Of a stretch of DNA of 64,000 nt, positions 1 to 64,000 are shown in pieces (positions within the stretch are counted from its first letter, which is position 1; every line of letters starts with the position of its first letter). The position numbers and the translations under genes were made by a program. The notes under the pieces were generated by a model that was given only the letters and a program-made list of their open reading frames with translations, was not told the origin of the DNA and did not search any database. This stretch comes from Candidatus Heimdallarchaeota archaeon (GTDB lineage Archaea > Asgardarchaeota > Heimdallarchaeia > Heimdallarchaeales > Heimdallarchaeaceae). The stretch is taken from contig JAEOSZ010000011.1 in assembly GCA_016840095.1 (NCBI GenBank), positions 1 to 64,000 of the forward strand, written 5' to 3'.

Positions 1-68
1 GTGGCTAGGAGGGCTCTTAGTGTGAAAAATTGTCCTATGTGAAAGAATTTTATATTTTTCATAAACAT
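1..68 (-). CDS. Partial CDS (5' end only) running off the window start; hypothetical
   Basis: Reverse-strand frame is open from ATG at 68 (or 62): MFMKNIKFFHIGQFFTLRALLA. A purine-rich stretch lies just upstream, and the orientation matches the neighbouring genes. Confidence 0.45.
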   Translation of the reverse strand, partial: MFMKNIKFFHIGQFFTLRALLA

Positions 69-152
69 CGTTCTCTCTTTTTTATTGTAAAGCTACTTAC
101 CAAGTATTAAGTATTATGTAAAAAAAAAGATTGTGTTGGTGTTAACTAGAAA

Positions 153-527
153 TTATCTCTTGTCACCAACCGACATTAATGTCGTACCTATATAAGAAAC
201 CAACCCTGAGGCAGCTGCAATAATAATAACCCAAATTCCACCAATTTCTATATTTAATGCAGGGTTGCTACTTTGCCATACTCCGAGAAAAACAGTTAGT
301 AAGATTAGAGCTGCTAACATAAATCCTGTTAGAGTCAAATAGGCATTTTTTTCTTGTTCTTTGAAGGATGCCGAAACTGATCCCAGAGAGAAACCACCAA
401 TTATCCCTATTCCAAGGTAAAACAGAAACCACCAATATCTGTCTGTTAGTTGTACAATTGAAATTATCACACCGAAAATTCCTATAGCTGTTAAAGCTCC
501 ACCTATGAATGATGCTGGACGAGGCAT
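153..527 (-). CDS. Small integral membrane protein (about 4 TM), unknown function
   Basis: 124 aa with four hydrophobic segments; GAGATG-type RBS upstream. Confidence 0.75.
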   Translation of the reverse strand: MPRPASFIGGALTAIGIFGVIISIVQLTDRYWWFLFYLGIGIIGGFSLGSVSASFKEQEKNAYLTLTGFMLAALILLTVFLGVWQSSNPALNIEIGGIWVIIIAAASGLVSYIGTTLMSVGDKR

Positions 528-580
528 AATATCATCTCTATTATTTCTAACACCTTGCTTTCTATATTAATATTTCTAAA

Positions 581-976
581 TTATGTCAAGAATACTATGA
601 AAGTTGGTATAATAAAAAGTAAATCGGTTATAATGAACATACCTAGCATAATTGTTGAAACATGCACTATTCGTTTACCTTGCGGATATATAATCTGGAA
701 AATCACTCTAGCAGTCCAAAGGATTGACATCATGATTAGTACAATTTGAATTACAATAACAGTAGTCCATAACATGCTAGTTACAATTAATGTCAAAGAT
801 CCTAGCAGTAGTAATGAAAGAGCAAAAAAGAAATTAGAAGCTTTAATTGTATTCTTAAGATCTTCAGAAATTTCTGGCGTATAACTGAACCATCGATATC
901 TCCAAGGAACTATAAAGTGCCAAACAGCAAAACTAATTGTAATAACACTTCCAATCAATATAGGTACTTTAATCAT
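581..976 (-). CDS. Small integral membrane protein (about 4 TM), unknown function
   Basis: 131 aa hydrophobic ORF (HFxxPW and WxxR motifs); GAGGGA RBS upstream. Confidence 0.75.
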   Translation of the reverse strand: MIKVPILIGSVITISFAVWHFIVPWRYRWFSYTPEISEDLKNTIKASNFFFALSLLLLGSLTLIVTSMLWTTVIVIQIVLIMMSILWTARVIFQIIYPQGKRIVHVSTIMLGMFIITDLLFIIPTFIVFLT

Positions 977-1109
977 TATTCCCTCTTTTACGAAGGAGTA
1001 TAAATTAGTTTACAATTCCAAGTGTAATCAAGCATCTCATTAAAAGTGCAATTTCAGAAATAGTTCATTCAATTTTACTCAGGTATAGATTTTTTCAACT
1101 AAACTCTAA

Positions 1110-2123
1110 TTAGTTAGCTAAAGGTCGAACTCTTTCTACCATCTCTCTCTCGAATTTCTCATTTTCTTCATAATTTGGAGAATGTGCAGATTCCTCAAAC
1201 CAAATTAAATCCTTCCTTGGAGCTTTAAGATGGTTGTAAAATTCCTCTACTAGTTCTGAAGGAGTATTATAATCATATCTTCCTGCAAAAAAGCAAATAG
1301 GTACTTCTACTTCTTTTATTGTGTCCATAAAACTAGGCATTTCCATAAGTGGTTTCCACATTTTGCTTAGAGAGAATAAAGCCCCTACTAAGAATCTAAA
1401 TCCATCAAGAAGATTATATTCAGGACTATTGAAATTATACTTAAGTAAGATCCATGACTTTGTGGAATGATAGAACCAACCTCTGAATTTTGTCAGCCAT
1501 CTTCTTTGTACATTAGTATATCTTAAATCCCAAATTTCCTTGTCTTTTATTTTTTCTAGCTGTTTGATAGCCTTCTTGTTCTCTAGTTTCTTAGCTGTAT
1601 CTGTTACAAATTTGTATGAAATTCTTTCTCCCTCAGCAAGATGAACACACTGACCAATTCCTACATATGAATGAAAATGTTCAGGATATTTCTGAACTAA
1701 TGTCATTCCTAAGAAACTTCCCCAAGAATGACCAACTAGAAAGATTTTCTCTTGATTAAAACGTTTTTTAAGGATTTCAATTAGCTCTAAAGCATCATTC
1801 TGATAATGATCGAAAGTGATACTTGATTTCAGAATTCTTAATCTAAATGATTTACCAGCACCTCTTTGATCCCAATGAACTACTGTAAAGTGTTTTTCCA
1901 AATTCTTTTGAAAAAAGTTAGCTAAAGACATTTCTGTACTTCCTGGTCCTCCATGAAGGAATAGTAAAATAGGATTGATTCTATTATGACTTCTTATCAA
2001 TATAAACTGCTTCAATCCTCCAAGTTCTATCTTTTCAAGGGAGGCTATACTCTCTGGTATAACTTTCCCTTGTGAATTTAGTATCTTTTGAGTTCTAGAT
2101 GTAAACCATCTAAATAGGAACAT
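1110..2123 (-). CDS. Alpha/beta hydrolase, proline iminopeptidase-like
   Basis: HGGPG oxyanion motif, WDQRGAGKS, GHSWG nucleophile elbow, GRYD acid and SAHSP His. Confidence 0.9.
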   Translation of the reverse strand: MFLFRWFTSRTQKILNSQGKVIPESIASLEKIELGGLKQFILIRSHNRINPILLFLHGGPGSTEMSLANFFQKNLEKHFTVVHWDQRGAGKSFRLRILKSSITFDHYQNDALELIEILKKRFNQEKIFLVGHSWGSFLGMTLVQKYPEHFHSYVGIGQCVHLAEGERISYKFVTDTAKKLENKKAIKQLEKIKDKEIWDLRYTNVQRRWLTKFRGWFYHSTKSWILLKYNFNSPEYNLLDGFRFLVGALFSLSKMWKPLMEMPSFMDTIKEVEVPICFFAGRYDYNTPSELVEEFYNHLKAPRKDLIWFEESAHSPNYEENEKFEREMVERVRPLAN

Positions 2124-2334
2124 ATATGCAATTTAATTCAAATATCTTATATCTTTATTTCTCTTAACACAGAGGAAAGTTCCGAAAATTATTTCGTAAG
2201 CTTGAAGCATTATATAAGAAGATACATTCTAGAAAGGTAGGGTATTGTATCTAGACTTCTGTAGAAGACAAAGGTTCATCTTCTGAAAAGGTGGAGTAAA
2301 CAAGAAGGTAGTATTCTTTGCAGTATTCTGAAAA

Positions 2335-3231
2335 CTATTTTTTGACTTCGTTTTTCTTTTTCTTTTTAACTTTCGATCTATCAAAAACTGTTGATAAAGC
2401 CATATCTATATTCTTTATCACATGGAAGATACGACAAGTTCTAACATACAATTTTCTTAGGAATTTAACGAACCTGTTTTGATCTACTATTCCAATTTTA
2501 TAGAAGAGATATTGTTCTCTTTCCATCCCACTAATACAAATCTTTCCCAGAGGATTAGTAATTGTTAACCAACCATTCCAATAATGTCCCCCTTCCTCAC
2601 CAAATCGATTTGCATTGATCAACCATGCATCATAGCTTCTAGCGAGATAACCTGTTCCAAACCATCTTGGATCTTTGTCATCAGCTAAACTGTGAATAAT
2701 TAAATCAAGTTTATTCTTTCTTAGAGCTTTATTTACTCCCTTATTTTGAACTTCATAACAAATAACAGTACCAATCTTGATATCTTTGATGTAATCAACA
2801 GTAACAGGTTTATCTCCAGGATTGAAGAAAGATTCCCTCATCTTAGTTTTTCTATGAACGGAACTAATCTTTCCAGATGGATCAATAAGGACTTGTGAAT
2901 TATAGAATTTATCCCCATCTTTTTCATTTATACCAAAACTCACGAAAATATTATTCTTCACTGCTATTTCAGAAATAATCTCAGATGTCTTTCCTGGAAT
3001 GGTTTCGGCAATTTTGTGGTGATATTCAGCAGTTTTCTTAAAATTGAAAAACCATCCATTGATTGTTTCACCAAATACTATCAGTTCTACAGAAGGATTG
3101 TTCTTTTTAATTTCTTCAATGAACTTGACCATTTTTTGTACGTTCTTATCAGGATCTTCATCACAAATAATTGAGGTAGTTGCTACATTGAGATTTTTAT
3201 TAGCTTTTGAAACTCTATATAATATTTTCAT
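2335..3231 (-). CDS. Carbon-nitrogen hydrolase (nitrilase superfamily)
   Basis: Glu-Lys-Cys triad in VFGE, HRKTK and ICYE; FYNSQVLIDPSG; NANRFGEE. Confidence 0.9.
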   Translation of the reverse strand: MKILYRVSKANKNLNVATTSIICDEDPDKNVQKMVKFIEEIKKNNPSVELIVFGETINGWFFNFKKTAEYHHKIAETIPGKTSEIISEIAVKNNIFVSFGINEKDGDKFYNSQVLIDPSGKISSVHRKTKMRESFFNPGDKPVTVDYIKDIKIGTVICYEVQNKGVNKALRKNKLDLIIHSLADDKDPRWFGTGYLARSYDAWLINANRFGEEGGHYWNGWLTITNPLGKICISGMEREQYLFYKIGIVDQNRFVKFLRKLYVRTCRIFHVIKNIDMALSTVFDRSKVKKKKKNEVKK

Positions 3232-3287
3232 GAAACCACTTCCGATAATTATGTTAAGGACTTAATAAGTTTTGTTAAAACTAGATG

Positions 3288-4331
3288 CTATCTATTCAGG
3301 AATTTTTTGATTGGAATACTGTATATGTTAAATATTTTTCCAATTCTAAATCCCAGGATTTCATCATTGGGAGAGATCTGAAGGCTCTCATCTAATTTCA
3401 GTTCCGATGATTCCCAATGTGTAACCTCAGTTTCTTTGAGCAGTAATACTAGTGATTTGAGTCTCAGAGCATGTTCAGTCTGTTCATCATTGAATTCATC
3501 CAGAGCTCCAATTATAGCTTCATCAGCTACTTTAGGGTTGCTTTTATAAAGGACGTTTTCTGTGATTGCAACTAATGAATTATCTGATTTTTTTCTAACA
3601 AAAAATGTATGCATAAAAATGTTGAATTCTTCTATGAAATATTGCATCCTTCCTCGTAACCGCTCAACAGGAAAAGACTCATGTTCTGAAGAGTCTGTTC
3701 CAATATTCCAGATTACTTCAAGTAGCTTAGCATACTCATTTTCAATTTCATGAAAAGTATCACTATTTGTATAGATTATCTCCAGTTCCTCTTTCTCTAA
3801 TTCTTTAGTTGCTTCTTTCTCCAACTCAAGTATTTCTTCAAAGCTCAATTCACGGATCACTGAAAAATAATGTCTGTTTTCAGATGTTTTCTCTACAAGT
3901 AATTTTTTCTCAAGAATTTTCGAGGAAATACTATCCTTCTCAGCATGCATAGTTATTGTAGTGAGGAAAGCTGGTGTCTCTTCCCTGATTGCATTAAGTA
4001 ATCGTGTTCCACAACCTTTACCTCGTTTATCCTCTTTCACAAAAATTTGAAGAACTCCATTATTCTGATTATATACAGATTCCTTTCTATATTCAAGTCT
4101 TGCATAACCCACTAACTCTGATTGACTCTCTAATTGTTCTAATGCGAGTATGTATATTATTCCAATTTCTTCATCTTCTGGTTGATTGAGAGGTTTAAGA
4201 TAATAGTTAAGATCATGGACTGGCATATCTGAGTATTCCATATGTCTAGCTTTCATCAAGATTGCTAATTCTTTTTTCAGAGTATTTGGAATTTCAAAAT
4301 GAGAGTATGTATTTGTTATGAAATTAGACAT
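3288..4331 (-). CDS. GNAT family N-acetyltransferase (tandem GNAT-like)
   Basis: Acetyl-CoA motif VKEDKRGKGCGTRLL; the C-terminal half looks like a second, degenerate GNAT. Confidence 0.75.
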   Translation of the reverse strand: MSNFITNTYSHFEIPNTLKKELAILMKARHMEYSDMPVHDLNYYLKPLNQPEDEEIGIIYILALEQLESQSELVGYARLEYRKESVYNQNNGVLQIFVKEDKRGKGCGTRLLNAIREETPAFLTTITMHAEKDSISSKILEKKLLVEKTSENRHYFSVIRELSFEEILELEKEATKELEKEELEIIYTNSDTFHEIENEYAKLLEVIWNIGTDSSEHESFPVERLRGRMQYFIEEFNIFMHTFFVRKKSDNSLVAITENVLYKSNPKVADEAIIGALDEFNDEQTEHALRLKSLVLLLKETEVTHWESSELKLDESLQISPNDEILGFRIGKIFNIYSIPIKKFLNR

Positions 4332-4334
4332 TCA

Positions 4335-5819
4335 CTACAAATCCATTTCTGCAAGTTGAGTTTTAATCTTAGCTACTTTATCCTTATTGAGAGTATTCAA
4401 TCTCCAGAAAACTAGAGCTCCTATCAGAACTAAGATACATGGAATTAATCCAGTATGGAAATTGATTCCCCACAAAGCAATAGGTGTTTGAGCAGCTCCT
4501 TCAGTTGTTGTATCTAAACCTGTTAATTCGTGAATAGCCCAGAATGATAGTGCTTGAACTGCATAAGATAATCTTCCAAAGAAAGCTCTGAAACCTAGAA
4601 ATATACCATCGTTTCTTTTTCCTGTTTTTACTACGATTTCATCTATTGAATCTGCCATTGCAGGTGTCATGATCAACCAGAATCCACCAAAACTCATCCC
4701 CCAAAACACCATAGCAATGATAAATCCTATTTGTGTTCTAAGGAAGATTAGTGGAATGAAACATACTGAAATTGATAAGGCTGCGATGGTAATCATTTTT
4801 TGGTTATCTTTAACTCTCTTAAGGAGATAATACCAAAGAGGAATCGCAATTAGTGCCCCCACTAACATTCCTGCAAATACCAAAGTGGTCTTATCTACAT
4901 CTCCTAAGAAGTATTTACCTACATAATGTATACTTCCCGTCAAAGACATTGTTGCTGCTTGATAAAAGAAGAAGAGCAAAATGAAAGCCACATAATTTCT
5001 GTGAGTAAAAGCTTTTCTTAATTGAGTGAAAAATCCTTCCTTAGGTTCATCTGATTCAACACTCCTCATGTATCTTTCAATCATTTTTGGAGTTTCTTTA
5101 ACACCAGGAATCATTGTAAATATCAAGATAAATCCAGTAATGGAAAATACCCATCCATTTGTTATAAAAGTTGCAGAATGATTAACCACAGATATCGGAA
5201 GAATACTATTCTCAAATAAGAAGGTTGGATATAAAGTCCTAATAATTGGTTCAAAATCACTATAAGTAACAAGAAATGTTGGAAGTAGTGCTCCTGCTGC
5301 TATACCTAGTACACCAATAACAATGGCTATACTTGCTGCTTTATTTCTAATTGAATGACTTCTAAATTTATCAACAAATGTACTTTGATAATTTACTTCC
5401 CAGACAGAATATAGAGTATCATACAAACAGATTGTTAAAACTAACCAAGCAAAGACTGCTCCATCATTTCCTCTGATACCTTGTGGAACAGCAAATACTA
5501 GTACAAAAGAAAATACCCACACTAAAGCACCAAAGATGATCCATGGAAAACGTCTTCCTAGTTTCTTTGAAAGTCTTGTAGGTCTTTCAGTTAGAAATCC
5601 AACTATGGGATCATTAACCGCATTCCAGATTGAATAAATAATTAAAGCAACGGTTACCATCCAAGTTTTTAATCCTAACTCTATCTCAAAATAAAAGAAT
5701 ACTAGTGCTCCAAATGCACCTGTGAAGAATTCTGCAAGAAATTTACCTACTCCATAAGATGACATAACGCCAATTGTGCGTGCAGGAGAGGTTTCTGTTG
5801 AATCGATTTCAGCAGCCAT
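4335..5819 (-). CDS. MFS transporter, glycoside-pentoside-hexuronide (MelB-like) family
   Basis: WNAVNDPIVG...GRRFPW N-terminal motif, ADSIDE...TGKRNDG motif, about 12 TM. Confidence 0.9.
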   Translation of the reverse strand: MAAEIDSTETSPARTIGVMSSYGVGKFLAEFFTGAFGALVFFYFEIELGLKTWMVTVALIIYSIWNAVNDPIVGFLTERPTRLSKKLGRRFPWIIFGALVWVFSFVLVFAVPQGIRGNDGAVFAWLVLTICLYDTLYSVWEVNYQSTFVDKFRSHSIRNKAASIAIVIGVLGIAAGALLPTFLVTYSDFEPIIRTLYPTFLFENSILPISVVNHSATFITNGWVFSITGFILIFTMIPGVKETPKMIERYMRSVESDEPKEGFFTQLRKAFTHRNYVAFILLFFFYQAATMSLTGSIHYVGKYFLGDVDKTTLVFAGMLVGALIAIPLWYYLLKRVKDNQKMITIAALSISVCFIPLIFLRTQIGFIIAMVFWGMSFGGFWLIMTPAMADSIDEIVVKTGKRNDGIFLGFRAFFGRLSYAVQALSFWAIHELTGLDTTTEGAAQTPIALWGINFHTGLIPCILVLIGALVFWRLNTLNKDKVAKIKTQLAEMDL

Positions 5820-5872
5820 ATCTCAATGAGAAGGTAGTAATTAAAAAAACTTCTGCAAAAGCATTGAGGGAG

Positions 5873-7750
5873 TTAATCGGTGAAAACTTCACTTATTTCC
5901 GAAATCCATTCTGCAGATTGATGTTTGAAATAAGTCTCATAAAGTTCAGAGTACAATCCCTCTTCATCCATTAAACTCTCATGATTTCCTTCTTCAACAA
6001 TTTTTCCTCCATCTAGAACTATAATTCTATCAGAGTTCTTTATTGTTGTTAGACGATGTGCTATAACTATCGATGTTCTATCAGCAAGAAGCTTATCTAA
6101 TGCTTCTTGAATCTTCCATTCAGTATATGCATCAACTGCTGCTGTTGCCTCATCAAGTATCAAAATTTTCGGATCTATCAATAAAGTTCTCGCAAATGAA
6201 ATCATTTGACGTTGTCCAGCTGATAACCCCCTACCTCTCTCACCTAACTCTGTTTCCAACCCATCAGGTAATGCATCTATAAATTCTTGAGCTGCTACAA
6301 TGTCTATAACTTTCTGTACATCAGATAAACTAGCATCAGGTTTACCATATCGAATGTTATCTAACACTGTTCCACTAAATAAAAATACATCTTGAGATAC
6401 TAATCCAATTTGAGATCTGAGAGAATGAAGGTCATATTCTCTAATATCAACATCATCAATTTTTATTGAACCTTCAAAGATATCATAGAACCTCATCAAT
6501 AATGAAGCAATAGTAGTTTTGCCTGCTCCAGTGTGTCCAACAACAGCTATTGAATCCCCTGATTGAATTTCGAGATTGATATTGTTAAGCACTGGTTCTC
6601 CTGGAACATATTGGTGGTGAACATTTTCAAAGGAAATATTTCCGAATAATTCTTTTATCACCGGATTAGGTGGATTTGTGATTTCCTTCTTAGCATCGAT
6701 TATATTGAAGATTCTCTCCATTGCTGCAAAACCACTTTGGATAACTGAAAACTGAGATGCAACTTGAACAAGAGGATATAAGAATCTATTAAGAAGCAAG
6801 AGAAACAACAAGATAACAGCAGGTGAAGCAAGATCACCAAAAATCAACCAACTTCCATAGAGGGTAATTCCAAAGACACCGATTGTACTAATACCGTCCA
6901 TTAATGGCCAAATACCCATCACAGCAAAAGCTCTTTTCTTTGCATGGAAGAAAGTTGCTTCATTTAGTTTTTTGAATTCCTCTCTAGATTTTCTTTCTCT
7001 ACCAAAAGCTTTGGCAACAGAAATTCCCGCCACACTCTCCTGAACTGCTGCATTAACTTCTCCAATTGCAGCTCTCCATTTCCCAGTTGTTAATCTAGTG
7101 ATTCTTCTAAAAGCTAATGCAACGATGAAAACAAAAGGAGCCATTCCAAGTGTAATGAAGGTCAATCTCCAGTTAACAACAAACATCCAGATAAGAACAG
7201 ATACCATTACAAAGGAGTTAGAAATAAATTGCGAAATAACGCTAATCATCTGACTCAATTCTTGTGAATCGTTGGTAATTCTGCTCATTATCTGACCAGT
7301 AGATCTGGTGTCAAAAAACATCAGATCATGATTCTGCAAACTTATGTAAGTATCTACTTGAATTTGCTTGATAATTTTCTGTGATACCTTCACAACTAAA
7401 ATATTCATAAAAACCTGAACAACCCACAAAACTAAAACCAGAACAACATACCCTATAACAAAGGGTAAAATAGCATTCCATATATTAATCTGGAAACTCC
7501 AAAGGTAAACAATAGACGGAATTATCTCAACAGATTGTGGAAATGGATTCACTCTTTTTGTCAGTATATCGAAAATACTTTGAACCATAGAAGGAGGTAG
7601 TATAGATAATATAGCTGCTACCAAAATCAGTACGATGATAAAGACTAATTGGGCTTTATGTTTTTGTAGAAAGCGCCAAAATCTCTTGAGAAGTTCTATA
7701 TCTGAATATTCTCTGTCATACGATTTCTTGAATTCTTCTTCTTCTGACAC
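5873..7750 (-). CDS. ABC exporter half-transporter (TMD+NBD), consensus Walker B
   Basis: 6-TM domain, GHTGAGKT, LSAGQ, ILDE, AHRL. The GTG start overlaps the upstream stop codon. Confidence 0.93.
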   Translation of the reverse strand: MSEEEEFKKSYDREYSDIELLKRFWRFLQKHKAQLVFIIVLILVAAILSILPPSMVQSIFDILTKRVNPFPQSVEIIPSIVYLWSFQINIWNAILPFVIGYVVLVLVLWVVQVFMNILVVKVSQKIIKQIQVDTYISLQNHDLMFFDTRSTGQIMSRITNDSQELSQMISVISQFISNSFVMVSVLIWMFVVNWRLTFITLGMAPFVFIVALAFRRITRLTTGKWRAAIGEVNAAVQESVAGISVAKAFGRERKSREEFKKLNEATFFHAKKRAFAVMGIWPLMDGISTIGVFGITLYGSWLIFGDLASPAVILLFLLLLNRFLYPLVQVASQFSVIQSGFAAMERIFNIIDAKKEITNPPNPVIKELFGNISFENVHHQYVPGEPVLNNINLEIQSGDSIAVVGHTGAGKTTIASLLMRFYDIFEGSIKIDDVDIREYDLHSLRSQIGLVSQDVFLFSGTVLDNIRYGKPDASLSDVQKVIDIVAAQEFIDALPDGLETELGERGRGLSAGQRQMISFARTLLIDPKILILDEATAAVDAYTEWKIQEALDKLLADRTSIVIAHRLTTIKNSDRIIVLDGGKIVEEGNHESLMDEEGLYSELYETYFKHQSAEWISEISEVFTD

Positions 7751-9504
7751 TAATTTCCCTCCTGATAAGTAATTGGTGGTAGTTCTGAAAACCGCTCAAA
7801 TAATCTTCTATAATCTATATTTCTTAGTATAAGTTCATCGTGAGTCCCACTATCTCTAAGATAACCATCTTTCAGAACAATAATGAGATCAGCATTTTTG
7901 ATAGTGGCTAGTCTGTGAGTGATAATGAAGGTGGTTCGATCTTTTAACACATTAGCGATAGCAGTTTGTATTTTTCTTTCTGTTTCTGCATCTATAGCAG
8001 AGCTAGCATCATCGAGGATTAGAATAGATGGATTAACTAGAAGAGCTCTTGCAATAGCAATACGCTGTTTTTGTCCACCGCTTAGAGTAACTCCTCTTTC
8101 TCCTACTATGGTGGAATATCCTTTATCAAAACTCTCAATGAATTCATGTGCTTGAGCTAGTTTAGCGACCTCAATGATTTCCTCTTTAGTTGCACTTGGT
8201 TTTCCATATGCTATATTGTCTTTGATAGATTTACTAAAAAGAAAAACTTCCTGTTCAATTACACCTATATGGTCTCTCAGATGGGATATTCGCATATCTT
8301 TAATATCAATTTTATCGATGAGGATATTTCCCTCAGTAGGATCATAAAGCCTCATAAGTAATTTTATTAGAGTAGATTTGCCTGAACCAGGATTCCCAAT
8401 TATTGCAACTGTAGACCCTCCTGGTACATCTAAATTAATGTTGTTTAAAGACTTTTTTCGGCTACTTTTACCATTATATGAAAAAGAAACTTTTTCGAAT
8501 CTTATTTCTCCTTCACATGTTCTACAATCTTCTGGAGAAGGTGACTCTTCAAGCTTGATTTTCTTTTCTTTCATTTCATAAACTCTTTTTGCTGCTGCCA
8601 TTCCTATTTGAAATTGTGTTATAGCCCATCCAAACTGCCAAGTTGGCATAACTAAAGTCATCATAAGAAACACAAATGTTATCAATTCTCCAATACCTAG
8701 TCTCCCATTGATAACTTCATATGATCCCCAGACGAAACTTAAAGTTATTAATAGAAAAGTAAGAATTACAGGATAGTATTTTGCACTAATTATTCCCCTT
8801 CGAGTATTAATCTCTCTCAGTTTGTCTGTTTCTCTATCAAATTCTTTGATTTCTGCTTGTTCTTTAACAAATGCTCTGATTACTCTTATTCCTGTAACAC
8901 TTTCCTGTAAACGTGCATTCAAAATACTGTTCTGTTCCATTTGTGCTTGGGATATGGGACGTAAATTCTTATTATAGTCTCGAATTGTTACAATGTAAAT
9001 AGGTAGACCCATAAGCAGTAAAAGAGTCAATTTAGGGTTAATCCATATCATTAAAGATACCGAGAAAATAAGTGTAAATGTACCTTCAAATAGGAACTTT
9101 ATACCTGGGGATATGAAGATGTTCATCTGTCTGGTGTCATAAGTTGCTCTGGCCATAACATCCCCAATTCTTACTCTATCGTGAAATTCTTGACTCTTCT
9201 CAAGCATTCCTTTGTAGAATTCTTCAGTTACATTTTTTGTTATTTTATGAGCAAGTATTTCATTTGCATAACTTTGAGTAAAATCAGCTGTAGCTCGAAT
9301 TATTCCCGCTCCAGCTATGAAAAGAGAAGCACTTACAATTACTTTAAATGAACTGTTTTCTTTTGCTAGTTCAGTAAAAATATCTCCTATAAATAATGGA
9401 GTGATAGACACAGTTCCGATGAATACTATCAGAAAAATAAGCAAAATAATTGATAGTAACCTCTCCTTCAGTATATGTTTGAAGAACCAGCGTCTATGTC
9501 CCAT
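7750..9504 (-). CDS. ABC exporter half-transporter (TMD+NBD), degenerate Walker B; heterodimer partner
   Basis: GNPGSGKS, LSGGQ, ILDD (catalytic E replaced by D). The start is more likely MGHRR at 9504 (GAGG RBS upstream) than 9546. Confidence 0.92.
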   Translation of the reverse strand: MGHRRWFFKHILKERLLSIILLIFLIVFIGTVSITPLFIGDIFTELAKENSSFKVIVSASLFIAGAGIIRATADFTQSYANEILAHKITKNVTEEFYKGMLEKSQEFHDRVRIGDVMARATYDTRQMNIFISPGIKFLFEGTFTLIFSVSLMIWINPKLTLLLLMGLPIYIVTIRDYNKNLRPISQAQMEQNSILNARLQESVTGIRVIRAFVKEQAEIKEFDRETDKLREINTRRGIISAKYYPVILTFLLITLSFVWGSYEVINGRLGIGELITFVFLMMTLVMPTWQFGWAITQFQIGMAAAKRVYEMKEKKIKLEESPSPEDCRTCEGEIRFEKVSFSYNGKSSRKKSLNNINLDVPGGSTVAIIGNPGSGKSTLIKLLMRLYDPTEGNILIDKIDIKDMRISHLRDHIGVIEQEVFLFSKSIKDNIAYGKPSATKEEIIEVAKLAQAHEFIESFDKGYSTIVGERGVTLSGGQKQRIAIARALLVNPSILILDDASSAIDAETERKIQTAIANVLKDRTTFIITHRLATIKNADLIIVLKDGYLRDSGTHDELILRNIDYRRLFERFSELPPITYQEGN

Positions 9505-9585
9505 GATATTTCCTCGTTTAATAATTAATTGTAACAAAAAGAACAAATGTAATTTAATAGCTTTATGATTCGACGTTTTTCGAAA

Positions 9586-10323
9586 TCATTTCTTTGTTTG
9601 AAAATCTTTAACTATTGATCCATCACTCATGTGAATCTGTCTGTCAGCTAAAGCAGCAGAGATTTCCGCATGAGTGACATAAATCAGTGTTTTTTTGTGA
9701 GTCTTGCTTAGGTCAATTAGTAATTGAAGTACTTTTTCTCCAGTTTTTGAATCCAGATTTCCAGTAGGTTCATCAGCAAGTAACAGCTTTGGATTGTTTG
9801 CTAATGCTCTTGCTATAGCAACTCTTTGTTGTTCTCCTCCGGAGAGCTGATCCGGATTGTGTGACCTTCTCTCGAGTAGATCTACACTTTTTAGCAGTTT
9901 TTCAACTCTTTTCTTCCTCTCTTCTTTTTCAAGATTAGCAAGAATTAAAGGCATCTCAATATTCTTTTCTGCGTTTATCTCTTCAAGTAAATTGAAATTC
10001 TGGAAAACATATCCGATGGTATCTCTTCTTAGAAAGCTTAATTCTTTATCCTTCATTGAACTTAGTTTCTTTCCATTAATGCTTATAGAACCTGAATCAA
10101 CATAATCCAATGCCCCAATTACATTTAGTAGAGTTGTTTTTCCACTGCCTGAAGGACCTACGATAGAAACAATTTCTCCAGCACTAAAAGAGAGTGACAC
10201 ATTTCTCAGAGCCTGAACCTCAACTTCGCCCATTGTATAACTTTTAGAGACATCCTTCACATCAACAAAAATCTTCTTTGATGTTTTTCTAGTTCTTGGT
10301 TTGATCTTTTTCTTGTCACTCAT
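9586..10323 (-). CDS. ABC ATP-binding protein, LolD/MacB-like
   Basis: [46 protein letters not shown]. Confidence 0.93.
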
Positions 10324-10350
10324 CCAATAACATCTCCCAAGATGCTTTTT

Positions 10351-10662
10351 TTATTTATCTATTGGGAATCTTTCTTTCATTACCACAATTTCCTTTTTCC
10401 AAGCTTCTTCAAGATCAATATCCTGAAGAATACATAGTTGAAGAAATAAAGAAAAAGCTTGAGCAAATTCCCTCGGTAAATCTTCTTCTTTTGGTTTAGA
10501 ATGACCACTTTCTTCTTTATATTTTGATTGAAAAAGAAGGTGTTTCCCTATTTCACTTAGTTCTTCAAACAAATGAAGCAGAACATCATTTGCAGAGTAC
10601 TTAAACCAACCTCTTTCATTTAAGAAATCATATACTTCTTCTTGAATCTTATGAAGTTCCAT
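10351..10662 (-). CDS. MazG-like all-alpha NTP pyrophosphohydrolase family protein
   Basis: LFEELSEI, REFAQ and IDLEEAWKKE pattern; the last acidic metal ligand appears to be replaced by Q. Confidence 0.7.
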   Translation of the reverse strand: MELHKIQEEVYDFLNERGWFKYSANDVLLHLFEELSEIGKHLLFQSKYKEESGHSKPKEEDLPREFAQAFSLFLQLCILQDIDLEEAWKKEIVVMKERFPIDK

Positions 10663-10674
10663 CTAATTCATCTA

Positions 10675-12735
10675 TTATGCTGCATACTTCTTAAGATTTC
10701 TTTTAGAAACTTTGGTTTTACATATTGGACATTCTGATTTGATTCTCATCCACTGTTCCATATGATCATCATGTGCAACATTATTACAATTTGGACACTC
10801 AGAAACTCTGTCTCCTTTCTTAATCAAACCTTGACAGACTGTACATTTTGTATGCTGTAGTCTACAGTTGCTACAAGGTTCAGTTGAAGAAGTTATTACA
10901 TGACCACAATTTAAACAGTAATTCTTACTTATTGGTAAAACTAATTTTCCCGCTCTTTCGAAATAGGATGCAGTTACAACTCCTTTATAATATCCATGAG
11001 AGATCAATTGGTTCAATAGCTTGAACAGATCTAGTGGATTCATACCAACAGAGTTAGCAATTGTTGTGAGTTTAATTCTCTTTCTTCGTGATTTTTCAAT
11101 TTCATTTACAACTCTTGTATAAATCTCACCAAGCTCACTTAGCTGTTTATTTGGTAAGAATTTCTGACTTGATTCAAGATAAATTGTACTTCCACGGAGA
11201 GAGATGTTCAACAGACCTGACCCAACTAATTCATAAACAATATTCCTAGCAGCAACAAGTGTCTTCTCCCAATATTTCATAATATTTTTAACTGAAACTC
11301 TAGTATTAGAAAGGATATACCCAAATATCTCTTGGTAGTAAATTGGAAGATCATCTAATTGTACTAATGGTGGAAAGATAGGAATTTCTTCAGGTTCAAG
11401 TTTATTTCCAGAAATGTTTCCTTTAATCAAACCTTTTCCATAAAATCCATACATCCTTTCCTTTGCATGATTTCTATCGATACCAAGTGCTTCTTCAATA
11501 TCTTTAGTTGTGATAAATGATTTTGATATTATCATCCCTAAAACAATTTTTTCCCATCTCTCAAGAGTTCCCTCCTGAGTACGGCTATATCGTTTCAAGC
11601 TATCAATATATATTGTTGCACCTCTCAGTGTACAAGTGATAAAACCCTCTAAATAGAGGTTCATAATCCCTTCTAGAACTTCATCAACTTCCCTGTTCAT
11701 CAAAGCTGCTAATCTTTTTAGAGGGATTCTATCTTGGGTTGATAATAAACCAAATAAAGCTTCATAGTTGAAAAATGATAATGAAGCCATTTCTTCAATA
11801 GTTTGATTAGGTGATGTATCTGGAAATACAACTGGTACTAGCTTATTCTTTTCGTTGAAGATAAACTGAAAAGTACCTCTAGCAGTTAGGAAAGCTATTA
11901 GCCTAGTAACCTCTACTTCTTCTTTGTCAATATATTTAGCTAGTTCTTCAATAGTTACTTCTTTTTTCAGAAGTGTAAAACCCACGATGGCTCTTTCATC
12001 ACCTTGTAAAGCTTCTATTGGTAGAGTACGAGGTGCTATCAAATATTTCTTTACATTAATTGTAATCCTACTAGAAATACTGCCTGTAATTTTAAAAGAA
12101 GCCTCCAATTTTCTATATAGCATTAGTTTGGTTATTCTATTAAAAACATCTACTTTACTGAAACCAGTAAGTTTTGCTACCTTATTGATGTCAGCATTTC
12201 TTAGCAGCATACAAGTTCCAATTATGAATGTATCATCAGAACTGATTTTTACCTTCTCTGGAGGTGTCCAAATATTCTGAACAATAATTTGCTGATTTTT
12301 CACAATTGCGATTATCAAACCTCTAATAGTAAGAAATAGAAGATGTGAGTCTAATTCATCTGCAGATATATCTAGAATCTTGCGAAGAAGCTGAAGTCTC
12401 ATTTTTTTATTAGAAGCAAGTATTCCTAACAAACTTTTTCTAATATTACTGAGTCTTCCTGGATTAACACTTGGATATCTGTAGGCAGATGCTAAAACAA
12501 ATCTATCTTTTCGATAATATCCTCTAAGTATAAGTGCTTGAATTAGACTTTGTATATAGTCCTTTATCGCTCCTCTAGGAATACCTGTTTTTTCGGAAAA
12601 AGAACTCAGATTAATTTCTCTATACAAATAGAGCTGTGAAACTATCTGTGACTTTTTTGCTTTTGATAGAGCTACTGTTGGAAGATCAAGTTCATGAAAA
12701 TCTAATTCGATTATATCTTCTCGTTCATAGCTCAG
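10675..12735 (-). CDS. Multi-winged-helix (PCI-like) repeat protein with C-terminal Zn ribbon and RING finger; putative E3 ligase
   Basis: Repeated approx. 70-aa HTH-wing units. C-terminal CLNC..CSNC, then CTVC-x12-CPNC-x4-HDDH...W...CPIC. The frame stays open upstream of the track's TTG (12627) to a CTG at 12735. Confidence 0.8.
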   Translation of the reverse strand: MSYEREDIIELDFHELDLPTVALSKAKKSQIVSQLYLYREINLSSFSEKTGIPRGAIKDYIQSLIQALILRGYYRKDRFVLASAYRYPSVNPGRLSNIRKSLLGILASNKKMRLQLLRKILDISADELDSHLLFLTIRGLIIAIVKNQQIIVQNIWTPPEKVKISSDDTFIIGTCMLLRNADINKVAKLTGFSKVDVFNRITKLMLYRKLEASFKITGSISSRITINVKKYLIAPRTLPIEALQGDERAIVGFTLLKKEVTIEELAKYIDKEEVEVTRLIAFLTARGTFQFIFNEKNKLVPVVFPDTSPNQTIEEMASLSFFNYEALFGLLSTQDRIPLKRLAALMNREVDEVLEGIMNLYLEGFITCTLRGATIYIDSLKRYSRTQEGTLERWEKIVLGMIISKSFITTKDIEEALGIDRNHAKERMYGFYGKGLIKGNISGNKLEPEEIPIFPPLVQLDDLPIYYQEIFGYILSNTRVSVKNIMKYWEKTLVAARNIVYELVGSGLLNISLRGSTIYLESSQKFLPNKQLSELGEIYTRVVNEIEKSRRKRIKLTTIANSVGMNPLDLFKLLNQLISHGYYKGVVTASYFERAGKLVLPISKNYCLNCGHVITSSTEPCSNCRLQHTKCTVCQGLIKKGDRVSECPNCNNVAHDDHMEQWMRIKSECPICKTKVSKRNLKKYAA

Positions 12736-12833
12736 TTGAATCTACCCCAGATAGTTACTTCTAAATAGCATTACATAATTTATTAACGTTACCTTATTGA
12801 AAACAATGAAATGAAAAAAACTAGATTTTGTTC

Positions 12834-14132
12834 TTATACTCTGTCTAGGTATTTTCTAAATTCCCACTCTCTTTCTTCTTCTTCACTGATATTTTTTGCT
12901 TCAATATACTCCTCCCATTCTTTGCGTTTTACAGTAAGAAATATGTCGAAAATATCTTGACCTAAAATCTCTTTTACAAAAGTACTTTTTTCAAAGTGAT
13001 CAAGAGCTTCAGATAAATTACCTGGTAAGGGAGTAATTCCCATGTCAACTCTTTCTTCATCAGTTAATGTTTCTATGTTTTTTGTGGTTGGTTCTATAGG
13101 TATAATTTGATTCTTTATTCCATCTAATCCAGCAGCAAGAAGTAAAGCAGAAGCTAGATAGATATTTGTAGCACCATCTGTAGCTCGAAATTCAATCCTT
13201 GCGCTTTTTTCATAACCAGGAACTCGAATTAAAGCAGTTCTATTAGCCACACCCCAAGACTTGTAAACAGGTGCTTCATGTCCAGGAACCAACCTTTTGT
13301 AAGAATTAGTGATTGGATTGAAAATAGCAGTCATTGCATCAATATGTTTCAAGATTCCTCCAACAAAATATCTTAGGATGTCACTGATACCTTTCTCTTC
13401 ATCAGCAAAGATGTTTTCACCATCTTTGGTTAGGTATTGATGAATATGAATACTACTTCCAGGTTGATCTGGGTAAGGTTTTGGCAAAAATGTTCCTATT
13501 ACATCACTAAAAAGCGAATTGGCTTTTATAATCAGTTTAGCTGTTTGTGTATTGTCAGCTTGTTCTAAAGCTTCAAGAGCTACAAGTTCGATTTCTTGTT
13601 GTCCATTACCAACTTCATGATGAATAGTTTTAACACCAATTCCCATTTCAAGCATATCGCTGGCTATATTACGACGTAGATATCCAAGTTCATCCCCAGG
13701 AAGATTGTCCATATACTGACCATCTTCAAAAGGATCAAGTTCGTAGTCTAAGAAAAACCACTCAAACTCGGGTCGTGTCTTGTATTCGTACCCATAGAGT
13801 TCTTGCGCCTGCTTAATGACTTTCTTGAGAACATGTCTTGGATCAGTAGGATGTGGATTTCCATCATTCCCATTTACATCACAAATAAATCTTGCAATCC
13901 TTGGTTCCCAAGGTAAGATAGAAAGTGTTGAAAAATCTGGAACTATTCTCATATCACTTTGTTCAGTTTTCAAGAATCCCAAAGAAGAGCCATCCACTCC
14001 TGTTCCATCTTTCATGTTATCCCAAATATTTACAGGAAATTCTACAGATTTCAGCTCACCAAGAACTGTTGTGAATTGGAATTGTATGAATTCTATTTCG
14101 TTTTCTTCAAAATATTTTTCCAGGTTTTCCAT
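12834..14132 (-). CDS. glnA: Glutamine synthetase type I
   Basis: DGSS..SDM, PEFEWF, HHEVGNGQQEI, FLPKP, NSYKRLVPGHEAP, NRTALIRVP, RIEFR. Confidence 0.88.
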   Translation of the reverse strand: MENLEKYFEENEIEFIQFQFTTVLGELKSVEFPVNIWDNMKDGTGVDGSSLGFLKTEQSDMRIVPDFSTLSILPWEPRIARFICDVNGNDGNPHPTDPRHVLKKVIKQAQELYGYEYKTRPEFEWFFLDYELDPFEDGQYMDNLPGDELGYLRRNIASDMLEMGIGVKTIHHEVGNGQQEIELVALEALEQADNTQTAKLIIKANSLFSDVIGTFLPKPYPDQPGSSIHIHQYLTKDGENIFADEEKGISDILRYFVGGILKHIDAMTAIFNPITNSYKRLVPGHEAPVYKSWGVANRTALIRVPGYEKSARIEFRATDGATNIYLASALLLAAGLDGIKNQIIPIEPTTKNIETLTDEERVDMGITPLPGNLSEALDHFEKSTFVKEILGQDIFDIFLTVKRKEWEEYIEAKNISEEEEREWEFRKYLDRV

Positions 14133-14278
14133 AATTAATAACCATACTGCTTTAGTAAAGAAGAAGAAACTGAATTAATATATATATTTTTGCGAAAGTA
14201 TTCTCTTAAGCGTGAAATTCTTTATTTTGTTCTTTTTCGACAATTATTTATAATCTGTAGAATCCATCTAATTGAGAA

Positions 14279-14836
14279 ATGAGCAGACCAACAAGATTCT
14301 GGGTTACCTCTGGTACTGGTGAATCAGATTTATCTGAATTAGATGCCATAGATAAAGCATTCATGAATTCAGGATTAGGGTATCAAAATCACATAACTGT
14401 ATCTTCAATCCCACCTGTTATAGAAATAACTCCAGAGATAGATAGAGAGAAAGGAATTACTTTCATTGAGTTTGAAAATAAACGTTCAATGATTCCCTTT
14501 AGCATGAATATACATGTAGTAAAATCCCTTTCTTGTGGATTTACTGGGGATAACCTCTCAACCTGTATAGCCTTAGCAAAGATTTCTGTAAATATAGATG
14601 AAAATGAAATTCCATGTATATTGGCTTTTGAAAGCAAAGGTGATAATCTAGAAACAACTAGATTAAATGCCAGGGAAGGTGTTAAATCAATGATTCGTGA
14701 GAGAAAAGCGAATATTGACTATTCATGGGAATCCGCTGGTTTAAAAGTTATAAGTTCAAATCTAAAAGTCTCAAAGAAATTTGGTTGTTCTGTATCCTTT
14801 GTTGTCTTTGACCCATTTACATATGTAGATAAATAA
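14279..14836 (+). CDS. pdaD: Pyruvoyl-dependent arginine decarboxylase family protein
   Basis: SGTGES..SELDAIDKA...N..VSSIPP, containing the Ser-Ser self-cleavage site. Confidence 0.75.
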   Translation: MSRPTRFWVTSGTGESDLSELDAIDKAFMNSGLGYQNHITVSSIPPVIEITPEIDREKGITFIEFENKRSMIPFSMNIHVVKSLSCGFTGDNLSTCIALAKISVNIDENEIPCILAFESKGDNLETTRLNAREGVKSMIRERKANIDYSWESAGLKVISSNLKVSKKFGCSVSFVVFDPFTYVDK

Positions 14837-14908
14837 AGACACTCTAAATACATAAAGCATAAAAATAGCTTTAAATACATCTACCAAGCAAGGCTGAAGT
14901 GAAGAGTT

Positions 14909-16798
14909 ATGAATAACAAAAAGATATACTCCTTAGTAACTATATTGCTAATTACAATTTCAATGGGATTTGGATCATTTGATTTCGCGACTCAAGCCGC
15001 TAGTACTACAGAACCAATATTCGAAGGTTTTGTAGCTGAAGGTTTTGAGGATTTTGAAGGAATAAATTTCCCTAATAATACTGTGATAACTGTTGAGTAT
15101 TCTGTAGATCGATTAATAGGTATTGATGGTGTTGTGATTGTTGGTTCAGGTTCAAATCTGACTTTAACACCAGCAACTAGCATTGCATTGAATTTTTCGC
15201 ACTCTCTAGTTGATCGTTCTTATTATACAGGATCCTTTGTCTTAACAAGTTTGACAACTTTCAAAGGATATTCTTGGATCGGTGAAATAAACAATGGAAC
15301 CTATGAAGAACTAGAAATATTCAACCATCTAGAACCATGGCATTATCTTTATGTTACAGATGAAGGAACACCTCCTGAGTTTCTGAGCATTACCAATGCA
15401 ACAACAGCAGGAAGTGAGTATATCTTCTATTCTTCAAGTAACCAAACAAACAATACAATCACCGTTAAATATGTTGCTTACGGAGCTAACGAAAACGATA
15501 CTGTAACCTTAGCATTATCTACATACAGAGATACTATAACTGATGCTTCTTTAGGTGTTTTCAACGGAGATGTAGCTTTCCTAGAAATGAACTATGAGGA
15601 AGGGAATGAAACTTATGGTCAAGTAATTTATAATGCGTCATTCGAATTTACAGATAGAACGCTTTTCTTCAGTGCAAACAACTCTTTTGGTTGGGATAGT
15701 TGGGGTGGTACAAATGAAGTAAGGACTCAATTAATTATATATATGATTTCTAATGGATTCTTTTTCGAATCAACCCCTCTTCAACAAGATAAGATAACTG
15801 ATTTGGATAATATAGCATTTAACATTACTACTTACAATTCAACTGATATTGAGGAATTTGGTATAAGCTATTATGTTTCTGAAAGTATTGAAAATGATAC
15901 AGAAATCATTCCACTTACAACAATTTCAGCAACTCTTGATCAAACATATACCCTTGAGAACGTTTTTGGAAATAATGATACAGTAAGACAATACCTCGTT
16001 TCAATTGGTTCTCTATCTTCTGGAAATCTTCTCTATTATGAAGGATATAATCTCTATTATGATGCATTTTACAATGAAACTGGTGGAGCTATGAAATTGA
16101 TTTACATTTATGATTCGATTCCAGAACTAAAATTGTATCCAGTGAATAATACCTATTCAAGAGATGTCAATATAACCTTTTACTATGAAATTGAAGCAGT
16201 TCGAGGAGTACTTTATAGTGCAGAAATGATTTTTGGTGATGGCACACCAATTACTGATGTTTATGATCCTGAAACTAATAAAACTAATCATATCTATCCT
16301 CAAGTAACTGGAGAATATAATGCTACTCTGTTTATCTCAATAAACATTACAAGAGTAAATGATGTTCCAATTCTCGTCAACCAATCAGTTTCAACTATAA
16401 TTTATCTTGACTTTGAAAATCCTTCGTTGAACATTATTAGTCATACTGCTAATGATTCTGCAATAACTGATGGTTATGTTGAGACATATTTTGAATACGA
16501 TGATGCTTATTCTGGAATTGGTAGAGTATGGATTTTCTGGGATGATGGTATAGTCCAAAATGTAACTGATAGGACATTTGCATTTCATAACTATGTAAAA
16601 GATGGAATATATGAAGTGACCATTATGGTCGAAGATAAGGCTGGTAATCAGATTAATTCTACTATTATATTTACAATTGAATTGGTAGTAGAAACACCTA
16701 CAACTTCTGCTTCATATGCAACTTTGGGAATAATTCTATCCTTACTAATTATCGGATCTATACTAAATAGAAGAAATAAAAGAATAAATAGAAAATAG
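14909..16798 (+). CDS. Secreted/surface glycoprotein with C-terminal PKD/Ig-like domains and TM anchor
   Basis: Signal peptide, many N-x-S/T sequons, FGDG/WDDG..HNY..GIYEVTIMVEDKAGN PKD motifs, Thr-rich linker, TM helix and basic tail. Confidence 0.82.
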   Translation: MNNKKIYSLVTILLITISMGFGSFDFATQAASTTEPIFEGFVAEGFEDFEGINFPNNTVITVEYSVDRLIGIDGVVIVGSGSNLTLTPATSIALNFSHSLVDRSYYTGSFVLTSLTTFKGYSWIGEINNGTYEELEIFNHLEPWHYLYVTDEGTPPEFLSITNATTAGSEYIFYSSSNQTNNTITVKYVAYGANENDTVTLALSTYRDTITDASLGVFNGDVAFLEMNYEEGNETYGQVIYNASFEFTDRTLFFSANNSFGWDSWGGTNEVRTQLIIYMISNGFFFESTPLQQDKITDLDNIAFNITTYNSTDIEEFGISYYVSESIENDTEIIPLTTISATLDQTYTLENVFGNNDTVRQYLVSIGSLSSGNLLYYEGYNLYYDAFYNETGGAMKLIYIYDSIPELKLYPVNNTYSRDVNITFYYEIEAVRGVLYSAEMIFGDGTPITDVYDPETNKTNHIYPQVTGEYNATLFISINITRVNDVPILVNQSVSTIIYLDFENPSLNIISHTANDSAITDGYVETYFEYDDAYSGIGRVWIFWDDGIVQNVTDRTFAFHNYVKDGIYEVTIMVEDKAGNQINSTIIFTIELVVETPTTSASYATLGIILSLLIIGSILNRRNKRINRK

Positions 16799-17052
16799 TT
16801 TTCTAATCTTCTTCCTTATTTTTTACATAATTTCTAAGCTAAGAAGAGAAGTTTTTTTCACTAATGTTTAAGATTAGAACCCTCATTCGCCAAAAATAAT
16901 TTTCATATTTTCATTCATAATAAACTTCGTTAAACACTTATAATATTAACTATACGTCTATTCTATATTCGATAAATCTATACAACTAGTTAAATTGCGT
17001 GGTCTTTGAATTCACTTACTAGGGCGCTTCTGTCTTACTTTATTTAGCTAGC

Positions 17053-17060
17053 TTTATATA
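17053..17060 (+). promoter_or_regulatory. Putative TATA box (TTTATATA) for tfb
   Basis: Lies 25-32 bp upstream of the GTG at 17085, consistent with a leaderless archaeal promoter. Confidence 0.5.
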
Positions 17061-17084
17061 TGCTCATGCGCATGTTCAATTAGA

Positions 17085-18047
17085 GTGTCTGGAATGAGTG
17101 AAGAACGCTGCCCAAATTGTAATTCAGTAGAAATTATTGATGACTACACACGTGGTGAATCAATTTGTAGTAACTGTGGGTTAGTGGTTTCTAAGTTAAT
17201 TGATACATCTCCTGAATGGAGAGCATTTACTGGAGAAGAGAAAGCTTCTCGAAGTAGAACTGGCGCACCAATATCAGCTTTGAAATCTGATTATGGTGTT
17301 TCATCTCAAATTAGTTTTGGTAACATGGATATATTTGGAAAGAAATTGGATCCAGCTGTTATGGCAAAAATGAGAAGATTGAGATGGCTCAACAGAAGAG
17401 ATTCTCGATCACAGATTCGTAACTTGAGAATAGCTTTGAGAGATTTGAAAAGAATAGTTAGTCAGCTTGAGTTAAGTGATGAAATAGCTGAAGCAGCAGC
17501 AACAACTTATAGAAAAGCTTTGAAAGCAGATTTAATCCGTGGAAGAAGTATTGAGTCTATGGTTGCTGCAGCAATTTACATAGCAGCTCGTCAATATAAT
17601 AACCCAACCACACTCAAAGATATAGAAAAACATATTCGGGCAGATAAGAAAGTAATAGCTCGATGTTTCAGACTATATGTTCAAGAACTAAACATTAAAC
17701 CAACACCAATAGATCCTGCAGTACTTCTTGCTAAATTATGTAATGAACTTGAATTAACAACAGCTACACAAAATGAAGCTCTTAAGATTCTTGAAGAGAG
17801 TAAATCAAGAAGACTTGATATGGGTAAAAATCCATTGAGTGTTGCTGCAGCTGCAATATACATTGCTGGTATCAGAACTGGTGAAAGAAGAACTCAACAA
17901 CAAGTTGCTAAAGTAGCAAAAACAACTCCAGTTACATTAAGAAATAGATTCCGAGAAATAGTTGATTCTCTAGAACTAGCTAATGTAATAGTAAAGAGAG
18001 GAGCAGCTTCAGCCCCTGTTTATGTAAGAGATCCGTGGAAGTTCTAA
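17085..18047 (+). CDS. tfb: Transcription initiation factor IIB
   Basis: CPNC..CSNCG Zn ribbon, PEWRAF B-reader, two cyclin repeats (RGRSIE..., GKNP.., RTQQQVAKVA...TLRNR). Confidence 0.96.
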   Translation: MSGMSEERCPNCNSVEIIDDYTRGESICSNCGLVVSKLIDTSPEWRAFTGEEKASRSRTGAPISALKSDYGVSSQISFGNMDIFGKKLDPAVMAKMRRLRWLNRRDSRSQIRNLRIALRDLKRIVSQLELSDEIAEAAATTYRKALKADLIRGRSIESMVAAAIYIAARQYNNPTTLKDIEKHIRADKKVIARCFRLYVQELNIKPTPIDPAVLLAKLCNELELTTATQNEALKILEESKSRRLDMGKNPLSVAAAAIYIAGIRTGERRTQQQVAKVAKTTPVTLRNRFREIVDSLELANVIVKRGAASAPVYVRDPWKF

Positions 18048-18140
18048 GACTTTCATACTTTTTTTAGTATTACCCTAATGTTATTGCTGTATTAATCTGC
18101 TTTTATTAAGAGTAAAATTTTCCTTTATTAGGTATATCCT

Positions 18141-18500
18141 ATGGGTATTAAGAGAAAGATTCCTAAAGATTCTAATGATAAACCAGAAGACACTCTAGCA
18201 ATTTCACCACCTCCTGGAGTTAAATTCTATTCTTTAATCGATATTGTAAAAACTGATCGAATCATGGATGAAGTAAAGGAAGGAAATCTCATATTCTTAA
18301 ACATCAACAGAATTTCAGCATTTCCTGAAAGGAAAAGTGAATTCCTGCAATCGCTCAAAGATACATCATCTGAACTTCATGCTACTTTGAAAATGGTATC
18401 AGATGAAACACTCATGATTGCTCCAGCTTCTGTTCCTGTTGAGATAAGATCGCTTTCCCCAACTGGGTTAAGAAATAGTAAGAACAATTCCAAAGAATGA
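18141..18500 (+). CDS. sepF: SepF-family cell division protein (archaeal type)
   Basis: DRIMDEVKEGNLIFLNI ... LKMVSDETLMIAPASVPVE matches the SepF core pattern. Confidence 0.7.
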   Translation: MGIKRKIPKDSNDKPEDTLAISPPPGVKFYSLIDIVKTDRIMDEVKEGNLIFLNINRISAFPERKSEFLQSLKDTSSELHATLKMVSDETLMIAPASVPVEIRSLSPTGLRNSKNNSKE

Positions 18501-18519
18501 AAGGTTTAGAGAGTTTGAT

Positions 18520-21282
18520 TTATGATAAATTAGATTCAACAATGTCATCTATATTTGATAATAAATCAGATAGTTTATCTTTTTGAGGTCCTCCACCAAT
18601 TGCGAGTTCTCCTTTTCCTCCACCTGATCCACCAACGACTTTAGATAATTCTTTAATTATTGAAACTATATCAACTTGAGAGTCTTTACTCTTAGCACCT
18701 ACAAGAACCACTTTATTTTCTTCAGAGGAAATTAGAATGCTAATACCATTTTCAAAGTTCTTAACAGCTTGTGTCGCTTGAACTATCAAATCCTTTTGAT
18801 TTCCTGAAGTCTCTTGTATCAAAACTTCAACACCATTGATCTTCTTTGTTTTAACTTGAGTAGGCGCAAATTGTATCTCTGCAATACGTTTGTTTAGATT
18901 TTCAATTTCCTTTTTCTGTTCTTTCCATTCTTTGAAAAATCGACTTACAGTTTTAGGTAGTATTTTGGGTTCTACACTGAGAATAGAAGACGATTCTTTC
19001 AGAATATTTTCCTGCTGTTGAACATACTTCAGAGCTGGATTGCCAGCTAGAATTTCCAATCTGACAATACCATCTTGTATTCTTTCACTTCCAACTAATT
19101 TAATGATTCCAATGTCACTTGTCTTATCTAGGTGAGTACCTCCACAAGCCTCTATATCCCATTCATTGATTGAAACTATATGGAGAGTTTTTCCAGGAAC
19201 AACTCCACCTTGATAGATTTGAAAACCATAACTTTTTTCAGCTTCATCTCTATCTAAGTCCATTTTTGAAACAGGTCTATTCTCGAACACTACTTGGTTT
19301 GCTAAATATTCTATCTCTTGCAATTCTTCGAAGCTGACAGAATTGTAATGAGTTATATCCAGTCTAGCTTTGTGTTCTGTTTTCTCAGCACCAGCTTGCC
19401 AAACATGATAACCTAAAACTTCCCTTGCTGCATTATTGACAACATGAACAGCTGTGTGATGACGCATTATATCCATACGTCTAACTCCATCAATTTCTCC
19501 TTTAACTGATTGACCTTTCTTTAAATCACATTTCTCCTTGATTTTGTGTATAATGGTTGAACCTTTTTTGAAAACATCAACTACTTGATACTCTTTGCCT
19601 TCAGTTGAAATAGTACCAATATCGTGAATTTGCCCTCCTCCTGTTGGATAGAATAAAGTTTGATCTAAGACAAGATATACGCCATCTACCACAGATTTCA
19701 CAGATGCATCGAATTTAGTTTGATATACGTTTTCGTAGAATAAAGATCGGGTAATATACTCTTCATCTAAGACAATTGTTATTTCTTCCTTTGCTTCTTT
19801 CTTCTTTGCTTTTTGTTTAGCAAAGTGTTCTTCCATTTTAATGTAGAAATCATCAGGAACTTCAACTTCTAAGTTGTTCTCCTTAGCTAATTCCCTAACC
19901 ATAAGAGGATTGATTCCGTTGTTTTGATATAAGTCAACTAGTGTTTTGAAATCAAAGTCTGTTTTCTTCTGAATTAATAGTCCAACTAACCGTGTTCCAG
20001 ATTTCTTTGTTTCTTCGTAACGTTTTAGTTCTATATCAATGATTTTGAAAATATCATCTCTATGTTCCTTTACTCTAGGATAGGAAACTGATAATTGTTC
20101 TATTTGTAAATCAAATAGCTTCTCTATAGAGAATTGAAGGTTATACAAACTTCTAAGAGATTCTATTCTTCTTAAGAGAACACGTAAATTATATCCACCA
20201 CCTACATTTGATGGGATAGCACCATCAGCTATGGTCATAGATAAGGTTCTTGCATGATCTGCAATTGCATAGATTGCTTCTTGAGGACCAAGAGCCTTCA
20301 ACATCTCATCATAAGTCATGCCAAGCTTTTGAGCCATTTGTTTTCGTTCTTCTCGTAAATCTTTAACTTCCTCGACAGCTAGAAGACCAGCTAGTATGTT
20401 GTAATCAACTAGCAATTTATGGTCTGGTTTGTAGTCGTTTTCTTTTTGAAGATAATCTATTGCTTTTGGAAATATAGCTTCATAGATTGAAGGTGTTCCT
20501 TGGGAAAACCAAGAAACTCTATCTAAACCCCAGCCGACATCAATTACTTGCATATCAAGATTCTTTACTTTTCCGTTGTCAAATCCATATGCAATAAAGA
20601 CGTTATTCACAACTTCTACACCATAAGACATAGCCTCTAAATTAGGTCCAAAATTGCCACCACCTGCCCAAATTCCCTCAACATAAGAAATTTCATCATG
20701 TTTGAGACCCAATTCATCAGTTAGATATTGGAAATTAAGATCTAAACAACGATCCATCCAATACCCGCCTGTTAGTCTTTCAGAGTTAAATGAATGTTGT
20801 CCAAACATAACAAAACTAGTAAGATGTCTTGCAGTTTTTCCGATATTATCTATATCAGAAAATTCCCCACCTGTTCTGATACACATTTGGGGTACAATTA
20901 GTGGATTTGCGGGTGGGTCGATTATACCATCTAGAACCCATGGCTGGAAATCAGCAATTGAAGCTATAGTGAAGTCCATATCTGCTCTCCATCTAGAAAC
21001 CACTGGGTAATCTTTTATTGCTGTGTGGCCATTCTTAACAAAAAAGTCAGTCAAGCTCTTTAGTGTTTGATCAAAATCCATGTTCTTACCTTTTTTGTCA
21101 ATAAATTTGTACCCACCAGAGCATCTTGTATCACCACAATTTTCTTGATCAGGAACTAAAGTCCAGAAATTATGTTTACAATAGGGACATTGTTTTCTAA
21201 TGAATCCTTTTTCTTTAAAGAGATTAACTTCATAATCCTTTTTGCTAAATCTCTCTTTTAGTTGATCTTTTGATATGGACAT
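18520..21282 (-). CDS. alaS: Alanine--tRNA ligase (archaeal type)
   Basis: N-terminal CPYC..CGD..C, FTIASIADFQP, DVGWGLDR, editing HHTAVH and ACGGTH, C-Ala GGSGGG. Likely start MSISKDQ at 21282. Confidence 0.97.
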   Translation of the reverse strand: MSISKDQLKERFSKKDYEVNLFKEKGFIRKQCPYCKHNFWTLVPDQENCGDTRCSGGYKFIDKKGKNMDFDQTLKSLTDFFVKNGHTAIKDYPVVSRWRADMDFTIASIADFQPWVLDGIIDPPANPLIVPQMCIRTGGEFSDIDNIGKTARHLTSFVMFGQHSFNSERLTGGYWMDRCLDLNFQYLTDELGLKHDEISYVEGIWAGGGNFGPNLEAMSYGVEVVNNVFIAYGFDNGKVKNLDMQVIDVGWGLDRVSWFSQGTPSIYEAIFPKAIDYLQKENDYKPDHKLLVDYNILAGLLAVEEVKDLREERKQMAQKLGMTYDEMLKALGPQEAIYAIADHARTLSMTIADGAIPSNVGGGYNLRVLLRRIESLRSLYNLQFSIEKLFDLQIEQLSVSYPRVKEHRDDIFKIIDIELKRYEETKKSGTRLVGLLIQKKTDFDFKTLVDLYQNNGINPLMVRELAKENNLEVEVPDDFYIKMEEHFAKQKAKKKEAKEEITIVLDEEYITRSLFYENVYQTKFDASVKSVVDGVYLVLDQTLFYPTGGGQIHDIGTISTEGKEYQVVDVFKKGSTIIHKIKEKCDLKKGQSVKGEIDGVRRMDIMRHHTAVHVVNNAAREVLGYHVWQAGAEKTEHKARLDITHYNSVSFEELQEIEYLANQVVFENRPVSKMDLDRDEAEKSYGFQIYQGGVVPGKTLHIVSINEWDIEACGGTHLDKTSDIGIIKLVGSERIQDGIVRLEILAGNPALKYVQQQENILKESSSILSVEPKILPKTVSRFFKEWKEQKKEIENLNKRIAEIQFAPTQVKTKKINGVEVLIQETSGNQKDLIVQATQAVKNFENGISILISSEENKVVLVGAKSKDSQVDIVSIIKELSKVVGGSGGGKGELAIGGGPQKDKLSDLLSNIDDIVESNLS

Positions 21283-21402
21283 TATAACTCTAAATGCCAA
21301 CTTCTACTCAAATATAATAAAATTTTGCATCAATAGGAAATTTTACTCAATTTTAAACATTCACTGCAAAAGTCTTTTAAGAGCTTTTTCCAGCCTTCTT
21401 TT

Positions 21403-22593
21403 ATGAAAGATGCTGAAATTAAGGAAGTATCTGGGGACAAATTAGATCCTTTACTTGAAATGGTTTTCTATGCTTTTTTTACAACACCAGGAGACATTGA
21501 AAGATTAATAAAAAATAAACATTACTTCAAGGAAGATTTATGTTATGCAATTTACGAAGATGAAGAACCTGTTTCAGGGATAATGCTCAAACCAATTCCA
21601 CAGAATGTTCGAGGAGTTATTAAGAACATGTGCGGAGTAGCCGAGGTGGTTACAAATCCAGAAGCAAGAAGGAAAGGATATGCAAAGAAACTGATGGACC
21701 TCTCATTTAAGAAAATGAAAGAAAATGGTCAGATATTTTCAATGTTATACCCATTTAAAGAAGAATTTTATGAAAGGTTAGGGTATGTTACTTTTCCACA
21801 ATATAGGACTGCAGTTTTTTCTCCACAGTCACTTGTTCCTCTGCTCAAGAAAGAATTAGAAGGCACAGTTGATAGAATTAATATCAAAGATGGAATGGAT
21901 ATCTATCTCAATTTCATTAAGAAATATCAGCTGAAAACCCATGGAATGGGAATCAAACATGATACAGAACAGGCTAGGATGAGAGATGAAGCAAATTACT
22001 GGCTAGCTGTTGCTAAAGATAATGATGGAGAAGTAATCGGGTTAATGACTTATAGAATAACTGGTTTTTGGAAGGAGATAAAAATTAGACATTTTTATGT
22101 TGACAATTCTCTTGCGAAATACTTGTTATTACAATGGATAGCTCATCATGCAGATCAAGTAAATGAAATTCATCTTCCGGTTATGCCTTCTGATTTTCCT
22201 GAAACTTGGATAAATGATACATTTTGGGGATCAAAAGGTAAGATAGTCAGTAGAGAATGGGTTCCATCATGCATGGGTAGAGTAGTTTTAGTCGATCAAA
22301 TCACTGGCATCCATGTTGGAGAAGGATCAATTTCAATAAAAATCTCAGATGAACAATGTGAATGGAACAATAAGATCTACTTGTTTGAGAGTAAAGATGG
22401 TATACTCAATGTATCTGAAACTGAACAATATGATTGTGAACTTACCATACAAGGAATATCAGCAATAATCTATGGATGCTACAATCTAGATGATTTTCCA
22501 TTCAAAAAATGGGGAGATTTATCAGAAGAAAATAAAGAAAAGATAGTGAAACTCTTTCCTAGGATATTACCCTATTTACATGCAGACTTCTAA
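21403..22593 (+). CDS. Eis-like GNAT acetyltransferase with C-terminal SCP2-like domain
   Basis: VVTNPEARRKGYA, LYPF...FYERLGY, MGRVV, D..CEWNN. Confidence 0.88.
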   Translation: MKDAEIKEVSGDKLDPLLEMVFYAFFTTPGDIERLIKNKHYFKEDLCYAIYEDEEPVSGIMLKPIPQNVRGVIKNMCGVAEVVTNPEARRKGYAKKLMDLSFKKMKENGQIFSMLYPFKEEFYERLGYVTFPQYRTAVFSPQSLVPLLKKELEGTVDRINIKDGMDIYLNFIKKYQLKTHGMGIKHDTEQARMRDEANYWLAVAKDNDGEVIGLMTYRITGFWKEIKIRHFYVDNSLAKYLLLQWIAHHADQVNEIHLPVMPSDFPETWINDTFWGSKGKIVSREWVPSCMGRVVLVDQITGIHVGEGSISIKISDEQCEWNNKIYLFESKDGILNVSETEQYDCELTIQGISAIIYGCYNLDDFPFKKWGDLSEENKEKIVKLFPRILPYLHADF

Positions 22594-22611
22594 ATCTAGA
22601 AGTCTTTTTTC

Positions 22612-23799
22612 TTACATCAAAGCATCCCAAATAGTTGGAGCAGAATCTGGATAAAAATTCTTTAAATCTTTGATTTCTATCGCTATCTTCCCTGTACCAC
22701 CGTGAATAGAATATGGTAATCTACTTACACGTTTAATATCAGTTGAAACAGCTTTATCGATTCGAGGGTATCGTCTTAGAATTATATCATTGGAAACATT
22801 TCTTCTTACTTTCCAATCATCAGGCATAATGATGTTATACTGATTATGATCAAAATCTTTAGTTTCCTTAACTTGTTTAATTATTCTGCTTGCTTTTAGT
22901 TCAGTTAATCCAAAATTCTCTACTTCAAGTTTAGTAATATTAAAGAGCTCACCGGAACAGTATTTACATTTAATTTTGTTTTCTTTAATTCTCTTATCTA
23001 ATGTATCAAATCTAAAACCCTCAGCTTTTCTTCCTGTAACCTCTTTTATCAACTCATAAGCTCTAAATTTAGATTTACAATTTTGGCATTGTAAAACAGG
23101 ATTTTCTAAATCTTGAAGAAAAACATACTCTATGTAAGGTTTAACTAGAAGTGAAAAAATTCTGTTTCTAAGAGGTTTGGCTTCATTAGGAATTTCTTCT
23201 AGTGATTGTGATCTAGTTGGATCATTTATCATTGTTAGATAATTAAGGATAGAAATTCTTTGCTCATTAGTTAGACTCCTTGTCTCTTCTTCCATTACCC
23301 AACCATGAACACCTCTTCTTCCTGAGAAGAACCACTTCATTTCTTTGAACCCAAAATCCTCTTTCATTGTTTCATCTATGAAGAGTGCAGCCTCCAAAGC
23401 TAGATTCCAGCAGAATTCACAATATCCATATTTTTCACACCCACAAGTTCTTACACCTACATAATTTCCTTCTGAGTCATGAGCATCGTAATCACTTAAA
23501 TCGATGTCAAAAATGAATTCTCTATATTTCCATATGATATCTTGAACTCTATTATTCTTGGAAGGTGGTCGATCATAAACAGCTCCAACATATGCACTTT
23601 CTGCAGCGTTTGCAACCATATACTCTTTCATCTTTTCAGGTGTTTTGAAAGAAATGTTTCTAATAACGTTTTCATTAATTATAAACATAAACTCTCTTGT
23701 TGCAAAGTTGTCCTTACCTATATATGAGATAAAACGATTTAAAGGAAATTTCTTTTCATAGTACTCTGAGAGCATATCTGAAGTTAAATCCTCAATCAT
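22612..23799 (-). CDS. priS: DNA primase catalytic subunit PriS
   Basis: REF, FDIDLSDYD, SGRRGVHGWV, YPRIDKAVS, RLPYSIHGGTG. Likely start MIEDL at 23799, overlapping the priL stop. Confidence 0.95.
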   Translation of the reverse strand: MIEDLTSDMLSEYYEKKFPLNRFISYIGKDNFATREFMFIINENVIRNISFKTPEKMKEYMVANAAESAYVGAVYDRPPSKNNRVQDIIWKYREFIFDIDLSDYDAHDSEGNYVGVRTCGCEKYGYCEFCWNLALEAALFIDETMKEDFGFKEMKWFFSGRRGVHGWVMEEETRSLTNEQRISILNYLTMINDPTRSQSLEEIPNEAKPLRNRIFSLLVKPYIEYVFLQDLENPVLQCQNCKSKFRAYELIKEVTGRKAEGFRFDTLDKRIKENKIKCKYCSGELFNITKLEVENFGLTELKASRIIKQVKETKDFDHNQYNIIMPDDWKVRRNVSNDIILRRYPRIDKAVSTDIKRVSRLPYSIHGGTGKIAIEIKDLKNFYPDSAPTIWDALM

Positions 23800-25165
23800 T
23801 ATCTTCATTCTCCGTTTCATCAGTTTTTGTTTCTTTTTTACTATAGAATCTAGAATATGCTTGTCGTGTATAATGCATCATTTGATTGATTTGATTTCCT
23901 GTTATTCTCCATCCTGTTAATAGCGTAAAGTATCTCGCACAAGCTCTCTTGTATTTTTGATCACGATGTAACTTAGCTATATCATCGATAGCTGCATCAA
24001 GCAGTTTCTTCTCTTTATCTTCAAATCTAAGTTTCATATCTTCAGTAATCTTGTCAATTCTTTTATGAGCCCAATAGCAGAAGTAGCTGTTTATACATTT
24101 TGTGCAGCTTGGAGGACTATAATCAATACCTCCCCCAACTTTGCCATACATGTGCATGAGTTGATAATTCACTCTCTGTTTGAATTGTTCAAAAGATATA
24201 CCAATATTATCTACAGAGTTTTCATACCAGAATCTTTGTTGTTCTTCCACAGTCATTCCTGCCTTTTTCAAGAATATTCCAAGCTGCCAGTTTTCCATAT
24301 GTGCAAGATGTCCTTCTGATTTTAAAATTCCTATAAGTTCTTGAATGCATGGAGGGAATAATTCTGACTTTGTTAATATCTCAACTCCCTCATCTATACC
24401 TAAACTGAGGAAATCTTTCGAGAGTCTTCTAGATTTAGCAATCTTCTGAATCTTATCAAAAATTGGTTTGGTAGCATTTTTTAGACCCTCATCATCTTCA
24501 ACTAATTCTTTAGATTTTTCAATTACTTCTCTTAGTTGTTTTTCAAATTCTCTCTTTACTGCTAAACGAATATCTGCTAGAGTAACTATCCCCCATCCCT
24601 TGTAAAGAAGAGCTCTCCTTGCTGATACAATTGAAGGGATTTTAGTGAAGTGAATAGCAATTTTCTTTTCCAAATCTTTTACATTAGAACCAAATCTGCT
24701 TTTCGTATATTTTACAGACCGGGTTTCAATGTTAGCAATGTTGAATTTTCTGTAAATGTCAACACCAAACATAGCATTAATTTCATGAATTTCCTTAACT
24801 TTATCTTCAGAATATAATTCCTTTAGAACATTGATTTTTTCTTCAAAACTAGGAGTGCTAATGAATCTGAATTCAAACAAATCTCCTTCAACTTCAATTA
24901 ACCAAGTTGTCAATCTAGGATCTTGAGAAACAGCTAATTTAAGAAGAGTATGTCCTCCGAACTCTTCAGTTTTAACTTTAAGCCATTCATTAGTTGACAT
25001 CCACGAAGGTTTGGAGATTATCCATAAATCTTCAGAAATTAAACGTTCCAAACGATCGTTTGCAAATCTGTTCCCACTTTCTATATCTAAAGATATATCA
25101 CCAGGATCTTTCAAAACAAACCAATCAGGAACTTCAGTAGACATAATTTTTCCTTTCTCTAACAC
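23792..25165 (-). CDS. priL: DNA primase large subunit PriL (4Fe-4S C-terminal domain)
   Basis: FPPC..HLAH..QLGIFLK, YSPPSCTKC..C; adjacent to priS. Confidence 0.92.
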   Translation of the reverse strand: MLEKGKIMSTEVPDWFVLKDPGDISLDIESGNRFANDRLERLISEDLWIISKPSWMSTNEWLKVKTEEFGGHTLLKLAVSQDPRLTTWLIEVEGDLFEFRFISTPSFEEKINVLKELYSEDKVKEIHEINAMFGVDIYRKFNIANIETRSVKYTKSRFGSNVKDLEKKIAIHFTKIPSIVSARRALLYKGWGIVTLADIRLAVKREFEKQLREVIEKSKELVEDDEGLKNATKPIFDKIQKIAKSRRLSKDFLSLGIDEGVEILTKSELFPPCIQELIGILKSEGHLAHMENWQLGIFLKKAGMTVEEQQRFWYENSVDNIGISFEQFKQRVNYQLMHMYGKVGGGIDYSPPSCTKCINSYFCYWAHKRIDKITEDMKLRFEDKEKKLLDAAIDDIAKLHRDQKYKRACARYFTLLTGWRITGNQINQMMHYTRQAYSRFYSKKETKTDETENEDND

Positions 25166-25177
25166 TTAGTTAATGTA

Positions 25178-26308
25178 TTAAAAAAATTGTGTTAAAGTTT
25201 TTTGACTATTATCGATTTTTCTTAAATTTGATATTTTGACCCCAACTAATCTTATATCTTCAGGTTTTTTGTTTTCGAATTCTTCTAGAAGCTTTTGAAC
25301 TACAGTTCTAACATGTTTCTCAGAAGTATTATAACTAGATAGAGAATGGGCTCTGGTATATGTTTCAAAGTTTTTAAAGCGGATTTTTAGAGTGATTGTC
25401 TTATAACTCATGTGTTTAACTTTCATTCTTGCAATAATAGTGTCAATAGTTGAATCAATTTGTATCCACATCTCTTCCCAAGTTTTATATCTCTCAAAAA
25501 ATGTTCTTTCCTCACTAATCGATTTTCTCTCACTATTGAGGAATTTATCTTCTGTTTTTTCTGTATTATAACCTCTTACTAATTTCCAGGTTTTAAGACC
25601 ATATTTACCAAATTTCTGATGAATAAGTTGATAAGGAAATTTTGCTAAATCACCACATGTAAATATTTTATCTTTACTAAACAATTCAGCACTTTTTTTC
25701 CCAACTCCAGGAATGATAGTGATTTTTAATGGATTCATGAAATCGGCTATTTCAAGAGGTTTTACAATTACTAGACCATCTGGTTTGTCTGTTTCTGAAG
25801 CAATTTTTGCAAGTATTTTTGTAGGAGCAATACCTATCGAACATGTTAAACGTTCTGTGGCATAAATGTCATCTTTAAGTTCAACTGCTAGCGTTCTTGC
25901 TTCTTCATAATCTGATACAACTTCAGTTAAATCAAGATATGCTTCATCATTTCCTGCTACTTTCATAGTTGGTGAATAGTACTCAAGAATTTTCATAATG
26001 CTTTTGGATACTTCATTGTAAAGCTTGAATGATCCTCTAATCATTGTAAGATGAGGACATAATTGTAGTGCTTGATTTATTGGCATACCTGAATGAATAC
26101 CATATTTTCTAGCTTCATAATTGCAAGTACTTACAACACCTTGCTTTGTTTTTGGATTTCCTCCAACAACAAGAGGTACATCTGATAATTCAGGATTTTC
26201 TCTCATTTCCACAGCAGCAAAAAAAGCATCTAAATCCATGTACAATATAATGGAATCAAATGTTTGCTCCTTTTCAGAGAAATATACTTCTTGATTAGCA
26301 AGAGTCAT
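25178..26308 (-). CDS. dinB: DNA polymerase IV (Y-family, DinB/Dpo4)
   Basis: DLDAFFAAVE, STCNYEARKYG, DEAYLD, KIASETDKPDG, IPGVG; C-terminal PIP box QKTLTQFF. Confidence 0.95.
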   Translation of the reverse strand: MTLANQEVYFSEKEQTFDSIILYMDLDAFFAAVEMRENPELSDVPLVVGGNPKTKQGVVSTCNYEARKYGIHSGMPINQALQLCPHLTMIRGSFKLYNEVSKSIMKILEYYSPTMKVAGNDEAYLDLTEVVSDYEEARTLAVELKDDIYATERLTCSIGIAPTKILAKIASETDKPDGLVIVKPLEIADFMNPLKITIIPGVGKKSAELFSKDKIFTCGDLAKFPYQLIHQKFGKYGLKTWKLVRGYNTEKTEDKFLNSERKSISEERTFFERYKTWEEMWIQIDSTIDTIIARMKVKHMSYKTITLKIRFKNFETYTRAHSLSSYNTSEKHVRTVVQKLLEEFENKKPEDIRLVGVKISNLRKIDNSQKTLTQFF

Positions 26309-26369
26309 ATTGTAGAAATAGTGTCATTTTAATATAAAAAGTCCAAAAAATAAAAAAATAAAAAAGGAA

Positions 26370-28400
26370 TTACCTTTTTCTTCTCAAAATAAATATGGCA
26401 AGACCTATAATACCAACAATTGGTAAAACAAACTCAAATGATGTGAAACCAGGGTCATCGAGATATACTACACCTGGATTTGGTGTATCAATTAGAAAGT
26501 CTGTATTGCAATTGTCTGTATCCACATCAGCTGGTTCTCTTTGAAGAGTTTTGTCTGCACCTGTTGTCGCACCAGACCAAGCTGTAACACCAGATACACT
26601 TCCTGATCCCCAAGCAACAGCATCTTTAGTAACATCAGCTGGATCTTTGAGACTTAGGTCATCTCCAGTATTAGCTAACTGTATATCACCTAGATTATAA
26701 TCTGCAGTTGGTACTAGAGATATACCTAATGCTGTCATTTCACTATGATAAATCGTTTTGTCATAAGCAAAAATCAAAATATCATCGGCATCAATTTGAG
26801 CTCCCTCAGGCATGTTAAATTTACCTTCACCATCTGTAAGTTCCCAGTTTTCTAGGTATATATCGAAAGTAAAGGCATTATAAATTTCAACAAATTCACC
26901 TTCAGGTTCATCATCAGCATCATATCGAATTTCAGTGATGAGTAGTTTCCATCCAGCTTCATTGATGATGTTTATTTTGCTTGTAACCTCAATAGGATCA
27001 CCCACAGTAGGTGTTCCCACAACTTTTACATTGTGAATTCCATTAGAGTAAGCATTTGTATTAACACTGAAACTTTCTATTCCATCTGGATCAGTCCAAG
27101 TATGAACAGAAGAACCATCAATATAGAGCTGACCGGATGTATAAGTGTTAACTGCGAATGAAGCTTGGAAGTTATAATTACCTGAAGCTATACCACCAGT
27201 TATTGGAGATGCTAAAGCAACAGGTGCTGCATAACCAACAGGGATTTCTGAATTCGCCCAATCATAATCAAACACAGTTTTGAAATATGCTGCTACATTG
27301 GTATTTTTTACAATTGCTCCAGCTTCTCTGTTATTTTCAATAGAGTTGTTGGACCAATTAATACTTGAGACTTGAACAGTATCACCATCAACGGAGACAT
27401 ATTTGTTATGATTATGTCCTAAACCTTTGAAAAATCTAACTTGAGCTCCATTGTTAATAAGCACTTCAGTTACATTTTCATTTGCTGTGCCTGGTTCAGG
27501 AATGAGTACTCTTACTGCAACACCTCTTAAAGTCGCATCAATTACATCATCTAGCAATTCACAATCAAATTTCATGTATTGAAGTTCTAGATCAATACTT
27601 GTTGTTGCTCCTTGAATCAATCCAGAAAGTAATTCATAACTATTGTCTGGTGAAAAGATAGGAGTTACTTCAGCATACTCAACAAAAGTCGATGGAGAAA
27701 ATGGGTGTTCATAAGTTCCACTAGTTTCAGGAGCTTGTAAATCTCCAGGATTTACAATAGTTGAATAAGGTGTAGAGATTAAACCATCATCGACAAATAC
27801 ATCTTCAAAATACGAAGCGATGGAAGCATCATTAAACAGAAAACCCATCTCTCTATTTGTTCTTGCTTCAGGTGATTCTGGAATGCTTGAAGGTGCCCAG
27901 TTACCTGAGTAGATATAAGTTTCTTGAGAATCGACAATCCAGAATTTTGCATGTGTAAAAGCAAATGAACTACTTGTCCAATAAACATCTATTCCAGCAG
28001 CATCTAGTTGGATTGCTGCTCTTTCTGTATAATCATCTTCATAACTATTAACACGATCATCTGAAAGCTGAACAACAACATCAACTCCTCTACCATGAGC
28101 AAGAATCAGCTCATCGACCAAAGATTGACTGGATAAAGTATACACTTCTAAGTAGAAGGAAGTTTGAGCATTTTTAATAGAATTTAACACTATTTGATGT
28201 GCATTATCAGGTCCAACAAAAGTAGTTATGTTAGTAACCCCTGAGAATGTAGTTGTTGTGATAGCATCCAGAGATACATCTCGTTGACTATTTGTAACAT
28301 TTGCCGCAATTGCTACTTCTTGATTTACATTTAAGGGAATAAAAACCGAGAAGAGTAGCGACAAAATTACTAAAAAGACAAATTGATTTTTTCTAATCAT
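26370..28400 (-). CDS. Secreted phospholipase D-superfamily protein with Ig-like and lamin-tail domains and C-terminal sorting signal
   Basis: Two HxK-x4-D motifs (HAKFWIVD, HNKYVSVD), LTD-like LLITEI..EFVEIYN..L.NTGD, PGF-containing tail followed by TM and RRKR. Likely start at 28400. Confidence 0.88.
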   Translation of the reverse strand: MIRKNQFVFLVILSLLFSVFIPLNVNQEVAIAANVTNSQRDVSLDAITTTTFSGVTNITTFVGPDNAHQIVLNSIKNAQTSFYLEVYTLSSQSLVDELILAHGRGVDVVVQLSDDRVNSYEDDYTERAAIQLDAAGIDVYWTSSSFAFTHAKFWIVDSQETYIYSGNWAPSSIPESPEARTNREMGFLFNDASIASYFEDVFVDDGLISTPYSTIVNPGDLQAPETSGTYEHPFSPSTFVEYAEVTPIFSPDNSYELLSGLIQGATTSIDLELQYMKFDCELLDDVIDATLRGVAVRVLIPEPGTANENVTEVLINNGAQVRFFKGLGHNHNKYVSVDGDTVQVSSINWSNNSIENNREAGAIVKNTNVAAYFKTVFDYDWANSEIPVGYAAPVALASPITGGIASGNYNFQASFAVNTYTSGQLYIDGSSVHTWTDPDGIESFSVNTNAYSNGIHNVKVVGTPTVGDPIEVTSKINIINEAGWKLLITEIRYDADDEPEGEFVEIYNAFTFDIYLENWELTDGEGKFNMPEGAQIDADDILIFAYDKTIYHSEMTALGISLVPTADYNLGDIQLANTGDDLSLKDPADVTKDAVAWGSGSVSGVTAWSGATTGADKTLQREPADVDTDNCNTDFLIDTPNPGVVYLDDPGFTSFEFVLPIVGIIGLAIFILRRKR

Positions 28401-28456
28401 ATCTATACATACAGATAATAGTAAATAAATATGTATCGTCTGGAACAAAAAACATT

Positions 28457-28909
28457 CTACAGACGTTCTAAAATTGTATTTGCTAGCTTAACTTCTTCTT
28501 GTATATCTGATTTTCTTGAAGCCATTTTAATAAATCTTGAATATTGATTGAAATCCCTCTCGGATATTCCAAAAGTTTGAATAATATCTTCTTTTGTAAT
28601 CTGATGAATTTGCGGAAGTTCAATCAATTCAGAGGCAAAATCAAGAGGTGACATTTTTAGTTCAATTACTTGATAAGGTTCTCCCCAAAAAGAATTCAAG
28701 TATACAAGATCATCAGTAGTAGCTCCCCAAACGTAGACATACTTCTTGTTATCTCTAATCTTCTCTGAAATTTTAATTTTTGATTTAACGAAAATGAAAA
28801 GTCCTGGTCCTTCGTCATGTTCTAAAACTTCAGTTCCATATTTTTGAGCAATAGTCCCGAACTGATGAGGAAATTCACTAGTATTCTTTATCTCGTAAAT
28901 AATTTTCAT
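28457..28909 (-). CDS. Hypothetical protein
   Basis: Clean ORF directly downstream of the helicase. Likely start MKIIYE at 28909; possible C-terminal HTH. Confidence 0.65.
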   Translation of the reverse strand: MKIIYEIKNTSEFPHQFGTIAQKYGTEVLEHDEGPGLFIFVKSKIKISEKIRDNKKYVYVWGATTDDLVYLNSFWGEPYQVIELKMSPLDFASELIELPQIHQITKEDIIQTFGISERDFNQYSRFIKMASRKSDIQEEVKLANTILERL

Positions 28910-28965
28910 ACTCACATCAAAGAATTGAATCTTAAAACATTTTCTTAAGCTCAAAAGAAGATATA

Positions 28966-31068
28966 TTAATTTTCATGATATTCATAGAACTTGTTGAGTT
29001 TTTCTTCTAGAATCTTCCTCTCTGGCTGTACCAGGTGTAGATTATCTTTTAACCATACAGGAAGATGTTTTTTATAATAATGTCTTGCAAATCGGTAATC
29101 CATCAAAATAATGGCAGCATAATCTTCTAAGCTTCGTATTGGTCTTCCTGCTGCTTGTGAAGCTCTTGTGATAGCAGGAATATTATATCCAAACTCTCTA
29201 CCTTTAGTTGGAAATTGTTTCTCAAGGTAATCTATACTTGCCTTAACAGTTGGAATAGGTTTTGCATAGGGGATACCGATAATGATTACACTTTGCATTT
29301 CACCAGCTGGATAATCGCTTCCTTCTGAAGATCTTCCACCTAAAACAGAAATTAATACTCCTCCTTTCCTCCTAGATTCATTCTTGAAATCTTGGATTAA
29401 TTTATCATTATCCCGTGATGACATTCCTTGGTGTGCAATATAAAGTGGTTTAGATAAAGCTCTCTCTAAACCAGTTTCAAGAATACTTCTCATAACCACA
29501 TAACTTGCACAAAAAATCCCCACATTTTTTGGAGTTGACTCAGCTACTTCTGTGATTACATCTAGCATTGTTATGAAAGTTGCAGGGATTCGGTCCTCAA
29601 GCTTTGATGATACTTTATCAATAACTAGTGTTACATGATTCTCTTTTTTGTAAGGAGATGGTAAACTTAGATTTTTCAACTTTTCATCTGGTATTCCAAT
29701 AAGTGAAGTGTATGCTTCAATTGGATCTAACGTTCCAGATAAAGAAACAGACATATGAACTTTTTCAAGAAGTTCTCCAGTTATTGTTCTGGGATCAAGA
29801 GATTGTGTTAATAATTTGGGAACTATATTTCCAGCTTTAGACTCTGTCTTGAGTATGAAATGTGCATAATCATCCCTGCCTTTTGTTTCGATAAGCTGTT
29901 TAAGATAAGAAACGACTGATGATGTATAGGAGAGAGGGGCTTTGTTTTGCTTTGTCTGAATTTCCTTAACAAAATCAGCAAGTCTATCTAAAGATTTTAG
30001 GAGCTGACTATCTATCTTTTGATCTGCTCGTTTCTCTACTTTTTTGATGAATTCCTCTGGACTAAAAACTAATTCATCTTTTACTTCCATAGACGAGCTC
30101 TCATCAATAAGTATTGCAGATAGTGCTTCTAGTAAGTCATAAACCTCTCCCATTTTGTATTTCATAGCCTCGGCTTGAGCATTCTCAATACTAAAGTTTG
30201 AGAGAGTACTACTACTTATATCAACAGCTGTTGAAGGTAAATTATGTGCTTCATCAATTACAAGAATGATGTCCTTCAATTCTTTATCCAAATTCATAAG
30301 AAAATTCATTTGAATACCGGGATTGAAAATATGTTGATAACTAGCAGCTATAACATCAACATTGGGTATGATTTTCTTTGAAATCTCATAAGGACAAACA
30401 TCTAGAGATTTTCCAATTTTGAAAATCTCTAAACTATCTAAAACTTGCTTTTTAGTTAATTCCTCAACTTTGTTCTTAATATCTTTTTTAACTAAATTTG
30501 AGAAATGTTTACACTTATTTTCTTTTTTTAGATGCCTACAGATATCTGCAGCATTACCTGCATCAATTGCAAATTTCTGAACAATCGGATGTAAACATAA
30601 TTCTTTTCTCCCTCTAAGAGCTATACCAGAAATTGGTTTCAGTTGCTTAATCATTTTTAGTTCTTCAATAACTCTACTCATTTGTTGATGAGTTCTACAA
30701 CAGTAAACAATTGTCTTTTTCTTCTCCATACAAAGAGGAAGCAAAGCAGTTAGAATTGCTATGGTTTTACCAACACCATTTGCAGCTTGAATTACGACAT
30801 GTTTTTGTGTTTTATTTTCTTCTGAAATCTTCTCGATAATTTGTTCCTGAAGGGGTCTTATCTCGATATAAGGGAAATATTCCTCCCACAATTTGGTTGG
30901 ATTTGTTCGTTTATGTACAACTGGTTGAGATGGTTGAGATGGTTGATCAAGAGGAGCATCACATTTGATACACATGCCATTTTCTATGTTCGAAGGAATA
31001 ATCTTACCACATTGAGAACAGAAAATGTAGTCATCCACCCCAGGTTCACTCGAATTCCGATTACTCAT
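28966..31068 (-). CDS. XPD/Rad3/DinG-family Fe-S DNA helicase with N-terminal Zn ribbon
   Basis: PY..RPLQ Q-motif, AANGVGKT, RTHQQ, four Fe-S Cys, DEAH, SGTL, SEG.D, QAAGRPIR. Confidence 0.92.
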   Translation of the reverse strand: MSNRNSSEPGVDDYIFCSQCGKIIPSNIENGMCIKCDAPLDQPSQPSQPVVHKRTNPTKLWEEYFPYIEIRPLQEQIIEKISEENKTQKHVVIQAANGVGKTIAILTALLPLCMEKKKTIVYCCRTHQQMSRVIEELKMIKQLKPISGIALRGRKELCLHPIVQKFAIDAGNAADICRHLKKENKCKHFSNLVKKDIKNKVEELTKKQVLDSLEIFKIGKSLDVCPYEISKKIIPNVDVIAASYQHIFNPGIQMNFLMNLDKELKDIILVIDEAHNLPSTAVDISSSTLSNFSIENAQAEAMKYKMGEVYDLLEALSAILIDESSSMEVKDELVFSPEEFIKKVEKRADQKIDSQLLKSLDRLADFVKEIQTKQNKAPLSYTSSVVSYLKQLIETKGRDDYAHFILKTESKAGNIVPKLLTQSLDPRTITGELLEKVHMSVSLSGTLDPIEAYTSLIGIPDEKLKNLSLPSPYKKENHVTLVIDKVSSKLEDRIPATFITMLDVITEVAESTPKNVGIFCASYVVMRSILETGLERALSKPLYIAHQGMSSRDNDKLIQDFKNESRRKGGVLISVLGGRSSEGSDYPAGEMQSVIIIGIPYAKPIPTVKASIDYLEKQFPTKGREFGYNIPAITRASQAAGRPIRSLEDYAAIILMDYRFARHYYKKHLPVWLKDNLHLVQPERKILEEKLNKFYEYHEN

Positions 31069-31383
31069 AAGTGTCTTTGTTTTTTTTCTTTGAGACCATA
31101 TAAGCTTATTGCAATAGAAATGAGAAAACAGTGCATCATTATCAAGATTATAACAATTTTCGAGTAGAATTACAATTTTTTAGAAGATTATATTAATAAA
31201 TATCCTTGTGTATTATAGTATTAATACCTCTATAACTAGACTAGTTAACATGACAACTAGCAATGTATATATATGAGATGTAATGGAAATCTATTCGGCA
31301 GATTAGATAAAAACTAATAATACCTCTGGTTGGGGTCATTTACAACTTAGGGGATATAACAACAGTCTGGTTAGGGAAGCTAA

Positions 31384-33159
31384 ATGACACAAGAAAATAT
31401 TAGAACTATAGATGAATTATTGGAAAATACTACCGTTCTATTGGAGACTATAGCTTCCGAAATTGTACATTCAACCAGCAAAATCTATGCAAGTTATCCT
31501 CCTGGTGAGGCTAGTTCAAGTTTATTTAAATTTGAAGATGACAGTTTTCTTAGAGATTTCACTGACAATTTTGAATCAATAAAAAAAGTTCTGAAAAAAG
31601 AAATTCCAAAACTCCCCTATGATAGAGAAGATGAGATTCTCATTCTTGCTAATCTTTTAACTGAAATAAAAGAGTATGAAATGGCTTTAGAAATCTATAA
31701 TAAGTTAGCTAATACTAATCCAGATAATCAGTTTGCTTGGTCAAATTTGATGTCAATTTATATACTTCTTGGGAAACATAAAGAAGCAATGGATTGCTAT
31801 CTTAACCTGCGTCCAGAATTTATTGAACACTCAAATAATGAGAAGAAAGATCCAACATCTGATGCATACAGAATTCTAAATATTTCAACAGCATATCCTC
31901 TTCCAAAGTCATTAAGATCACTAACCAGAAGAGCACATACATCTACTGAATTGAAACAGCAATTTGAAAAAGAACTAAGGGAGTTATACACAAACAAAGA
32001 TTTTGTAAATGGACAAGAGGCTCTAGCAAATAATAACACTGATGAAGCTTTTATCCTCTTCTCTAGTGTAGTTCTAGAACAACCAGATAGTCATGTAATA
32101 TTATTTTTCACAGGAAAAGCTGCACTTGAAGGTCAACATTACCTCATAGCTGAGGAATATTTCAAAAAAGCAGTACAAATAAAAAATAACATACCTGAGT
32201 ATTGGAATGAGCTTGCTGATTGTTTCTTAGCTCAACATAAAAATGAGCAAGCAATCAAAGCAATAAAAACAGCTTTAACATTGGACCCAACTTGTTTAGA
32301 ATGTTGGACACTATCTGGGTCAGCTATTGCCACTATTGAATCAATGGGAGAATATGAGTATTTTGTTAAACAAATTCAATTGATGTCTTCCGCAGAAGCA
32401 ATTGTTCGTTTCGTAACAGGTCTTGTTAGTAAGAAGAGATATGAGCATGCTTTAGAGATTCTCCAAATTGGGGTTTCTAAATTCCCTGAGGATATAGGTA
32501 TTTTAGAAAACCTAGCACTGGTTTATGAAAGAATGGGGAGAGTTGATGAAGCAATAGGAATTTATGAAGAACTGTTGATATCCGGGAAAGGAGTACAAAA
32601 ATATCTTCAAAAAATTACTTCTATCTTAACTGTACTTCATGATGATAAAAGACTGGTCAGAATTCTTAAAATGGTATCTTCTTATCTCCCATGGGATGAA
32701 ACAACTTTATGGAATAAGATAGGAGATTTACTAATGAGAGCTAAGGATTATCTTGGAGCTAGTGAGGCTTTCCGAAAAGTAATTTCATTTGATCCAGATG
32801 ATTCAAGGATTCAATTTAATCTTGGACTTGCTTACCAAGAACTATCTTTATTCAAAAAAGCAGAAGAGACCTATAAGAAAGTATTAGAATTAAATCCAGA
32901 AGATCATGCAGCTCTCAATAATCTAGGCAATGTTCTCAAAGAGCTTAAGCGGTATGATGAAGCAATAGAAGCATACCAAACAGCTATTGATATAGAACCT
33001 AACAAAGCAATTTCTTGGGCAAATCTTGGAATTCTATATGAAGAATTGAAGCTTAAGAATGAAGCTAAAGACTGTTACGTAAAAGCAAAAAATATTGCTA
33101 TTAAGAACAAAGATTATAAAACTGCTGCGAGATTCGAAGAGTGGGAAAACTCTATATGA
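31384..33159 (+). CDS. Tetratricopeptide repeat protein
   Basis: Many TPR units (e.g. ALNNLGNVLKELKRYDEAIEAYQTAIDIEP). Confidence 0.92.
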   Translation: MTQENIRTIDELLENTTVLLETIASEIVHSTSKIYASYPPGEASSSLFKFEDDSFLRDFTDNFESIKKVLKKEIPKLPYDREDEILILANLLTEIKEYEMALEIYNKLANTNPDNQFAWSNLMSIYILLGKHKEAMDCYLNLRPEFIEHSNNEKKDPTSDAYRILNISTAYPLPKSLRSLTRRAHTSTELKQQFEKELRELYTNKDFVNGQEALANNNTDEAFILFSSVVLEQPDSHVILFFTGKAALEGQHYLIAEEYFKKAVQIKNNIPEYWNELADCFLAQHKNEQAIKAIKTALTLDPTCLECWTLSGSAIATIESMGEYEYFVKQIQLMSSAEAIVRFVTGLVSKKRYEHALEILQIGVSKFPEDIGILENLALVYERMGRVDEAIGIYEELLISGKGVQKYLQKITSILTVLHDDKRLVRILKMVSSYLPWDETTLWNKIGDLLMRAKDYLGASEAFRKVISFDPDDSRIQFNLGLAYQELSLFKKAEETYKKVLELNPEDHAALNNLGNVLKELKRYDEAIEAYQTAIDIEPNKAISWANLGILYEELKLKNEAKDCYVKAKNIAIKNKDYKTAARFEEWENSI

Positions 33160-33698
33160 ACCTCAACAGTGAAAAGTCTAAGGAAGCATGGAAAGTTGCT
33201 CAAACTTCTTTAGCTCAGTTTTTACAAAATAATAGTTTTGAGGTTTGGGAAGAAAGAAGGATTGAGAACAAACGACTAGACTTACTTGCTAAAAGAAGTG
33301 TTGGAGAGAAGATTTACTACATTGTTTTTGAAGTAAAACACTATAACAAAGTTTCAGCTGGAAATGAGGATAAATTTCTGGAACAGCTAAATGAATATCT
33401 GAAATTACTTATTCTTCGTGAAATAGAAAGAAAGAAATTTCAATTTGTATCTAAGAAGGTTGTTTTCACAGGTTATCTAGTTTTTGCAAATGATTATGGA
33501 ATTTATAGAAACAGAAGAAAGAACTGGAGAAAAAGTAGAGACTTTCCTGATAACAAAGAGTTAGAAGAAATTTGGAAGAGAAATGTTTACCTGTTTTCAT
33601 CGACTCAAGAATATATACAGAAAAACCTTGAATCTGTTGGACTAACTTTTTACTCTCAATCTACAATTGCTGAGTTTTTTGGTGAAAATAAACAATAA
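33141..33698 (+). CDS. PD-(D/E)xK (restriction-like/Hjc-like) nuclease-fold protein with C-terminal PIP box
   Basis: LAQFLQNNSFEV..E..RLDLLA...FEVK; QSTIAEFF at the C-terminus. Confidence 0.7.
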   Translation: MGKLYMNLNSEKSKEAWKVAQTSLAQFLQNNSFEVWEERRIENKRLDLLAKRSVGEKIYYIVFEVKHYNKVSAGNEDKFLEQLNEYLKLLILREIERKKFQFVSKKVVFTGYLVFANDYGIYRNRRKNWRKSRDFPDNKELEEIWKRNVYLFSSTQEYIQKNLESVGLTFYSQSTIAEFFGENKQ

Positions 33699-33730
33699 TA
33701 ATAAAAATCCATTTACTATATTTTATTCAG

Positions 33731-34663
33731 ATGAGTGTAGATATTACCAAATACAAAGAGAAACTTTTCTCCATACAGATTTTAGACCAAGGAGTAAGTA
33801 TTTTCACCGAAAAATTCACTGATTTTCTAAATATAGACGATGTTTTAGTATTTGGTTTCATATCTGCACTGTACAGCTATACATATGCTATTGGACATGA
33901 GGAAGTTATTTCAATAGACTTTGGAACAAGTAAATTTCTCTTCTCAGAACTATATGATGGAAAACTACTAGTCATTATTACCAAGGAAGATTTACATAGA
34001 GAAATTGAGTCAGAGCTAATAGAGAATATATCTTTACGTTATGAAATTTTGACAGAAGATACATCCATTACAGAAATATCCTCTTTATTTGATATTGGTG
34101 ATACAATTATACCTCTCGATTTAGTCGCTGAAATAAGAAGGAAGGGACAGAAAAAACCAGAAGAAGCATCTGTACATGAATTCCAAGAAGAAGTAGAAGA
34201 AATGTTACCATTACCTGAAATTTCAGTACCATCTGTTCAAATGGAAGAATTCTATGTAGAAGTTCTAACAGACGAGGAAAAGCTAGGTGAAGATAAAATT
34301 AACAGCATTAAGAAATCCTTAACTAATTTCTTCTTAGGTTACAAGAGGCTGACTTCTAGTTTGTTTGCTGTAGCAAAAGATGAACAACTTTTCTCATTTG
34401 TGTTTAGTAGACGTATGTTTGCTGACATCTATCCTATTATAAAATATATAATGACTCATCCATCAGAAATGAGTGTAGATTCAGAATCTGAAACTAATAC
34501 TATTAGGTCCATTCAAGTAGAAAATGTATCATATTGGGTGTTAATTTATACGAATAAGAAACAAACCACAAAAGCAATTGTTTTTAGTAATTTTTGTGAT
34601 GAATTAGAATCTATTTCTCCTCATTTGAGTAGAATTTCAAAATTTGTTGAAAGAATGCTCTAG
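33731..34663 (+). CDS. Longin-like domain protein (N-terminal longin, acidic linker, second alpha/beta domain)
   Basis: IQILDQGVSIF...LVFGFISALYSY...ISIDFG..KFLF..LLVII pattern, typical of Asgard longin domains. Confidence 0.65.
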   Translation: MSVDITKYKEKLFSIQILDQGVSIFTEKFTDFLNIDDVLVFGFISALYSYTYAIGHEEVISIDFGTSKFLFSELYDGKLLVIITKEDLHREIESELIENISLRYEILTEDTSITEISSLFDIGDTIIPLDLVAEIRRKGQKKPEEASVHEFQEEVEEMLPLPEISVPSVQMEEFYVEVLTDEEKLGEDKINSIKKSLTNFFLGYKRLTSSLFAVAKDEQLFSFVFSRRMFADIYPIIKYIMTHPSEMSVDSESETNTIRSIQVENVSYWVLIYTNKKQTTKAIVFSNFCDELESISPHLSRISKFVERML

Positions 34664-34802
34664 CTTATACTACTTTAGAAATTAAGACCATTTTATTAAA
34701 ATTGAGAGTTTTTATACTGAATACTCCTCTTACTTTTGAAATAGACGAGAATAAAGATAAGATTGATATACTATTAGTTCTAGTACTTACCCAAGAATAC
34801 TG

Positions 34803-35189
34803 GTGGATAAAATGAGTCTGTCTGGTCAACAAATCGAAAAAATGCTACATGAATTTGAATCAAATACAGAAGGAGTATTAGGATGTTCAATAATTTATGC
34901 AAAAGATGCTTTATTATTAGCAGAATCATCTCAAAAATTTGAAAGACTTGTTATTCAATGGTTAAGTGAAAAGATGCTCTCATTGGCAAAAGAATCACTC
35001 CAACAACTTATGAAAGAATTTACTTTAATGAGTGTTACAATAGAAGAAAAAGATCACTTTGTGTATCTTCGTCCAATTGGTGATGAATATTATGCAGTAA
35101 TTATTACTACAAAAGAAGAAAACAGAGGACTTCTAGAACATAACATCAAAAGATTGTTGCAGCAATTGACACCGATGATGATTGGATAA
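34803..35189 (+). CDS. Roadblock/LC7 domain protein
   Basis: Helix, GVLGCSII..DALLLA, helix, VTIEE..FVYLRPIG..AVIIT..GLL. Confidence 0.8.
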   Translation: MDKMSLSGQQIEKMLHEFESNTEGVLGCSIIYAKDALLLAESSQKFERLVIQWLSEKMLSLAKESLQQLMKEFTLMSVTIEEKDHFVYLRPIGDEYYAVIITTKEENRGLLEHNIKRLLQQLTPMMIG

Positions 35190-35212
35190 ACAAAGAAAAG
35201 AGGTAGAAAGCA

Positions 35213-35596
35213 GTGGATTTAACGACTCTCAAAGTATTAGCTAAAATGGCTAGTGGTGAAGAAGGACCCAACGAAAGGTTCAAATTCATATCACCTGATA
35301 CACAAGGTGTTCTTTGTTCCAGCTCAACTTTAGAGGAATTACATAACTGTATTTTGGATCTAGACCCAGAAATAATAAAAGCTCATGTATGTTCATGTGA
35401 AGACTCTGATGAAACTGGAGCTCGTGATTTAGCTTTCTATGTACATTATGTCTTTGGAGATGCTGAGCTTTCAATGAAAATTTATAGTGCTGCAGAAAGA
35501 TTTGTTGATGAACCTGTAAAACTAAAACTGGAAATCAGTAATCTGATATTCACACGATTATTAAATTTTAGCGAAATTGCTTTAATTCCTGATTAA
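35213..35596 (+). CDS. DUF5752-like small protein
   Basis: F.F...STLEEL...I..H...DLAFYVHYVFGDAELS pattern. Confidence 0.6.
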   Translation: MDLTTLKVLAKMASGEEGPNERFKFISPDTQGVLCSSSTLEELHNCILDLDPEIIKAHVCSCEDSDETGARDLAFYVHYVFGDAELSMKIYSAAERFVDEPVKLKLEISNLIFTRLLNFSEIALIPD

Positions 35597-35659
35597 TCTC
35601 TTACATCATAATTTTTTTGTATATTGAATTTTTGTTTCGTTCGTTATTATTGAATATAG

Positions 35660-37789
35660 GTGCAAAAATTGAGCTCAAAATGTCCAACCTGTAAGGGTCA
35701 TGGAAAAATTATAAAAGAGAAAATGACATGTCCAAAGTGCTTAGGTATAGGTAAGACTGCCTTTACACTTGGTGGAAATGAAGAGGGAGAAGCTTGTGAG
35801 AAATGTCAGGGGAAAGGGAAGATTATACTCAGAGAAAAGTGTCCAACTTGCGGAGGAAAAAAAACCATTCAGCTTTGTTCAAACTGTAAAAGAATCATTA
35901 AAGAATCAACATCTTCAGGTATATGCGATGTCTGTGAAGATAAGAAGGTTCCAGTTGTTTATTTTTTAAAGCCACCAATAGATTCTCAGTTAGTTAGAAA
36001 GGGAATGTTGCTTTTATCAAGAGTAGATGCTGTAAAGAAAGTAGGAGTCTTTGTTCAAATCGCTCCTGACTTGAATGTTTTAATAAGAACAAAAGATGTT
36101 ACTCAGGATTATGCATGGGATATTGGAGAGGAAGTAATTGTTAAGGTTAATTTCATAAATGATCAAGGAAAGTTCTTTGGTATTCCTGAAAACATCAAGG
36201 ATTATACAAAAGAATCTCTCAGAGGAAGAGTAAGAAAACTCCAGATTAAGGATTTAAAACAAGATATGGAAGGTTCCTTTATTTCCCTCAATGCTCAAGT
36301 GGTGTCCGTTCTGCAAACATCAGGCCCTACAAGATTCACTTTGGTTGATTCAACTGGCTCAATAAATTGTGCAGCTTTTATTAAACCAGGAGAAAGAGCA
36401 TTTCCAGAAATAGGAGAAGATGCAGTTGTTGCAGTCTTTGGGGAAATAAATAAACATAGAGATATTTTGCAAATTGAAATTAGAGATATGGAACTTTTGG
36501 GCACAACAGAGAGTTCCATCTTAGTAAAGGATATTGAGAAAGCTATTGATAAGAAAGCTACCCCTAAGAAAACAGAATTTTCTATCAAAAGCGAGCTTCT
36601 CGAGAAACTCAGACCTGAACTAACCAAAGCTGCTAAACGAATAAGAAAAGCGATTTTTACAGGACAACCAATAATCATCAGAAATCATGCTGATGCAGAT
36701 GGAACTGTAGCTGGTTTTGCTGTTAGAATGGCAATTAAGAAACTAATGGAAGAAGAAGGGTATGATGATGATACTATTAGAATTAGATTGAAGAGATTAC
36801 CTAATAAACCTCCATTCTTCGATGCAATCGATGTTACAAAAGATCTTGATTTTGCTTTATCAGATCAAGAGAGATTTGGTGACAAACTCCCCTTGTTTAT
36901 TTGTTTAGATTTTGGTTCTAGTACAGAATCTCTTTTTCCTTATTTACAAATTAAGTCCTTAGATTTGGAAATAATTGTTATTGATCATCATTTTCCTGAT
37001 AAGGAAATTCAAGAGTTAGTAGATATTCATGTGAATCCTTATTTCATTGGTGGGGGATACGAACTTTCAGCTGGTATGCTAGGTTTTGAGTTAGCGAGGA
37101 TTATTTTTCCTGGTATTAGTGATGATTTGATGCATTTACCCGCTATTGCTGGATTAATGGATAGGGTCGAAGGTGAAGAACTTAAACAGTACATCAAATT
37201 AGCTGAATCCAAAGACTACACTGTTGATGATCTTAGAAGTATAGGACTTGCTGTGGATTTTGAAGTATATCAACTCAGATTCTCAGAAGGACAAAACCTT
37301 CTGAAAATTTTGTTTGGTATAGAAACTCCAGTTGAATGGCATACAAAGATGTATAATTTAATTGGAAAAGAAACAAAGAAGATGATGGAAAAGGCGTATA
37401 AGAATGCTTTACCTCACAGTAAAACAGCTGAATTAGAGAATGGTGTACTTTTAGTAACTATAGATGTAGAGTTATACACACACAGGTTTACTTTTCCAAA
37501 TCCAGGAAAATTGACTGGATTGATATTTGATCATTATTGTGAAAAGAATCCAACAAAAGCAGTAGTAACATTGGGTGAAGGGCCAGATTTTATTATCCTT
37601 AGGTCTAAAGGACTTGTAATTAATTTTCCAGATGCAGTAAAACTAATGCAAACTAAACTTCCTGAAGCTGATGTGGAAGGAGGAGGGCATGAAGTTGTTG
37701 GGTCATTCAAATTCTATGAAGGGGTTCGAAAGAAAGTCAAGAAATTTTTCATAGATTACTTATCTGGATTAAACATAAAAATGATTTAG
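35660..37789 (+). CDS. Archaeal RecJ-like DHH exonuclease with DnaJ-type Zn finger, S1 and OB domains (HAN-like, COG1107)
   Basis: CxxCxGxG repeats, S1/OB region, HADADG, DFGS, DHH, GGGH. Confidence 0.92.
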   Translation: MQKLSSKCPTCKGHGKIIKEKMTCPKCLGIGKTAFTLGGNEEGEACEKCQGKGKIILREKCPTCGGKKTIQLCSNCKRIIKESTSSGICDVCEDKKVPVVYFLKPPIDSQLVRKGMLLLSRVDAVKKVGVFVQIAPDLNVLIRTKDVTQDYAWDIGEEVIVKVNFINDQGKFFGIPENIKDYTKESLRGRVRKLQIKDLKQDMEGSFISLNAQVVSVLQTSGPTRFTLVDSTGSINCAAFIKPGERAFPEIGEDAVVAVFGEINKHRDILQIEIRDMELLGTTESSILVKDIEKAIDKKATPKKTEFSIKSELLEKLRPELTKAAKRIRKAIFTGQPIIIRNHADADGTVAGFAVRMAIKKLMEEEGYDDDTIRIRLKRLPNKPPFFDAIDVTKDLDFALSDQERFGDKLPLFICLDFGSSTESLFPYLQIKSLDLEIIVIDHHFPDKEIQELVDIHVNPYFIGGGYELSAGMLGFELARIIFPGISDDLMHLPAIAGLMDRVEGEELKQYIKLAESKDYTVDDLRSIGLAVDFEVYQLRFSEGQNLLKILFGIETPVEWHTKMYNLIGKETKKMMEKAYKNALPHSKTAELENGVLLVTIDVELYTHRFTFPNPGKLTGLIFDHYCEKNPTKAVVTLGEGPDFIILRSKGLVINFPDAVKLMQTKLPEADVEGGGHEVVGSFKFYEGVRKKVKKFFIDYLSGLNIKMI

Positions 37790-37799
37790 GATGAAGAAA

Positions 37800-39332
37800 T
37801 TAGCTTTCTTCTTCATCTTCAATTGCTTCTTTTTCTTCATTTCGTTTTCTTCTAAAAACTCTGTTAAAACCTTTAGACACTCCACTCTTCGTTTTTGAAT
37901 ATGCTCCACCGATCGCTCCTGCAACCTTCTTTGTTGGAGTAATAATCACTTTTCTAGCTGTTGATTTGGCACCATACTTAATTCCTTCTTTGATAAGCAT
38001 ATTTGCATAATCCTTCCATGAATCTTCACCACGCTTGATTCTTTCCAACCTTTCTTCCAATTCCTCGAAAGAAGGTAACATCTCAAATCTATAAAGCTCT
38101 GGAGAAGTATAGAAACGGAATCTGGAGGACCATCGATAACTTAGAAGGAAGAATATCATTAACACAGGTAGAAGTATAATTGCAAATTTATCTTTTAAAC
38201 CAACTAGATCGTTAAGAGTGAAAAATGTTTGAGTGAATAAATCTTCAGTAGAGATGAACTGAAGTATAGTAACATGATATCCAAGAACTAATCCCATTAA
38301 TGTAATAAGAACACCAAGTGGTCCCATAAACTTAGGGATTTTTAGTAATCCCCATTGATCCTCAACTTTGGTTTCTTTAGCTCCTTTAGTAGGTGTTTCT
38401 TCGATTGTGTAGATTATTTCCTCTTCTTCCTTATTTTCTATTTTCTTGATTCTTCTGCCATATCTAGAAACAGTATAGAAGATCAGGAATAGAGCCATAA
38501 TTATACTACCTGCATTATCGTATGGAATAATTGTGGATTCATTTCTATATTGGAAAGTATAAATGGCATATTTCCATAGTGTAAAAGAAGAAAATACGAA
38601 AAAGAATGCTAGAATTGTGTAGAAAACATCATCTCTTTTACCCCATACAAAGATGATAATATTAACTAGAACTATAGCAAGCAACGCAAAAAAGATTGTG
38701 ACTAAAACGAAAACAAGACTAGTTATAGTTTCTATTGTAATTGGTACCATTAAGAATCGTCTAATTGTATCATAAATTACATATCCTGCGAGAAAAGTAT
38801 TTACCAACGAGAAAAAGAAAACAACACCACTAAAGATGATTGTACCTTCATCAGCTTGTTTTCCAAGAAACATTATACTTCCTAGAACTTTGTTTCCCCA
38901 AAAATTTCTAGAAACTGAAAAAGTAAGAAACATTGAAACTACAATCCAGCTAAAATAACAAATCGCTGCAATATAAGGAGAGATTACAGGGACGAAGTAT
39001 ACTAATGCTGCTCCTCCTGTAGCAAAAACTATAGCTGGAGGAACCCAGTATTTCAATGGGTATTTTGCGAAAAACAATCCAAACAAAACATAAGTAATTG
39101 CTACCGATATTTCTACAGATATCAGTATATTTCCAACTAGTTTTAGCAATGCAATTGTATCAGGTGAAACTATTGTTACATATTTACGAATTGCGTAAAA
39201 TATAGTGGTGGTTAAACTGATAAGAACGAAAGCTACTGTGTAGAAAATATATCTTTTACTGAAGAGTACCTTTATGCCACTTATGAAGATATTCTTTATG
39301 TATTTGTAGAATGCTTTTTCAACATAAGACAT
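37800..39332 (-). CDS. Polytopic membrane protein, unknown function
   Basis: About 10-11 hydrophobic helices and a basic/acidic C-terminal tail. Confidence 0.8.
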   Translation of the reverse strand: MSYVEKAFYKYIKNIFISGIKVLFSKRYIFYTVAFVLISLTTTIFYAIRKYVTIVSPDTIALLKLVGNILISVEISVAITYVLFGLFFAKYPLKYWVPPAIVFATGGAALVYFVPVISPYIAAICYFSWIVVSMFLTFSVSRNFWGNKVLGSIMFLGKQADEGTIIFSGVVFFFSLVNTFLAGYVIYDTIRRFLMVPITIETITSLVFVLVTIFFALLAIVLVNIIIFVWGKRDDVFYTILAFFFVFSSFTLWKYAIYTFQYRNESTIIPYDNAGSIIMALFLIFYTVSRYGRRIKKIENKEEEEIIYTIEETPTKGAKETKVEDQWGLLKIPKFMGPLGVLITLMGLVLGYHVTILQFISTEDLFTQTFFTLNDLVGLKDKFAIILLPVLMIFFLLSYRWSSRFRFYTSPELYRFEMLPSFEELEERLERIKRGEDSWKDYANMLIKEGIKYGAKSTARKVIITPTKKVAGAIGGAYSKTKSGVSKGFNRVFRRKRNEEKEAIEDEEES

Positions 39333-39464
39333 GATTAATCAATAATATCGGTCTATAAAAAAAGTTTGGAAACAAATTGATTTTTGTTTTGAAGAATTTT
39401 GTTATTCAGAACACCTTATATTACACTCATTGTTTATTCTATTAAACATCTGTTAGGTGTTATA

Positions 39465-40196
39465 ATGATTAATGAGGTATATGTGATTCAGGAAAGTGGT
39501 ATTCCACTTTACTATTATAATTATGAACAAATCATCTCAAAGATACAAGTTAGAGATGATTTTTATACTCTTCAAGCAGGTTTCTTTGCTGCGCTTGTTC
39601 AATTTGGATCTGAACTAGCTCAAGATGAGTTAAAGTATATTATCTTCAACAATAGAACATATGGTATTAAAAGAAGTAACGATCTATTTGTAGTTTTTAG
39701 TGATAATATCCAACTGTCTGTGGAACAGCTAAAAGAATTGGATAAGAAACTTGAAATTGCTTCCTCTTATATAAATAAGAAATTAGGCGACACAAATCTA
39801 GATATCACTTATGCAATAAATGAGCATCAAATGGAACAGCTTATTGGTAATTTTAGTGAATTTCTTTATCAGGAAAAAATTATTGAAAAAGAAGAAATTT
39901 TGGATAAAAATGTCCTAAAGAATCAGGTTCAAAAATTCGTTTTCAAAGCAATCGGCTATGAACCTGGAAAATGTAACATAGGACACAGAGAAAGAATGAT
40001 TAGGCTAACCATGGGAATGATATCAATGATTATTGGTTTAGTTTATTTTGCTCTAGTAGCAGTGTACCCTATACTTCCTATCTGGACAGTTTTCTTTACT
40101 TTTATTCCATTCTTAATAGGTTTTGTTGGAATCTATCAATCTTTCTTTAGATTCTGTGTTTCAAATGCATTTAGAAAAGTATACAATATGAATTAG
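39465..40196 (+). CDS. Longin-like domain fused to a C-terminal two-TM hairpin (DUF2892/YgaP-like)
   Basis: VYVIQESGIPLY..LQAGFFAALVQFG..LKYIIF; CNIG..ER..R, two TM helices, RFC. Likely start at ATG 39465 after AGGTG. Confidence 0.7.
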   Translation: MINEVYVIQESGIPLYYYNYEQIISKIQVRDDFYTLQAGFFAALVQFGSELAQDELKYIIFNNRTYGIKRSNDLFVVFSDNIQLSVEQLKELDKKLEIASSYINKKLGDTNLDITYAINEHQMEQLIGNFSEFLYQEKIIEKEEILDKNVLKNQVQKFVFKAIGYEPGKCNIGHRERMIRLTMGMISMIIGLVYFALVAVYPILPIWTVFFTFIPFLIGFVGIYQSFFRFCVSNAFRKVYNMN

Positions 40197-40207
40197 GTGG
40201 TAAAAAA

Positions 40208-40366
40208 ATGTCCAAAGTAGAATTAAAACTGAATTATGAAGGCGCGATTTCAAGCCCTGAAAACGTTAAGAAGGATTTTAAGAAAGCAATTAGAATAGTA
40301 GCACTCTCGTTTATATCAGCAGCAGTATTGAGTTCTATATTGTACTTATTACTTTTCTTTTCTTAA
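40208..40366 (+). CDS. Small (52 aa) tail-anchored membrane protein, missed by the ORF track
   Basis: AGGTGG RBS, then ATG; MSKVELKLNYEGAISSPENVKKDFKKAIRIVALSFISAAVLSSILYLLLFFS. Confidence 0.65.
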   Translation: MSKVELKLNYEGAISSPENVKKDFKKAIRIVALSFISAAVLSSILYLLLFFS

Positions 40367-40419
40367 TCTTTCATTCATAAATGTTATATAAGCTGAAATA
40401 AGTTTTTTAGAAGATAAGA

Positions 40420-41256
40420 ATGTTTGAGATTTTCGAAACTTTTCTCTTTGATGGAGATGGAGTTCTTTACAAAGAAGATTCACCTCTTCCAGGAGCTATT
40501 GAATTTTTACAATTACTTGCAAAAAGAGGCAAACAGATATTTATTTTAACAAATAATAGTACAAAAACTAGAGAAGAATTTCAAGAAAAACTGAAGAATT
40601 TAGGGATAACTTTACCTATTGATCATATCCTAACTTCAGCATATCTAACAGCTAAATATATTGAGAAAGAAAGTCCCAACTCCTCTGTATATGTCATTGG
40701 AGAGCAAGGTTTGAAACAAGAGTTAACTTCTGTGGGATTGAACATAGTAAATAATTGGGAAGAAGAGAATGATGAGGATATCTTCAATCTAGGTTTCGAT
40801 GAGATAGAATATGTTGTTACTGGAATGGATAGAAGTTTCAATTATACAAAGATTGCTCGAGCTACACATATTCTAGTAAATTATGAGAAAGTTAAGTTTA
40901 TTGCAACAAATGGTGATTTTACTTTTCCAACAGTTCAAGGTTTAATTCCAGGTGGTGGCGCAATGATTGCGATTCTAGAAGCATTATCTGATAGAAAAGT
41001 TGCAGGAATAATTGGAAAACCAGCACCATTGATGTATGAAAAAGCTGTTGAGATTGCCAAATCAAAAAAGGAAGTTTCTATAATGTTTGGAGATAGAATT
41101 GAAACAGATATTTATGGAGCTAATGATGCTGGAATTACTTCTTGTTTAGTATTATCTGGTGTAACAACCATGAATGATCTTGGGAAGCTTGTAAATGAAG
41201 AAGGTCCAGATATAATTATTAACAATCTTGCAGATGCTATTGAGGATTTTAACTAG
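40420..41256 (+). CDS. HAD-IIA (NagD-like) phosphatase
   Basis: FDGDGVL, LTNNS, IGKP, GDRIETDI, VLSGVT. Confidence 0.93.
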   Translation: MFEIFETFLFDGDGVLYKEDSPLPGAIEFLQLLAKRGKQIFILTNNSTKTREEFQEKLKNLGITLPIDHILTSAYLTAKYIEKESPNSSVYVIGEQGLKQELTSVGLNIVNNWEEENDEDIFNLGFDEIEYVVTGMDRSFNYTKIARATHILVNYEKVKFIATNGDFTFPTVQGLIPGGGAMIAILEALSDRKVAGIIGKPAPLMYEKAVEIAKSKKEVSIMFGDRIETDIYGANDAGITSCLVLSGVTTMNDLGKLVNEEGPDIIINNLADAIEDFN

Positions 41257-41293
41257 CTCTTCACCTTAAATTTTTATAGTTGGAAACTATCAC

Positions 41294-44104
41294 ATGTTTG
41301 TGAAACAAATTTCCTCTCTGGTTAATAAAAGCAAAGCATTTCTTCTTATCACTCTATGTTTGTTTTCATGCACATCATTTAGTAATGCTGTTGATGAATC
41401 AGCATCAGTACCCTCTTGTGCCCCAGTTGAATTAGACAGTGTTGTTAGAGAAAAACTATTTTTAGATAAAATTCTGATATCAAAAGATAATGACTTCTTT
41501 AGAGTTTTAATTAAACCAAATAAAGAAGATGACATCAAGTCTCTTAAAATCTTAGGGAAGGATCTGAAGTTTTTTGACATATTTGATGGTATTGCAATAA
41601 CAATTTCAAAAGCTGATTTACTGAATCAAATAGATAGAGGAAAAATTATATCAGTTTGGGAAAATTCTGTTATTACAGCTGCAGGTTCAGATACTCAACT
41701 AACTTCTTTAAGCTATACCAGAGATGTGGATGATTACAATAGCAAAGTAAAATCTCAAGCTCTCTGGGATTTAGGTTTTTATGGAAATGATACCATTGTA
41801 GCTATCCTTGATACAGGGATAAAATCTACTCATCCTGCATTGAATGTTAATATGGACAATGAGAATAGGATAATAGATGGCTGGAATTTTATAGAAAACA
41901 ATGCTAATTATGAGGATGATAATGGACATGGAACAAAAGTTGCAGGAATAATTGGTGGAAATGGTCTAGCCGGATATGATAGAGGTGTTGCTCCAAATTG
42001 TGATTTTCTAATTGGTAAGATTCTATCCTATGATGCCACAGGAACAGTTGAAGATTTAATTGAAGGATTAGATTGGGCAATTGCTAATGGAGCAGATGTG
42101 ATAAATCTCTCTTTAGGTAAAGATGTAACCGAAAAAGATTCACCTGAAGTTGAAGCAGTGAATAACGCAGTTGAAAGTGGAATTGTAGTTTGTGTTGCTT
42201 CAGGAAATTCCCGTGGAGATCCTTCATTAGGATATAATGACAAATATACAGTTTTAAGTCCTGGAATTTCCATGAAAGCAATTACAGTAGGAGCTGTAGA
42301 TAATAATAGTGTTCTATATGAAAAAAGCAGTGCTGGACCAATAGTACCTCATTATAATCAGAGTTCTGAGAATCTTCTCTTAGATTCTCCAGATTTTGAT
42401 GAAACTTGGATGAAACCAGATGTTGTTGCTCCAGGTGTTTTATTAAATACAACCTCAACACATCTACAAGGAACAACATTGGCTTCTGGAACAAGTTATT
42501 CTACTGCTGTTGTTTCTGGAGTTTGTTCTTTATTAAAACAAGTTTACCCTGACCAAAAACCATCTGTGTTGAAAGCTTCATTGTTAGAAACTTCAGAATC
42601 ATTGGTAATAGATTACATCTCCCCTTATGCTGAACACATAAATTTCTTAATCCCTGAGACACATCAAGGTGCAGGATTAGTAGATGTTAATGAATCTAGA
42701 GTATATTTGCAAAATCCAAACAGTATAACAGTTTGGCCATCAAATGCTCCATATTTAAGAAATATCTTCTTGAAAAATGAAAGACATTCATTTTACATAC
42801 ACCTTTTTATCAACAAGGAAATCAACAGATTGAGCTTAATTCTTCCAGCCCCCTTAAGTGATTTCTTTAGTTTATCAATTCCTTCATTTTACGATATTGG
42901 TCAATATGATTTGCTTGTTAATTTTACAACTGAGAATCTTTATACAGGACACATAGTAAATAGCATTGATTTCAATGTTAGTTCTGAGATTTTTTCATTA
43001 AATATCGATTTCCAAGTAAGATATGGAAAAGGTAGAATCTTGTTTGATGTTAGTGAGAATGGTAACCAACAATTTTATTCAATGTTTGGAAATCTTCATT
43101 ATCTTTATGACTTTGCAAGAAGCTATGGTTTAACCCCTCAAGTGCTTAATATTGATGGAGATGCTGAACAACTAAGCCAAATGAATCTTAACGATTTTGA
43201 AGTAATTGCTTTGATTAATCCATCATTTAATAGTCTTACATCACTAGATGAAGCAATTATATCTGATTATATTTACCCTGGAGGAGAGTATCAAGGTGGA
43301 ACATTGATTATTCTTCCTTCAGATCTAAGTAATGTGACTAAACTCAATAGTATTCTGGGGATAACAGATATAGTGTATACACCTACAGGATTAATCAATG
43401 AAACTATAGACTTAACACTAGAAGCTCATCGAATTGCTTCATATCCAAGTGAAATTCAGCAATTATTCATCCCCTCTCCTTTTGAAGTGATAAGGTATAA
43501 TGATTCTCTAAATTCAATTGCTGATCGATTTGCTTATTATGATAATAGAGAAAATAATGGTTCACTCATTATCGCAGCAAATGATTTGGATATGTTTCTA
43601 AATTCACCTTATCTTTACAATGAGTTTAAAATTAATTATGACATTTCAAATTTAGTCTTAAATTTCGGTGATAATTTAGAATTACTAGAAAATATAATCA
43701 GTAATTCTGTTGAAACTTTAGTTGACATTAACTATACTATTTCTGAGTTAGAGGTTGTACAAGGAAAGGAAACCTTGGAGATTAGAACAAATGCCGTTAA
43801 TACTTACAAACCTCTAACTAATTGGGATTTCTATTTGACTATAGAGAAAAATGGCATTATTCTTGCTCGAAGTTATGATGTAATAGATTATGAGAATGGA
43901 ACTCATTTGCTTGTTTTCAATCCAGCTAATTTTTCTATCTCTCCTCAAAAATATACTCTTGCAGTTCGTTCATCAGCAGGGACATATTATTGGACAATCC
44001 GAATTATAGCCAATGTTTCTTGGGGACCAATTGTTGTTGAAATCTCATTGGCATTATGTATTGTATATTTGCTTATAGTTAGAAAAAAAAGACCTAAGTC
44101 GTAA
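41294..44104 (+). CDS. Membrane-anchored S8 subtilisin-family serine protease
   Basis: Signal peptide and propeptide, LDTG, HGT, ASGN, GTSYS; C-terminal domains, then TM and RKKR. Confidence 0.92.
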   Translation: MFVKQISSLVNKSKAFLLITLCLFSCTSFSNAVDESASVPSCAPVELDSVVREKLFLDKILISKDNDFFRVLIKPNKEDDIKSLKILGKDLKFFDIFDGIAITISKADLLNQIDRGKIISVWENSVITAAGSDTQLTSLSYTRDVDDYNSKVKSQALWDLGFYGNDTIVAILDTGIKSTHPALNVNMDNENRIIDGWNFIENNANYEDDNGHGTKVAGIIGGNGLAGYDRGVAPNCDFLIGKILSYDATGTVEDLIEGLDWAIANGADVINLSLGKDVTEKDSPEVEAVNNAVESGIVVCVASGNSRGDPSLGYNDKYTVLSPGISMKAITVGAVDNNSVLYEKSSAGPIVPHYNQSSENLLLDSPDFDETWMKPDVVAPGVLLNTTSTHLQGTTLASGTSYSTAVVSGVCSLLKQVYPDQKPSVLKASLLETSESLVIDYISPYAEHINFLIPETHQGAGLVDVNESRVYLQNPNSITVWPSNAPYLRNIFLKNERHSFYIHLFINKEINRLSLILPAPLSDFFSLSIPSFYDIGQYDLLVNFTTENLYTGHIVNSIDFNVSSEIFSLNIDFQVRYGKGRILFDVSENGNQQFYSMFGNLHYLYDFARSYGLTPQVLNIDGDAEQLSQMNLNDFEVIALINPSFNSLTSLDEAIISDYIYPGGEYQGGTLIILPSDLSNVTKLNSILGITDIVYTPTGLINETIDLTLEAHRIASYPSEIQQLFIPSPFEVIRYNDSLNSIADRFAYYDNRENNGSLIIAANDLDMFLNSPYLYNEFKINYDISNLVLNFGDNLELLENIISNSVETLVDINYTISELEVVQGKETLEIRTNAVNTYKPLTNWDFYLTIEKNGIILARSYDVIDYENGTHLLVFNPANFSISPQKYTLAVRSSAGTYYWTIRIIANVSWGPIVVEISLALCIVYLLIVRKKRPKS

Positions 44105-44477
44105 GGATTTGATAAACCTTCTTTCCATATTTACCCAATATGTTCATTGCAAGTGCTAATGTATAGATGTCTTTAGATGCAGCGAGAACTATATATTGAT
44201 CAAGATTTAGTAGTATAACAAAACCTTCTGATCCTTTTATTATTACTTGATCAAGGTTACCACACTTAATTTGGTTTACTGTTTGCTGTCCTGCTGAATT
44301 AAGAGCTGATGCTAATGCTGACATTACTACCTGATCTGTACTTCGTTCTGCAAAGAAAGCTAATTCTTGCCCTTCAGAACTCACTACAGCAATAGCACTG
44401 AGGCTACATTCTCTTGAGATATCTCGCAAAATTACTAATAATTCATTTTTCTTTTCAGGTGAGAGAGTTTCGAACAT
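44094..44477 (-). CDS. Roadblock/LC7 domain protein
   Basis: AIAVVSSEGQELA..MSALASAL..LDQVIIKGSEGFVIL; likely start MFETL at 44477. Confidence 0.88.
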   Translation of the reverse strand: MFETLSPEKKNELLVILRDISRECSLSAIAVVSSEGQELAFFAERSTDQVVMSALASALNSAGQQTVNQIKCGNLDQVIIKGSEGFVILLNLDQYIVLAASKDIYTLALAMNILGKYGKKVYQILTT

Positions 44478-44528
44478 TAATCTATAATGAGTGTGCAAAA
44501 TTATAAACTTTCGTAAATGAATCAGATT

Positions 44529-45155
44529 CTAAATGAGTCTGTCTCTATGTGTTCTACAAACAGGAGTATAGATTTCAAAACTTGATGACTTGGATTTATA
44601 ATTCCAAGAATTTAACGCAAAAGCCTCCTTTCCACAGATAAAGCAAGCTTTTTCATCTACTAAAGGCAATTTCTTTCTTGGCATTCTGTTCCAGTGATTT
44701 TTGAACTCTTCAAAACTCTCTAGATATTTTTGATGCATTTCTTTAGCCCCTCTGTCTTCGCTTGTAGTATGTCCTGTAATGAAGATAATATAACTCCAGA
44801 GCACTATATCAAGGATATTTCCAAATGATTTTATTGGAATATAGTGATAACCTTTGATAACAATTTGATGAAAGCTTGGTTTAACAACGTAATCTATCAC
44901 TAAATCTCTTCTTTGGGCAGATTGTCCTAATTCCAGCTTGTATTTCTTTGAAATATTTACGATTCTTTGACTCAGCTCTTCAAACAACCAATCTATTGTT
45001 TTCTGACTTCCTCGTTTTCTACTATTTAGAAATTTAATTTCTAGAATAGGAAATGAGATAGTAATGAAAGCCTCCCCTACAGCAGAATTAGCTTTACGGA
45101 CTAGATACTCATATAATCCAGAAGGATAGGTGATTTTACTTTTATCAAAGCTCAA
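44529..45155 (-). CDS. Hypothetical protein with C-terminal CxxC...CxxH Zn finger
   Basis: CFICGK...PVCRTH. Confidence 0.7.
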   Translation of the reverse strand: MSFDKSKITYPSGLYEYLVRKANSAVGEAFITISFPILEIKFLNSRKRGSQKTIDWLFEELSQRIVNISKKYKLELGQSAQRRDLVIDYVVKPSFHQIVIKGYHYIPIKSFGNILDIVLWSYIIFITGHTTSEDRGAKEMHQKYLESFEEFKNHWNRMPRKKLPLVDEKACFICGKEAFALNSWNYKSKSSSFEIYTPVCRTHRDRLI

Positions 45156-45224
45156 ATCTTTTCACTTGTAGGTCTTTCTTAAATTACATTATGAAAAAAA
45201 CTAGCCTAAAAACTTAATGTAAGA

Positions 45225-45554
45225 TTATTTGCCTTTTGCAGTACTTTCAACTAAAGCTTTTAGCTTATCTCGCTTTGCTCCTATAAGAGAGTTGAATGGT
45301 TTTCCATCTTTAAAGACAACAAATGTAGGAAGACTCGAAATCATGTATTTTTGAGCAAAAATTGATTCTTCGTCCATGTTCATACGAAGGAATCTTACTG
45401 TATTTGCATGTTTTTCAGATAACTGTTCAAAGAATGGTTCAATACTTCTACAAGGTCCACACCATGGTGCCCAGGTATCTACAATAATTGGTTTAGTTTC
45501 TGTTTTTAGAATATTTTCAAATTCTTCATTTGTCACATTTGGTACTTTACCCAT
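45225..45554 (-). CDS. trxA: Thioredoxin
   Basis: WAPWCGPC active site and cis-Pro SLPT. Confidence 0.95.
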   Translation of the reverse strand: MGKVPNVTNEEFENILKTETKPIIVDTWAPWCGPCRSIEPFFEQLSEKHANTVRFLRMNMDEESIFAQKYMISSLPTFVVFKDGKPFNSLIGAKRDKLKALVESTAKGK

Positions 45555-45748
45555 TTAGTTCCCCTTTCAGCTTTCTCAAGAGTTTAGATAGTGTTTTTTG
45601 CACTACTATATATCTATTCACATTTTGAGTAATTTTTTCAAATAAAAGTTTATGTAAAACAACCGACAGAAGGAAAGTTTAAGTATTTTTCAAAATAGTT
45701 TGTAGAAGTAGAATAGAGAAGTTTGTTATAACCTAGGAGCAAAAATCC

Positions 45749-47773
45749 ATGAATTCTCGCATTTATGATTCAATAAAAGAACAACTACAAGAGATTCTTC
45801 TAAAGAAATACAAAGTTACAACAGAATTAGTATGGTCTAAGCCCCATACTTCTGATTTGGGGGATATAAGTTTTCCATTATTTAATGTAGCAAAAGAAAC
45901 TTCTAAATCTCCTCAAGATGTTGGTCAAGAATTGATTAGTAATCTTTCAAAAACAGAAATCATAGAAAAAGTTGAGCTAAAAGGTGGTTTTCTTAATATT
46001 TTTCTCAATCAAAATGAGTTTACAAAATTAACTCTGTTAAACATTGTTTCTACAGATGTTTATGGAAAAAGTAATTCTAGAAAGGATGAAAGAGTTATCG
46101 TAGAGCATACTTCAGCAAACCCCATTAGTCCATTACACATAGGAAATATTCGAAATTCTATTCTAGGGGATGTTATTGGACGTATGTATAGATTCCTAGG
46201 CGCGGCTGTAAATTTTAGATATTACGTTAATGATTTAGGACGTCAAATTGCTCCAGTAATAATTGGTTATTTCTTATTAAAAGAGAAAAAAATCAAACCT
46301 GACACTAAGATCGATATCTGGATTGGAAAGATATATGCTTTAATGAATACTTTTTATGAAATTTATTTGGCAAAAAAGGAAATTGAAAAATTATCTATTA
46401 AACCAATTTCTGAGAAGTCTTCTTATGTAATAGATGAAGCTGAATTAGAATATTATGAATCAGAACTAGAAAAATTGGATACTGCTAAACAACAGAAAGA
46501 GAGAATAGTTAAGCAATTACGCAAACTCAATCGTGTTCAAAATTCACTAAAAGTGAAATTGCCACAGTTATATCTTCATCTGAAAAATCTTCTTGATCTG
46601 AAGATTGAAGATTTAGAGGAATTGGTAAACTCACATCTTGCAGCTTACTTTGATGGAAGAGATGAAGTAATAAAGAAGAAATTTAGAGAAGTGACAGAAA
46701 GTACTATGTCTGGACATACTGAAACACTGAATCTCTACAATATTCATCATGAGGTCTTTGACTGGGAATCGGAAGTTGCATGGTCTGGTGAAGTCGATAA
46801 GATACTTTCTCAATTAGATGTAAACGGATTTCTTAGACACGATGGACAGGCTCTTTTACTCAGAAATGATATAATTGCATCACAATTAGGTTTCAAAGAA
46901 AAATATAATATCAAGCATGAAATTCCTGATTTAATCTTAGTTAATTCTGAAGGAGTTGCCCTATATCCTTGTAGAGATATTGCATATCATCTCAATAAAT
47001 TGGAGAAATTTAATGCAAACTATTGTATCAATGTAATTGGTAAAGACCAACAACTTGCACAATTATCAGTAAGAACAGCTTTGTATGGTTTGGGAGAAAA
47101 AGAAAAAGCTGATAGTATCTTGCATTATGATTATGAGATTGTTACTTTAGAAGGAGAAAAAATGGCAGGTAGAGAATTTGAATATGTTACATGTGATGAG
47201 TTACTTGAATTTGCAAAAAATGAAATAGATAATATTCTTGAAAATCGTGATTATACGCCAGAAATTAAGAAAGTAATTTCAAGTAAGGTATCTACAAGTA
47301 GTATTCGTTATTCAATACTTAAAATTGATCCACAGAAAGCTGTTGATATCATTGTAAAAAAGGCAGTAGATCCAAATGAAAATTCAGGTCCTTTTCTGCA
47401 GTACTCCTATGCTAGAGCATTAAACATTCTAGAAAAAGCTCCTGAGAAAGATATTGATGTAAATGAGATAATTAAGTCTGCAAAAGACATCAATTACTCA
47501 ATAAAAAACGAAGCTGAATGGAGAATTGTTAATCTAATGGAAGAACTCCCATTTGTCATTTCAAGGGCTTTAGAACAACTCAAACCTGACACTGTTGCGA
47601 ATTATGCATTTTCATTAGCTTCAGCTTTCCACAAATTCTATGATGCATGTCCAGTTTTACAAGCTGAAGATAAAAACAGTCTTGATACAAGAGTTACAAT
47701 AGTTCATTCTTTTGCAAAAAGTCTGGAGAGTCTGTTTGAAGTAATGGGTATAGATACTTTGGAAAAAATGTAG
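45749..47773 (+). CDS. argS: Arginine--tRNA ligase
   Basis: EHTSANP..LHIGNIRN, YVNDLGRQ, RDIAYH, KMAGR, GPFLQYSYARA, FHKFYDACPVL. Confidence 0.97.
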   Translation: MNSRIYDSIKEQLQEILLKKYKVTTELVWSKPHTSDLGDISFPLFNVAKETSKSPQDVGQELISNLSKTEIIEKVELKGGFLNIFLNQNEFTKLTLLNIVSTDVYGKSNSRKDERVIVEHTSANPISPLHIGNIRNSILGDVIGRMYRFLGAAVNFRYYVNDLGRQIAPVIIGYFLLKEKKIKPDTKIDIWIGKIYALMNTFYEIYLAKKEIEKLSIKPISEKSSYVIDEAELEYYESELEKLDTAKQQKERIVKQLRKLNRVQNSLKVKLPQLYLHLKNLLDLKIEDLEELVNSHLAAYFDGRDEVIKKKFREVTESTMSGHTETLNLYNIHHEVFDWESEVAWSGEVDKILSQLDVNGFLRHDGQALLLRNDIIASQLGFKEKYNIKHEIPDLILVNSEGVALYPCRDIAYHLNKLEKFNANYCINVIGKDQQLAQLSVRTALYGLGEKEKADSILHYDYEIVTLEGEKMAGREFEYVTCDELLEFAKNEIDNILENRDYTPEIKKVISSKVSTSSIRYSILKIDPQKAVDIIVKKAVDPNENSGPFLQYSYARALNILEKAPEKDIDVNEIIKSAKDINYSIKNEAEWRIVNLMEELPFVISRALEQLKPDTVANYAFSLASAFHKFYDACPVLQAEDKNSLDTRVTIVHSFAKSLESLFEVMGIDTLEKM

Positions 47774-47784
47774 GTGAGGTTATC

Positions 47785-48795
47785 GTGTTAAAGGATACAA
47801 TGATCTATGGAGGTTTTGATCCAGCTTTTATTGATATTGATATTCAACCTATCAACCAGAAAAAAACAGGATTTATCAAAGAACTTCCTAAAACAGGATC
47901 TCATCATATTAATACAAAAATAGATTTTCAACCCGGTGGAAATGGTTTCAACCTTTGTAGAACTTTAGCAACACTAGGTAGAAATATAACTTATGTAGGA
48001 CCTTCTTCTACCTTCTTTGAAAAATTAGTGAAAGACAAAGGCATCCCGGTGAAAATCACAACAATTGAGAATGTTAATGTAAATTATACTACAATACTAA
48101 ATATGTTGGATGGAGAAATTCAATTCAATTCAGTTCAAGGAAATCTTTCAATAGGAAACTTAACTCCAAAAATTATCAACTATTATCGCGAGAGTCCTTT
48201 AAAACCAATTAGTAATGTAGCTCTTAATGCGTCTTCAGTTGAATGGATAAGTTCTCTTCTTCTAAGTCTAGTAGATGAAAACATACTTGATAGGATTGAA
48301 AATGAAATTGAATCACTTGATCTTTTGACCTCATGTTCTGGAGTTTCTTTTGATGGAATTATTTTCATAGATCCTTCTGATATTTCTAAATATGATAGAA
48401 TAATTGAATTCAGCACAATATTAAAACAGTTAAGTAAATTTGAAGGAGAAAAATATCTCTCAGTCAATGAACATGAATTAGCTACACTAACAGATAAATT
48501 TTCAAAGTCACCTGCAGAATTATCAGAACATCTAAAATTACCTATCATTTTTCACTCAGCTGAACAAGTCATTTTCTATGGAAAAGAAAAAATCATGTTA
48601 AAAGCAAAGGAATTAGAACGAAAAGTGAAATTTGTAGGAGCAGGTGATTGTTTTAATGGTGCTTTTCTAGATTCAATTTTCGATTCTTGTTCCATTGAAG
48701 ATTCCTTATCATATGCTATAGATGCTGCATCACATCTGATTGAGACTGGAATATACCCAGACTCATTACATATCTCAAAAAGAATAAATAGCTAA
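47785..48795 (+). CDS. PfkB/ribokinase-family carbohydrate kinase
   Basis: PGGNGFN, NEHE, VGAGDCFNGAF. Confidence 0.85.
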   Translation: MLKDTMIYGGFDPAFIDIDIQPINQKKTGFIKELPKTGSHHINTKIDFQPGGNGFNLCRTLATLGRNITYVGPSSTFFEKLVKDKGIPVKITTIENVNVNYTTILNMLDGEIQFNSVQGNLSIGNLTPKIINYYRESPLKPISNVALNASSVEWISSLLLSLVDENILDRIENEIESLDLLTSCSGVSFDGIIFIDPSDISKYDRIIEFSTILKQLSKFEGEKYLSVNEHELATLTDKFSKSPAELSEHLKLPIIFHSAEQVIFYGKEKIMLKAKELERKVKFVGAGDCFNGAFLDSIFDSCSIEDSLSYAIDAASHLIETGIYPDSLHISKRINS

Positions 48796-48839
48796 ACATT
48801 AGATATAACTTAAGCCTTTATACGGATGTTTATAGTACA

Positions 48840-49874
48840 ATGTCACTAAAAGTCGAAGATTCCAAGGAATACAAAGAAATACACAAACGAGTAGAACTTC
48901 TACAACTCTTGAAACAATATTATGGCTCTGGAGCTAATTTCTATGACTTTGATACTGGTGAGATTCCTTTACGTGACCTTATCGCTTTTATGTCTGATGA
49001 AGGCTTTCCCAGAAGATTACCAGAGACTGAACATGTTCTAAAGAGAATAGATGAAGAGATAATATCATTAGAGAACAAGAAAAAAGAAATGAGATTACAA
49101 GAAATGGAATCAAGAAACTTGAACTCATTACTGATTATTACTTCTTGGACAAAATTAATTGGGACTCAAAATAAAGGTGTATTTCTAGATAAACCAGTAA
49201 TGGATTTACGAAGAGATACTATCGTAATGCTAACTGATGAAACTCAGACATTTAAGGAACTTACAGATGAAAGATTAGCGGTTATTTTTGGTCCAGGAAT
49301 ATATCATTCTGAATTTGCAGTAGATAGAGGTAATTATCTTGAAGATTCATTGGAAATAAATGGAATATGTTTACCATTGGAACTTCTTGGAAAAATCTAT
49401 ACAGCTGATAAGATATACCAGTCAGACAAAATTGATGCTACAATAACAGAGGTATCGACCATACTACCTTTTCACATTATTGAACAGGCAGAAACAGTTC
49501 AAACCTATGTTAAAGGGATTATTAGTAGAAATGTTTTCCATCCCAACAAAGCAGCCTTAGAGAAATTCAACCATCATATTATGGAAGGGGGATCTTATCC
49601 CGCGGCTGAAGGGTTCAAAATCATGTCAGCACATCCACTTTGGTATAACAAGCTTTTAGTTGAACCTGATTATGAATATAGAACTGGAAGTGGAAAGAGG
49701 GCATATAGTACAGCTGGAATCGGGGCTTTATCTGGAATGGTACATAAGCTTAAACCAATAATATTTTCTTCACCCTCTAAAGAAAGAGAACAGCTAGAAC
49801 GAATTGCAAATATTGTAACCCAATATAGAGAGATGGGATTTCAACTTCTAAAAACTTGGATACCTTCCTACTAG
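48840..49874 (+). CDS. Hypothetical protein
   Basis: 344-aa ORF with an N-terminal helical/coiled segment; no family recognised. Confidence 0.75.
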   Translation: MSLKVEDSKEYKEIHKRVELLQLLKQYYGSGANFYDFDTGEIPLRDLIAFMSDEGFPRRLPETEHVLKRIDEEIISLENKKKEMRLQEMESRNLNSLLIITSWTKLIGTQNKGVFLDKPVMDLRRDTIVMLTDETQTFKELTDERLAVIFGPGIYHSEFAVDRGNYLEDSLEINGICLPLELLGKIYTADKIYQSDKIDATITEVSTILPFHIIEQAETVQTYVKGIISRNVFHPNKAALEKFNHHIMEGGSYPAAEGFKIMSAHPLWYNKLLVEPDYEYRTGSGKRAYSTAGIGALSGMVHKLKPIIFSSPSKEREQLERIANIVTQYREMGFQLLKTWIPSY

Positions 49875-49875
49875 T

Positions 49876-50400
49876 TCAAAGTATTTCAACTGTAGCTATT
49901 ATTTCAAGAGCCTTTTTCTCAATAATTTCTAGTTTTTCTTCACATCCATAATATTCTGCTAGTTCTTTTAATTCCAATATAGGGAGTTTCTTTTGTTTAT
50001 CATCCAATATGTTCTCGGAAATAGTATCTAGAAATAAATTGAACTCTCGCTCTACTTGATTTTGTTCATTACCAAATGCTATGATCATTATTTCTGTAGA
50101 TGAATCTTTTATGCCTAAGAGATCTATTGAACTAGAAATCTGTCGTTTTCCTGCTAGACGTACTATGAATTCAGTTGAAAAATCCCTTGCAATGTTTTTG
50201 TTGTTGTGAAAAGCTCGTTTTGTGTGAAACAAAGCAGCTACAATTTGTTTATCACTTATCAAGAATTTTGGATCTAACACTTGCAGATAAACTGCTTCTT
50301 GTTTTTGATTTTTTATCTTCTCAATAATCTTATCTGAATTAAGCGATTGAGGAGTAGAAAAAACTAAGTAGTTATACTCGAAACCACTAAGTTCATCCAT
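49876..50400 (-). CDS. cgi121: KEOPS complex subunit Cgi121
   Basis: QVLDP..HTKRAF...NIARDFSTEFIVRLAGKRQISSSIDLLG. Confidence 0.88.
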   Translation of the reverse strand: MDELSGFEYNYLVFSTPQSLNSDKIIEKIKNQKQEAVYLQVLDPKFLISDKQIVAALFHTKRAFHNNKNIARDFSTEFIVRLAGKRQISSSIDLLGIKDSSTEIMIIAFGNEQNQVEREFNLFLDTISENILDDKQKKLPILELKELAEYYGCEEKLEIIEKKALEIIATVEIL

Positions 50401-50408
50401 GATACTTC

Positions 50409-51932
50409 TTACAACTCCTTTGGACCTCTAATGATATCTAAGATCATTTTTTCCATGTCAATAGGTTCGAAATCTGAAGTTGCTAATTTGATAGCAGATG
50501 TTAATTTGCTTTCAGATGATGAGTGAATTTCGAAAAGAACATCACCTTTCTTGAATCTATCTCCTCTTTTTACTCTGAGGACAACACCAGCTGTTTTGTC
50601 TGCAGGAGCACCAGCTTGTCTAGCTATTGTTGAAATCGGGGCACTATCTACTGCATAAACAACACCATCACTTTTTGCTTCAATAGTGTCAATATAGGGA
50701 GCTGTAGGAATATCATCAACTTTAATATTTTCATCTCCACCTTGAGCAGAAACAATTTCTCTGAATTTCTGTAAAGCTTTACCACTTTTTAGAATATCTT
50801 CAGCATATTCGAAACCATATCCTCGTGGACACCAGTTGTGAGCTTCTAGAATAATACCTGATAATGAAAGAGCCTTTCTCATTAAATCTGCACTTCCACT
50901 TTGATCAGTTAGGATTTGTAAAGCATCTTTTGCTTCTAAAGCGGGACCAATTTTACTTCCAATAGGTCTGTCACCAGGACTGATTATACAATCAAGTTTG
51001 ATTTTCAGAGCATACCCTAATGAAGTGAATAAACTACCAACTTCTTGAGCATCCTCTCTATGAACAACTTTAGCTCCCTTACCAGTTGGTAGATCAATTA
51101 GAACATATTCAGATCCAGCTGCTATTTTCTTAGCAATAATACTAGCAACCATGAATTCCTTAGGATCGATTTTTACAGTCTCAAGAACTGAGATAATCTT
51201 ATCAGAAACATCTGCCAAACCTACAGTTTCACCACTTACAATGCATCCTCCAGTTGTATCTACTACATTTGTCATTTCTTCAAGTGTTAGTTCACAAGGC
51301 ATAAGCAATTCTACTGCATCAATTGTTCCGGCTGGTGATGTAATAGCTCTAGTGGAAACTTTGGGAATTGTGAGTCCTGAAGCTGCTAAAACAGGTATCA
51401 TAATAGGAGTTATTCTATTTCCTGCAATACCTCCAATACTATGTTTATCAACCACAGGCTTTTTCTTAGGATTTAAAATCTGAGAGTTATGAATAATAGC
51501 TTTAGCAACTGAGGTTGTTTCTTCCATAGTCAAACCTTGGACTTGGAATAACGACATCAATACTGCAATTTGAGTTGGATGCATCAAATTTTTATCTATA
51601 GATTCGAAAATAGCATCTATTTCTTCTTCTTTAAGCACTTCTCCCCTCATTTTTTTATGAATTAGATGAATTAAATGTTCATTAGTGAGTTCTTTAAGAA
51701 CTATCTCACTGCCTTTCTGGATTCCATGCTCTTTGGCTAGTTTTCCAGATATCCCTACTGTATTTTCAGGATAATTGTCACTTGTGGATACTTTTAATCC
51801 AATATTAAAAGGAGAAATCTCAATTAATTGCCCAGGCAAAATATCATATTTGTGGGCTAAATCAGAGTTAATTAACATATATTCTGGCTCTGAATCTAAT
51901 ACATTATCTAATCTTACTGTTAATTTTATCAT
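50409..51932 (-). CDS. AMP phosphorylase (thymidine phosphorylase family, archaeal)
   Basis: N-terminal double-psi-like extension, DKHSIGG, IPKVSTRAITSPAGT, ASIIAKK.AAG, IGPALEA, GAP.DK.AG. Confidence 0.9.
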   Translation of the reverse strand: MIKLTVRLDNVLDSEPEYMLINSDLAHKYDILPGQLIEISPFNIGLKVSTSDNYPENTVGISGKLAKEHGIQKGSEIVLKELTNEHLIHLIHKKMRGEVLKEEEIDAIFESIDKNLMHPTQIAVLMSLFQVQGLTMEETTSVAKAIIHNSQILNPKKKPVVDKHSIGGIAGNRITPIMIPVLAASGLTIPKVSTRAITSPAGTIDAVELLMPCELTLEEMTNVVDTTGGCIVSGETVGLADVSDKIISVLETVKIDPKEFMVASIIAKKIAAGSEYVLIDLPTGKGAKVVHREDAQEVGSLFTSLGYALKIKLDCIISPGDRPIGSKIGPALEAKDALQILTDQSGSADLMRKALSLSGIILEAHNWCPRGYGFEYAEDILKSGKALQKFREIVSAQGGDENIKVDDIPTAPYIDTIEAKSDGVVYAVDSAPISTIARQAGAPADKTAGVVLRVKRGDRFKKGDVLFEIHSSSESKLTSAIKLATSDFEPIDMEKMILDIIRGPKEL

Positions 51933-52083
51933 TTTATTTCCGCCAGATTCATTTTTATATCTTTAAACAGTAAGTGGTTTTTAGCCTATAATAAGCGTTG
52001 CGTATCTGTAAAAAAACGAATTTTTAGCTTAATTTGTCTTACCCGTAATAATTATTAATCATTTTTTCTATAATAATTTAGAA

Positions 52084-52233
52084 ATGTTTAGCGATAATGG
52101 TTCAGAAAAAATTAAGGATAAGAAAAAAGAAGAAAAGCCATTCAATTGTACTGGCTGTGAAACCCCTTTAGGGAAATATGATGAAACTTGTCCTAATTGT
52201 GAAAGAAAGAATCCCAAGTATCTAATTGGTTGA
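52084..52233 (+). CDS. Small (49 aa) Zn-ribbon protein, missed by the ORF track
   Basis: MFSDNGSEKIKDKKKEEKPFNCTGCETPLGKYDETCPNCERKNPKYLIG; CxxC-x10-CPxC. Confidence 0.7.
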   Translation: MFSDNGSEKIKDKKKEEKPFNCTGCETPLGKYDETCPNCERKNPKYLIG

Positions 52234-52293
52234 TTCAATCATTGAGAAACTATTTATATGCTACTCAAATTCATATCTGTGTAGGTAAGTAAA

Positions 52294-52470
52294 ATGGCGG
52301 AAATTCCACTCCCCCCAAGTAACAAGAAATCAGATGATGGTGATTCTGATGCTGATTGTGAAAAATATGATCCTATAATGGGTGGATATTGTAAGTACTA
52401 CGTTACTAAAACCGGAGAATGTATGATAAAATTCAGTTTGTGTGATGGTTTTGGGATTTTAAAGAAATAA
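52294..52470 (+). CDS. Small (58 aa) Cys-rich protein, missed by the ORF track
   Basis: AGGT RBS; MAEIPLPPSNKKSDDGDSDADCEKYDPIMGGYCKYYVTKTGECMIKFSLCDGFGILKK. Confidence 0.6.
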   Translation: MAEIPLPPSNKKSDDGDSDADCEKYDPIMGGYCKYYVTKTGECMIKFSLCDGFGILKK

Positions 52471-52478
52471 CAAATGAG

Positions 52479-53312
52479 TTATCTTCTAAGCAATTGATCT
52501 AAATCATTACTGATTTCTTTAACATTTGCTACTATTCTGTTTTGACCTGTCCCTTTATTTCCTTCAGTATCTATTGTTGCTGAAGTCAGAAATAGAGGTT
52601 TGAAGAATTCTCTAATCATCTGTTTTCCATCACCAAGAAGACATGAACAGGTTCCAACATACTTATCCCCTTCAACTCTTCTTACTCTGAAGAAGCTGAC
52701 ATGGTTTGCACGATCTCTCCAGATAATAAGATTTGCAGATAAGTAAATATTGTCTCTGATAATGTGTCCTAGGTAAACATTAGGATCAAGACCGAGTTCA
52801 TATAAATCAGTGTTGGTTTGTTTATCAAAATTTGTTAGCACCATTATTTTTGTGTTTTTAGAGAGTTGTTCATATCTTTCTATAGGGATTTGTTCTGTTG
52901 ATTCTTTGACTATGAATGTGTATGACCTATCTCTTCGTAGTGTATAAGCAGCTTGATATTCGATCATTGCGGAGGCTAATTCTAATAGTAATGGAGCTTC
53001 TTTTTTACTGATTTCGAATTTTTCGATAGATTGAATAGGAACTTTAGATTTTGTTAATAGACTACATACAAGAACTCCTATTAGATCATGCGATAGTGAA
53101 CCAGCAACAATACAACCAGACGGCAAAAGAATTGCAGGCAATTGATTTAAGGGAATGCCTTTTTTCTCAGCTGATTCTCTTTTCTTACTTACTTGATGAA
53201 CTATTAGTTTTACTTCTTGTGTTTTTAGTGCGCTTATAACTGCTGTCAGAAACTTTAATGTAGGCTGACAGTGGTCACAGTGCTCATCGTGAATATATAT
53301 TTCTAATTCCAT
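52479..53312 (-). CDS. Thioredoxin-fold (CxxC) protein fused to a putative DICT-like sensory domain
   Basis: N-terminal HCDHC plus a QLPAI cis-Pro region; C-terminal LASAMIEYQA...ERYEQLS..IMVL pattern. Confidence 0.6.
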   Translation of the reverse strand: MELEIYIHDEHCDHCQPTLKFLTAVISALKTQEVKLIVHQVSKKRESAEKKGIPLNQLPAILLPSGCIVAGSLSHDLIGVLVCSLLTKSKVPIQSIEKFEISKKEAPLLLELASAMIEYQAAYTLRRDRSYTFIVKESTEQIPIERYEQLSKNTKIMVLTNFDKQTNTDLYELGLDPNVYLGHIIRDNIYLSANLIIWRDRANHVSFFRVRRVEGDKYVGTCSCLLGDGKQMIREFFKPLFLTSATIDTEGNKGTGQNRIVANVKEISNDLDQLLRR

Positions 53313-53391
53313 TTTGCCCCAACAATCTAATCAATGAACGAATAAATAGAGATTTGAAATGATTATTATAAACATTGTCGTTCTATGTATT

Positions 53392-54648
53392 TTATCTGCC
53401 AGTTTTTCCCCTAATATAACGGTCAAGGTATTTTTCTCTAGCTAGTTCTATGGCATCATAGGCATGAGAAAAGCAATCTAATCTTCTTTCAGGGATTGGA
53501 TCCCATCCTCTACCATCACTATTTTCTGCTAGCAGTAGATGTTTCCACATCTGTTCGGTTATTTCACTTTCTGGTAGATGAGCAAAATACCATCGTGCTT
53601 CCCAACAAAGCCTTTCCAATTTCTGATTGTCTTCATCTCTAGTCCAAAGATCCAATCTCCTATCTGGAGCCCAACTTCCTGTTTTCATATAGCCAAGATC
53701 TTTTGGTTTATTGTCCTTTAGATATTTGAAAGGTAAGATCATTTGGTTTTCTGGGATTTTCATCATTCTTTCAATGAATTTCCTCAGATCCTCATGTGTT
53801 ATCATTTTTCCCTCAACAAGGCTTCTATAACCAAAAAATTCGATATCTGTTCCATATGGAATAACTAGACCTGTAGATTTCTTATGCCTTGATAAGTTTC
53901 TTATCGCTTTCTTTTGTGAAATAAAAGGAAATTTCATTAAGCTGGCTGATGAGAAAATGCTCCAAGCTTGAGGTACTTTTAAACCAGTAATTGTTCCCTT
54001 AACACCTTTTAACTCAACTGGATTGAAATTTGATTTTCTAGCAGATTTTTTGAGCCCTTTTACAGCTCTTCTATATTTGAAAAACTTACTCAAAATTCCT
54101 TTCGCTTTCATAAATTCTATAATATAATGAGTTGCAGAGAAGTATGGAAAATTATATTCATTAGAATCATTTAGTAGAGGGGAGCTCATATTGTATAATT
54201 CTTCATCAATGAAAGTATATGAAAAATCGAAATTCTTTAGGACTCTTGGAATTAAAGGATCATAAGCTAATTCAGGTAACCAGAATCCCTTAGGTTTGTA
54301 ATTCAAAGTTGACTCAAGAACATCATTGTTGAATTCTATCTGTTTTTTCATATCAATAACAGGTAATAGAGGAAAGATTGGATGTGAATATCCACAGCCT
54401 ACCATCTCGAATTTACCTTGTTCTATTCCTTCCTTTAGTAAATCAATTACTTCAGGATAACTGTTCTTTAGAATCTCTAAAGTGACACCTGTAAAATTGA
54501 GAACCACTTCCAGTTTAGGAATATCTAGTAGAGTAGAAAGAACTGGAATGTAACTTTTGTTCACAACATCTGGTATCTCACTAACTGGAATTTCTGCATA
54601 CTGTAAATTAGCATGTAAAACGATAGTAGAATACACAAGAGGAAACAC
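53392..54648 (-). CDS. Glycoside hydrolase family 57, alpha-galactosidase-like
   Basis: HANLQYAEIP, YSHPIFPLL, GFWLPELAYD (nucleophile), GTDIEFFGY, SWAPD, AENSDGRGW. Confidence 0.9.
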   Translation of the reverse strand: MFPLVYSTIVLHANLQYAEIPVSEIPDVVNKSYIPVLSTLLDIPKLEVVLNFTGVTLEILKNSYPEVIDLLKEGIEQGKFEMVGCGYSHPIFPLLPVIDMKKQIEFNNDVLESTLNYKPKGFWLPELAYDPLIPRVLKNFDFSYTFIDEELYNMSSPLLNDSNEYNFPYFSATHYIIEFMKAKGILSKFFKYRRAVKGLKKSARKSNFNPVELKGVKGTITGLKVPQAWSIFSSASLMKFPFISQKKAIRNLSRHKKSTGLVIPYGTDIEFFGYRSLVEGKMITHEDLRKFIERMMKIPENQMILPFKYLKDNKPKDLGYMKTGSWAPDRRLDLWTRDEDNQKLERLCWEARWYFAHLPESEITEQMWKHLLLAENSDGRGWDPIPERRLDCFSHAYDAIELAREKYLDRYIRGKTGR

Positions 54649-54750
54649 TTAATTCATAATATAAACGTTTTGGGAGGTAAAAAATGGTAATTTTTATTTA
54701 GCTTAGAAATATCCGAAGATATTAAATACACCAATAGCAGTTCTAAAGCA

Positions 54751-55707
54751 ATGAGTCAAAGAGAAATCAGAAAGAATCCTTTTACTGACGAATGGATAAT
54801 CTATTCTGAAGCGAGACAAGCAAGGCCTGATAGAAAAAAAGACTCTTGCCCACTATGTTCAGGATCTCCAGAGGTTCCTGAATTTACAGAACCAATTAGA
54901 ATTCCTAATAAATTTCCAGCACTTGAAATTGGAAAAGAGCCTAAGAAAATTAGTTCTGGAGAATTTCAAATAAAAATGAGCAATTATGGAAGATGTGATA
55001 TTGTTGTTTATACAAATGAGCACAATTTCAAATTTATCGATTTATCAGATGAAGAAATTTTCCAAATTTTTCAAACATGGATAAGTGCTACTAAGGAATT
55101 CAATTTGGATAAGAATATCAAATACATTCTTCCTTTCGAAAATTACGGTGAAGACGTTGGGGCAACTCTTATTCATCCTCATGGTCAAATTTATGGGTTT
55201 CCTGTGATTCCAAATTTAGTTGAAAAGGAATTTGATTCCATAAAACAATTCAAAGAAAAAAACAATTCTTGTATGGTCTGTAATTATATCGAAGAAGAAA
55301 AGGAAAAGGAAGAGAGAATCATTTTTCATGATATCAATCTTGTTGCTTTAGTTCCTTATTTTGCTAGACATGCATTTGATGTGTTTGTATATCCCAATCG
55401 TCACGTCAATTTTCTACATCAATGTACTAGATCTGAGATGAACTCCTTTGTTTCAACAATTAAACAAACAATCACTTCTTTGAATAGCATTTTTGAAAAA
55501 GAGATTAGCTATTCTCTCTCATTACATCAGAGTCCTTTGAATACTCAAGGTTCAAACATGTTCCATCTTTATTTCAAACTACACACTCCTCAGAGAAATA
55601 TCAAGTCTCTTAAGCTTCTAGGAGCTGTTGAAACCAGTACTATGACCTATATTAACGGAATGTTGCCAGAGATTGCTGCAAATAAAATCAGAGAAAAAAT
55701 GTCTTGA
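54751..55707 (+). CDS. galT: Galactose-1-phosphate uridylyltransferase
   Basis: R..RP, CPLC, PNKFPAL, FENYG..VGATLIHPHGQIY, CMVC. Confidence 0.93.
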   Translation: MSQREIRKNPFTDEWIIYSEARQARPDRKKDSCPLCSGSPEVPEFTEPIRIPNKFPALEIGKEPKKISSGEFQIKMSNYGRCDIVVYTNEHNFKFIDLSDEEIFQIFQTWISATKEFNLDKNIKYILPFENYGEDVGATLIHPHGQIYGFPVIPNLVEKEFDSIKQFKEKNNSCMVCNYIEEEKEKEERIIFHDINLVALVPYFARHAFDVFVYPNRHVNFLHQCTRSEMNSFVSTIKQTITSLNSIFEKEISYSLSLHQSPLNTQGSNMFHLYFKLHTPQRNIKSLKLLGAVETSTMTYINGMLPEIAANKIREKMS

Positions 55708-55888
55708 ATTAGTTTCTGTTAGTTGGGTAAAATTGAGATTTCCTTACTTGTAAATGACTGATACTCTAATATTACCATTTAGAAAGATTGTAATCATAGC
55801 CTCTATTTTTTTCGAACTTCTCAATTTTAGAGGATTCTAAAATAATACTTATAATAAAAGTAAACACTTGTTAAGATTAGACAATATT

Positions 55889-55894
55889 GGAGGT
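55889..55894 (+). promoter_or_regulatory. Strong Shine-Dalgarno sequence (GGAGGT)
   Basis: Consensus SD 5 nt upstream of the ATG at 55900. Confidence 0.75.
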
Positions 55895-55899
55895 CTAAA

Positions 55900-58800
55900 A
55901 TGAAAAAAAAGGCAATTTTGGGTTCAGCCTTGTTGGGTTTGACAATTATCCTTCTTACAATGAGCGGGTCAGTGACTCAAGCTCAGATAATTTCACAAAA
56001 CACCACACTCGACGCTGATATTCTGAACCCTGTTTTTGTAGAAGAAATGCGAATAATCGCTGGTATAGATTCTGCTGCCGTTGTAGAACTGGACCTAATA
56101 GGAGGCGCCATGCCTGCAATAGATGCAAATCCTCTATTCAGCGAAGTGAAAAGTTGGGCTTTTGTTGCTTCAAACCAATCAGATTTTCAAGATTATATTT
56201 TAAGGAGACCTTTCAAATCTCCCGAAAATGCTACACTTTTATTAGAAATTGATGCATCTTTAGGAGTTGGAGGTAGTTTGGTTAGAGCAATTGAAATAGC
56301 TTTATTATTTAATGCAGCTTACGGAACAAATTTGATGTGGTCAAGAGCTGAAGGCTTACTTGGAAGTTATTTATACATATTTTCAGGGAGTATGCCAGAA
56401 ACCATATTCAATACATTGATTACAGAATTTCAAACAGACATTAGTAATGGATTTGTGTCCCTACTCGATCCAGTTGAAGTAACTGATTCTCCTGTAAAAG
56501 TAGCTTTTATGGGTAACATGAAAGTTGATGGAAAGCTGACAGCAGCTAGAGGAGTATATTATATTGATCCAGATGCAATTACTGGAGCTACTACATATAC
56601 ATTATCAACTGATAATATATTTGGAGAAAATGTGTGGCCAAGAATCGCACTACAACCAATATTCTCGGTTCTAAAATTCAGATTCCCATATACAATAAAT
56701 CCTCTAAGTATTACACCAGATCCAAATAACTTTGCTCCTCAAATAACAGGAAAAATGGATTGGGATCTAAATACACCTTGGTCACTACCAAAACTTGGAA
56801 GTAATTATGAAGTTGTATTTAACATTAATCACACAGCACTAGCATCATCTCCTAGAGTATCTGTAAATATGGCATATGATCAAGATTTACTAAATACTGC
56901 AGGAAGATTACAGATGGACTATGTGGTTTCGAATACTGGAACTGAAGATGCTGTAGATATTGAGATTAGTTATCCTCTAGGACCTGATTTCTTAGATTTC
57001 TTAGCTCAAAAACCAAAACTTTGGGATTTGAGAGATGATGTAACTATTGATGAAGGATATTCAAATGCGATTACAGGAACTATATTGATGACCTTTGAAG
57101 GAGAAATGTTCATTGATGAAGGTTTATATCCAGATATCATTTATGAACAAGAATTTCTAATTCTTGATGGATGGTATCAGAATAATACTGATATGTCTTA
57201 TATTGATATAAATCCTGCAAATACTATTCAACAAGTTAAGACTGATAGTATGTTCTATGATCTGGGAATACCAGGACAAACAGGCACAGTATCAACTTAT
57301 ATAAACTTTAATTCATCACTTGGATTACCTAATGCATTAGTTGATCAAGCTACTGCTTTCTTAGCACCAATAAGTATGTTTGATTATGAATTACATACAC
57401 TTGGTGATCTAATTGCTGACTATCAATTTGAACTAAAAGATGCAGTACAAGCTGCAGGAGATTATTTGTTCAATATACTGTACTCTGAACAAGACATCTT
57501 TACCCCTGATACTATGGATTTTGATTTCATTACTAAAGAAATTGGTAGAGTGGGATTAGAAGATAGTTATAATGAAACTTTTCTGAGTACAATAATTCCA
57601 TTATTACATCCCGGTGAATCAGTTAACGTAAGCTGGGCTCTAGATAACATTCCCTCTCAAGCTAATCATTATGGAATGATGGGTCTAGATGAAGTAAATG
57701 TTGGAGCAAGTTTTCCTGCTTTACAATTGACTACTGTCGATAAAACTGGTTATGATGTCTTACGATATCTATTTGGTTTAGGCGATGCAATCTTACCTCA
57801 TTTAGGTGATAGATTCAGTAGACCATTAAGCTACTATGAGCCTTGGACAAATACTTGGTTATCAACTGGTGCAAGATTTGCATATATGGATGCAGAAGGT
57901 TTTGAATACTATGGATTCAGCAATGGAATTAATCTCCAAATAGCAGATGATGAAGCTGTTCTTAATGTGCATGTTTCGTTAAATCAAACTGCATACTTAG
58001 TAGGAGATCCTGTTACTGTCTATTATACAATAGAAAACACTGGAAATCTTCCAGCTGAAGAAGTAATTCTTGCTCTATATCATGGGCGAATGGGACCTGA
58101 TTGGCAATTGGTAGATCCTGAATTATTCTGGGTTGATGAAATTGGAACAATTGCACCAGGTGCAATATATAACAGTCAAGCTGATGTTCTAGCTAATTCC
58201 TTCTTGGGAATACACCCTGTTTATGGTGTTGTTGGTTTCAAGAGTGATGTTGGACAAACCATTTTATCCGATGGAATAATTGAATTATCTCCAGGATCAC
58301 TTGGATTAACATCTATCTTTGCTGGAGCTGCAGAAACCTATCAAATAGTTGCTTCTAATATGGATTGGGGTTTGGTTTTACCAAAGACTCTAAATAGAAG
58401 ACCAGCATTCCCACAACCAATACTAGACATTGATGTAAGTGTTGAGTATATCATTCCAACAGATGCTCCTTGGGAATTAGAAATCACTATAACTGTAACA
58501 AATATTGGTGATGAAAGAACCCATATAACTGCAGTTCAATTTTACAATGCAACTGAGATGCAATTATTACGTAAAACTACAACTAAAGGACTGACTGCAA
58601 ATGAAACATATCTAGGTATAGGTGTCATCAGATTCAAAGGAATAACTCTCCTACCTGGAGAATCTGTCATATTTACAATGAGATGGATGTTCCTTACTAG
58701 CTATGGTTGTTATATTCCTGGTATCATAATCGTTTATGATAGTAGATTCAGAAGTGATCTTGCGGTCGATGGAATTATCGAAGCACCTGATGTAACAGAT

Positions 58801-59019
58801 GCGGCTTTATTAGCTGCACTAGATGGGTCAGCTCAAGAAGAAGAAGATTGGGAAGATTATGGACAATCGACACAAACTGGATCCTCAGCGGGAGCTGATG
58901 TTTTCACAGGTGGAACTCATACAAGAAGACTAGGATCTTATGACATAGTATTCTGGTCAATCAGTGCAATCTTCGTTACAGCAGTCGCTACCGGCACAAG
59001 AAAGAAACTTAAAAAATAA
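55900..59019 (+). CDS. Large surface/S-layer-like glycoprotein with CARDB/Ig-like domains and C-terminal TM anchor
   Basis: Signal peptide, repeated V.NTG/NIG..A Ig-like motifs, acidic composition, C-terminal hydrophobic helix followed by RKKLKK. Confidence 0.82.
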   Translation: MKKKAILGSALLGLTIILLTMSGSVTQAQIISQNTTLDADILNPVFVEEMRIIAGIDSAAVVELDLIGGAMPAIDANPLFSEVKSWAFVASNQSDFQDYILRRPFKSPENATLLLEIDASLGVGGSLVRAIEIALLFNAAYGTNLMWSRAEGLLGSYLYIFSGSMPETIFNTLITEFQTDISNGFVSLLDPVEVTDSPVKVAFMGNMKVDGKLTAARGVYYIDPDAITGATTYTLSTDNIFGENVWPRIALQPIFSVLKFRFPYTINPLSITPDPNNFAPQITGKMDWDLNTPWSLPKLGSNYEVVFNINHTALASSPRVSVNMAYDQDLLNTAGRLQMDYVVSNTGTEDAVDIEISYPLGPDFLDFLAQKPKLWDLRDDVTIDEGYSNAITGTILMTFEGEMFIDEGLYPDIIYEQEFLILDGWYQNNTDMSYIDINPANTIQQVKTDSMFYDLGIPGQTGTVSTYINFNSSLGLPNALVDQATAFLAPISMFDYELHTLGDLIADYQFELKDAVQAAGDYLFNILYSEQDIFTPDTMDFDFITKEIGRVGLEDSYNETFLSTIIPLLHPGESVNVSWALDNIPSQANHYGMMGLDEVNVGASFPALQLTTVDKTGYDVLRYLFGLGDAILPHLGDRFSRPLSYYEPWTNTWLSTGARFAYMDAEGFEYYGFSNGINLQIADDEAVLNVHVSLNQTAYLVGDPVTVYYTIENTGNLPAEEVILALYHGRMGPDWQLVDPELFWVDEIGTIAPGAIYNSQADVLANSFLGIHPVYGVVGFKSDVGQTILSDGIIELSPGSLGLTSIFAGAAETYQIVASNMDWGLVLPKTLNRRPAFPQPILDIDVSVEYIIPTDAPWELEITITVTNIGDERTHITAVQFYNATEMQLLRKTTTKGLTANETYLGIGVIRFKGITLLPGESVIFTMRWMFLTSYGCYIPGIIIVYDSRFRSDLAVDGIIEAPDVTDAALLAALDGSAQEEEDWEDYGQSTQTGSSAGADVFTGGTHTRRLGSYDIVFWSISAIFVTAVATGTRKKLKK

Positions 59020-59020
59020 T

Positions 59021-59047
59021 TTTCTTTTTCTTTTTTCTTTTATTTTT
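59021..59047 (+). terminator. Oligo-T archaeal terminator
   Basis: TTTCTTTTTCTTTTTTCTTTTATTTTT directly after the stop codon. Confidence 0.6.
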
Positions 59048-59107
59048 ACCCATGTAATAGCTTGTTTTAAATAGTGATTTGTCGCTAGATTCCAAGAGCG
59101 GAACTGA

Positions 59108-62098
59108 ATGACAATATCAGTTGAATCTAATTCAGATATGTACATCTTTGACAGCCTTATGCTATATAATTTTAAAATGCATAAGACTACAGATTTAAAG
59201 CTATCAGAAGTTCCAATTGTTGTCATTTCAGGCGCTAATGGGAGTGGAAAAACACAGATTTTGGAAGCTCTAATAATTGCAATAGGTCATGTCCCAAATA
59301 GAGTTTCATTGAGTACCTACAAAGAGGTTGTTGGTCCTTTTGACAAGTTCACTCAAATCAAACTTAAATTGAACAATCCACGATTAAGTGATAAAAGAGT
59401 TTTCACAACTTCGGACCCTGATTTAATACCGTATGTTGAAGAAGATTTTTTCATTGTTGATGTAAAAATAAATCATGATGGAAATATTAGAAGAAAGATA
59501 GTTGATAAGAGAGGAAAGGGAATAAACGTTACAAAGAAGCAAATCCAGATTCTAATGAGAAATATCGGAATATTTGACGATACCATGCTAAATTTTACTG
59601 AGGAAGGTTATCTTAGTTCTTTTGCCGATGGTTCCCCTCACAAGAAATTAGACAGTTTGCTAGTGGCAACAGGACTAAAAGAGATATTCAGTAGTTATAT
59701 CAACTCAAAGAAAAAAGTTCAAGAGAAGGAGAGAGAGTATTCACCTTTAGTAATGCAATTAGAAAAAGAGGAGAATAAATTAGAGAGACTCAGAGAGAAT
59801 TTTGATAGAATACAGAAAAAGAGAGAACTCATCGAAAAATATGATTTCCTTGAGAGGGAGTTATTCTGGTTTAATGCTATGGAAAGTCAGAAGCATTTAG
59901 AAGAATCAACTCAGAATCTTATTACTAAAAAGACTGAATTGGATGACATAGAAAAGAAGCTTGGTGCTTCTTTGATTGATCAAGAAAATCTTAGTGAAGA
60001 GGTAAAAAAAGTAGAGGAGTCTCTAGTTGATAGAAAGACCAAAATGAGAGAAATGTCTGACCAAAGAAATAGATTGGAAGGTCAGAAAGAAGAGAAAAAT
60101 AGAGCAGTAGTATCTTCAAAAAATCAGATAAGAAATATTAATCAGAAATTGAGTGAATTTGAGAATATTCAAACTGATGAGGGATTAACTCAAAAAAGAA
60201 ATTTGCAAAATCAACTGGATGATGTAAATAGAGAATTGTCTAGTCTGAACAGTGAACTACAAACTAGTCAGATAAATCTAAAAAACAAAGTTGTAGAAGA
60301 GGATAAAATTAAACAAAGAATTAACGAAAGATCTCAACTTTATGGAGAGTTATCCGATTATGAAAGAAAATTGATAAAGGACTGTATTTTATATAAAGAG
60401 AAAATTCAAAATTCAGATTTTAAGGATGAAATAATCGGACCAATTTACGAAATAATTTCGATAAAGAAAGGGTTCGAGAATTATACTGAAGTTGTAAAAA
60501 CATCTCTCGGAAGATCTCTTTTTGGATTTGTTGCTACTTCTCATAATGCATACAAAGAAGCAAAGCGAATCTATGATGAAGTTTTCCCCTCGTTTAAACC
60601 GAATTTCACAGTAGGGAGGGTATTAGAGGATGAAAAAGGTCCAAAACCTGATTACTTAACAAGCCAAATAATAGAAAATAAACCTGAAGGGATAATTGAT
60701 TTTGCAGTCAATTTAATTGAAGCTCCATTTCAAGTTAAGCTATATTTAGTTAAATTTGTAAGGATACTATTAGGTTCTCCATCATTACCTCCGAATCTCT
60801 TAACAGATTATGCAAAGCAATTCAAAACTAACATTCTGACAACTGATTGTAACAGTTACTATCTCTCTCAAGAAGCATTCTCAAGACCACCAAGAAGATA
60901 TAACTTAAAGTTGAGTTTAGATCTGAACAAATATCAGTCAATTGAAAGAATAAGAGAACAGCATCAATTAGTTCAATTTGATATCGAAAAGATAACAGAA
61001 GATAAAATCAGAATTACCAGAAGCTTAGCTGAATGTGAAGGTAATAAACGAGATTTAGAAACCCAATTGAAACCATGGAAAATGGGAGCTGACGAAATAG
61101 AGAATGAATTTTTAAGATTACAGCAAATCAGAACCGCTGCAGAATCCTTAGTAAGATCAGAAACTGAAAACCTTACTAAACTAGATACAGAAATTACTAA
61201 ACTTGCAGACAATATCATTGTAATTGAGAAAACTGTATCTGAAGAGCAGAAAAAATTCGATGTAGTAAGAAACAAGTTGAATAATTTAAATCAAGAAATC
61301 AAAGATTTTTCAGCTGAAAAAAATAAACTTATACGAATGATAGATTTTCTTGAAATAGAAGTATCTGATCTCAAAACAGCATTTGAAACACTAAATGAAC
61401 AAGCTGTTCAGAAAGGAGAACCTCCAGAAAATATCCGCTCTGATAAAGAGGAGATCTCCTCAGAATACAATAAAATTAAAGGACAATTAGAATTATTAGA
61501 TATTACCCCTGAAGTATCACAGGAAAGCATAGAAAAACAAGAACAACATGTCAATATCCTTCGTGATGAAGTGAAAAATACAGAAGTTCATTTGAATAAT
61601 CTGAAAGAAGATTTAGATAAAAGAATCAATGAGTGGGAAGGAGGACTTCACAATATTGTAGAACATTTGAATAAGATGTTGAGCTTGCTTCTTCAAGATA
61701 TCTTTGAGAATGTATCTATACAAATTCGAAATTATAATGATGAAAAAAATGCAGGGTTACATATTGAAGCAGAAACTAAAGGAGATAATAGAAAATATAG
61801 ACAACTCTCTGGGGGAGAAAAAACACTATTAGCTCAAGCGATAATTCTTGCGCTGCATATGATTAACCATTCTCCAATACATGCAATAGATGAGTTTACT
61901 CAAAAGCTTGATAAAAGGAATAAGGCTCTTGCATTTTCCATGGCTTTAGCAACATATAGAATTTCAAAAGAGAGTAGGATAATTACCCCTCAATTTATAC
62001 TTATAACACCCTCTCTCGATGATGTAGAACTCTCAAAAGAATTCGCTCATAAGGTTTTGATAGAGAGTAAAGTTAAGACTCCTGAGGTGAAAACTTGA
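59108..62098 (+). CDS. SMC-family ATPase, Smc5/6-related
   Basis: NFK.H, GANGSGKT, long coiled coil, central hinge (IIGPIYEII...), second coiled coil, LSGGEKT, AIDEFTQKLD, QFILITP. Confidence 0.9.
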   Translation: MTISVESNSDMYIFDSLMLYNFKMHKTTDLKLSEVPIVVISGANGSGKTQILEALIIAIGHVPNRVSLSTYKEVVGPFDKFTQIKLKLNNPRLSDKRVFTTSDPDLIPYVEEDFFIVDVKINHDGNIRRKIVDKRGKGINVTKKQIQILMRNIGIFDDTMLNFTEEGYLSSFADGSPHKKLDSLLVATGLKEIFSSYINSKKKVQEKEREYSPLVMQLEKEENKLERLRENFDRIQKKRELIEKYDFLERELFWFNAMESQKHLEESTQNLITKKTELDDIEKKLGASLIDQENLSEEVKKVEESLVDRKTKMREMSDQRNRLEGQKEEKNRAVVSSKNQIRNINQKLSEFENIQTDEGLTQKRNLQNQLDDVNRELSSLNSELQTSQINLKNKVVEEDKIKQRINERSQLYGELSDYERKLIKDCILYKEKIQNSDFKDEIIGPIYEIISIKKGFENYTEVVKTSLGRSLFGFVATSHNAYKEAKRIYDEVFPSFKPNFTVGRVLEDEKGPKPDYLTSQIIENKPEGIIDFAVNLIEAPFQVKLYLVKFVRILLGSPSLPPNLLTDYAKQFKTNILTTDCNSYYLSQEAFSRPPRRYNLKLSLDLNKYQSIERIREQHQLVQFDIEKITEDKIRITRSLAECEGNKRDLETQLKPWKMGADEIENEFLRLQQIRTAAESLVRSETENLTKLDTEITKLADNIIVIEKTVSEEQKKFDVVRNKLNNLNQEIKDFSAEKNKLIRMIDFLEIEVSDLKTAFETLNEQAVQKGEPPENIRSDKEEISSEYNKIKGQLELLDITPEVSQESIEKQEQHVNILRDEVKNTEVHLNNLKEDLDKRINEWEGGLHNIVEHLNKMLSLLLQDIFENVSIQIRNYNDEKNAGLHIEAETKGDNRKYRQLSGGEKTLLAQAIILALHMINHSPIHAIDEFTQKLDKRNKALAFSMALATYRISKESRIITPQFILITPSLDDVELSKEFAHKVLIESKVKTPEVKT

Positions 62099-62862
62099 CT
62101 GATCAAGATATAATTGATGATACTTCAGATATAATTTCAACCTATATAGAGGAGAATAGAGAATGGGTTGAGAATATATTTCAACTTGTTTTTGAGCTCA
62201 AGAGGAAATATGGTAAGTCAATAAGAAAGAAGGAAATTGTACAATTGATTGAATCTGAAGAGGATCGGTCCAAAGTTTCTGATGCTTATATATATTTGCA
62301 GAGTAAAAAAGAAAGTATTCTGGATTCAGCTCTTTATGAAGATTTCATCAAAATGAATGAATTAAGAGAAAATGATCTTTTAGAACAACTCCTTTATCCA
62401 CATGAAAGACTAAAAACTTTCGCAGATAAAGTAAAAAGTTTGTGTATTCCAATAACATATTTCTCAGGAACAACTAAAACATCCTATGAGGAACCTTTAA
62501 ACAATTTAACTGAAGAAGTAATAAATTTAGAATCAATGGAAGATATTAAGAATTTTTTGAATAAATATCAATCTTTCATGGAGCATCTATCGATAAATTT
62601 TCTAGATAAAGGTGACATCTTGAACATTGAAAATGAAATTAAGGAAAAGCTAGTAGGTAAGAAAATCAAGAAGAATAAGATGAACGAGCTCTTAACAACT
62701 TTAGAAGCTGAAGTTTTATCCAAATTAATAAGTGAAAAGAAAATTCAAGTGATTTTGAATGATGATGAACTAATTTTTCAAAACGAATTAGAAGAAGAAT
62801 CTGAAGTTATTTCAAGTTCAGTACTTCTCTCACCAAAAAATACGAATGAAGAAAGTGAATGA
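62095..62862 (+). CDS. Putative kleisin (ScpA/Nse4-like) subunit
   Basis: Overlaps the SMC stop codon; helical N-terminus; C-terminal winged-helix-like end (LSKLISEKKIQVILNDDELIF). The call rests mainly on context. Confidence 0.5.
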   Translation: MTDQDIIDDTSDIISTYIEENREWVENIFQLVFELKRKYGKSIRKKEIVQLIESEEDRSKVSDAYIYLQSKKESILDSALYEDFIKMNELRENDLLEQLLYPHERLKTFADKVKSLCIPITYFSGTTKTSYEEPLNNLTEEVINLESMEDIKNFLNKYQSFMEHLSINFLDKGDILNIENEIKEKLVGKKIKKNKMNELLTTLEAEVLSKLISEKKIQVILNDDELIFQNELEEESEVISSSVLLSPKNTNEESE

Positions 62863-63470
62863 TTATGGAAGAGAATCATCTGGAAGAGCCTATTGAAGTT
62901 AATGAGGTTGTAGAAGAAAATAATTTTCTACCTTCTTCTATATCAGATGAGGAAAAAGGAGAACTCTTTAGAGAACTTACAACAATTTTATCCAGAAAAT
63001 GGGTAAAAGAAAAAGTTACAGTATTTGGATGTTCAGAGCTTGATTTATTATTAGCAACTCGCTTCGATATCCAAACCTTGAGAGAAACAATTGATGAATA
63101 CAGATCATTTGTTCAGATCTTAGGTCTCAATGTCATTGAATATGATATGAATGGAGAAAAATGGTATTGTCTTAGATCTTCACATTACGCTCCATCCGAT
63201 TTACAATCAGCTGAATTGATTGTTTTAGGAACTATCATTGCTTATCTGGAAAGTGATAGAGATAAACCAATAACTACTGAAAGAATAAAAGAGAAATTAG
63301 TAATTACAGGAAAGATGAAAGAATATCTTGTAGAAAATAGTCTGAGGAGATTAACAAGGCTTGGGTATATTAAGAAAAAGCAAAGTGAGTGGGACTATAA
63401 CTACAGAACATTCATAGAATTTGGTGAAGATGAGAGGGAAAAAATCGTTGAGGAGTTCAGAAGGATTTGA
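62859..63470 (+). CDS. KITE (tandem winged-helix; Nse1/Nse3-MAGE/ScpB-like) subunit
   Basis: Two WH domains; ILGLNVIEY..WYCL, ELIVLGTII, LRRLTRLGYI..WDYNYRTFIEF. Confidence 0.72.
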   Translation: MIMEENHLEEPIEVNEVVEENNFLPSSISDEEKGELFRELTTILSRKWVKEKVTVFGCSELDLLLATRFDIQTLRETIDEYRSFVQILGLNVIEYDMNGEKWYCLRSSHYAPSDLQSAELIVLGTIIAYLESDRDKPITTERIKEKLVITGKMKEYLVENSLRRLTRLGYIKKKQSEWDYNYRTFIEFGEDEREKIVEEFRRI

Positions 63471-63922
63471 AGGGACAAGAAGCAATCTACTGCTATATCA
63501 GGTGTACTTTCTGTAATCAGATGAAAACTCTAAAAGATGCTGCTCTAGAAGGATGGGAAGTCTGCAACAGATGCCAGTTAGTTTTCTGTGATGAATGCAA
63601 AAAAGCTAATGAGAAAGAAGAATTATGTCCAGGATCTGTTTACACAACAAAACATTCAGCAAATTTTGACCTTCTTCCAGTTGAACAAATAATTGAAACT
63701 GCAAATAGCATTGAAAGGCAACCAAAGGAAAGCAAGTTTATATCAAAAATCTTCTTTGAAGATGAAAAGAAAAAAATTGAAGTCCTTAGAAGAAATAATA
63801 AGAAAAAAGATTCAGCTGATTTTAGTATTGTTAGATTTCGAGAAGAGCAATGGAGAAAATTTGGTACTGTTTTAGTTAAGAGGAAAGATGGTAAATTTCT
63901 AACTTGGGGTCAATTAGAATAA
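63467..63922 (+). CDS. RING-like Zn-finger protein in the SMC operon
   Basis: C13-x2-C-x16-C-x2-C-x4-C-x2-C-x9-C-x8-H; the TTG start overlaps the KITE stop. Confidence 0.72.
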   Translation: MKGQEAIYCYIRCTFCNQMKTLKDAALEGWEVCNRCQLVFCDECKKANEKEELCPGSVYTTKHSANFDLLPVEQIIETANSIERQPKESKFISKIFFEDEKKKIEVLRRNNKKKDSADFSIVRFREEQWRKFGTVLVKRKDGKFLTWGQLE

Positions 63923-63955
63923 GAAAAGAAAAATGAAAAAAGAAAAGGTAGGAAA

Positions 63956-64000
63956 TTAGATTCCAGTTATTGCTTCTGCACGAGAACCTAGTATCACATT
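63956..64000 (-). CDS. Partial CDS (3' end), unknown
   Basis: Open frame NVILGSRAEAITGI* followed by a T-rich tract on the minus strand (63923-63945). Confidence 0.4.
   Translation of the reverse strand, partial: NVILGSRAEAITGI

Follow-up and report, generated by a model that had tools for sequence, protein, structure and literature searches.

The first 64,000 nucleotides of contig JAEOSZ010000011.1 from a Candidatus Heimdallarchaeota archaeon (GCA_016840095.1), which we call the window, contain a long minus-strand gene whose protein carries a row of winged helices and, behind them, a zinc ribbon and a RING finger. The question it raises is whether the protein is a ubiquitin ligase, and it bears on a larger one, the origin of the many substrate-specific E3s in the eukaryotic ubiquitin system. 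We think the gene probably encodes a single-chain RING-type E3 ubiquitin ligase of an undescribed build that is specific to one order of Heimdallarchaeia. A literature search for an architecture of eight winged helices, ribbon and RING found no description, and NCBIfam has no family for this protein, for its 103-aa neighbor or for the PKD-domain protein encoded nearby.

Reading frame and start codon

The gene and the features around its start are as follows.

10675..12735, minus strand: coding sequence, stop codon at 10675-10677, about 686 aa from CTG 12735
12742..12744, minus strand: in-frame TAG at the start-codon site (GTG or ATG in relatives), also in three other genomes of the genus
12745..12748, minus strand: GGGG, Shine-Dalgarno-like judging from its spacing, 9 nt upstream of CTG 12735
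12780..12798, minus strand: A/T-rich upstream block AATAAGGTAACGTTAATAA, largely conserved in six genomes

The only start offered by the ORF listing was TTG 12627, which would give 650 aa. Homologues are typically 691 aa long and reach about 38 residues beyond that start. Compared with three genomes of the same genus, this N-terminal stretch has 9–12 synonymous vs 5–7 non-synonymous codon differences, and at the level of sequence it is under purifying selection. The conserved coding frame opens at 12741 on the minus strand, for a product of about 686–688 aa. We ruled out a sequencing error at the start codon because the same TAG is found in the three other genomes. Since the ancestral start codon has become TAG in the sub-clade of the host, translation probably starts at CTG 12735, the most plausible start, which lies just inside the conserved frame and is where the first-pass annotation of this DNA had also begun the gene. 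Further upstream, many columns of the A/T-rich block are invariant in the six genomes and some positions vary; it may be a promoter element.

Eight winged helices

An AlphaFold2 model of the full protein (pLDDT 87, pTM 0.69) has eight tandem winged helices (WH), a C4 zinc ribbon and a C4H2C2 cross-brace RING. Each winged-helix unit is a helix-strand-helix-helix-wing of about 65–70 aa, so the earlier count of about eight repeats of roughly 70 aa was right. Profile-profile comparison related several pairs of units to each other, with a probability of up to 96%.

12466..12672, minus strand: winged helix 1, aa 24-92, net charge +8
12262..12456, minus strand: winged helix 2, aa 96-160, best single match the DDRGK1 WH (8oj0_C, Z 9.5) with other WHs tied
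12034..12249, minus strand: winged helix 3, aa 165-236, MarR/ArsR-like fold, net charge +8
11824..12012, minus strand: winged helix 4, aa 244-306, Csa3/MarR-like fold, TARGTFQ motif invariant
11587..11808, minus strand: winged helix 5, aa 312-385, among the two most conserved domains, followed by the near-invariant linker RYSRTQEGTLERW
11377..11568, minus strand: winged helix 6, aa 392-455, PCI/UFL1-type fold, FYGKGLIKG invariant, followed by the near-invariant linker IPIFPPLVQLDD
11158..11352, minus strand: winged helix 7, aa 464-528, nearest to CSN and proteasome-lid PCI winged helices (Z 9.0-9.5, tied)
10942..11148, minus strand: winged helix 8, aa 532-600

The array had been called PCI-like, and this is true only of that half of a PCI domain which is a winged helix. 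Pfam PCI (PF01399) reaches a summed score of 28.0–28.8 bits vs a cut-off of 22, with no single stretch passing alone, and 22 of the 34 family members match. The helical-repeat subdomain that would come before the winged helix is absent; the units in the model are three helices plus a wing, with no helical repeats between them. We rejected an identity as a PCI protein because the half that defines PCI is missing. TFE-alpha/TFIIE-alpha, which combines a winged helix with a zinc ribbon, was also rejected (18.7–18.8 bits vs a cut-off of 22.9), and its match lies on WH6 and not on the winged helix that adjoins the ribbon. PADLOC gave only weak generic wHTH matches (Csa3, CasR, CARF) and nothing specific, which ruled out membership in a defense system.

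Does the array bind nucleic acid? Whole-model structure searches gave single-domain matches only, all tied at Z 8–9.5, so the fold cannot separate DNA-binding winged helices from PCI-type or scaffold ones and says nothing on how the array is arranged as a whole, and it is within this tie that WH3 and WH4 are nearest to the DNA-binding wHTHs of MarR, ArsR and Csa3 (Z 8.6–9.5). Multi-WH structural matches include TFIIIC tauB, RPC82 and SelB. The protein is basic (pI 9.35 vs a window median of 5.8), with net charges of +6 to +8 on WH1-3 and WH8. These points would fit an array that binds DNA or RNA. The protein could then regulate the surface-protein and ABC genes next to it, or be associated with chromatin or ribosomes, and the RING would be an accessory or would target proteins on nucleic acid. 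We consider this unlikely. The recognition helices begin with acidic residues, a PCI-type pattern and not a basic one, and the basic character is not kept in distant family members (pI 5.5–9.2). A 688-aa protein with eight winged helices and all of the E2-binding hallmarks in its RING would also be an atypical local regulator.

Zinc ribbon and RING

The C-terminal tail has two parts, which are held at a fixed distance of 6 residues.

10852..10932, minus strand: C4 zinc ribbon (C609, C612, C623, C626)
10678..10851, minus strand: RING finger, C4H2C2 (C633, C636, C649, C652, H657, H660, C671, C674), with V635, W664, P672 and linchpin K675

The first-pass annotation had picked out the motifs CLNC..CSNC and CTVC..CPNC..HDDH.EQW..CPIC, with a tryptophan of the E2-contact type. 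The first motif is the ribbon and the second is the RING, and in an alignment of 46 diverse sequences all 12 zinc ligands are invariant, as is the tryptophan, W664. In a larger set of 83 sequences the tryptophan is present in 79, V or I precedes ligand 2 in all 83, a proline follows ligand 7 in 82, the linchpin is K or R in 78, and the spacing x2-x12-x2-x4-x2-x10-x2 is fixed in 82. As far as sequence goes, the RING keeps every hallmark of a ubiquitin ligase.

Pfam, PDB profiles and the predicted fold agree that the C-terminus is a cross-brace RING, as the first reading had it. The Pfam profile zf-RING_2 scores 27.7–27.8 bits on the protein, barely above the cut-off of 27.3, and 33.7 bits in the genome scan, and it matches all 34 family members (E <= 0.01). 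In a PDB profile search the RING matches ARK2C/RNF165/Arkadia (E 4e-9) and also RNF24, RNF126, EL5, RNF38, HRD1 and RLIM. The predicted fold matches RNF4 (Z 8.9, rmsd 2.1 over 57 residues), the Prp19 U-box (Z 8.9) and Ring1B (Z 8.3), and the best 50 matches of a structure search with the RING are all RING, U-box or other RING-like fingers.

The ligand pattern is a variant, C4H2C2, vs the canonical C3H2C3: a CPxC knuckle takes the place of the usual C-x-H, and ligand 6 is His, not Cys. This atypical pattern counts against a ligase.

So does the significant similarity of the tail to zinc modules of IFT-A and GATOR2. With the whole ribbon and RING as the query, the PDB profile search matched WDR19/IFT144 (E 1.8e-7), MIOS (6.6e-6), WDR24 (3.7e-5) and WDR59 (2.2e-4), with both parts covered. 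A Foldseek search with the tail model had IFT-A chain 8bbg_A (WDR19) as its top match (TMq 0.61, 83 columns), and then GATOR2 chains. The C-terminal zinc modules of IFT-A and GATOR2 mainly act as structural assembly junctions, and PCI-type winged helices are protein-protein modules. The protein might then be a non-catalytic scaffold, with the tail as a structural junction and the array assembling a complex that has no ligase activity. We doubt this. Between 78 and 83 of the 83 sequences keep the residues of the E2-contact triad and the K/R linchpin, which is unexpected for a purely structural RING. The RING alone also scores better against catalytic RING-H2 ligases (4e-9, as above) than against these tails, and a modeled E2 docks at the canonical face with the ribbon present, although the predictor may here be reproducing known complexes.

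Ubiquitin system and modeled E2 docking

The first-pass annotation tied its ligase reading to a ubiquitin system in the same genome, and ubiquitin, E1-like and E2 genes are all present: two ubiquitin genes, three ThiF/E1-like genes and four UQ_con (E2) genes, two of them in Ub-E1-E2 clusters. Two of the E2s have HPN and catalytic-Cys motifs. The genome's two canonical E2s are on contigs 49 and 159. In vitro reconstitution has been achieved for E1/E2/RING cascades from Asgard archaea and from Caldiarchaeum (PMC5654768; bioRxiv 10.1101/2023.07.25.550441). Because the genomes of family members carry complete E1/E2/ubiquitin sets, it should be feasible to rebuild the reaction in vitro from enzymes of the archaeon itself.

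We modeled the RING tail (residues 598–688) in complex with the best E2 of the genome. The ipSAE was 0.69, with 0.00 for the best of three controls, but RING-E2 is a textbook pair that has been solved many times and the predictor may be reproducing known complexes, so the pass speaks for likeness and not for binding. Of 80 solved complexes 58 come up to this mark, as do 2 of 110 mismatched pairs. Contacts agree between runs at 97% or more, with a partner pLDDT of at least 91. In the modeled interface V635, W664, P672, I673 and K675 face helix 1, F62 and T93-P94-A95 of the E2.

A ligase for another modifier has to be weighed here as well. Foldseek with the full model gave as its top match the UFL1-DDRGK1 chimera 8b9x (E 1.9e-7, 284 columns), a poor rigid-body fit with an rmsd of about 14–15, and then ribosome-bound UFL1 entries. 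WH2 and WH6 match the winged helices of DDRGK1 and UFL1 (Z 8.4–9.5), there are weak Pfam DDRGK matches in relatives, and UFL1 and DDRGK1 are reported as originating in Asgard archaea (PMC10183829). These matches would suit a scaffold ligase of the UFL1 type that serves some ubiquitin-like modifier and not ubiquitin itself, with the array placing a non-canonical E2 in the way that UFL1-DDRGK1 places UFC1. We regard this as very improbable. The Pfam family E3_UFM1_ligase (PF09743) matches one of 34 members, below threshold (E 1.5e-4), and the Asgard UFL1 homologue is a separate, genuine PF09743 gene in this genome (C43; 35.1 bits vs a cut-off of 23.2), with an hhalign probability of 1% to our family. 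On this basis we rejected UFL1 membership. Neither Ufm1 (PF03671) nor UFC1 (PF08694) came up in a profile search of this genome, whose completeness is 89%; the control for UFC1 matched in no genome.

Distribution and gene neighborhood

The protein family is restricted to one order of Heimdallarchaeia and is close to single-copy. It occurs in 30 of 30 genomes of the host's own taxonomic family, in 13 of 16 in sister families and in 3 of about 353 in the rest of the phylum. Being nearly single-copy and universal in its own family indicates a conserved cellular role.

Three neighbors of the gene are conserved.

10351..10662, minus strand: 103-aa protein, possibly MazG-like, 12 nt downstream of the gene
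9586..10323, minus strand: MacB/LolD/FtsE-type ABC ATPase
14909..16798, plus strand: order-specific 629-aa surface glycoprotein

The glycoprotein has a signal peptide, 25 N-x-S/T sequons, a PKD domain and a C-terminal TM segment with a basic tail. The neighborhoods of the three most distant relatives that we first examined had nothing in common. By targeted tblastn, linkage to the PKD glycoprotein, the ABC ATPase and the small protein persists across two taxonomic families, and the linkage to the PKD gene takes three different arrangements. These linked genes offer first candidates for its target.

The neighborhood also bears on the nucleic-acid reading, which the repeated PKD linkage favors, as does the position of the gene at the head of the ABC-transporter gene row. 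The gene lies outside any ubiquitin operon, and a local wHTH regulator could just as well have an ABC transporter and a secreted surface protein for neighbors; both points count against a ligase. One relative in Hodarchaeales has the array fused to an Mrr-type nuclease in place of the RING; this too speaks for nucleic-acid binding and against a ligase.

More speculatively, the order-specific E3 could link ubiquitin-type signaling with the cell envelope or with DNA. In that case the winged-helix arm would act together with the linked glycoprotein and MacB/LolD-type ABC genes, whether it controls their expression at the DNA or marks a partner in the membrane or cytosol. The tail would be an archaeal form related to those that appear later on the coat-like IFT-A and GATOR2 proteins of eukaryotes. 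We consider this whole picture a long shot.

Proposed mechanism

The candidate E3 of the first-pass annotation survives in its RING identity, its E2-contact and linchpin residues and the accompanying ubiquitin, E1 and E2 genes. Its further proposals, a scaffold role like those of the lid, CSN, eIF3 and ESCRT-II or a nucleic-acid binder, go beyond what this analysis shows.

If the protein is an E3, we would expect the ribbon and cross-brace RING to form a three-zinc module that, going by the model, binds a ubiquitin-charged canonical E2 through V635, W664 and P672/I673. The linchpin K675 would make the E2~Ub ready for transfer. The array of eight winged helices may serve as an arm that holds a substrate or partner, and the near-invariant core of WH5-WH7 with its two linkers would be the most likely docking surface. 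Such a protein would be an E3 that is found throughout its lineage and brings its own multi-domain arm, vs the small operon-encoded RING proteins that have been tested so far.

Comparison with known systems

The family joins two modules that are separate in eukaryotes, winged-helix arrays of the PCI/UFL1 type and the ribbon and RING tail of IFT-A and GATOR2. Among the PCI subunits of the proteasome lid, CSN and eIF3 we find the nearest winged helices to WH6-WH8, within the tied range of Z 8–9.5. Here eight units lie in one chain, whereas there six separate subunits are involved. UFL1-DDRGK1 (8b9x, 8ohd, 8qfc, 8c0d) likewise has PCI-type winged helices in tandem, in a linear array associated with an E3. 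It differs in that UFL1 has no RING, the domain arrangement does not superpose and there is no membership at the sequence level.

The tails of IFT-A (WDR19/IFT144, IFT122) and of GATOR2/SEACAT (MIOS, WDR24, WDR59) have the same tandem of ribbon and then RING. Theirs follow a beta-propeller and an alpha-solenoid, whereas the 600 N-terminal residues here are eight winged helices, and it is in our family that the E2-binding hallmarks are conserved. Nse1 of Smc5/6 (WH-WH-RING) also has winged helices and then a variant RING in one chain, but with two winged helices vs eight here. The RING part matches chain 7qcd_C of the Smc5/6 holocomplex at Z 7.5, tied with many RINGs, and Nse1 is absent among the Pfam matches.

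The last comparison is with catalytic RING-H2 E3s (ARK2C/RNF165, Arkadia, RNF38, EL5, RNF4) and the small archaeal RING E3s that have been reconstituted (Caldiarchaeum srfp and the Helarchaeial RING E3). With these the family shares a cross-brace two-zinc RING, the V/I, W and P contacts, a basic linchpin after the last Cys and a host with E1, E2 and ubiquitin genes. It differs in its C4H2C2 pattern with the CPxC knuckle and its rigidly attached ribbon, and in a RING that sits behind eight winged helices, encoded outside any ubiquitin operon.

Gene and start codon

We consider it probable that the 8WH-RING gene encodes a RING E3 ubiquitin ligase with eight winged helices as its substrate or partner arm, and this is the most likely explanation of the protein. 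The eight winged helices (WH1 to WH8) would form an arm that holds a substrate or partner of the ligase.

Position of the gene in the window
10675-12735, minus strand: 8WH-RING gene; stop codon at 10675-10677, frame open to 12741

An in-frame TAG at 12742-12744 (minus strand) directly precedes the open frame. The only start offered by the ORF listing is TTG 12627, which gives 650 aa. Most of the 44 close homologues have a length of 691 aa and reach about 38 residues beyond that product. Their N-terminal motif ..LSYEREDV.. is found in the window upstream of TTG 12627. The TAG recurs at this position in three further same-genus genomes, and two others have GTG or ATG there, one each. In the 38 codons that follow, the same-genus comparison gave 9–12 synonymous versus 5–7 non-synonymous differences, mostly synonymous or conservative. 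Because the TAG is common to same-genus genomes and the codons are conserved, we take this stretch to be coding, the TAG to be real and the start to be non-canonical. Translation probably begins at CTG 12735, the best candidate, which is TTG in one relative and has a GGGG 9 nt before it; the first-pass annotation had placed the start there. Relatives have GTG or ATG as the ancestral start codon, and TAG stands in its place here and in the three same-genus genomes.

Winged helices

From 34 family members we built an AlphaFold2 model, which had a mean pLDDT of 87 and a pTM of 0.69.

Domains in the AlphaFold2 model (residue positions)
24-92, 96-160, 165-236, 244-306, 312-385, 392-455, 464-528, 532-600: WH1 to WH8, each helix-strand-helix-helix-wing
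~604-630: zinc ribbon
631-688: RING

Many pairs of units matched each other in profile-profile comparison (probabilities up to 96%), and by sequence the eight would fit internal duplication. The most conserved parts are WH5, WH6 and the two linkers on either side of WH6 (mean column identity 0.87). The first-pass annotation had called the units PCI-like, which was borne out only for the winged-helix part of that domain: the summed Pfam PCI score is over the cut-off, no single stretch passes, and the helical part is missing from each unit. We rejected a PCI protein on these grounds. The comparison of single repeats returned PCI-type winged helices (DDRGK1, CSN, lid, eIF3), and DNA-binding wHTHs (MarR, ArsR, Csa3) matched equally, both at Z 8–9.5. 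Since these matches are tied, the fold does not decide between a scaffold and a nucleic-acid binder.

WH1-3 and WH8 are basic, each with a net charge of +6 to +8, and family members have a pI of 8.9–9.5, whereas large ORFs in the window have a median of 5.8. In more distant relatives the pI lies between 5.5 and 9.2. In one Hodarchaeales relative of 942 aa (P0061, L024:7001-9829), seven winged helices are kept and a Cys cluster plus an Mrr-type PD-(D/E)xK nuclease replace the RING. Both the basic charge and the nuclease would suit a nucleic-acid-binding regulator or a chromatin or ribosome factor, which we think unlikely.

Zinc ribbon and RING

Pfam zf-RING_2 matched 34 of 34 aligned members; the 8WH-RING protein itself scored 27.7–27.8 bits, just over the cut-off of 27.3, and the genome scan gave 33.7 bits. 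We made a profile of the tail (ribbon and RING) from 46 diverse sequences, in which all twelve zinc ligands are invariant and the ribbon-RING spacing is fixed. Against the PDB it matched the catalytic RING-H2 ligases ARK2C/RNF165/Arkadia (E 4e-9), then RNF24, RNF126, EL5, RNF38, HRD1 and RLIM. In the HMMER alignment a CPxC knuckle takes the place of the usual C-x-H pair, and an invariant Asn stands where the His would be; with His as ligand 6, the pattern is C4H2C2. Modeled separately (pLDDT 82), the tail matched RNF4 (Z 8.9, rmsd 2.1 over 57), the Prp19 U-box and Ring1B, and the top rows were all RING, U-box or other RING-like fingers. As the Pfam, profile, ligand and fold results agree, the C-terminus is predicted to be a cross-brace RING, as had been read from the sequence.

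The E2-contact positions are V/I in 83/83 sequences, Trp in 79/83 and Pro in 82/83, and a basic linchpin (K/R) follows the last Cys in 78 of the 83. A scaffold without catalytic activity, in which the RING is structural, would be in keeping with the PCI-type matches of the single repeats; we judge it improbable, and favor the ubiquitin ligase.

Ubiquitin system and E2 docking

In the host genome (3.44 Mb, 89% complete) we found four UQ_con, two ubiquitin, three ThiF/E1-like and 16 zf-RING_2 matches, so the ubiquitin/E2 system that the first-pass annotation asked for is present. Two Ub-E1-E2 sets are clustered, one with a JAMM protein. They lie on contigs 118 and 159 (L002, L005, L006, L008, L009); one has consecutive Ub, E1-like and E2-like genes, and the other combines genes for an E2 and a JAMM/MPN protein with one ubiquitin-like and one E1-like gene.

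For a docking model we paired the tail (598-688) with a 155-aa protein on contig 49, the best canonical E2 of the genome. The ipSAE was 0.69, and none of three controls exceeded 0.00; in the benchmark, 58 of 80 solved complexes attained that mark, as did 2 of 110 mismatched pairs. Contact agreement between runs was at least 97% and partner pLDDT at least 91. The modeled interface is textbook, with V635, W664, P672, I673 and K675 against E2 helix 1, F62 and T93-P94-A95. Because many RING-E2 complexes have been solved, this pass may reflect structures already known to the predictor, and the predicted complex shows likeness, not binding. The E2 itself (L001:1405-1920, plus strand) is annotated with a GTG start and 171 aa, but its orthologues are all 155 aa; its start is likely the ATG 16 codons downstream.

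Distribution

A WH-only profile search of 1.84 billion representative proteins gave 55 clusters; of the full-length ones, almost all retain the ribbon together with the same RING. Named members come from Heimdallarchaeaceae, Kariarchaeaceae and Hodarchaeales MAGs, and database entries carry automatic labels only, among them 'RING finger domain-containing protein', 'E3 ubiquitin protein ligase' and 'TFIIE alpha'. Among 400 genomes of the phylum, 8WH-RING was found, usually as a single copy, in 30/30 of its own family (Heimdallarchaeaceae), in 13/16 of three sister families of the order, in none of 22 of the next family of the class, and in three elsewhere. Our literature search found no paper describing the 8WH-ribbon-RING architecture.

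Gene neighborhood

Neighboring genes in the window
1-530, minus strand: orthologues of the 4-TM and ~10-TM proteins
9586-10323, minus strand: MacB/LolD/FtsE-type ABC ATPase
10351-10662, minus strand: 103-aa gene
14909-16798, plus strand: PKD surface protein, a 629-aa glycoprotein; signal peptide, 25 N-x-S/T sequons, PKD domain, C-terminal TM and short basic tail
17085-18047, plus strand: TFB (TFIIB) gene, ~4 kb from 8WH-RING, syntenic in its own family only

In Heimdallarchaeaceae the 8WH-RING gene is closely followed by the 103-aa gene (12-nt gap) and the ABC ATPase, and these two recur near it in all four families. The 103-aa protein weakly matches a MazG-like pyrophosphatase (E 0.027). After the ATPase, relatives have small membrane proteins (4-TM) and a ~10-TM protein; here their orthologues lie ~9 kb off at the window start, beyond MFS, acetyltransferase and two ABC exporter genes.

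Upstream are glutamine synthetase, a PvlArgDC-like gene and the divergent PKD surface protein, whose K/R tail resembles a sorting signal. Targeted tblastn and a genome search found its orthologue in a sister family (25–30% identity, full length). There it is immediately downstream on the same strand in 7/7 determinable genomes and one further metagenome contig, and in the own family it is within 2.3 kb in 26/27 determinable ones, counts that come from related genomes and are not independent. The linkage spans two families and three different arrangements; in the sister family, conservation does not extend to the surrounding genes (GlnA, TFB). With the full-length query, the surface protein was found in 47/47 genomes of the order and only there, and its first 500 residues had no match in ~353 genomes elsewhere in the phylum. 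The linkage suggests, but does not prove, a functional tie, and it counts in part for the nucleic-acid-binding alternative.

Comparison with UFL1, IFT-A and GATOR2

In Foldseek the full model best matched a UFL1-DDRGK1 chimera (E 1.9e-7), ahead of TFIIIC tauB, SelB and RPC82, with a poor superposition (rmsd ~15). Pfam E3_UFM1_ligase (PF09743) matched 1 of 34 members, below threshold. The genome's true PF09743 match is a separate gene on contig 43 (L031:1264-2022, plus strand), a 252-aa UFL1-like protein with 35 bits versus a cut-off of 23.2, and hhalign gave it a probability of 1% against the 8WH-RING family. We therefore rejected UFL1 as the identity of 8WH-RING. The contig-43 protein also has weak PCI and DDRGK matches, and its gene sits between KaiC-like and RadA/Rad51-like genes. 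UFL1 and DDRGK1 originate in Asgard archaea, according to Picchianti et al. (PMC10183829); judged by sequence, the 8WH-RING family is a different gene from this Asgard UFL1. Neither Ufm1 nor UFC1 was found in the 89% complete genome. A UFL1-type ligase for another modifier, for which the Foldseek match would speak, is very unlikely.

The tail profile matched, over both ribbon and RING, the C-terminal zinc modules of IFT-A WDR19 (E 1.8e-7), another IFT-A WD40 protein, MIOS (6.6e-6), WDR24 and WDR59. The N-terminal propeller and solenoid of such proteins are absent from 8WH-RING. WDR19 is also the top Foldseek match of the tail model (TMq 0.61, 83 columns), and the tail and the IFT-A/WDR zinc modules share a real likeness of layout.

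Follow-up and report, generated by a model that had tools for sequence, protein, structure and literature searches.

Does the archaeal relative of the SMC5/6 complex come with a ligase-type subunit of its own? To our knowledge, no eukaryotic SMC complex is less well understood than SMC5/6, and no other has ubiquitin and SUMO ligases built in as subunits. The eukaryotic holo-complex comprises Smc5-Smc6, the kleisin Nse4, the KITE proteins Nse1 and Nse3, of which Nse1 bears a variant RING, and the SP-RING protein Nse2. The question is raised by a four-gene operon in a Heimdallarchaeaceae genome, located in the window analyzed here, which is the whole stretch of 64,000 nucleotides. An earlier note had read it as encoding an SMC protein, a kleisin, a KITE protein and a RING-like zinc finger. 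Its elements are as follows:

59020-59048, + strand: T-rich tract 3′ of the stop codon of the upstream CARDB-domain gene (sequence reading)
59065-59073, + strand: TATA-like box TTTTAAATA, 35 nt 5′ of the SMC ATG (sequence reading)
59108-62098, + strand: gene 1, SMC ATPase, P0001 (Pfam, PDB profile ranking, tree, motifs)
62095-62862, + strand: gene 2, kleisin candidate, P0002 (AF2 model, Foldseek, structural alignment)
62859-63470, + strand: gene 3, KITE candidate, P0003 (weak Pfam and atlas leads, position, dN/dS)
63467-63922, + strand: gene 4, predicted RING-fold two-zinc finger, P0004 (ligands, AF2 model, fold matches, position, dN/dS)

The four co-directional reading frames encode 996, 255, 203 and 151 aa and overlap by 4 nt at all three junctions (TTGA at 62095, ATGA at 62859 and TTGA at 63467). 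This layout agrees with the earlier note, as do the two upstream elements it had pointed out; the T-rich tract is likely an archaeal terminator that insulates the operon, and the TATA-like box may serve as its promoter. Genes 2 and 4 require their TTG starts because the next Met, residue 87 in gene 2 and residue 19 in gene 4, would cut off conserved parts. The operon ends at 63922, since the next gene, 34 bp from gene 4, is a convergent ABC permease fusion; an oligo-T terminator looked for on the + strand 3′ of the operon was not seen. The arrangement is not a product of chance, because the same order recurs in eight Asgard families: it is present in f1, f2, f3, f6, f7, f8 and f12 and partial in f29, mostly with overlapping genes, and SMC identities are as low as 26%.

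P0001 matches Pfam SMC_N (2.3e-21, residues 16-945) and has intact ATPase motifs, namely Walker A GANGSGKT at 42, the signature LSGGE at 900 and Walker B IDEF at 927. Pfam SMC_hinge did not match P0001; residues 444-595 form a conserved block outside the coiled coil, and P0037, a family member 41% identical, carries PF06470 in its precomputed annotation. When the profile of the SMC family was compared with the PDB, Smc6 ranked first with 161/155 bits, about 55 bits ahead of prokaryotic Smc (101), with Smc4 at 98, Smc3 at 91, Smc5 at 90 and Rad50 at 45 bits, and no MukB or JetC chain was among the best 60 matches. The canonical Smc of the same genome served as a control: here prokaryotic Smc and Smc1-4 ranked first, and Smc5/6 was absent among the best 60. 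In a quick tree in which a single long-branch SMC5 stood for eukaryotic SMC5/6, the family was monophyletic (SH-aLRT 100) and joined P0116 and the eukaryotic SMC5 (99), with the canonical SMCs separated from this group (99) and Rad50 outside. On these sequence comparisons, gene 1 is assigned to the SMC5/6-related branch of SMC ATPases, as first proposed. A Rad50/SbcC identity is ruled out by the absence of a CxxC zinc hook in the P0001 sequence and by the 45 bits for Rad50 versus 161 for Smc6. The genome has a separate Rad50-like gene on contig C146.

None of genes 2, 3 and 4 reached a curated family, and their assignment draws on models, weaker leads and position. The AF2 model of P0002 has an N-terminal helical domain (10-116, with helices from 6 to 116 at pLDDT 84-94), a disordered low-confidence linker (119-170) and a C-terminal winged helix (172-230, pLDDT about 80). 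The best 30 Foldseek matches include the kleisin chains Nse4, Brn1, CAP-H2 and RAD21, all at E of at least 0.18. Only Nse4 (7qcd_F) matches across both domains, with Z 7.4 over 160 aligned residues and an rmsd of 22.9. Pfam ScpA, Nse4, MukF and Scc1 matched none of the 12 kleisin-candidate family members at E ≤ 1, and an hhalign comparison with the ScpA-like protein of the genome yielded a probability of 0.3. As modeled, gene 2 has the architecture of a kleisin, and at that level the domains and the Nse4 match bear out the original assignment as a kleisin candidate.

Gene 3 directly follows the gene for the kleisin, the place it also takes in the operons published so far, and has a dN/dS of 0.078. 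Two of 12 members of its family weakly match Pfam SMC_Nse1 (best 0.0021), P0003 itself weakly matches MksE (0.004), and further weak leads for the family are ScpB (0.054) and MarR-type winged-helix matches. KITE proteins have tandem winged helices; here a winged-helix signal is seen in residues 108-196, and the atlas leads are MAGE (0.86) and DUF4194 (0.78). These weak leads, together with gene position, uphold the proposed KITE protein as a candidate.

The order SMC, kleisin and Nse1/3-like kite has already been published for an operon of TACK and Asgard archaea, where it encodes a second complex besides canonical Smc-ScpA, with an SMC nearest to eukaryotic SMC5/6 (van Hooff, Raas, Tromer and Eme, bioRxiv 10.1101/2024.01.07.573240). 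Our operon shares these properties, and the note had already named archaeal Smc5/6-related SMCs as known. The published description has three subunits, with the RING of Nse1 absent from archaeal kites and regarded as a eukaryotic innovation; the word "zinc" is found nowhere in the main text. In contrast, the operons studied here, from eight Asgard families, have a separate gene for a predicted RING fold 3′ of the kite gene. We found no paper on this fourth gene. Since the SMC-kleisin-KITE part is already published, only gene 4 is new, and the novelty claimed for the four-part arrangement narrows to that gene.

The bacterial systems MksBEF, Wadjet JetABCD and Smc-ScpAB likewise have an SMC, a kleisin and a KITE protein in one operon. 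A rival reading is an anti-plasmid or anti-virus defense system akin to Wadjet/Mks or Lamassu in place of a complex for chromosome maintenance, and eukaryotic SMC5/6 does restrict extrachromosomal DNA. The best PADLOC match of the SMC protein is LmuB (1.7e-21), followed by weaker JetC matches, and the MksE and DUF4194 leads of gene 3 point the same way. However, genes 2-4 had no PADLOC match, and no JetD/TOPRIM nuclease or LmuA-type effector is found in or near the operon, confirming the absence of a JetD-type nuclease reported in the note and ruling out a Wadjet identity. The ScpA and ScpB families are unmatched apart from the weak ScpB lead, and the PDB ranking prefers Smc6 over prokaryotic Smc, which sets the operon apart from the bacterial systems. 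Within the families that possess it, the operon moreover occurs in nearly all genomes. Its identities follow taxonomy, its G+C content of 0.315 is close to the 0.332 of the genome, and its neighbors are housekeeping genes, with no nuclease among them. We therefore regard a defense role as very unlikely.

Gene 4 encodes a protein in which C13, C16, C33, C36, C41, C44, C54 and H63 are the putative zinc ligands. These eight are kept across families, seven being invariant and position 16 being Cys or His, so that two zinc sites are predicted. A further conserved motif lies near the C-terminus, around E126-E127-W129...G142. The ligand spacing, C-x2-[CH]-x16-C-x2-C-x4-C-x2-C-x9/11-C-x8/9-H, is PHD-like for the first six ligands and atypical for the last pair, and does not fit the canonical RING pattern C-x2-C-x(9-39)-C-x(1-3)-H-x(2-3)-C-x2-C-x(4-48)-C-x2-C. 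Canonical RINGs bind E2 through hydrophobic and aromatic positions, which are not conserved in gene 4 of this lineage.

The AF2 model is well defined for residues 5-80 (pLDDT 81-90) and of low confidence in its C-terminal third. The RING of RNF4 is the best PDB match of the gene-4 profile (E 0.0011), and RNF4 also heads the structural matches of the model (Z up to 5.7, rmsd 3.2-3.4, 61-63 residues aligned). The top structural matches, although weak (Z ≤ 5.7, Foldseek E ≥ 0.15), are nearly all RING, U-box or ZZ domains; FYVE and TFIIH p44, which like ZZ are cross-brace fingers, were also matched. Judged from the model, gene 4 is thus RING-class at the level of the fold only, because its spacing is non-canonical and no curated RING family was reached; the RING-like label of the note holds for the fold, and fails for canonical spacing and family membership.

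Profile and fold searches do not demonstrate homology to Nse1 or Nse2. Nse2/Mms21 is among the structural matches (Z only 4.5-4.7), and an SP-RING, which in Nse2 has a single zinc site and sits on the Smc5 arm, is ruled out by the eight ligands. Nse1 was retrieved by neither search. An Nse1-type polypeptide, a KITE protein with a C-terminal variant RING, is likewise ruled out, as the two genes are separate at every locus examined; no KITE-RING fusion was found, and longer finger-bearing proteins have coiled-coil or Ras-like N-termini.

Is gene 4 tied to the SMC complex, or merely co-transcribed with it? Eight families, at 22-57% identity, retain it directly 3′ of the KITE gene, in many cases with an overlap, and its presence equals that of the KITE gene genome by genome: both occur in 27 of 30 f1 genomes, the same three lacking both, and in none of 12 f4 genomes. 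For binding itself, the evidence is a computational score that is weak. A complex predicted from the kleisin, two copies of the KITE protein and the zinc finger scored 0.54, versus 0.22 for the best control, with at least 51% agreement of contacts between runs and a partner pLDDT of at least 54. Of 80 solved complexes, 58 cleared the mark used, as did 2 of 110 mismatched pairs; at scores no higher than 0.60, only 7 of the 80 cleared it, and both mismatches fell in this range. The prediction, akin to one that the earlier note had proposed with two SMC copies, comes out above controls and lends weak support to docking of the zinc finger on the kleisin/KITE module. The conserved position and the co-occurrence make mere co-transcription hardly credible.

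The neighborhoods of gene 4 in sister lineages suggest what it may do. Five families have a ubiquitin-like kit of JAB, E1-like and E2-like genes beside the zinc-finger gene: Prok-JAB and ThiF genes lie directly 3′ of it in f7, f8 and f29, a JAB gene does so in f6, and in f12 the kit is divergent and upstream, with a second zinc-finger paralogue adjoining the E2-like gene. The E2-like protein of the kit carries an HPR-x9-C motif. In the sister-lineage operons, JAB, E1-like and E2-like genes and a small Gly-ended protein come after the zinc finger. By description, a similar protein is srfp, for small RING finger protein, from the E1/E2/RING-E3 ubiquitylation operon of Caldiarchaeum subterraneum: a small stand-alone archaeal RING-class protein with adjoining E1-like, E2-like and JAB/Rpn11 genes. 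It is a proven E3, and in the study by Hennell James et al. (2017, PMC5654768) its in vitro targets included Rad50, an SMC-like protein. It is, however, a RING-H2 protein with canonical spacing from a ubiquitin operon rather than an SMC operon, whereas gene 4 has non-canonical spacing, an extra C-terminal motif and, in this genome, no adjacent kit.

Indeed, the kit is not beside the operon in this Heimdallarchaeaceae genome, nor elsewhere in its order (f1-f3), and no orthologues of the kit's JAB and E2-like genes were found in the genome (89% completeness) with the queries used. Away from the operon, on contigs C159, C118 and C49, it has four UQ_con E2 genes together with ThiF and JAB-like genes. 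Gene 4 is nevertheless kept in f1-f3 under strong purifying selection (dN/dS 0.055), as would be expected of a non-catalytic subunit, such as a structural clamp or a DNA-binding or protein-binding module of the kleisin/KITE base; the ubiquitin-like neighbors elsewhere would then make the finger a target or regulator instead of an E3. The non-canonical spacing, the variable E2-contact positions and the ZZ, FYVE and p44 matches are consistent with such a role. Against it stand the top structural matches, which are overwhelmingly E3-class RING/U-box domains, the direct adjacency to the kit in five families and the f12 paralogue beside the E2-like gene, so that we consider it somewhat unlikely.

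As a whole, we find it fairly probable that the operon encodes an SMC5/6-related complex with gene 4 as an accessory subunit, perhaps an E3-like one. It would be the second SMC complex of this archaeon and belong to an archaeal branch related to eukaryotic SMC5/6. The 996-aa SMC protein would form a homodimer, as suggested by the presence of a single SMC gene, closed by the kleisin, which would bear a KITE dimer. Gene 4, with its N-terminal RING-fold two-zinc domain and conserved C-terminal motif, would be a dedicated subunit that probably docks on the kleisin/KITE module. From the sister-lineage operons we infer that it may be an E3-like adaptor through which the SMC complex on DNA is linked to ubiquitin-like conjugation. 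In this lineage, where the kit is not beside the operon, it would either work with the other E2/E1 genes of the genome or have a solely structural or regulatory role. The complex may serve in chromosome maintenance or repair. Like eukaryotic Smc5/6, it would combine an SMC nearest Smc6, a kleisin, a KITE protein and a RING-class zinc domain at the KITE/kleisin module, with a link to ubiquitin-like conjugation in sister lineages; unlike it, there is one SMC gene and one KITE gene, and the RING-fold protein is separate and never KITE-fused.

Being kit-less, this genome is less informative than loci of the f7 or f12 type. We consider it unlikely that the RING-fold protein serves as a genuine E3-like subunit in an SMC5/6-type complex of archaea, yet the consequences would be considerable. 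The coupling of SMC5/6 to ubiquitin/SUMO-type ligases (the Nse1 RING and Nse2) would then predate eukaryotes, and Nse1 could derive from fusion of a kite gene with the adjoining downstream RING-fold gene. In the published view, the SMC-kleisin-kite core is archaeal and the RING was added in eukaryotes; the Asgard RING-fold gene makes this question testable. Because these are small prokaryotic proteins encoded together, they may offer a minimal system for the role of a ligase module in an SMC5/6-type motor.

The four co-directional ORFs with 4-nt overlaps described in the earlier note were confirmed at 59108–63922, with start and stop codons sharing TTGA, ATGA, and TTGA at the junctions of genes 1/2, 2/3, and 3/4, respectively. 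The following features were read from the sequence:

55900–59019, + strand: upstream CARDB-domain gene, 1039 aa
59065–59073: TTTTAAATA, 35 nt 5′ of the gene 1 ATG and after a T-rich tract (sequence reading)
59108–62098, + strand: gene 1, SMC ATPase, 996 aa (ORF reading)
62095–62862, + strand: gene 2, kleisin candidate, 255 aa (ORF reading)
62859–63470, + strand: gene 3, KITE candidate, 203 aa (ORF reading)
63467–63922, + strand: gene 4, zinc protein, 151 aa (ORF reading)

The TTG starts of genes 2 and 4 are needed, since initiation at the next Met codons would remove conserved N-terminal parts, which in gene 4 would cost two zinc ligands. The T-rich tract 5′ of TTTTAAATA lies downstream of the stop of the CARDB-domain gene, the product of which is probably a surface protein and which appears unrelated to the SMC operon. 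The contig reaches 91.5 kb, past the end of the window, and the next gene, a convergent ABC-permease fusion, lies only 34 bp beyond gene 4, which argues that the operon is self-contained. The 34 bp between the two stops (63923–63955) are A-rich on the + strand and thus provide the convergent gene, but not the operon, with an oligo-T run. The G+C content of the operon (0.315) is close to that of the genome (0.332), and the genes around it serve housekeeping and transport. In public records, close SMC homologues are from Heimdallarchaeaceae. The DNA of the window is present in marine sediment metagenome runs, with no RNA run listed for it.

Gene 1 encodes an SMC protein (SMC_N, 2.3e-21) in which the Walker A, signature, and Walker B motifs are all intact. 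When a profile built from 15 family members was compared with the PDB, human and yeast Smc6 scored highest (161 and 155 bits), followed by prokaryotic Smc (101), Smc4 (98), Smc3 (91), Smc5 (90), and Rad50 (45). As a control, the canonical Smc of the same genome scored best against prokaryotic Smc (203 bits) and Smc2/4/3/1, with no Smc5/6 in its best 60 rows. In a tree of 41 sequences from a quick maximum-likelihood run (short search, LG+G4, a single long-branch SMC5 and no SMC6), the gene 1 family is monophyletic (SH-aLRT 100) and joins protein P0116 and bird SMC5 (99), apart from the canonical SMC clade (99); Rad50 falls outside. A Rad50 reading was rejected on motif and neighbor tests, the motif scan having found no CxxC zinc hook in the protein, and a Wadjet reading of the operon was rejected on motif and neighbor tests as well. 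The analysis bears out the SMC5/6-type reading of genes 1–3. In another genome (G006), a 214-aa ORF (locus L042, 9136–9780, − strand), 55% identical to residues 1–206 of the window SMC, the N-terminal head half, lies upstream of the intact operon, with a 650-aa Ig-like ORF after it; this 214-aa ORF looks like a duplicated SMC head fragment.

On short contigs (C73 and C139), the genome also carries a canonical Smc, which has an SMC_hinge domain, together with a weak ScpA-like gene. A further contig (C146) holds a Rad50-like gene. The operon in the window is therefore a second SMC system. C73 and C139 (L001 and L002) are near-identical, each holding a 3′ portion of the canonical Smc gene and the ScpA-like gene, and their duplication probably reflects strain heterogeneity within the bin, which has 7.8% contamination. 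The ScpB family was not found in this genome (89% completeness).

For gene 2, the kleisin claim held for architecture but not for sequence-family membership. Sequence comparisons reached no known family, a PDB profile search gave nothing significant (best Nse1, 0.22), the atlas gave no match, and hhalign against the ScpA-like protein of the same genome returned a probability of 0.3. The AF2 model displays an N-terminal helical domain (residues 10–116, pLDDT 84–94), a low-confidence linker (119–170), and a canonical winged helix (172–230, pLDDT about 80). Foldseek found no significant match to this model among 350,542 chains, its best 30 including the kleisins Nse4 (7qcd_F at rank 2; 7tve_G), Brn1 (three entries), CAP-H2, and RAD21. 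In a wide VIA search, Nse4 was the only match covering both domains (Z 7.4, 160 residues aligned, rmsd 22.9), the list being otherwise filled by generic three-helix bundles. We accept a predicted kleisin architecture for gene 2.

The matches of gene 3 are weak but point one way, toward a KITE candidate at the sequence level. They comprise Pfam MksE for the window protein (0.004), SMC_Nse1 for 2 of the 12 family members (0.0021 at best), ScpB (0.054), and many MarR-type winged helices; the first named atlas neighbors are MAGE (0.86) and DUF4194 (0.78). A PDB profile search gave nothing significant, the best match being the HrcA winged helix (0.068). Its place in the operon is that of the kite in the published operons.

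The fourth gene, claimed earlier to be RING-like, proved to encode a constrained and conserved protein with a predicted RING-class fold, but one that departs from canonical RING spacing and reaches no curated family. Across 13 orthologues from several families, the zinc ligands C13, C33, C36, C41, C44, C54, and H63 are invariant, with Cys or His at position 16; conservation extends to W30 and to a C-terminal block (E126, E127, W129, G142). The ligand spacing is C-x2-[CH]-x16-C-x2-C-x4-C-x2-C-x9/11-C-x8/9-H, the first six ligands being PHD-like. Individual members weakly match IBR, FYVE, zf-RING_2, zf-C3HC4, and zf-RING_4, and in the PDB profile search the RNF4 RING ranks first (E 0.0011 on a tandem construct; 0.14 per domain), ahead of other RINGs. 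In the AF2 model, confidence is good over residues 5–80 (pLDDT 81–90) and poor in the C-terminal part. The best Foldseek rows for this model are RNF4, TRIM69, Ring1B, RNF20, Rad18, and Rbx1 (E ≥ 0.15), and VIA-align places RNF4 first (Z 5.7, rmsd 3.2–3.4, 61–63 residues aligned), followed by the Prp19 U-box, Ring1B, CTLH/GID RINGs, APC11, c-Cbl, and ZZ domains, with Nse2/Mms21 matching at Z 4.5–4.7. Three structural searches give the same class, with middling Z values, and this uniform list argues for a predicted RING/U-box-class fold, a list of folds by itself establishing neither family membership nor catalysis. Nse1 is not among the structural matches listed, and a zinc-finger profile run against 1.84 billion representatives did not retrieve eukaryotic Nse1 at E ≤ 0.001, a result compatible with distant homology; homology of gene 4 to Nse1 or Nse2 was not demonstrated by the profile and fold searches run here.

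The zinc protein was found in 68 of 400 Asgard genomes scanned, distributed over coded families, of which f1–f3 belong to the order of the window:

Genomes with the zinc protein, by Asgard family
f1: 27 of 30
f2: 1 of 1
f3: 3 of 3
f6: 2 of 2
f7: 11 of 12
f8: 1 of 1
f12: 19 of 19
f29: 1 of 1
f4: 0 of 12
f5: one weak match in 22
f20: one weak match in 135

The synteny proposed for checking across Asgard genomes is conserved: where the contig allowed, loci keep the order SMC, kleisin, KITE, zinc protein, the genes mostly overlapping, even where SMC identity falls to 26%. Strong KITE-family matches occur in the same families and nearly the same genomes as the zinc protein, the same three f1 genomes lacking both. 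In f14 and f28, more distant relatives of KITE stand in SMC operons devoid of the zinc-protein gene, which therefore belongs to one subfamily of such operons. Distant relatives of the operon, with SMC, a kleisin-sized ORF, and KITE and with no zinc-finger gene, were seen at L105 (4070–7701, +) and L106 (4818–8851, −), in two other Asgard families. In L106, the kleisin-sized ORF is preceded by a pair of adjacent ORFs (407 and 475 aa), and in L105 a 459-aa ORF stands before the SMC; these extra ORFs may be SMC halves.

In comparison with the closest relative, the zinc protein has a dN/dS of 0.055 and KITE one of 0.078. The finger profile found only 71 relatives among 1.84 billion representatives, and public records label the protein 'hypothetical'. 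In longer relatives, the domain follows coiled-coil or Ras-like N-termini; it is C-terminal on coiled-coil proteins of 240–360 aa and on Ras-like GTPases (P0084, P0085, P0089, P0095, P0096, P0097, and P0098), indicating a wider domain family used in other contexts. None of the longer proteins shows KITE or kleisin similarity, and no KITE–RING fusion of the Nse1 type was found. Matches of the C-terminal motif to a 2155-aa Ig-repeat protein (P0076, 12 times) were judged spurious.

In sister lineages, the zinc-protein gene adjoins genes of ubiquitin-like conjugation. In f7 it is followed by Prok-JAB (4.6e-9), an E1-like ThiF (1e-38), a 103-aa Gly-ended protein, and an E2-like protein with a weak UQ_con match (0.004) and an HPR-x9-C motif; JAB and ThiF follow it in f8 and f29, and JAB in f6. 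In f12 the kit lies divergently upstream, with a short second zinc-finger paralogue and a transglutaminase-like gene. The small kit protein (L045, 9314–9625, +; L082, 5593–5913, −) has 103–106 aa and ends in ...VG or ...VGQ, making it a candidate ubiquitin-like modifier; the E2-like protein encoded next to it carries the HPR-x9-C motif. No kit was found beside the operon in the f1, f2, and f3 loci examined, nor, with the queries used, any orthologue of the kit JAB or E2-like genes in the genome of the window, which holds the kit-less form of the operon; elsewhere that genome has four UQ_con E2 genes along with ThiF and JAB-like genes. By analogy with the sister lineages, we infer that the zinc protein would act as a ligase.

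Beyond the window, the same contig (C45) carries a transglutaminase-like gene (70295–71896, equal to L011 12296–13897, −; 533 aa), the product of which is 26–28% identical to those encoded near the SMC operon in f7 and f12. The latter genes are paired with a short second zinc-finger paralogue; no such paralogue lies upstream of the former.

We folded the zinc protein, as the scored partner, together with the kleisin and two copies of KITE. The score was 0.54 versus 0.22 for the best control, which is weak support, and it dropped to 0.22 when the kleisin was replaced; runs shared at least 51% of contacts, with a partner pLDDT of at least 54. Of 80 solved complexes, 58 reached the score mark, as did 2 of 110 mismatched pairs; at 0.60 or under, only 7 of the 80 and both mismatches did so. 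The prediction hints that the zinc protein may dock on the kleisin/KITE base.

In TACK and Asgard archaea, van Hooff et al. (bioRxiv 10.1101/2024.01.07.573240) described two SMC-kleisin-kite operons, of which one is SMC5/6-related; archaeal kites, they state, lack the Nse1 RING, which they regard as a eukaryotic innovation. Full-text literature searches found no paper that reports these operons as including a zinc-finger or RING gene. The nearest characterized archaeal RING is the srfp E3 of Caldiarchaeum, from an E1/E2/RING operon, which modified Rad50 in vitro (PMC5654768). What stands of the proposed Smc5/6-like machine with a RING-like partner is thus an SMC5/6-type core, supported here but already published and hence not novel, together with a conserved partner of predicted RING-class fold. 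This partner, gene 4, is genuine, under constraint, and conserved across many lineages, and it appears to be undescribed in the literature.

Follow-up and report, generated by a model that had tools for sequence, protein, structure and literature searches.

The gene at positions 59,108 to 62,098 of the window (the whole stretch of 64,000 nucleotides analysed here, from Candidatus Heimdallarchaeota archaeon) encodes a 996-aa protein that is probably, at roughly 0.8, the SMC subunit of an archaeal SMC5/6-related complex. SMC5/6-related SMCs have already been described in archaea (Yoshinaga and Inagaki, 2021, PMC8665677), as have SMC5/6-related SMC-kleisin-kite operons in TACK and Asgard archaea (van Hooff et al., 2024/25, bioRxiv 10.1101/2024.01.07.573240); therefore, the window protein is a further, verified member of a published group and not a discovery. 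The gene heads a four-gene operon, whose parts are as follows.

59065..59073, plus strand: TATA-like box TTTTAAATA, about 39 nt 5′ of the ATG, read from the sequence itself; a candidate archaeal promoter for the operon
59108..62098, plus strand: SMC subunit, 996 aa, probably of the SMC5/6-related archaeal type (Asgard-type clade), from translation, profiles and tree
59108..59707, plus strand: N-terminal half of the ATPase head (N-head), about residues 1–200, including R65, from the N-head profile
59231..59254, plus strand: Walker A, GANGSGKT, residues 42–49, invariant in the family
59603..59605, plus strand: E166, standing where a Q-loop glutamine would be expected, from the cross-group and Smc6 alignments
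59708..60409, plus strand: ascending coiled-coil arm, about residues 201–434, from an unbroken profile alignment with the N arm of Smc6 and a helix running to hinge-model residue 35
60410..60922, plus strand: hinge domain, about residues 435–605, from the AF2 model, Foldseek/VIA matches and hinge profile
60437-60442, plus strand: G444-P445 of the first hinge strand, I-I-G-P, from motif comparison
60923..61612, plus strand: descending coiled-coil arm, about residues 606–835, from a helix starting at hinge-model residue 207 and stretches free of proline and glycine
61613..62095, plus strand: C-terminal half of the ATPase head (C-head), about residues 836–996, from the C-head profile and a single-sequence search
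61805..61822, plus strand: ABC signature, LSGGEK, residues 900–905, from translation and family alignment
61886..61912, plus strand: Walker B and D-loop, IDEFTQKLD, residues 927–935, from translation and alignments
61991..62011, plus strand: last head strand, QFILITP, residues 962–968, from translation and alignments
62095..62862, plus strand: 255-aa protein with a 4-nt overlap with the SMC stop; a candidate kleisin on positional grounds and by elimination
62859..63470, plus strand: 203-aa KITE subunit with a tandem winged helix, from an AF2 model (pLDDT 81) and structural matches
63467..63922, plus strand: 151-aa cysteine-rich protein, the fourth operon gene, from ORF coordinates and sequence

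The 996-aa protein has the full build of an SMC, with an ABC head in two halves, a pair of arms of about 230 aa each and a hinge of the SMC-hinge fold, and its Walker A, Walker B and signature motifs are intact; the Pfam SMC_N model matches residues 16–945. In the family alignment, GANGSGKT, the hhhhDE of Walker B (E929), LSGGEK and R65 in the N-head are all invariant. The initial annotation had pointed to the D-loop IDEFTQKLD and to a last strand, QFILITP, without an H-loop histidine; both are present in the translation and conserved in the family, with P968 occupying the position of the H-loop histidine of canonical SMC and Rad50, and H981 the sole histidine beyond residue 930. Because D928, E929, F930, L934, D935, Q962, F963, L965, I966, P968, G444 and P445 are invariant in the 25-member family alignment, the D-loop, last-strand and hinge-start motifs are not due to chance. 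The Smc5, Smc6 and canonical motifs that had been given for comparison agree with actual sequences, namely VVDEINQGMD...QYFFITPKL in human SMC5 (PDB 9lwi_I), DEFDVFMD...ITPQ in 14 eukaryotic Smc6 and DEIDA(A/F)LD...ITH/VSH in canonical SMCs, and the replacement of TH by TP is common to the aligned Smc5, Smc6, Bathyarchaeia-type and Thor/Promethearchaeota-type proteins.

The site of the Q-loop glutamine reads NFTEEG in the window protein, versus FLSQD in Smc6 and QG in canonical SMC. In the cross-group alignment this glutamine is absent across the Asgard-type clade, where E, A, G or K stands instead, with the exception of one protein (P0109) that keeps it, and it is kept in all of the canonical SMC, Rad50-like, Bathyarchaeia-type, Thor-type and Smc6 rows aligned. 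The absence from the Asgard-type clade of an otherwise universal catalytic-site residue (E166 here) is an addition from the present work; a published Smc5/6 biochemistry study that was searched for remarks on the Q-loop or H-loop yielded none. Together, the proline-for-histidine exchange common to Smc5/6 (P968) and the glutamate-for-glutamine exchange specific to the Asgard type (E166) suggest that the ATPase cycle may be tuned differently from that of canonical SMC, and the loss of the one residue on top of the other makes such a change testable.

The placement of the protein as Smc5/6-like, and not as canonical Smc or Rad50, which the initial annotation had proposed from these motifs, is supported by both profiles and the head tree. 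A whole-length family profile compared with the PDB ranked yeast Smc6 (2.5e-32), human SMC6 (1.5e-24) and human SMC5 (1.2e-21) above Smc4/2 (about 1e-16), archaeal Smc (2.6e-13) and Rad50 (5e-8). The corresponding N-head profile scored 49.6 bits with yeast Smc6, 43.1 bits with human Smc6 and 38.8 bits with Pyrococcus Smc, and it reached no Smc5 at E<=0.01. The C-head profile scored 66.3 bits with human SMC5, against about 45 bits for SMC6, canonical SMC and cohesin, and a single-sequence C-head search found human SMC5 at 1.8e-10; yeast Smc5, at 43.7 bits, is level with Pyrococcus Smc (44.5 bits), and the excess of the C-head above canonical SMC thus depends on human SMC5 alone. The proposed mixture of Smc5-like and Smc6-like features is supported in part, by a Smc6-like N-terminal half and a C-head resembling human SMC5, but yeast Smc5 is unremarkable in this respect and the Q-loop glutamine is missing. 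The idea itself has already been published. In a library-wide profile search, only 194 proteins were found at E<=1e-30, and the best 150 of these included 14 eukaryotic Smc6, named Smc6 or rad18 at their source, and no Smc5. One Bathyarchaeia C-head has QSGGERS in common with Smc5, and the matches listed in a protein search from that C-head were from Bathyarchaeia only.

A globular hinge had been placed near position 60431, and the hinge indeed begins there, at residue 442, with the family-conserved IIGPIYEI. The hinge start of yeast Smc6, AIGPLGSLVTIRKGFEKW...AFVV, aligns with that of the window protein, in keeping with the GP..AFVV pattern given for Smc6; the window protein has GP where canonical hinges have G-x-G and ends in ...SRPP where they end in ...TGG, and the RPP/PR at the hinge end counts, with the hinge GP and the TP-for-TH exchange, among the shared derived motifs that favour the Smc5/6 reading. 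A hinge-only profile matched Smc6 alone in the PDB (E 2e-4), the next match being a canonical hinge at E 0.73. The Pfam hinge model (SMC_hinge, PF06470) gave no match at E<=1 in the window protein, and the orthologues in the closed genomes G026 and G074 barely exceed its cut-off, at 24–28 bits. The fold of the hinge is less specific: for the AF2 model (pLDDT 90.8), the Foldseek and VIA matches were all SMC hinges, and in VIA-align Smc6 came top (Z 13.7), followed by cohesin (12.6–13.3) and canonical prokaryotic SMC (10.8–11.8). Because the cohesin hinges tie with Smc6, the fold neither refutes nor discriminates the Smc5/6 reading, and it was dropped as a discriminator, Smc6 being first but cohesin and bacterial hinges lying within 1–3 Z units. 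Arms shorter than those of canonical Smc had also been noted, and the span from Walker A to the D-loop is 886 aa here versus 916–951 aa in Smc6 and 1086–1088 aa in canonical SMC. The absence of a central zinc hook is likewise borne out, since the 996-aa protein, with three cysteines in all, contains no CxxC.

A head-domain tree was inferred with IQ-TREE under LG+C20+F+G4 PMSF from 62 rows and 378 columns; it covers 11 Smc6 rows, the only eukaryotic SMCs in it, and 12 Bathyarchaeia-type rows, and its outgroup is two near-identical Rad50-like rows. The maximum-likelihood tree, as called for by the initial annotation, placed the window protein in a clade supported at 99/98 that consists of the Asgard type, the Bathyarchaeia type and eukaryotic Smc6, with canonical SMC outside. 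Within this clade, the Asgard type is sister to the Bathyarchaeia type plus eukaryotic Smc6; eukaryotic Smc6 thus groups with the Bathyarchaeia type and not with the Asgard type, but the AU test does not reject the alternative (p 0.275). A tree of the N-head only gave the same group (SH-aLRT 84), and a quick tree of the C-head only did not recover the SMC5/6 supergroup. A FastTree topology that set Smc6 beside the Rad50-like outgroup was put aside as likely long-branch attraction, and the mixture-model tree was preferred.

Quite improbable is a canonical (condensin-like) archaeal SMC that has evolved fast and resembles Smc5/6 through convergence or a long-branch artefact. Such a reading would account for the top NCBIfam matches, which are the canonical models TIGR02168 and TIGR02169, for the C-head scores, level between canonical SMC and most Smc5/6 chains, for the near-equal fit of cohesin and bacterial hinges, for the failure of FastTree to recover the SMC5/6 grouping and for the protein being the sole SMC of its family, a status to be expected of a canonical SMC. 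The NCBIfam matches, however, are far under their cut-offs (TIGR02168, 117.5 bits versus 567; TIGR02169, 77.5 bits versus 729), whereas a fragment of a genuine canonical SMC from the window's bin reaches 520 bits with TIGR02169. Constraining the window SMC to canonical SMC in the mixture-model tree, which excludes canonical SMC at 99/98, costs 19.3 lnL units (AU p 0.045, borderline), and the lack of a Pfam SMC_hinge match, together with the TP-for-TH exchange, hinge GP and short arms common to the window protein and Smc6, further argues against this reading. Moreover, two other families (f6 and f16) carry both the window-type and the canonical SMC, and the two are therefore paralogues.

The SMC family is present in 24 of the 26 genomes of the window's taxonomic family, and most relatives carry a single copy. 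In the closed genomes G026 and G074 and in genome G133, no canonical SMC, ScpA or ScpB was found. The bin of the window does contain a canonical SMC, on two contigs that are 3.9 and 3.1 kb long, but it is 88% identical to the copy of an f6 genome, and 25 of the 26 genomes in the family to which the window belongs lack canonical SMC. The canonical SMC-ScpA and Rad50 of the bin were accordingly rejected as the organism's own on account of the short contigs, the likeness to f6 and the absence in 25/26 genomes; the canonical SMC contigs look like contamination, and a contig of 3.2 kb carries the Rad50 fragment, whose ownership is equally uncertain. Thus, as a second addition from the present work, this archaeal (Heimdall) family seems to have no SMC other than the Smc5/6-type one.

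The gene order of the operon is kept in 10 relatives. The 255-aa protein stands in the same position in 11 relatives; it had no Pfam or NCBIfam match, its sole PDB profile match was Nse1, a KITE protein (E 8e-4), it showed no relation to ScpA-like profiles in hhalign (probability 0.2), and a protein atlas gave no usable match. Neither ScpA nor Nse4_C was found elsewhere in the genomes of the window's taxonomic family. For the 203-aa protein, the full-length structural matches were KITE proteins only (ScpB, Nse1, Nse3 and MukE), with Nse1 (Z 10.3) tied with ScpB (9.9), so that an Nse1/3-like and a ScpB-like subtype are not separated; its sequence profile gave weak, generic winged-helix matches only in the PDB. 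The N-terminus of the 151-aa protein is conserved 3′ of the kite gene in 10 relatives.

Slightly less probable than a canonical SMC is an SMC of a MukBEF- or Wadjet (JetABC)-kind system, acting in defence or plasmid restriction and not as a housekeeping chromosome organiser. [quoted passage not shown] Since the operon is fixed, the gene occurs in 24/26 family genomes and the closed genomes hold no other SMC, a core function fits better than a patchy defence island. A Rad50/SbcC-like or SMC-related repair ATPase (ASRP, ClsN or arcadin-4 type) is very remote: a single-sequence N-head search ranks Rad50 top, for the P-loop segment only (residues 14–62, E 5.6e-4), and NCBIfam gives weak matches to ASRP (NF045487, 52.7 bits versus a cut-off of 300) and to Rad50 models (about 41 versus 1000), but the protein carries a 170-aa mid-protein hinge of the SMC fold in place of a CxxC hook, its neighbours are a KITE protein and a kleisin candidate with no Mre11, and the closed relatives have separate Rad50-like genes, which served as the outgroup of the tree.

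As the SMC subunit of an SMC5/6-related complex, two copies of the protein would dimerise through the hinge, since the operon encodes one SMC and the closed family genomes hold no other. ATP would be sandwiched between the Walker A of one head and the LSGGEK of the other, the 255-aa candidate kleisin would connect one SMC copy at its neck with the other at its cap, a KITE dimer would bind this candidate kleisin, and the complex may clamp or extrude DNA. Because the family genomes are without canonical SMC, ScpA and ScpB, the complex probably performs general chromosome organisation in addition to any repair role.

Smc6 is the kleisin-N-binding ν-SMC and Smc5 the kleisin-C-binding κ-SMC. The division of likeness between a Smc6-like N-terminal half and a Smc5-like C-head is what would be seen if a homodimer's neck and cap interfaces had been shared out between paralogues following a duplication. 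A tentative and on balance doubtful extension is that the Asgard-type clade, and not the Bathyarchaeia type, was the direct source of both Smc5 and Smc6. Under this proposal, a single chain would unite the interfaces that were later split between the paralogues, its N-head, neck and hinge start being nearest to Smc6 and its C-terminal cap nearest to Smc5, and would form the only SMC machine of the family with a head that has neither the Q-loop glutamine nor the H-loop histidine; in that case, a complex of the Smc5/6 type would be able to perform all of a cell's chromosome organisation. [quoted passage not shown] A Heimdall family seemingly reliant on a Smc5/6-type complex alone offers a natural test of what such a complex can do without condensin-like help, and the compactness of the operon, with four genes and an SMC of 996 aa, makes it a handy target for reconstitution and structural work.

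Among known systems, canonical SMC-ScpAB (Pyrococcus Smc, 5xns and 4i99) resembles the window system in architecture, homodimer logic, kleisin and kite partners and hinge fold; unlike it, the window protein falls far under the TIGR02168 and TIGR02169 cut-offs and outside the canonical clade, has arms each about 100 aa shorter, and reads DEFTQKLD and ITP in place of DEIDAALD and ITH. Rad50/SbcC differs in its central CxxC zinc hook and its Mre11/SbcD partner, the window protein having a globular hinge and kite and kleisin-candidate neighbours. Eukaryotic Smc5 (PDB 9lwi_I, human; 7qcd_A, yeast) is similar in the C-head, where human SMC5 is the top match, in the ITP of the last strand and in the glutamine at D-loop position 5 (DEINQGMD versus DEFTQKLD), and has QSGGER versus LSGGEK in the signature. 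Eukaryotic Smc6 (PDB 7qcd_B, 8i4x_B and 9lwi_A) is the top profile match for the N-head, ascending arm and hinge start, and shares the D-loop start DEF, the TP-for-TH exchange, the hinge GP, LSGGEK and a similar arm span. Unlike the window protein, it keeps the Q-loop glutamine and has an N-terminal extension of 50–150 aa, the identity being just about 15–19%, and it forms a heterodimer with Smc5 and has Nse2 and Nse5/6 as partners, whereas the window operon has one SMC gene. The closest likeness is to the SMC5/6-related archaeal SMCs, which group with eukaryotic Smc5/6 and not with canonical SMC, have their own kite and presumed kleisin in the operon, are predicted to be homodimers and occur in Asgard archaea, where some lineages have both SMC types and others one; the window protein differs in its position, in an Asgard-type sub-clade whose sister is the Bathyarchaeia (TACK) type together with Smc6 and which is not nested with Smc6, in the lack of the Q-loop glutamine from this sub-clade, and in the fourth, cysteine-rich gene of its operon.

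The SMC gene lies at the head of a cluster of four genes, in which each of the three following open reading frames overlaps its predecessor by 4 nt:

55900–59019: upstream gene, 1039-aa protein
39 nt upstream of the SMC ATG: TATA-like TTTTAAATA, read from the sequence
59108–62098, + strand: SMC open reading frame, 996 aa by translation
59603–59605: E166 at the Q-loop Gln position (NFTEEG), from the alignment
60431: start of the SMC hinge, IIGPIYEI
62095–62862, + strand: 255-aa kleisin candidate
62859–63470, + strand: 203-aa KITE protein
63467–63922, + strand: 151-aa Cys-rich protein

The translated protein carries Walker A (GANGSGKT), signature (LSGGEK) and Walker B/D-loop (IDEFTQKLD) motifs, and its last head strand is QFILITP, with Pro at the expected position of the H-loop His; it contains only three cysteines and no CxxC. 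The D-loop, the missing H-loop His, the absence of a Zn hook and the hinge start are all confirmed as described in the initial annotation, and the quoted motif residues show no or almost no variation among 25 aligned family members with identities down to 27%. The Walker A-to-D-loop span is 886 aa, compared with 916–951 in Smc6 and 1086–1088 in canonical SMC, so that each arm is shorter than in canonical SMC, as had been noted, the difference being about 100 residues, and near Smc6 in length. In Pfam, SMC_N covers aa 16–945, and no SMC_hinge match was obtained. The contig derives from marine sediment metagenomes, and the homologues in Heimdallarchaeaceae and Heimdallarchaeota MAGs carry no label more specific than “AAA family ATPase” or “chromosome segregation ATPase”.

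Membership in the canonical SMC, Rad50 and ASRP families of NCBIfam was rejected, as all scores fall far below the curated cut-offs (117.5 vs. 567 and 77.5 vs. 729 for canonical SMC, about 41 vs. 1000 for Rad50, and 52.7 vs. 300 for ASRP). A Rad50 hook or MukB-type hinge is ruled out by the fold of the predicted hinge. This model, which comprises the hinge and coiled-coil stubs (aa 400–650; mean pLDDT 90.8), has SMC hinges throughout as its strong structural matches and, as a prediction, proves that a true SMC hinge is present; matches to JetC (Z 5.5) and MukB (Z 4.3–4.6) are far lower. The Smc6 hinge 8i4x_B ranks first (Z 13.7, rmsd 3.6 Å, 171 residues aligned), but other SMC hinges follow closely (SMC1/SMC3, Z 12.6–13.3; S. 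pombe Smc5/6, 12.3; T. maritima, 11.5; P. furiosus, 10.9), and the predicted fold cannot separate Smc5/6 from canonical SMC. At the first hinge strand, the Asgard types and Smc6 share [ILV]-G-P, whereas canonical SMC has G-[IV]-x-G-[AT], and the hinge ends in RPP in the Asgard types, PR in Smc6 and TGG in canonical SMC; by these motifs, the hinge sides with Smc6.

When a whole-length family profile was searched against all PDB chains, the best match was yeast Smc6 (E 2.5e-32, 115 bits), followed by human SMC6 (1.5e-24), human SMC5 (1.2e-21), Smc4 (1.3e-16), Smc2 (2e-15), yeast Smc5 (8e-15), Pyrococcus Smc (2.6e-13) and Rad50 (about 5e-8), and the alignment with yeast Smc6 is unbroken over aa 13–476, which take in the head, the arm and the hinge start. 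As a guard against coiled-coil effects, domain-only profiles were built from 14 orthologues (25–91% identity to the protein by domain). The N-head profile matched yeast Smc6 (49.6 bits), human SMC6 (43.1), Pyrococcus Smc (38.8) and, over the P-loop segment only, Rad50 (36.5), with no match to Smc5 at E ≤ 0.01. The hinge profile matched yeast Smc6 alone (24 bits, E 2e-4), the next being a canonical hinge at E 0.73. The C-head profile was topped by human SMC5 (66.3 bits), above a plateau of approximately 43–45 bits formed by human SMC6, Pyrococcus Smc, yeast Smc5, SMC3 and Smc1, and yeast Smc6 at 35.7. Over the whole length and in each domain, the best match is of the Smc5/6 type, by a solid margin for the N-terminal half and hinge start; for the C-head, the margin depends on one species.

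The family profile, run in a full HMMER search against 1.84 billion representatives, matched only 194 proteins at E ≤ 1e-30. The best 150 of these include the Heimdall family, eukaryotic Smc6, a few canonical SMCs, other Asgard-type proteins with DEFTQ[RK]LD or DEFDKGLD (the named ones from Hodarchaeota and Promethearchaeota), the Bathyarchaeia type (QSGGERS...DEFDVHMD...ITPG; forms of ~1000 and ~600 aa) and a third Asgard type from Thorarchaeota and Promethearchaeota. For phylogeny, N- and C-head blocks were cut at motif anchors and then aligned (62 rows, 378 columns; Smc5 and Smc1–4 not included), with two near-identical Rad50-like proteins as the outgroup; the five canonical rows, two of them Asgard SMCs from relatives' genomes, were chosen for their high similarity to the query profile, a choice that would if anything bias against the result. 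The IQ-TREE mixture-model tree has canonical SMC as its first branch and the Thor/Promethearchaeota type as its second, after which comes a clade (99/98) uniting the Bathyarchaeia type plus Smc6 (97/94) with the Asgard type, the protein described here included (100/99). The protein thus falls with Smc6 and apart from canonical SMC in this Smc5-free tree. Forcing the Asgard-type clade with canonical SMC cost 19.3 lnL (AU p 0.045); forcing it with Smc6 to the exclusion of the Bathyarchaeia type cost only 3.5 lnL (p 0.275). The supergroup was recovered from the N-head alone (SH-aLRT 84) and not from the C-head alone, which gave no well-supported contradiction either. A FastTree topology with Smc6 beside the outgroup was read as long-branch attraction.

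Among these relatives, the third Asgard type (P0194, P0223 and P0247; 1126–1172 aa), which branches after canonical SMC and before the SMC5/6-related supergroup, keeps the Q-loop Gln and has Pro for the H-loop His and GP at the hinge start. Approximately 40 further proteins resemble P0163 and P0166, which are SMC5/6-type proteins of 550–690 aa from Bathyarchaeia with full heads and only about one third of the usual arm-plus-hinge length; they group tightly with the ~1000-aa Bathyarchaeia forms (P0191, P0211) and Smc6, and their QSGGERS and PFR-VDE motifs look nearer to Smc5 than the motifs described here.

The bin also holds a canonical SMC followed by an ScpA-like gene on two short, near-identical contigs (3.9 and 3.1 kb; G000:C73, L011:1333-3903:- and 362-1297:-, and G000:C139), as would be expected if the organism had two SMC paralogues. 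This was rejected as evidence of within-organism paralogy: the contigs are short, the protein shares 88% identity with the SMC of a genome from another family (f6), and the search for canonical SMC was negative in 25 of the 26 Heimdallarchaeaceae genomes sampled, the exception being a 72%-complete bin (G205) with several copies on short contigs. With bin contamination at 7.8%, these genes are very likely contaminants rather than a second SMC of the organism, and the same origin is possible for a Rad50 fragment found on contig C146 (3.2 kb). Two closed genomes and one 20-contig genome of the family contain no canonical SMC, ScpB or ScpA, and their sole hinge-bearing protein is the orthologue of the SMC described here; the Smc5/6-type complex is apparently the only SMC machine of this family, which is in line with the either/or distribution that Yoshinaga and Inagaki (2021, PMC8665677) reported. 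Families f6 and f16 hold both types, showing that the two are paralogues. The canonical SMC of f6, a Heimdall-class family (L043, L046), is otherwise canonical and has IIISL at its last head strand, so that it also lacks the H-loop His.

Among relatives, the four-gene order is kept at all 10 loci with enough downstream sequence; an eleventh stops within the second gene. The third product is predicted to form two winged helices in tandem (pLDDT 81), and its full-length structural matches are KITE proteins only (ScpB, Nse1, Nse3, MukE and JetB). The structure does not separate its subtype, as Nse1 scores Z 10.3 and ScpB is level with it at Z 9.9. The second product is, by position, a candidate and as yet unproven kleisin. 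It gave no Pfam or NCBIfam match and no relation to ScpA-like proteins, and no ScpA or Nse4_C match was found elsewhere in genomes of the family. Its sole PDB profile match is the KITE protein Nse1 (7dg2_A, E 8e-4, residues 36–146); this may be due to chance, or the product may itself be another kite rather than a kleisin. Upstream, the 1039-aa protein has a signal-like N-terminal segment, one CARDB domain match and, at the C terminus, a hydrophobic anchor with basic residues after it. This is likely a surface protein with no apparent link to the SMC operon. In four genomes of the genus (G208, G157, G145 and G154; e.g., loci L020–L022), the open frame of the SMC orthologue contains one in-frame TGA, probably just upstream of the true start.

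The Asgard-type clade departs from Smc5/6 at the Q-loop. The Gln is present in the canonical SMC, Rad50-like, Bathyarchaeia-type, Thor-type and Smc6 rows of the alignment, whereas members of the Asgard-type clade (P0105–P0165) have E, A, G or K, with the exception of P0109, which keeps Q. On this alignment, two classical ABC catalytic-site residues, the Q-loop Gln and the H-loop His, are replaced, with Walker A, Walker B and the signature intact. No earlier mention of the Q-loop replacement was found in the available text of the literature on SMC5/6-related archaeal SMCs.

The Smc5, Smc6 and canonical motifs given in the initial annotation, and the Smc6 hinge pattern, proved right on real sequences. 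VVDEINQGMD...QYFFITPKL of human SMC5 (9lwi_I) aligns with AIDEFTQKLD...QFILITPSL of the archaeal protein; 14 eukaryotic proteins from the library-wide search read LSGGEKS...DEFDVFMD...ITPQ (names were checked for four, being Smc6 or rad18 by source, or fungal without a specific name, and the others were assigned to Smc6 through common motifs and the N-terminal extension); canonical SMC reads DEIDA(A/F)LD...ITH or VSH; and the hinge start of yeast Smc6, AIGPLGSLVTIRKGFEKW...AFVV, aligns with that of the protein. The Smc5/6-like reading, which profiles, tree and motifs support, is correct yet not new, because such SMCs and their operons have been published. Yoshinaga and Inagaki (2021, PMC8665677) defined “SMC5/6-related aSMC” from 80 homologues in GenBank, mostly from TACK and some from Asgard archaea, and proposed homodimeric complexes of these as ancestral to Smc5/6; Van Hooff et al. 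(bioRxiv 10.1101/2024.01.07.573240) described SMC5/6-related SMC-kleisin-kite operons in TACK and Asgard archaea, with kleisins that branch with Nse4 and an Nse1/3-like kite archetype. The protein is an uncharacterised addition to this group, and in the tree it belongs to a sister clade and is not a demonstrated direct ancestor type. Modest additions worth follow-up are its status as the sole SMC in the family, the loss of the Q-loop Gln and a split resemblance, in which the N-terminal half is nearest to Smc6 and the C-head, on one species, to Smc5.
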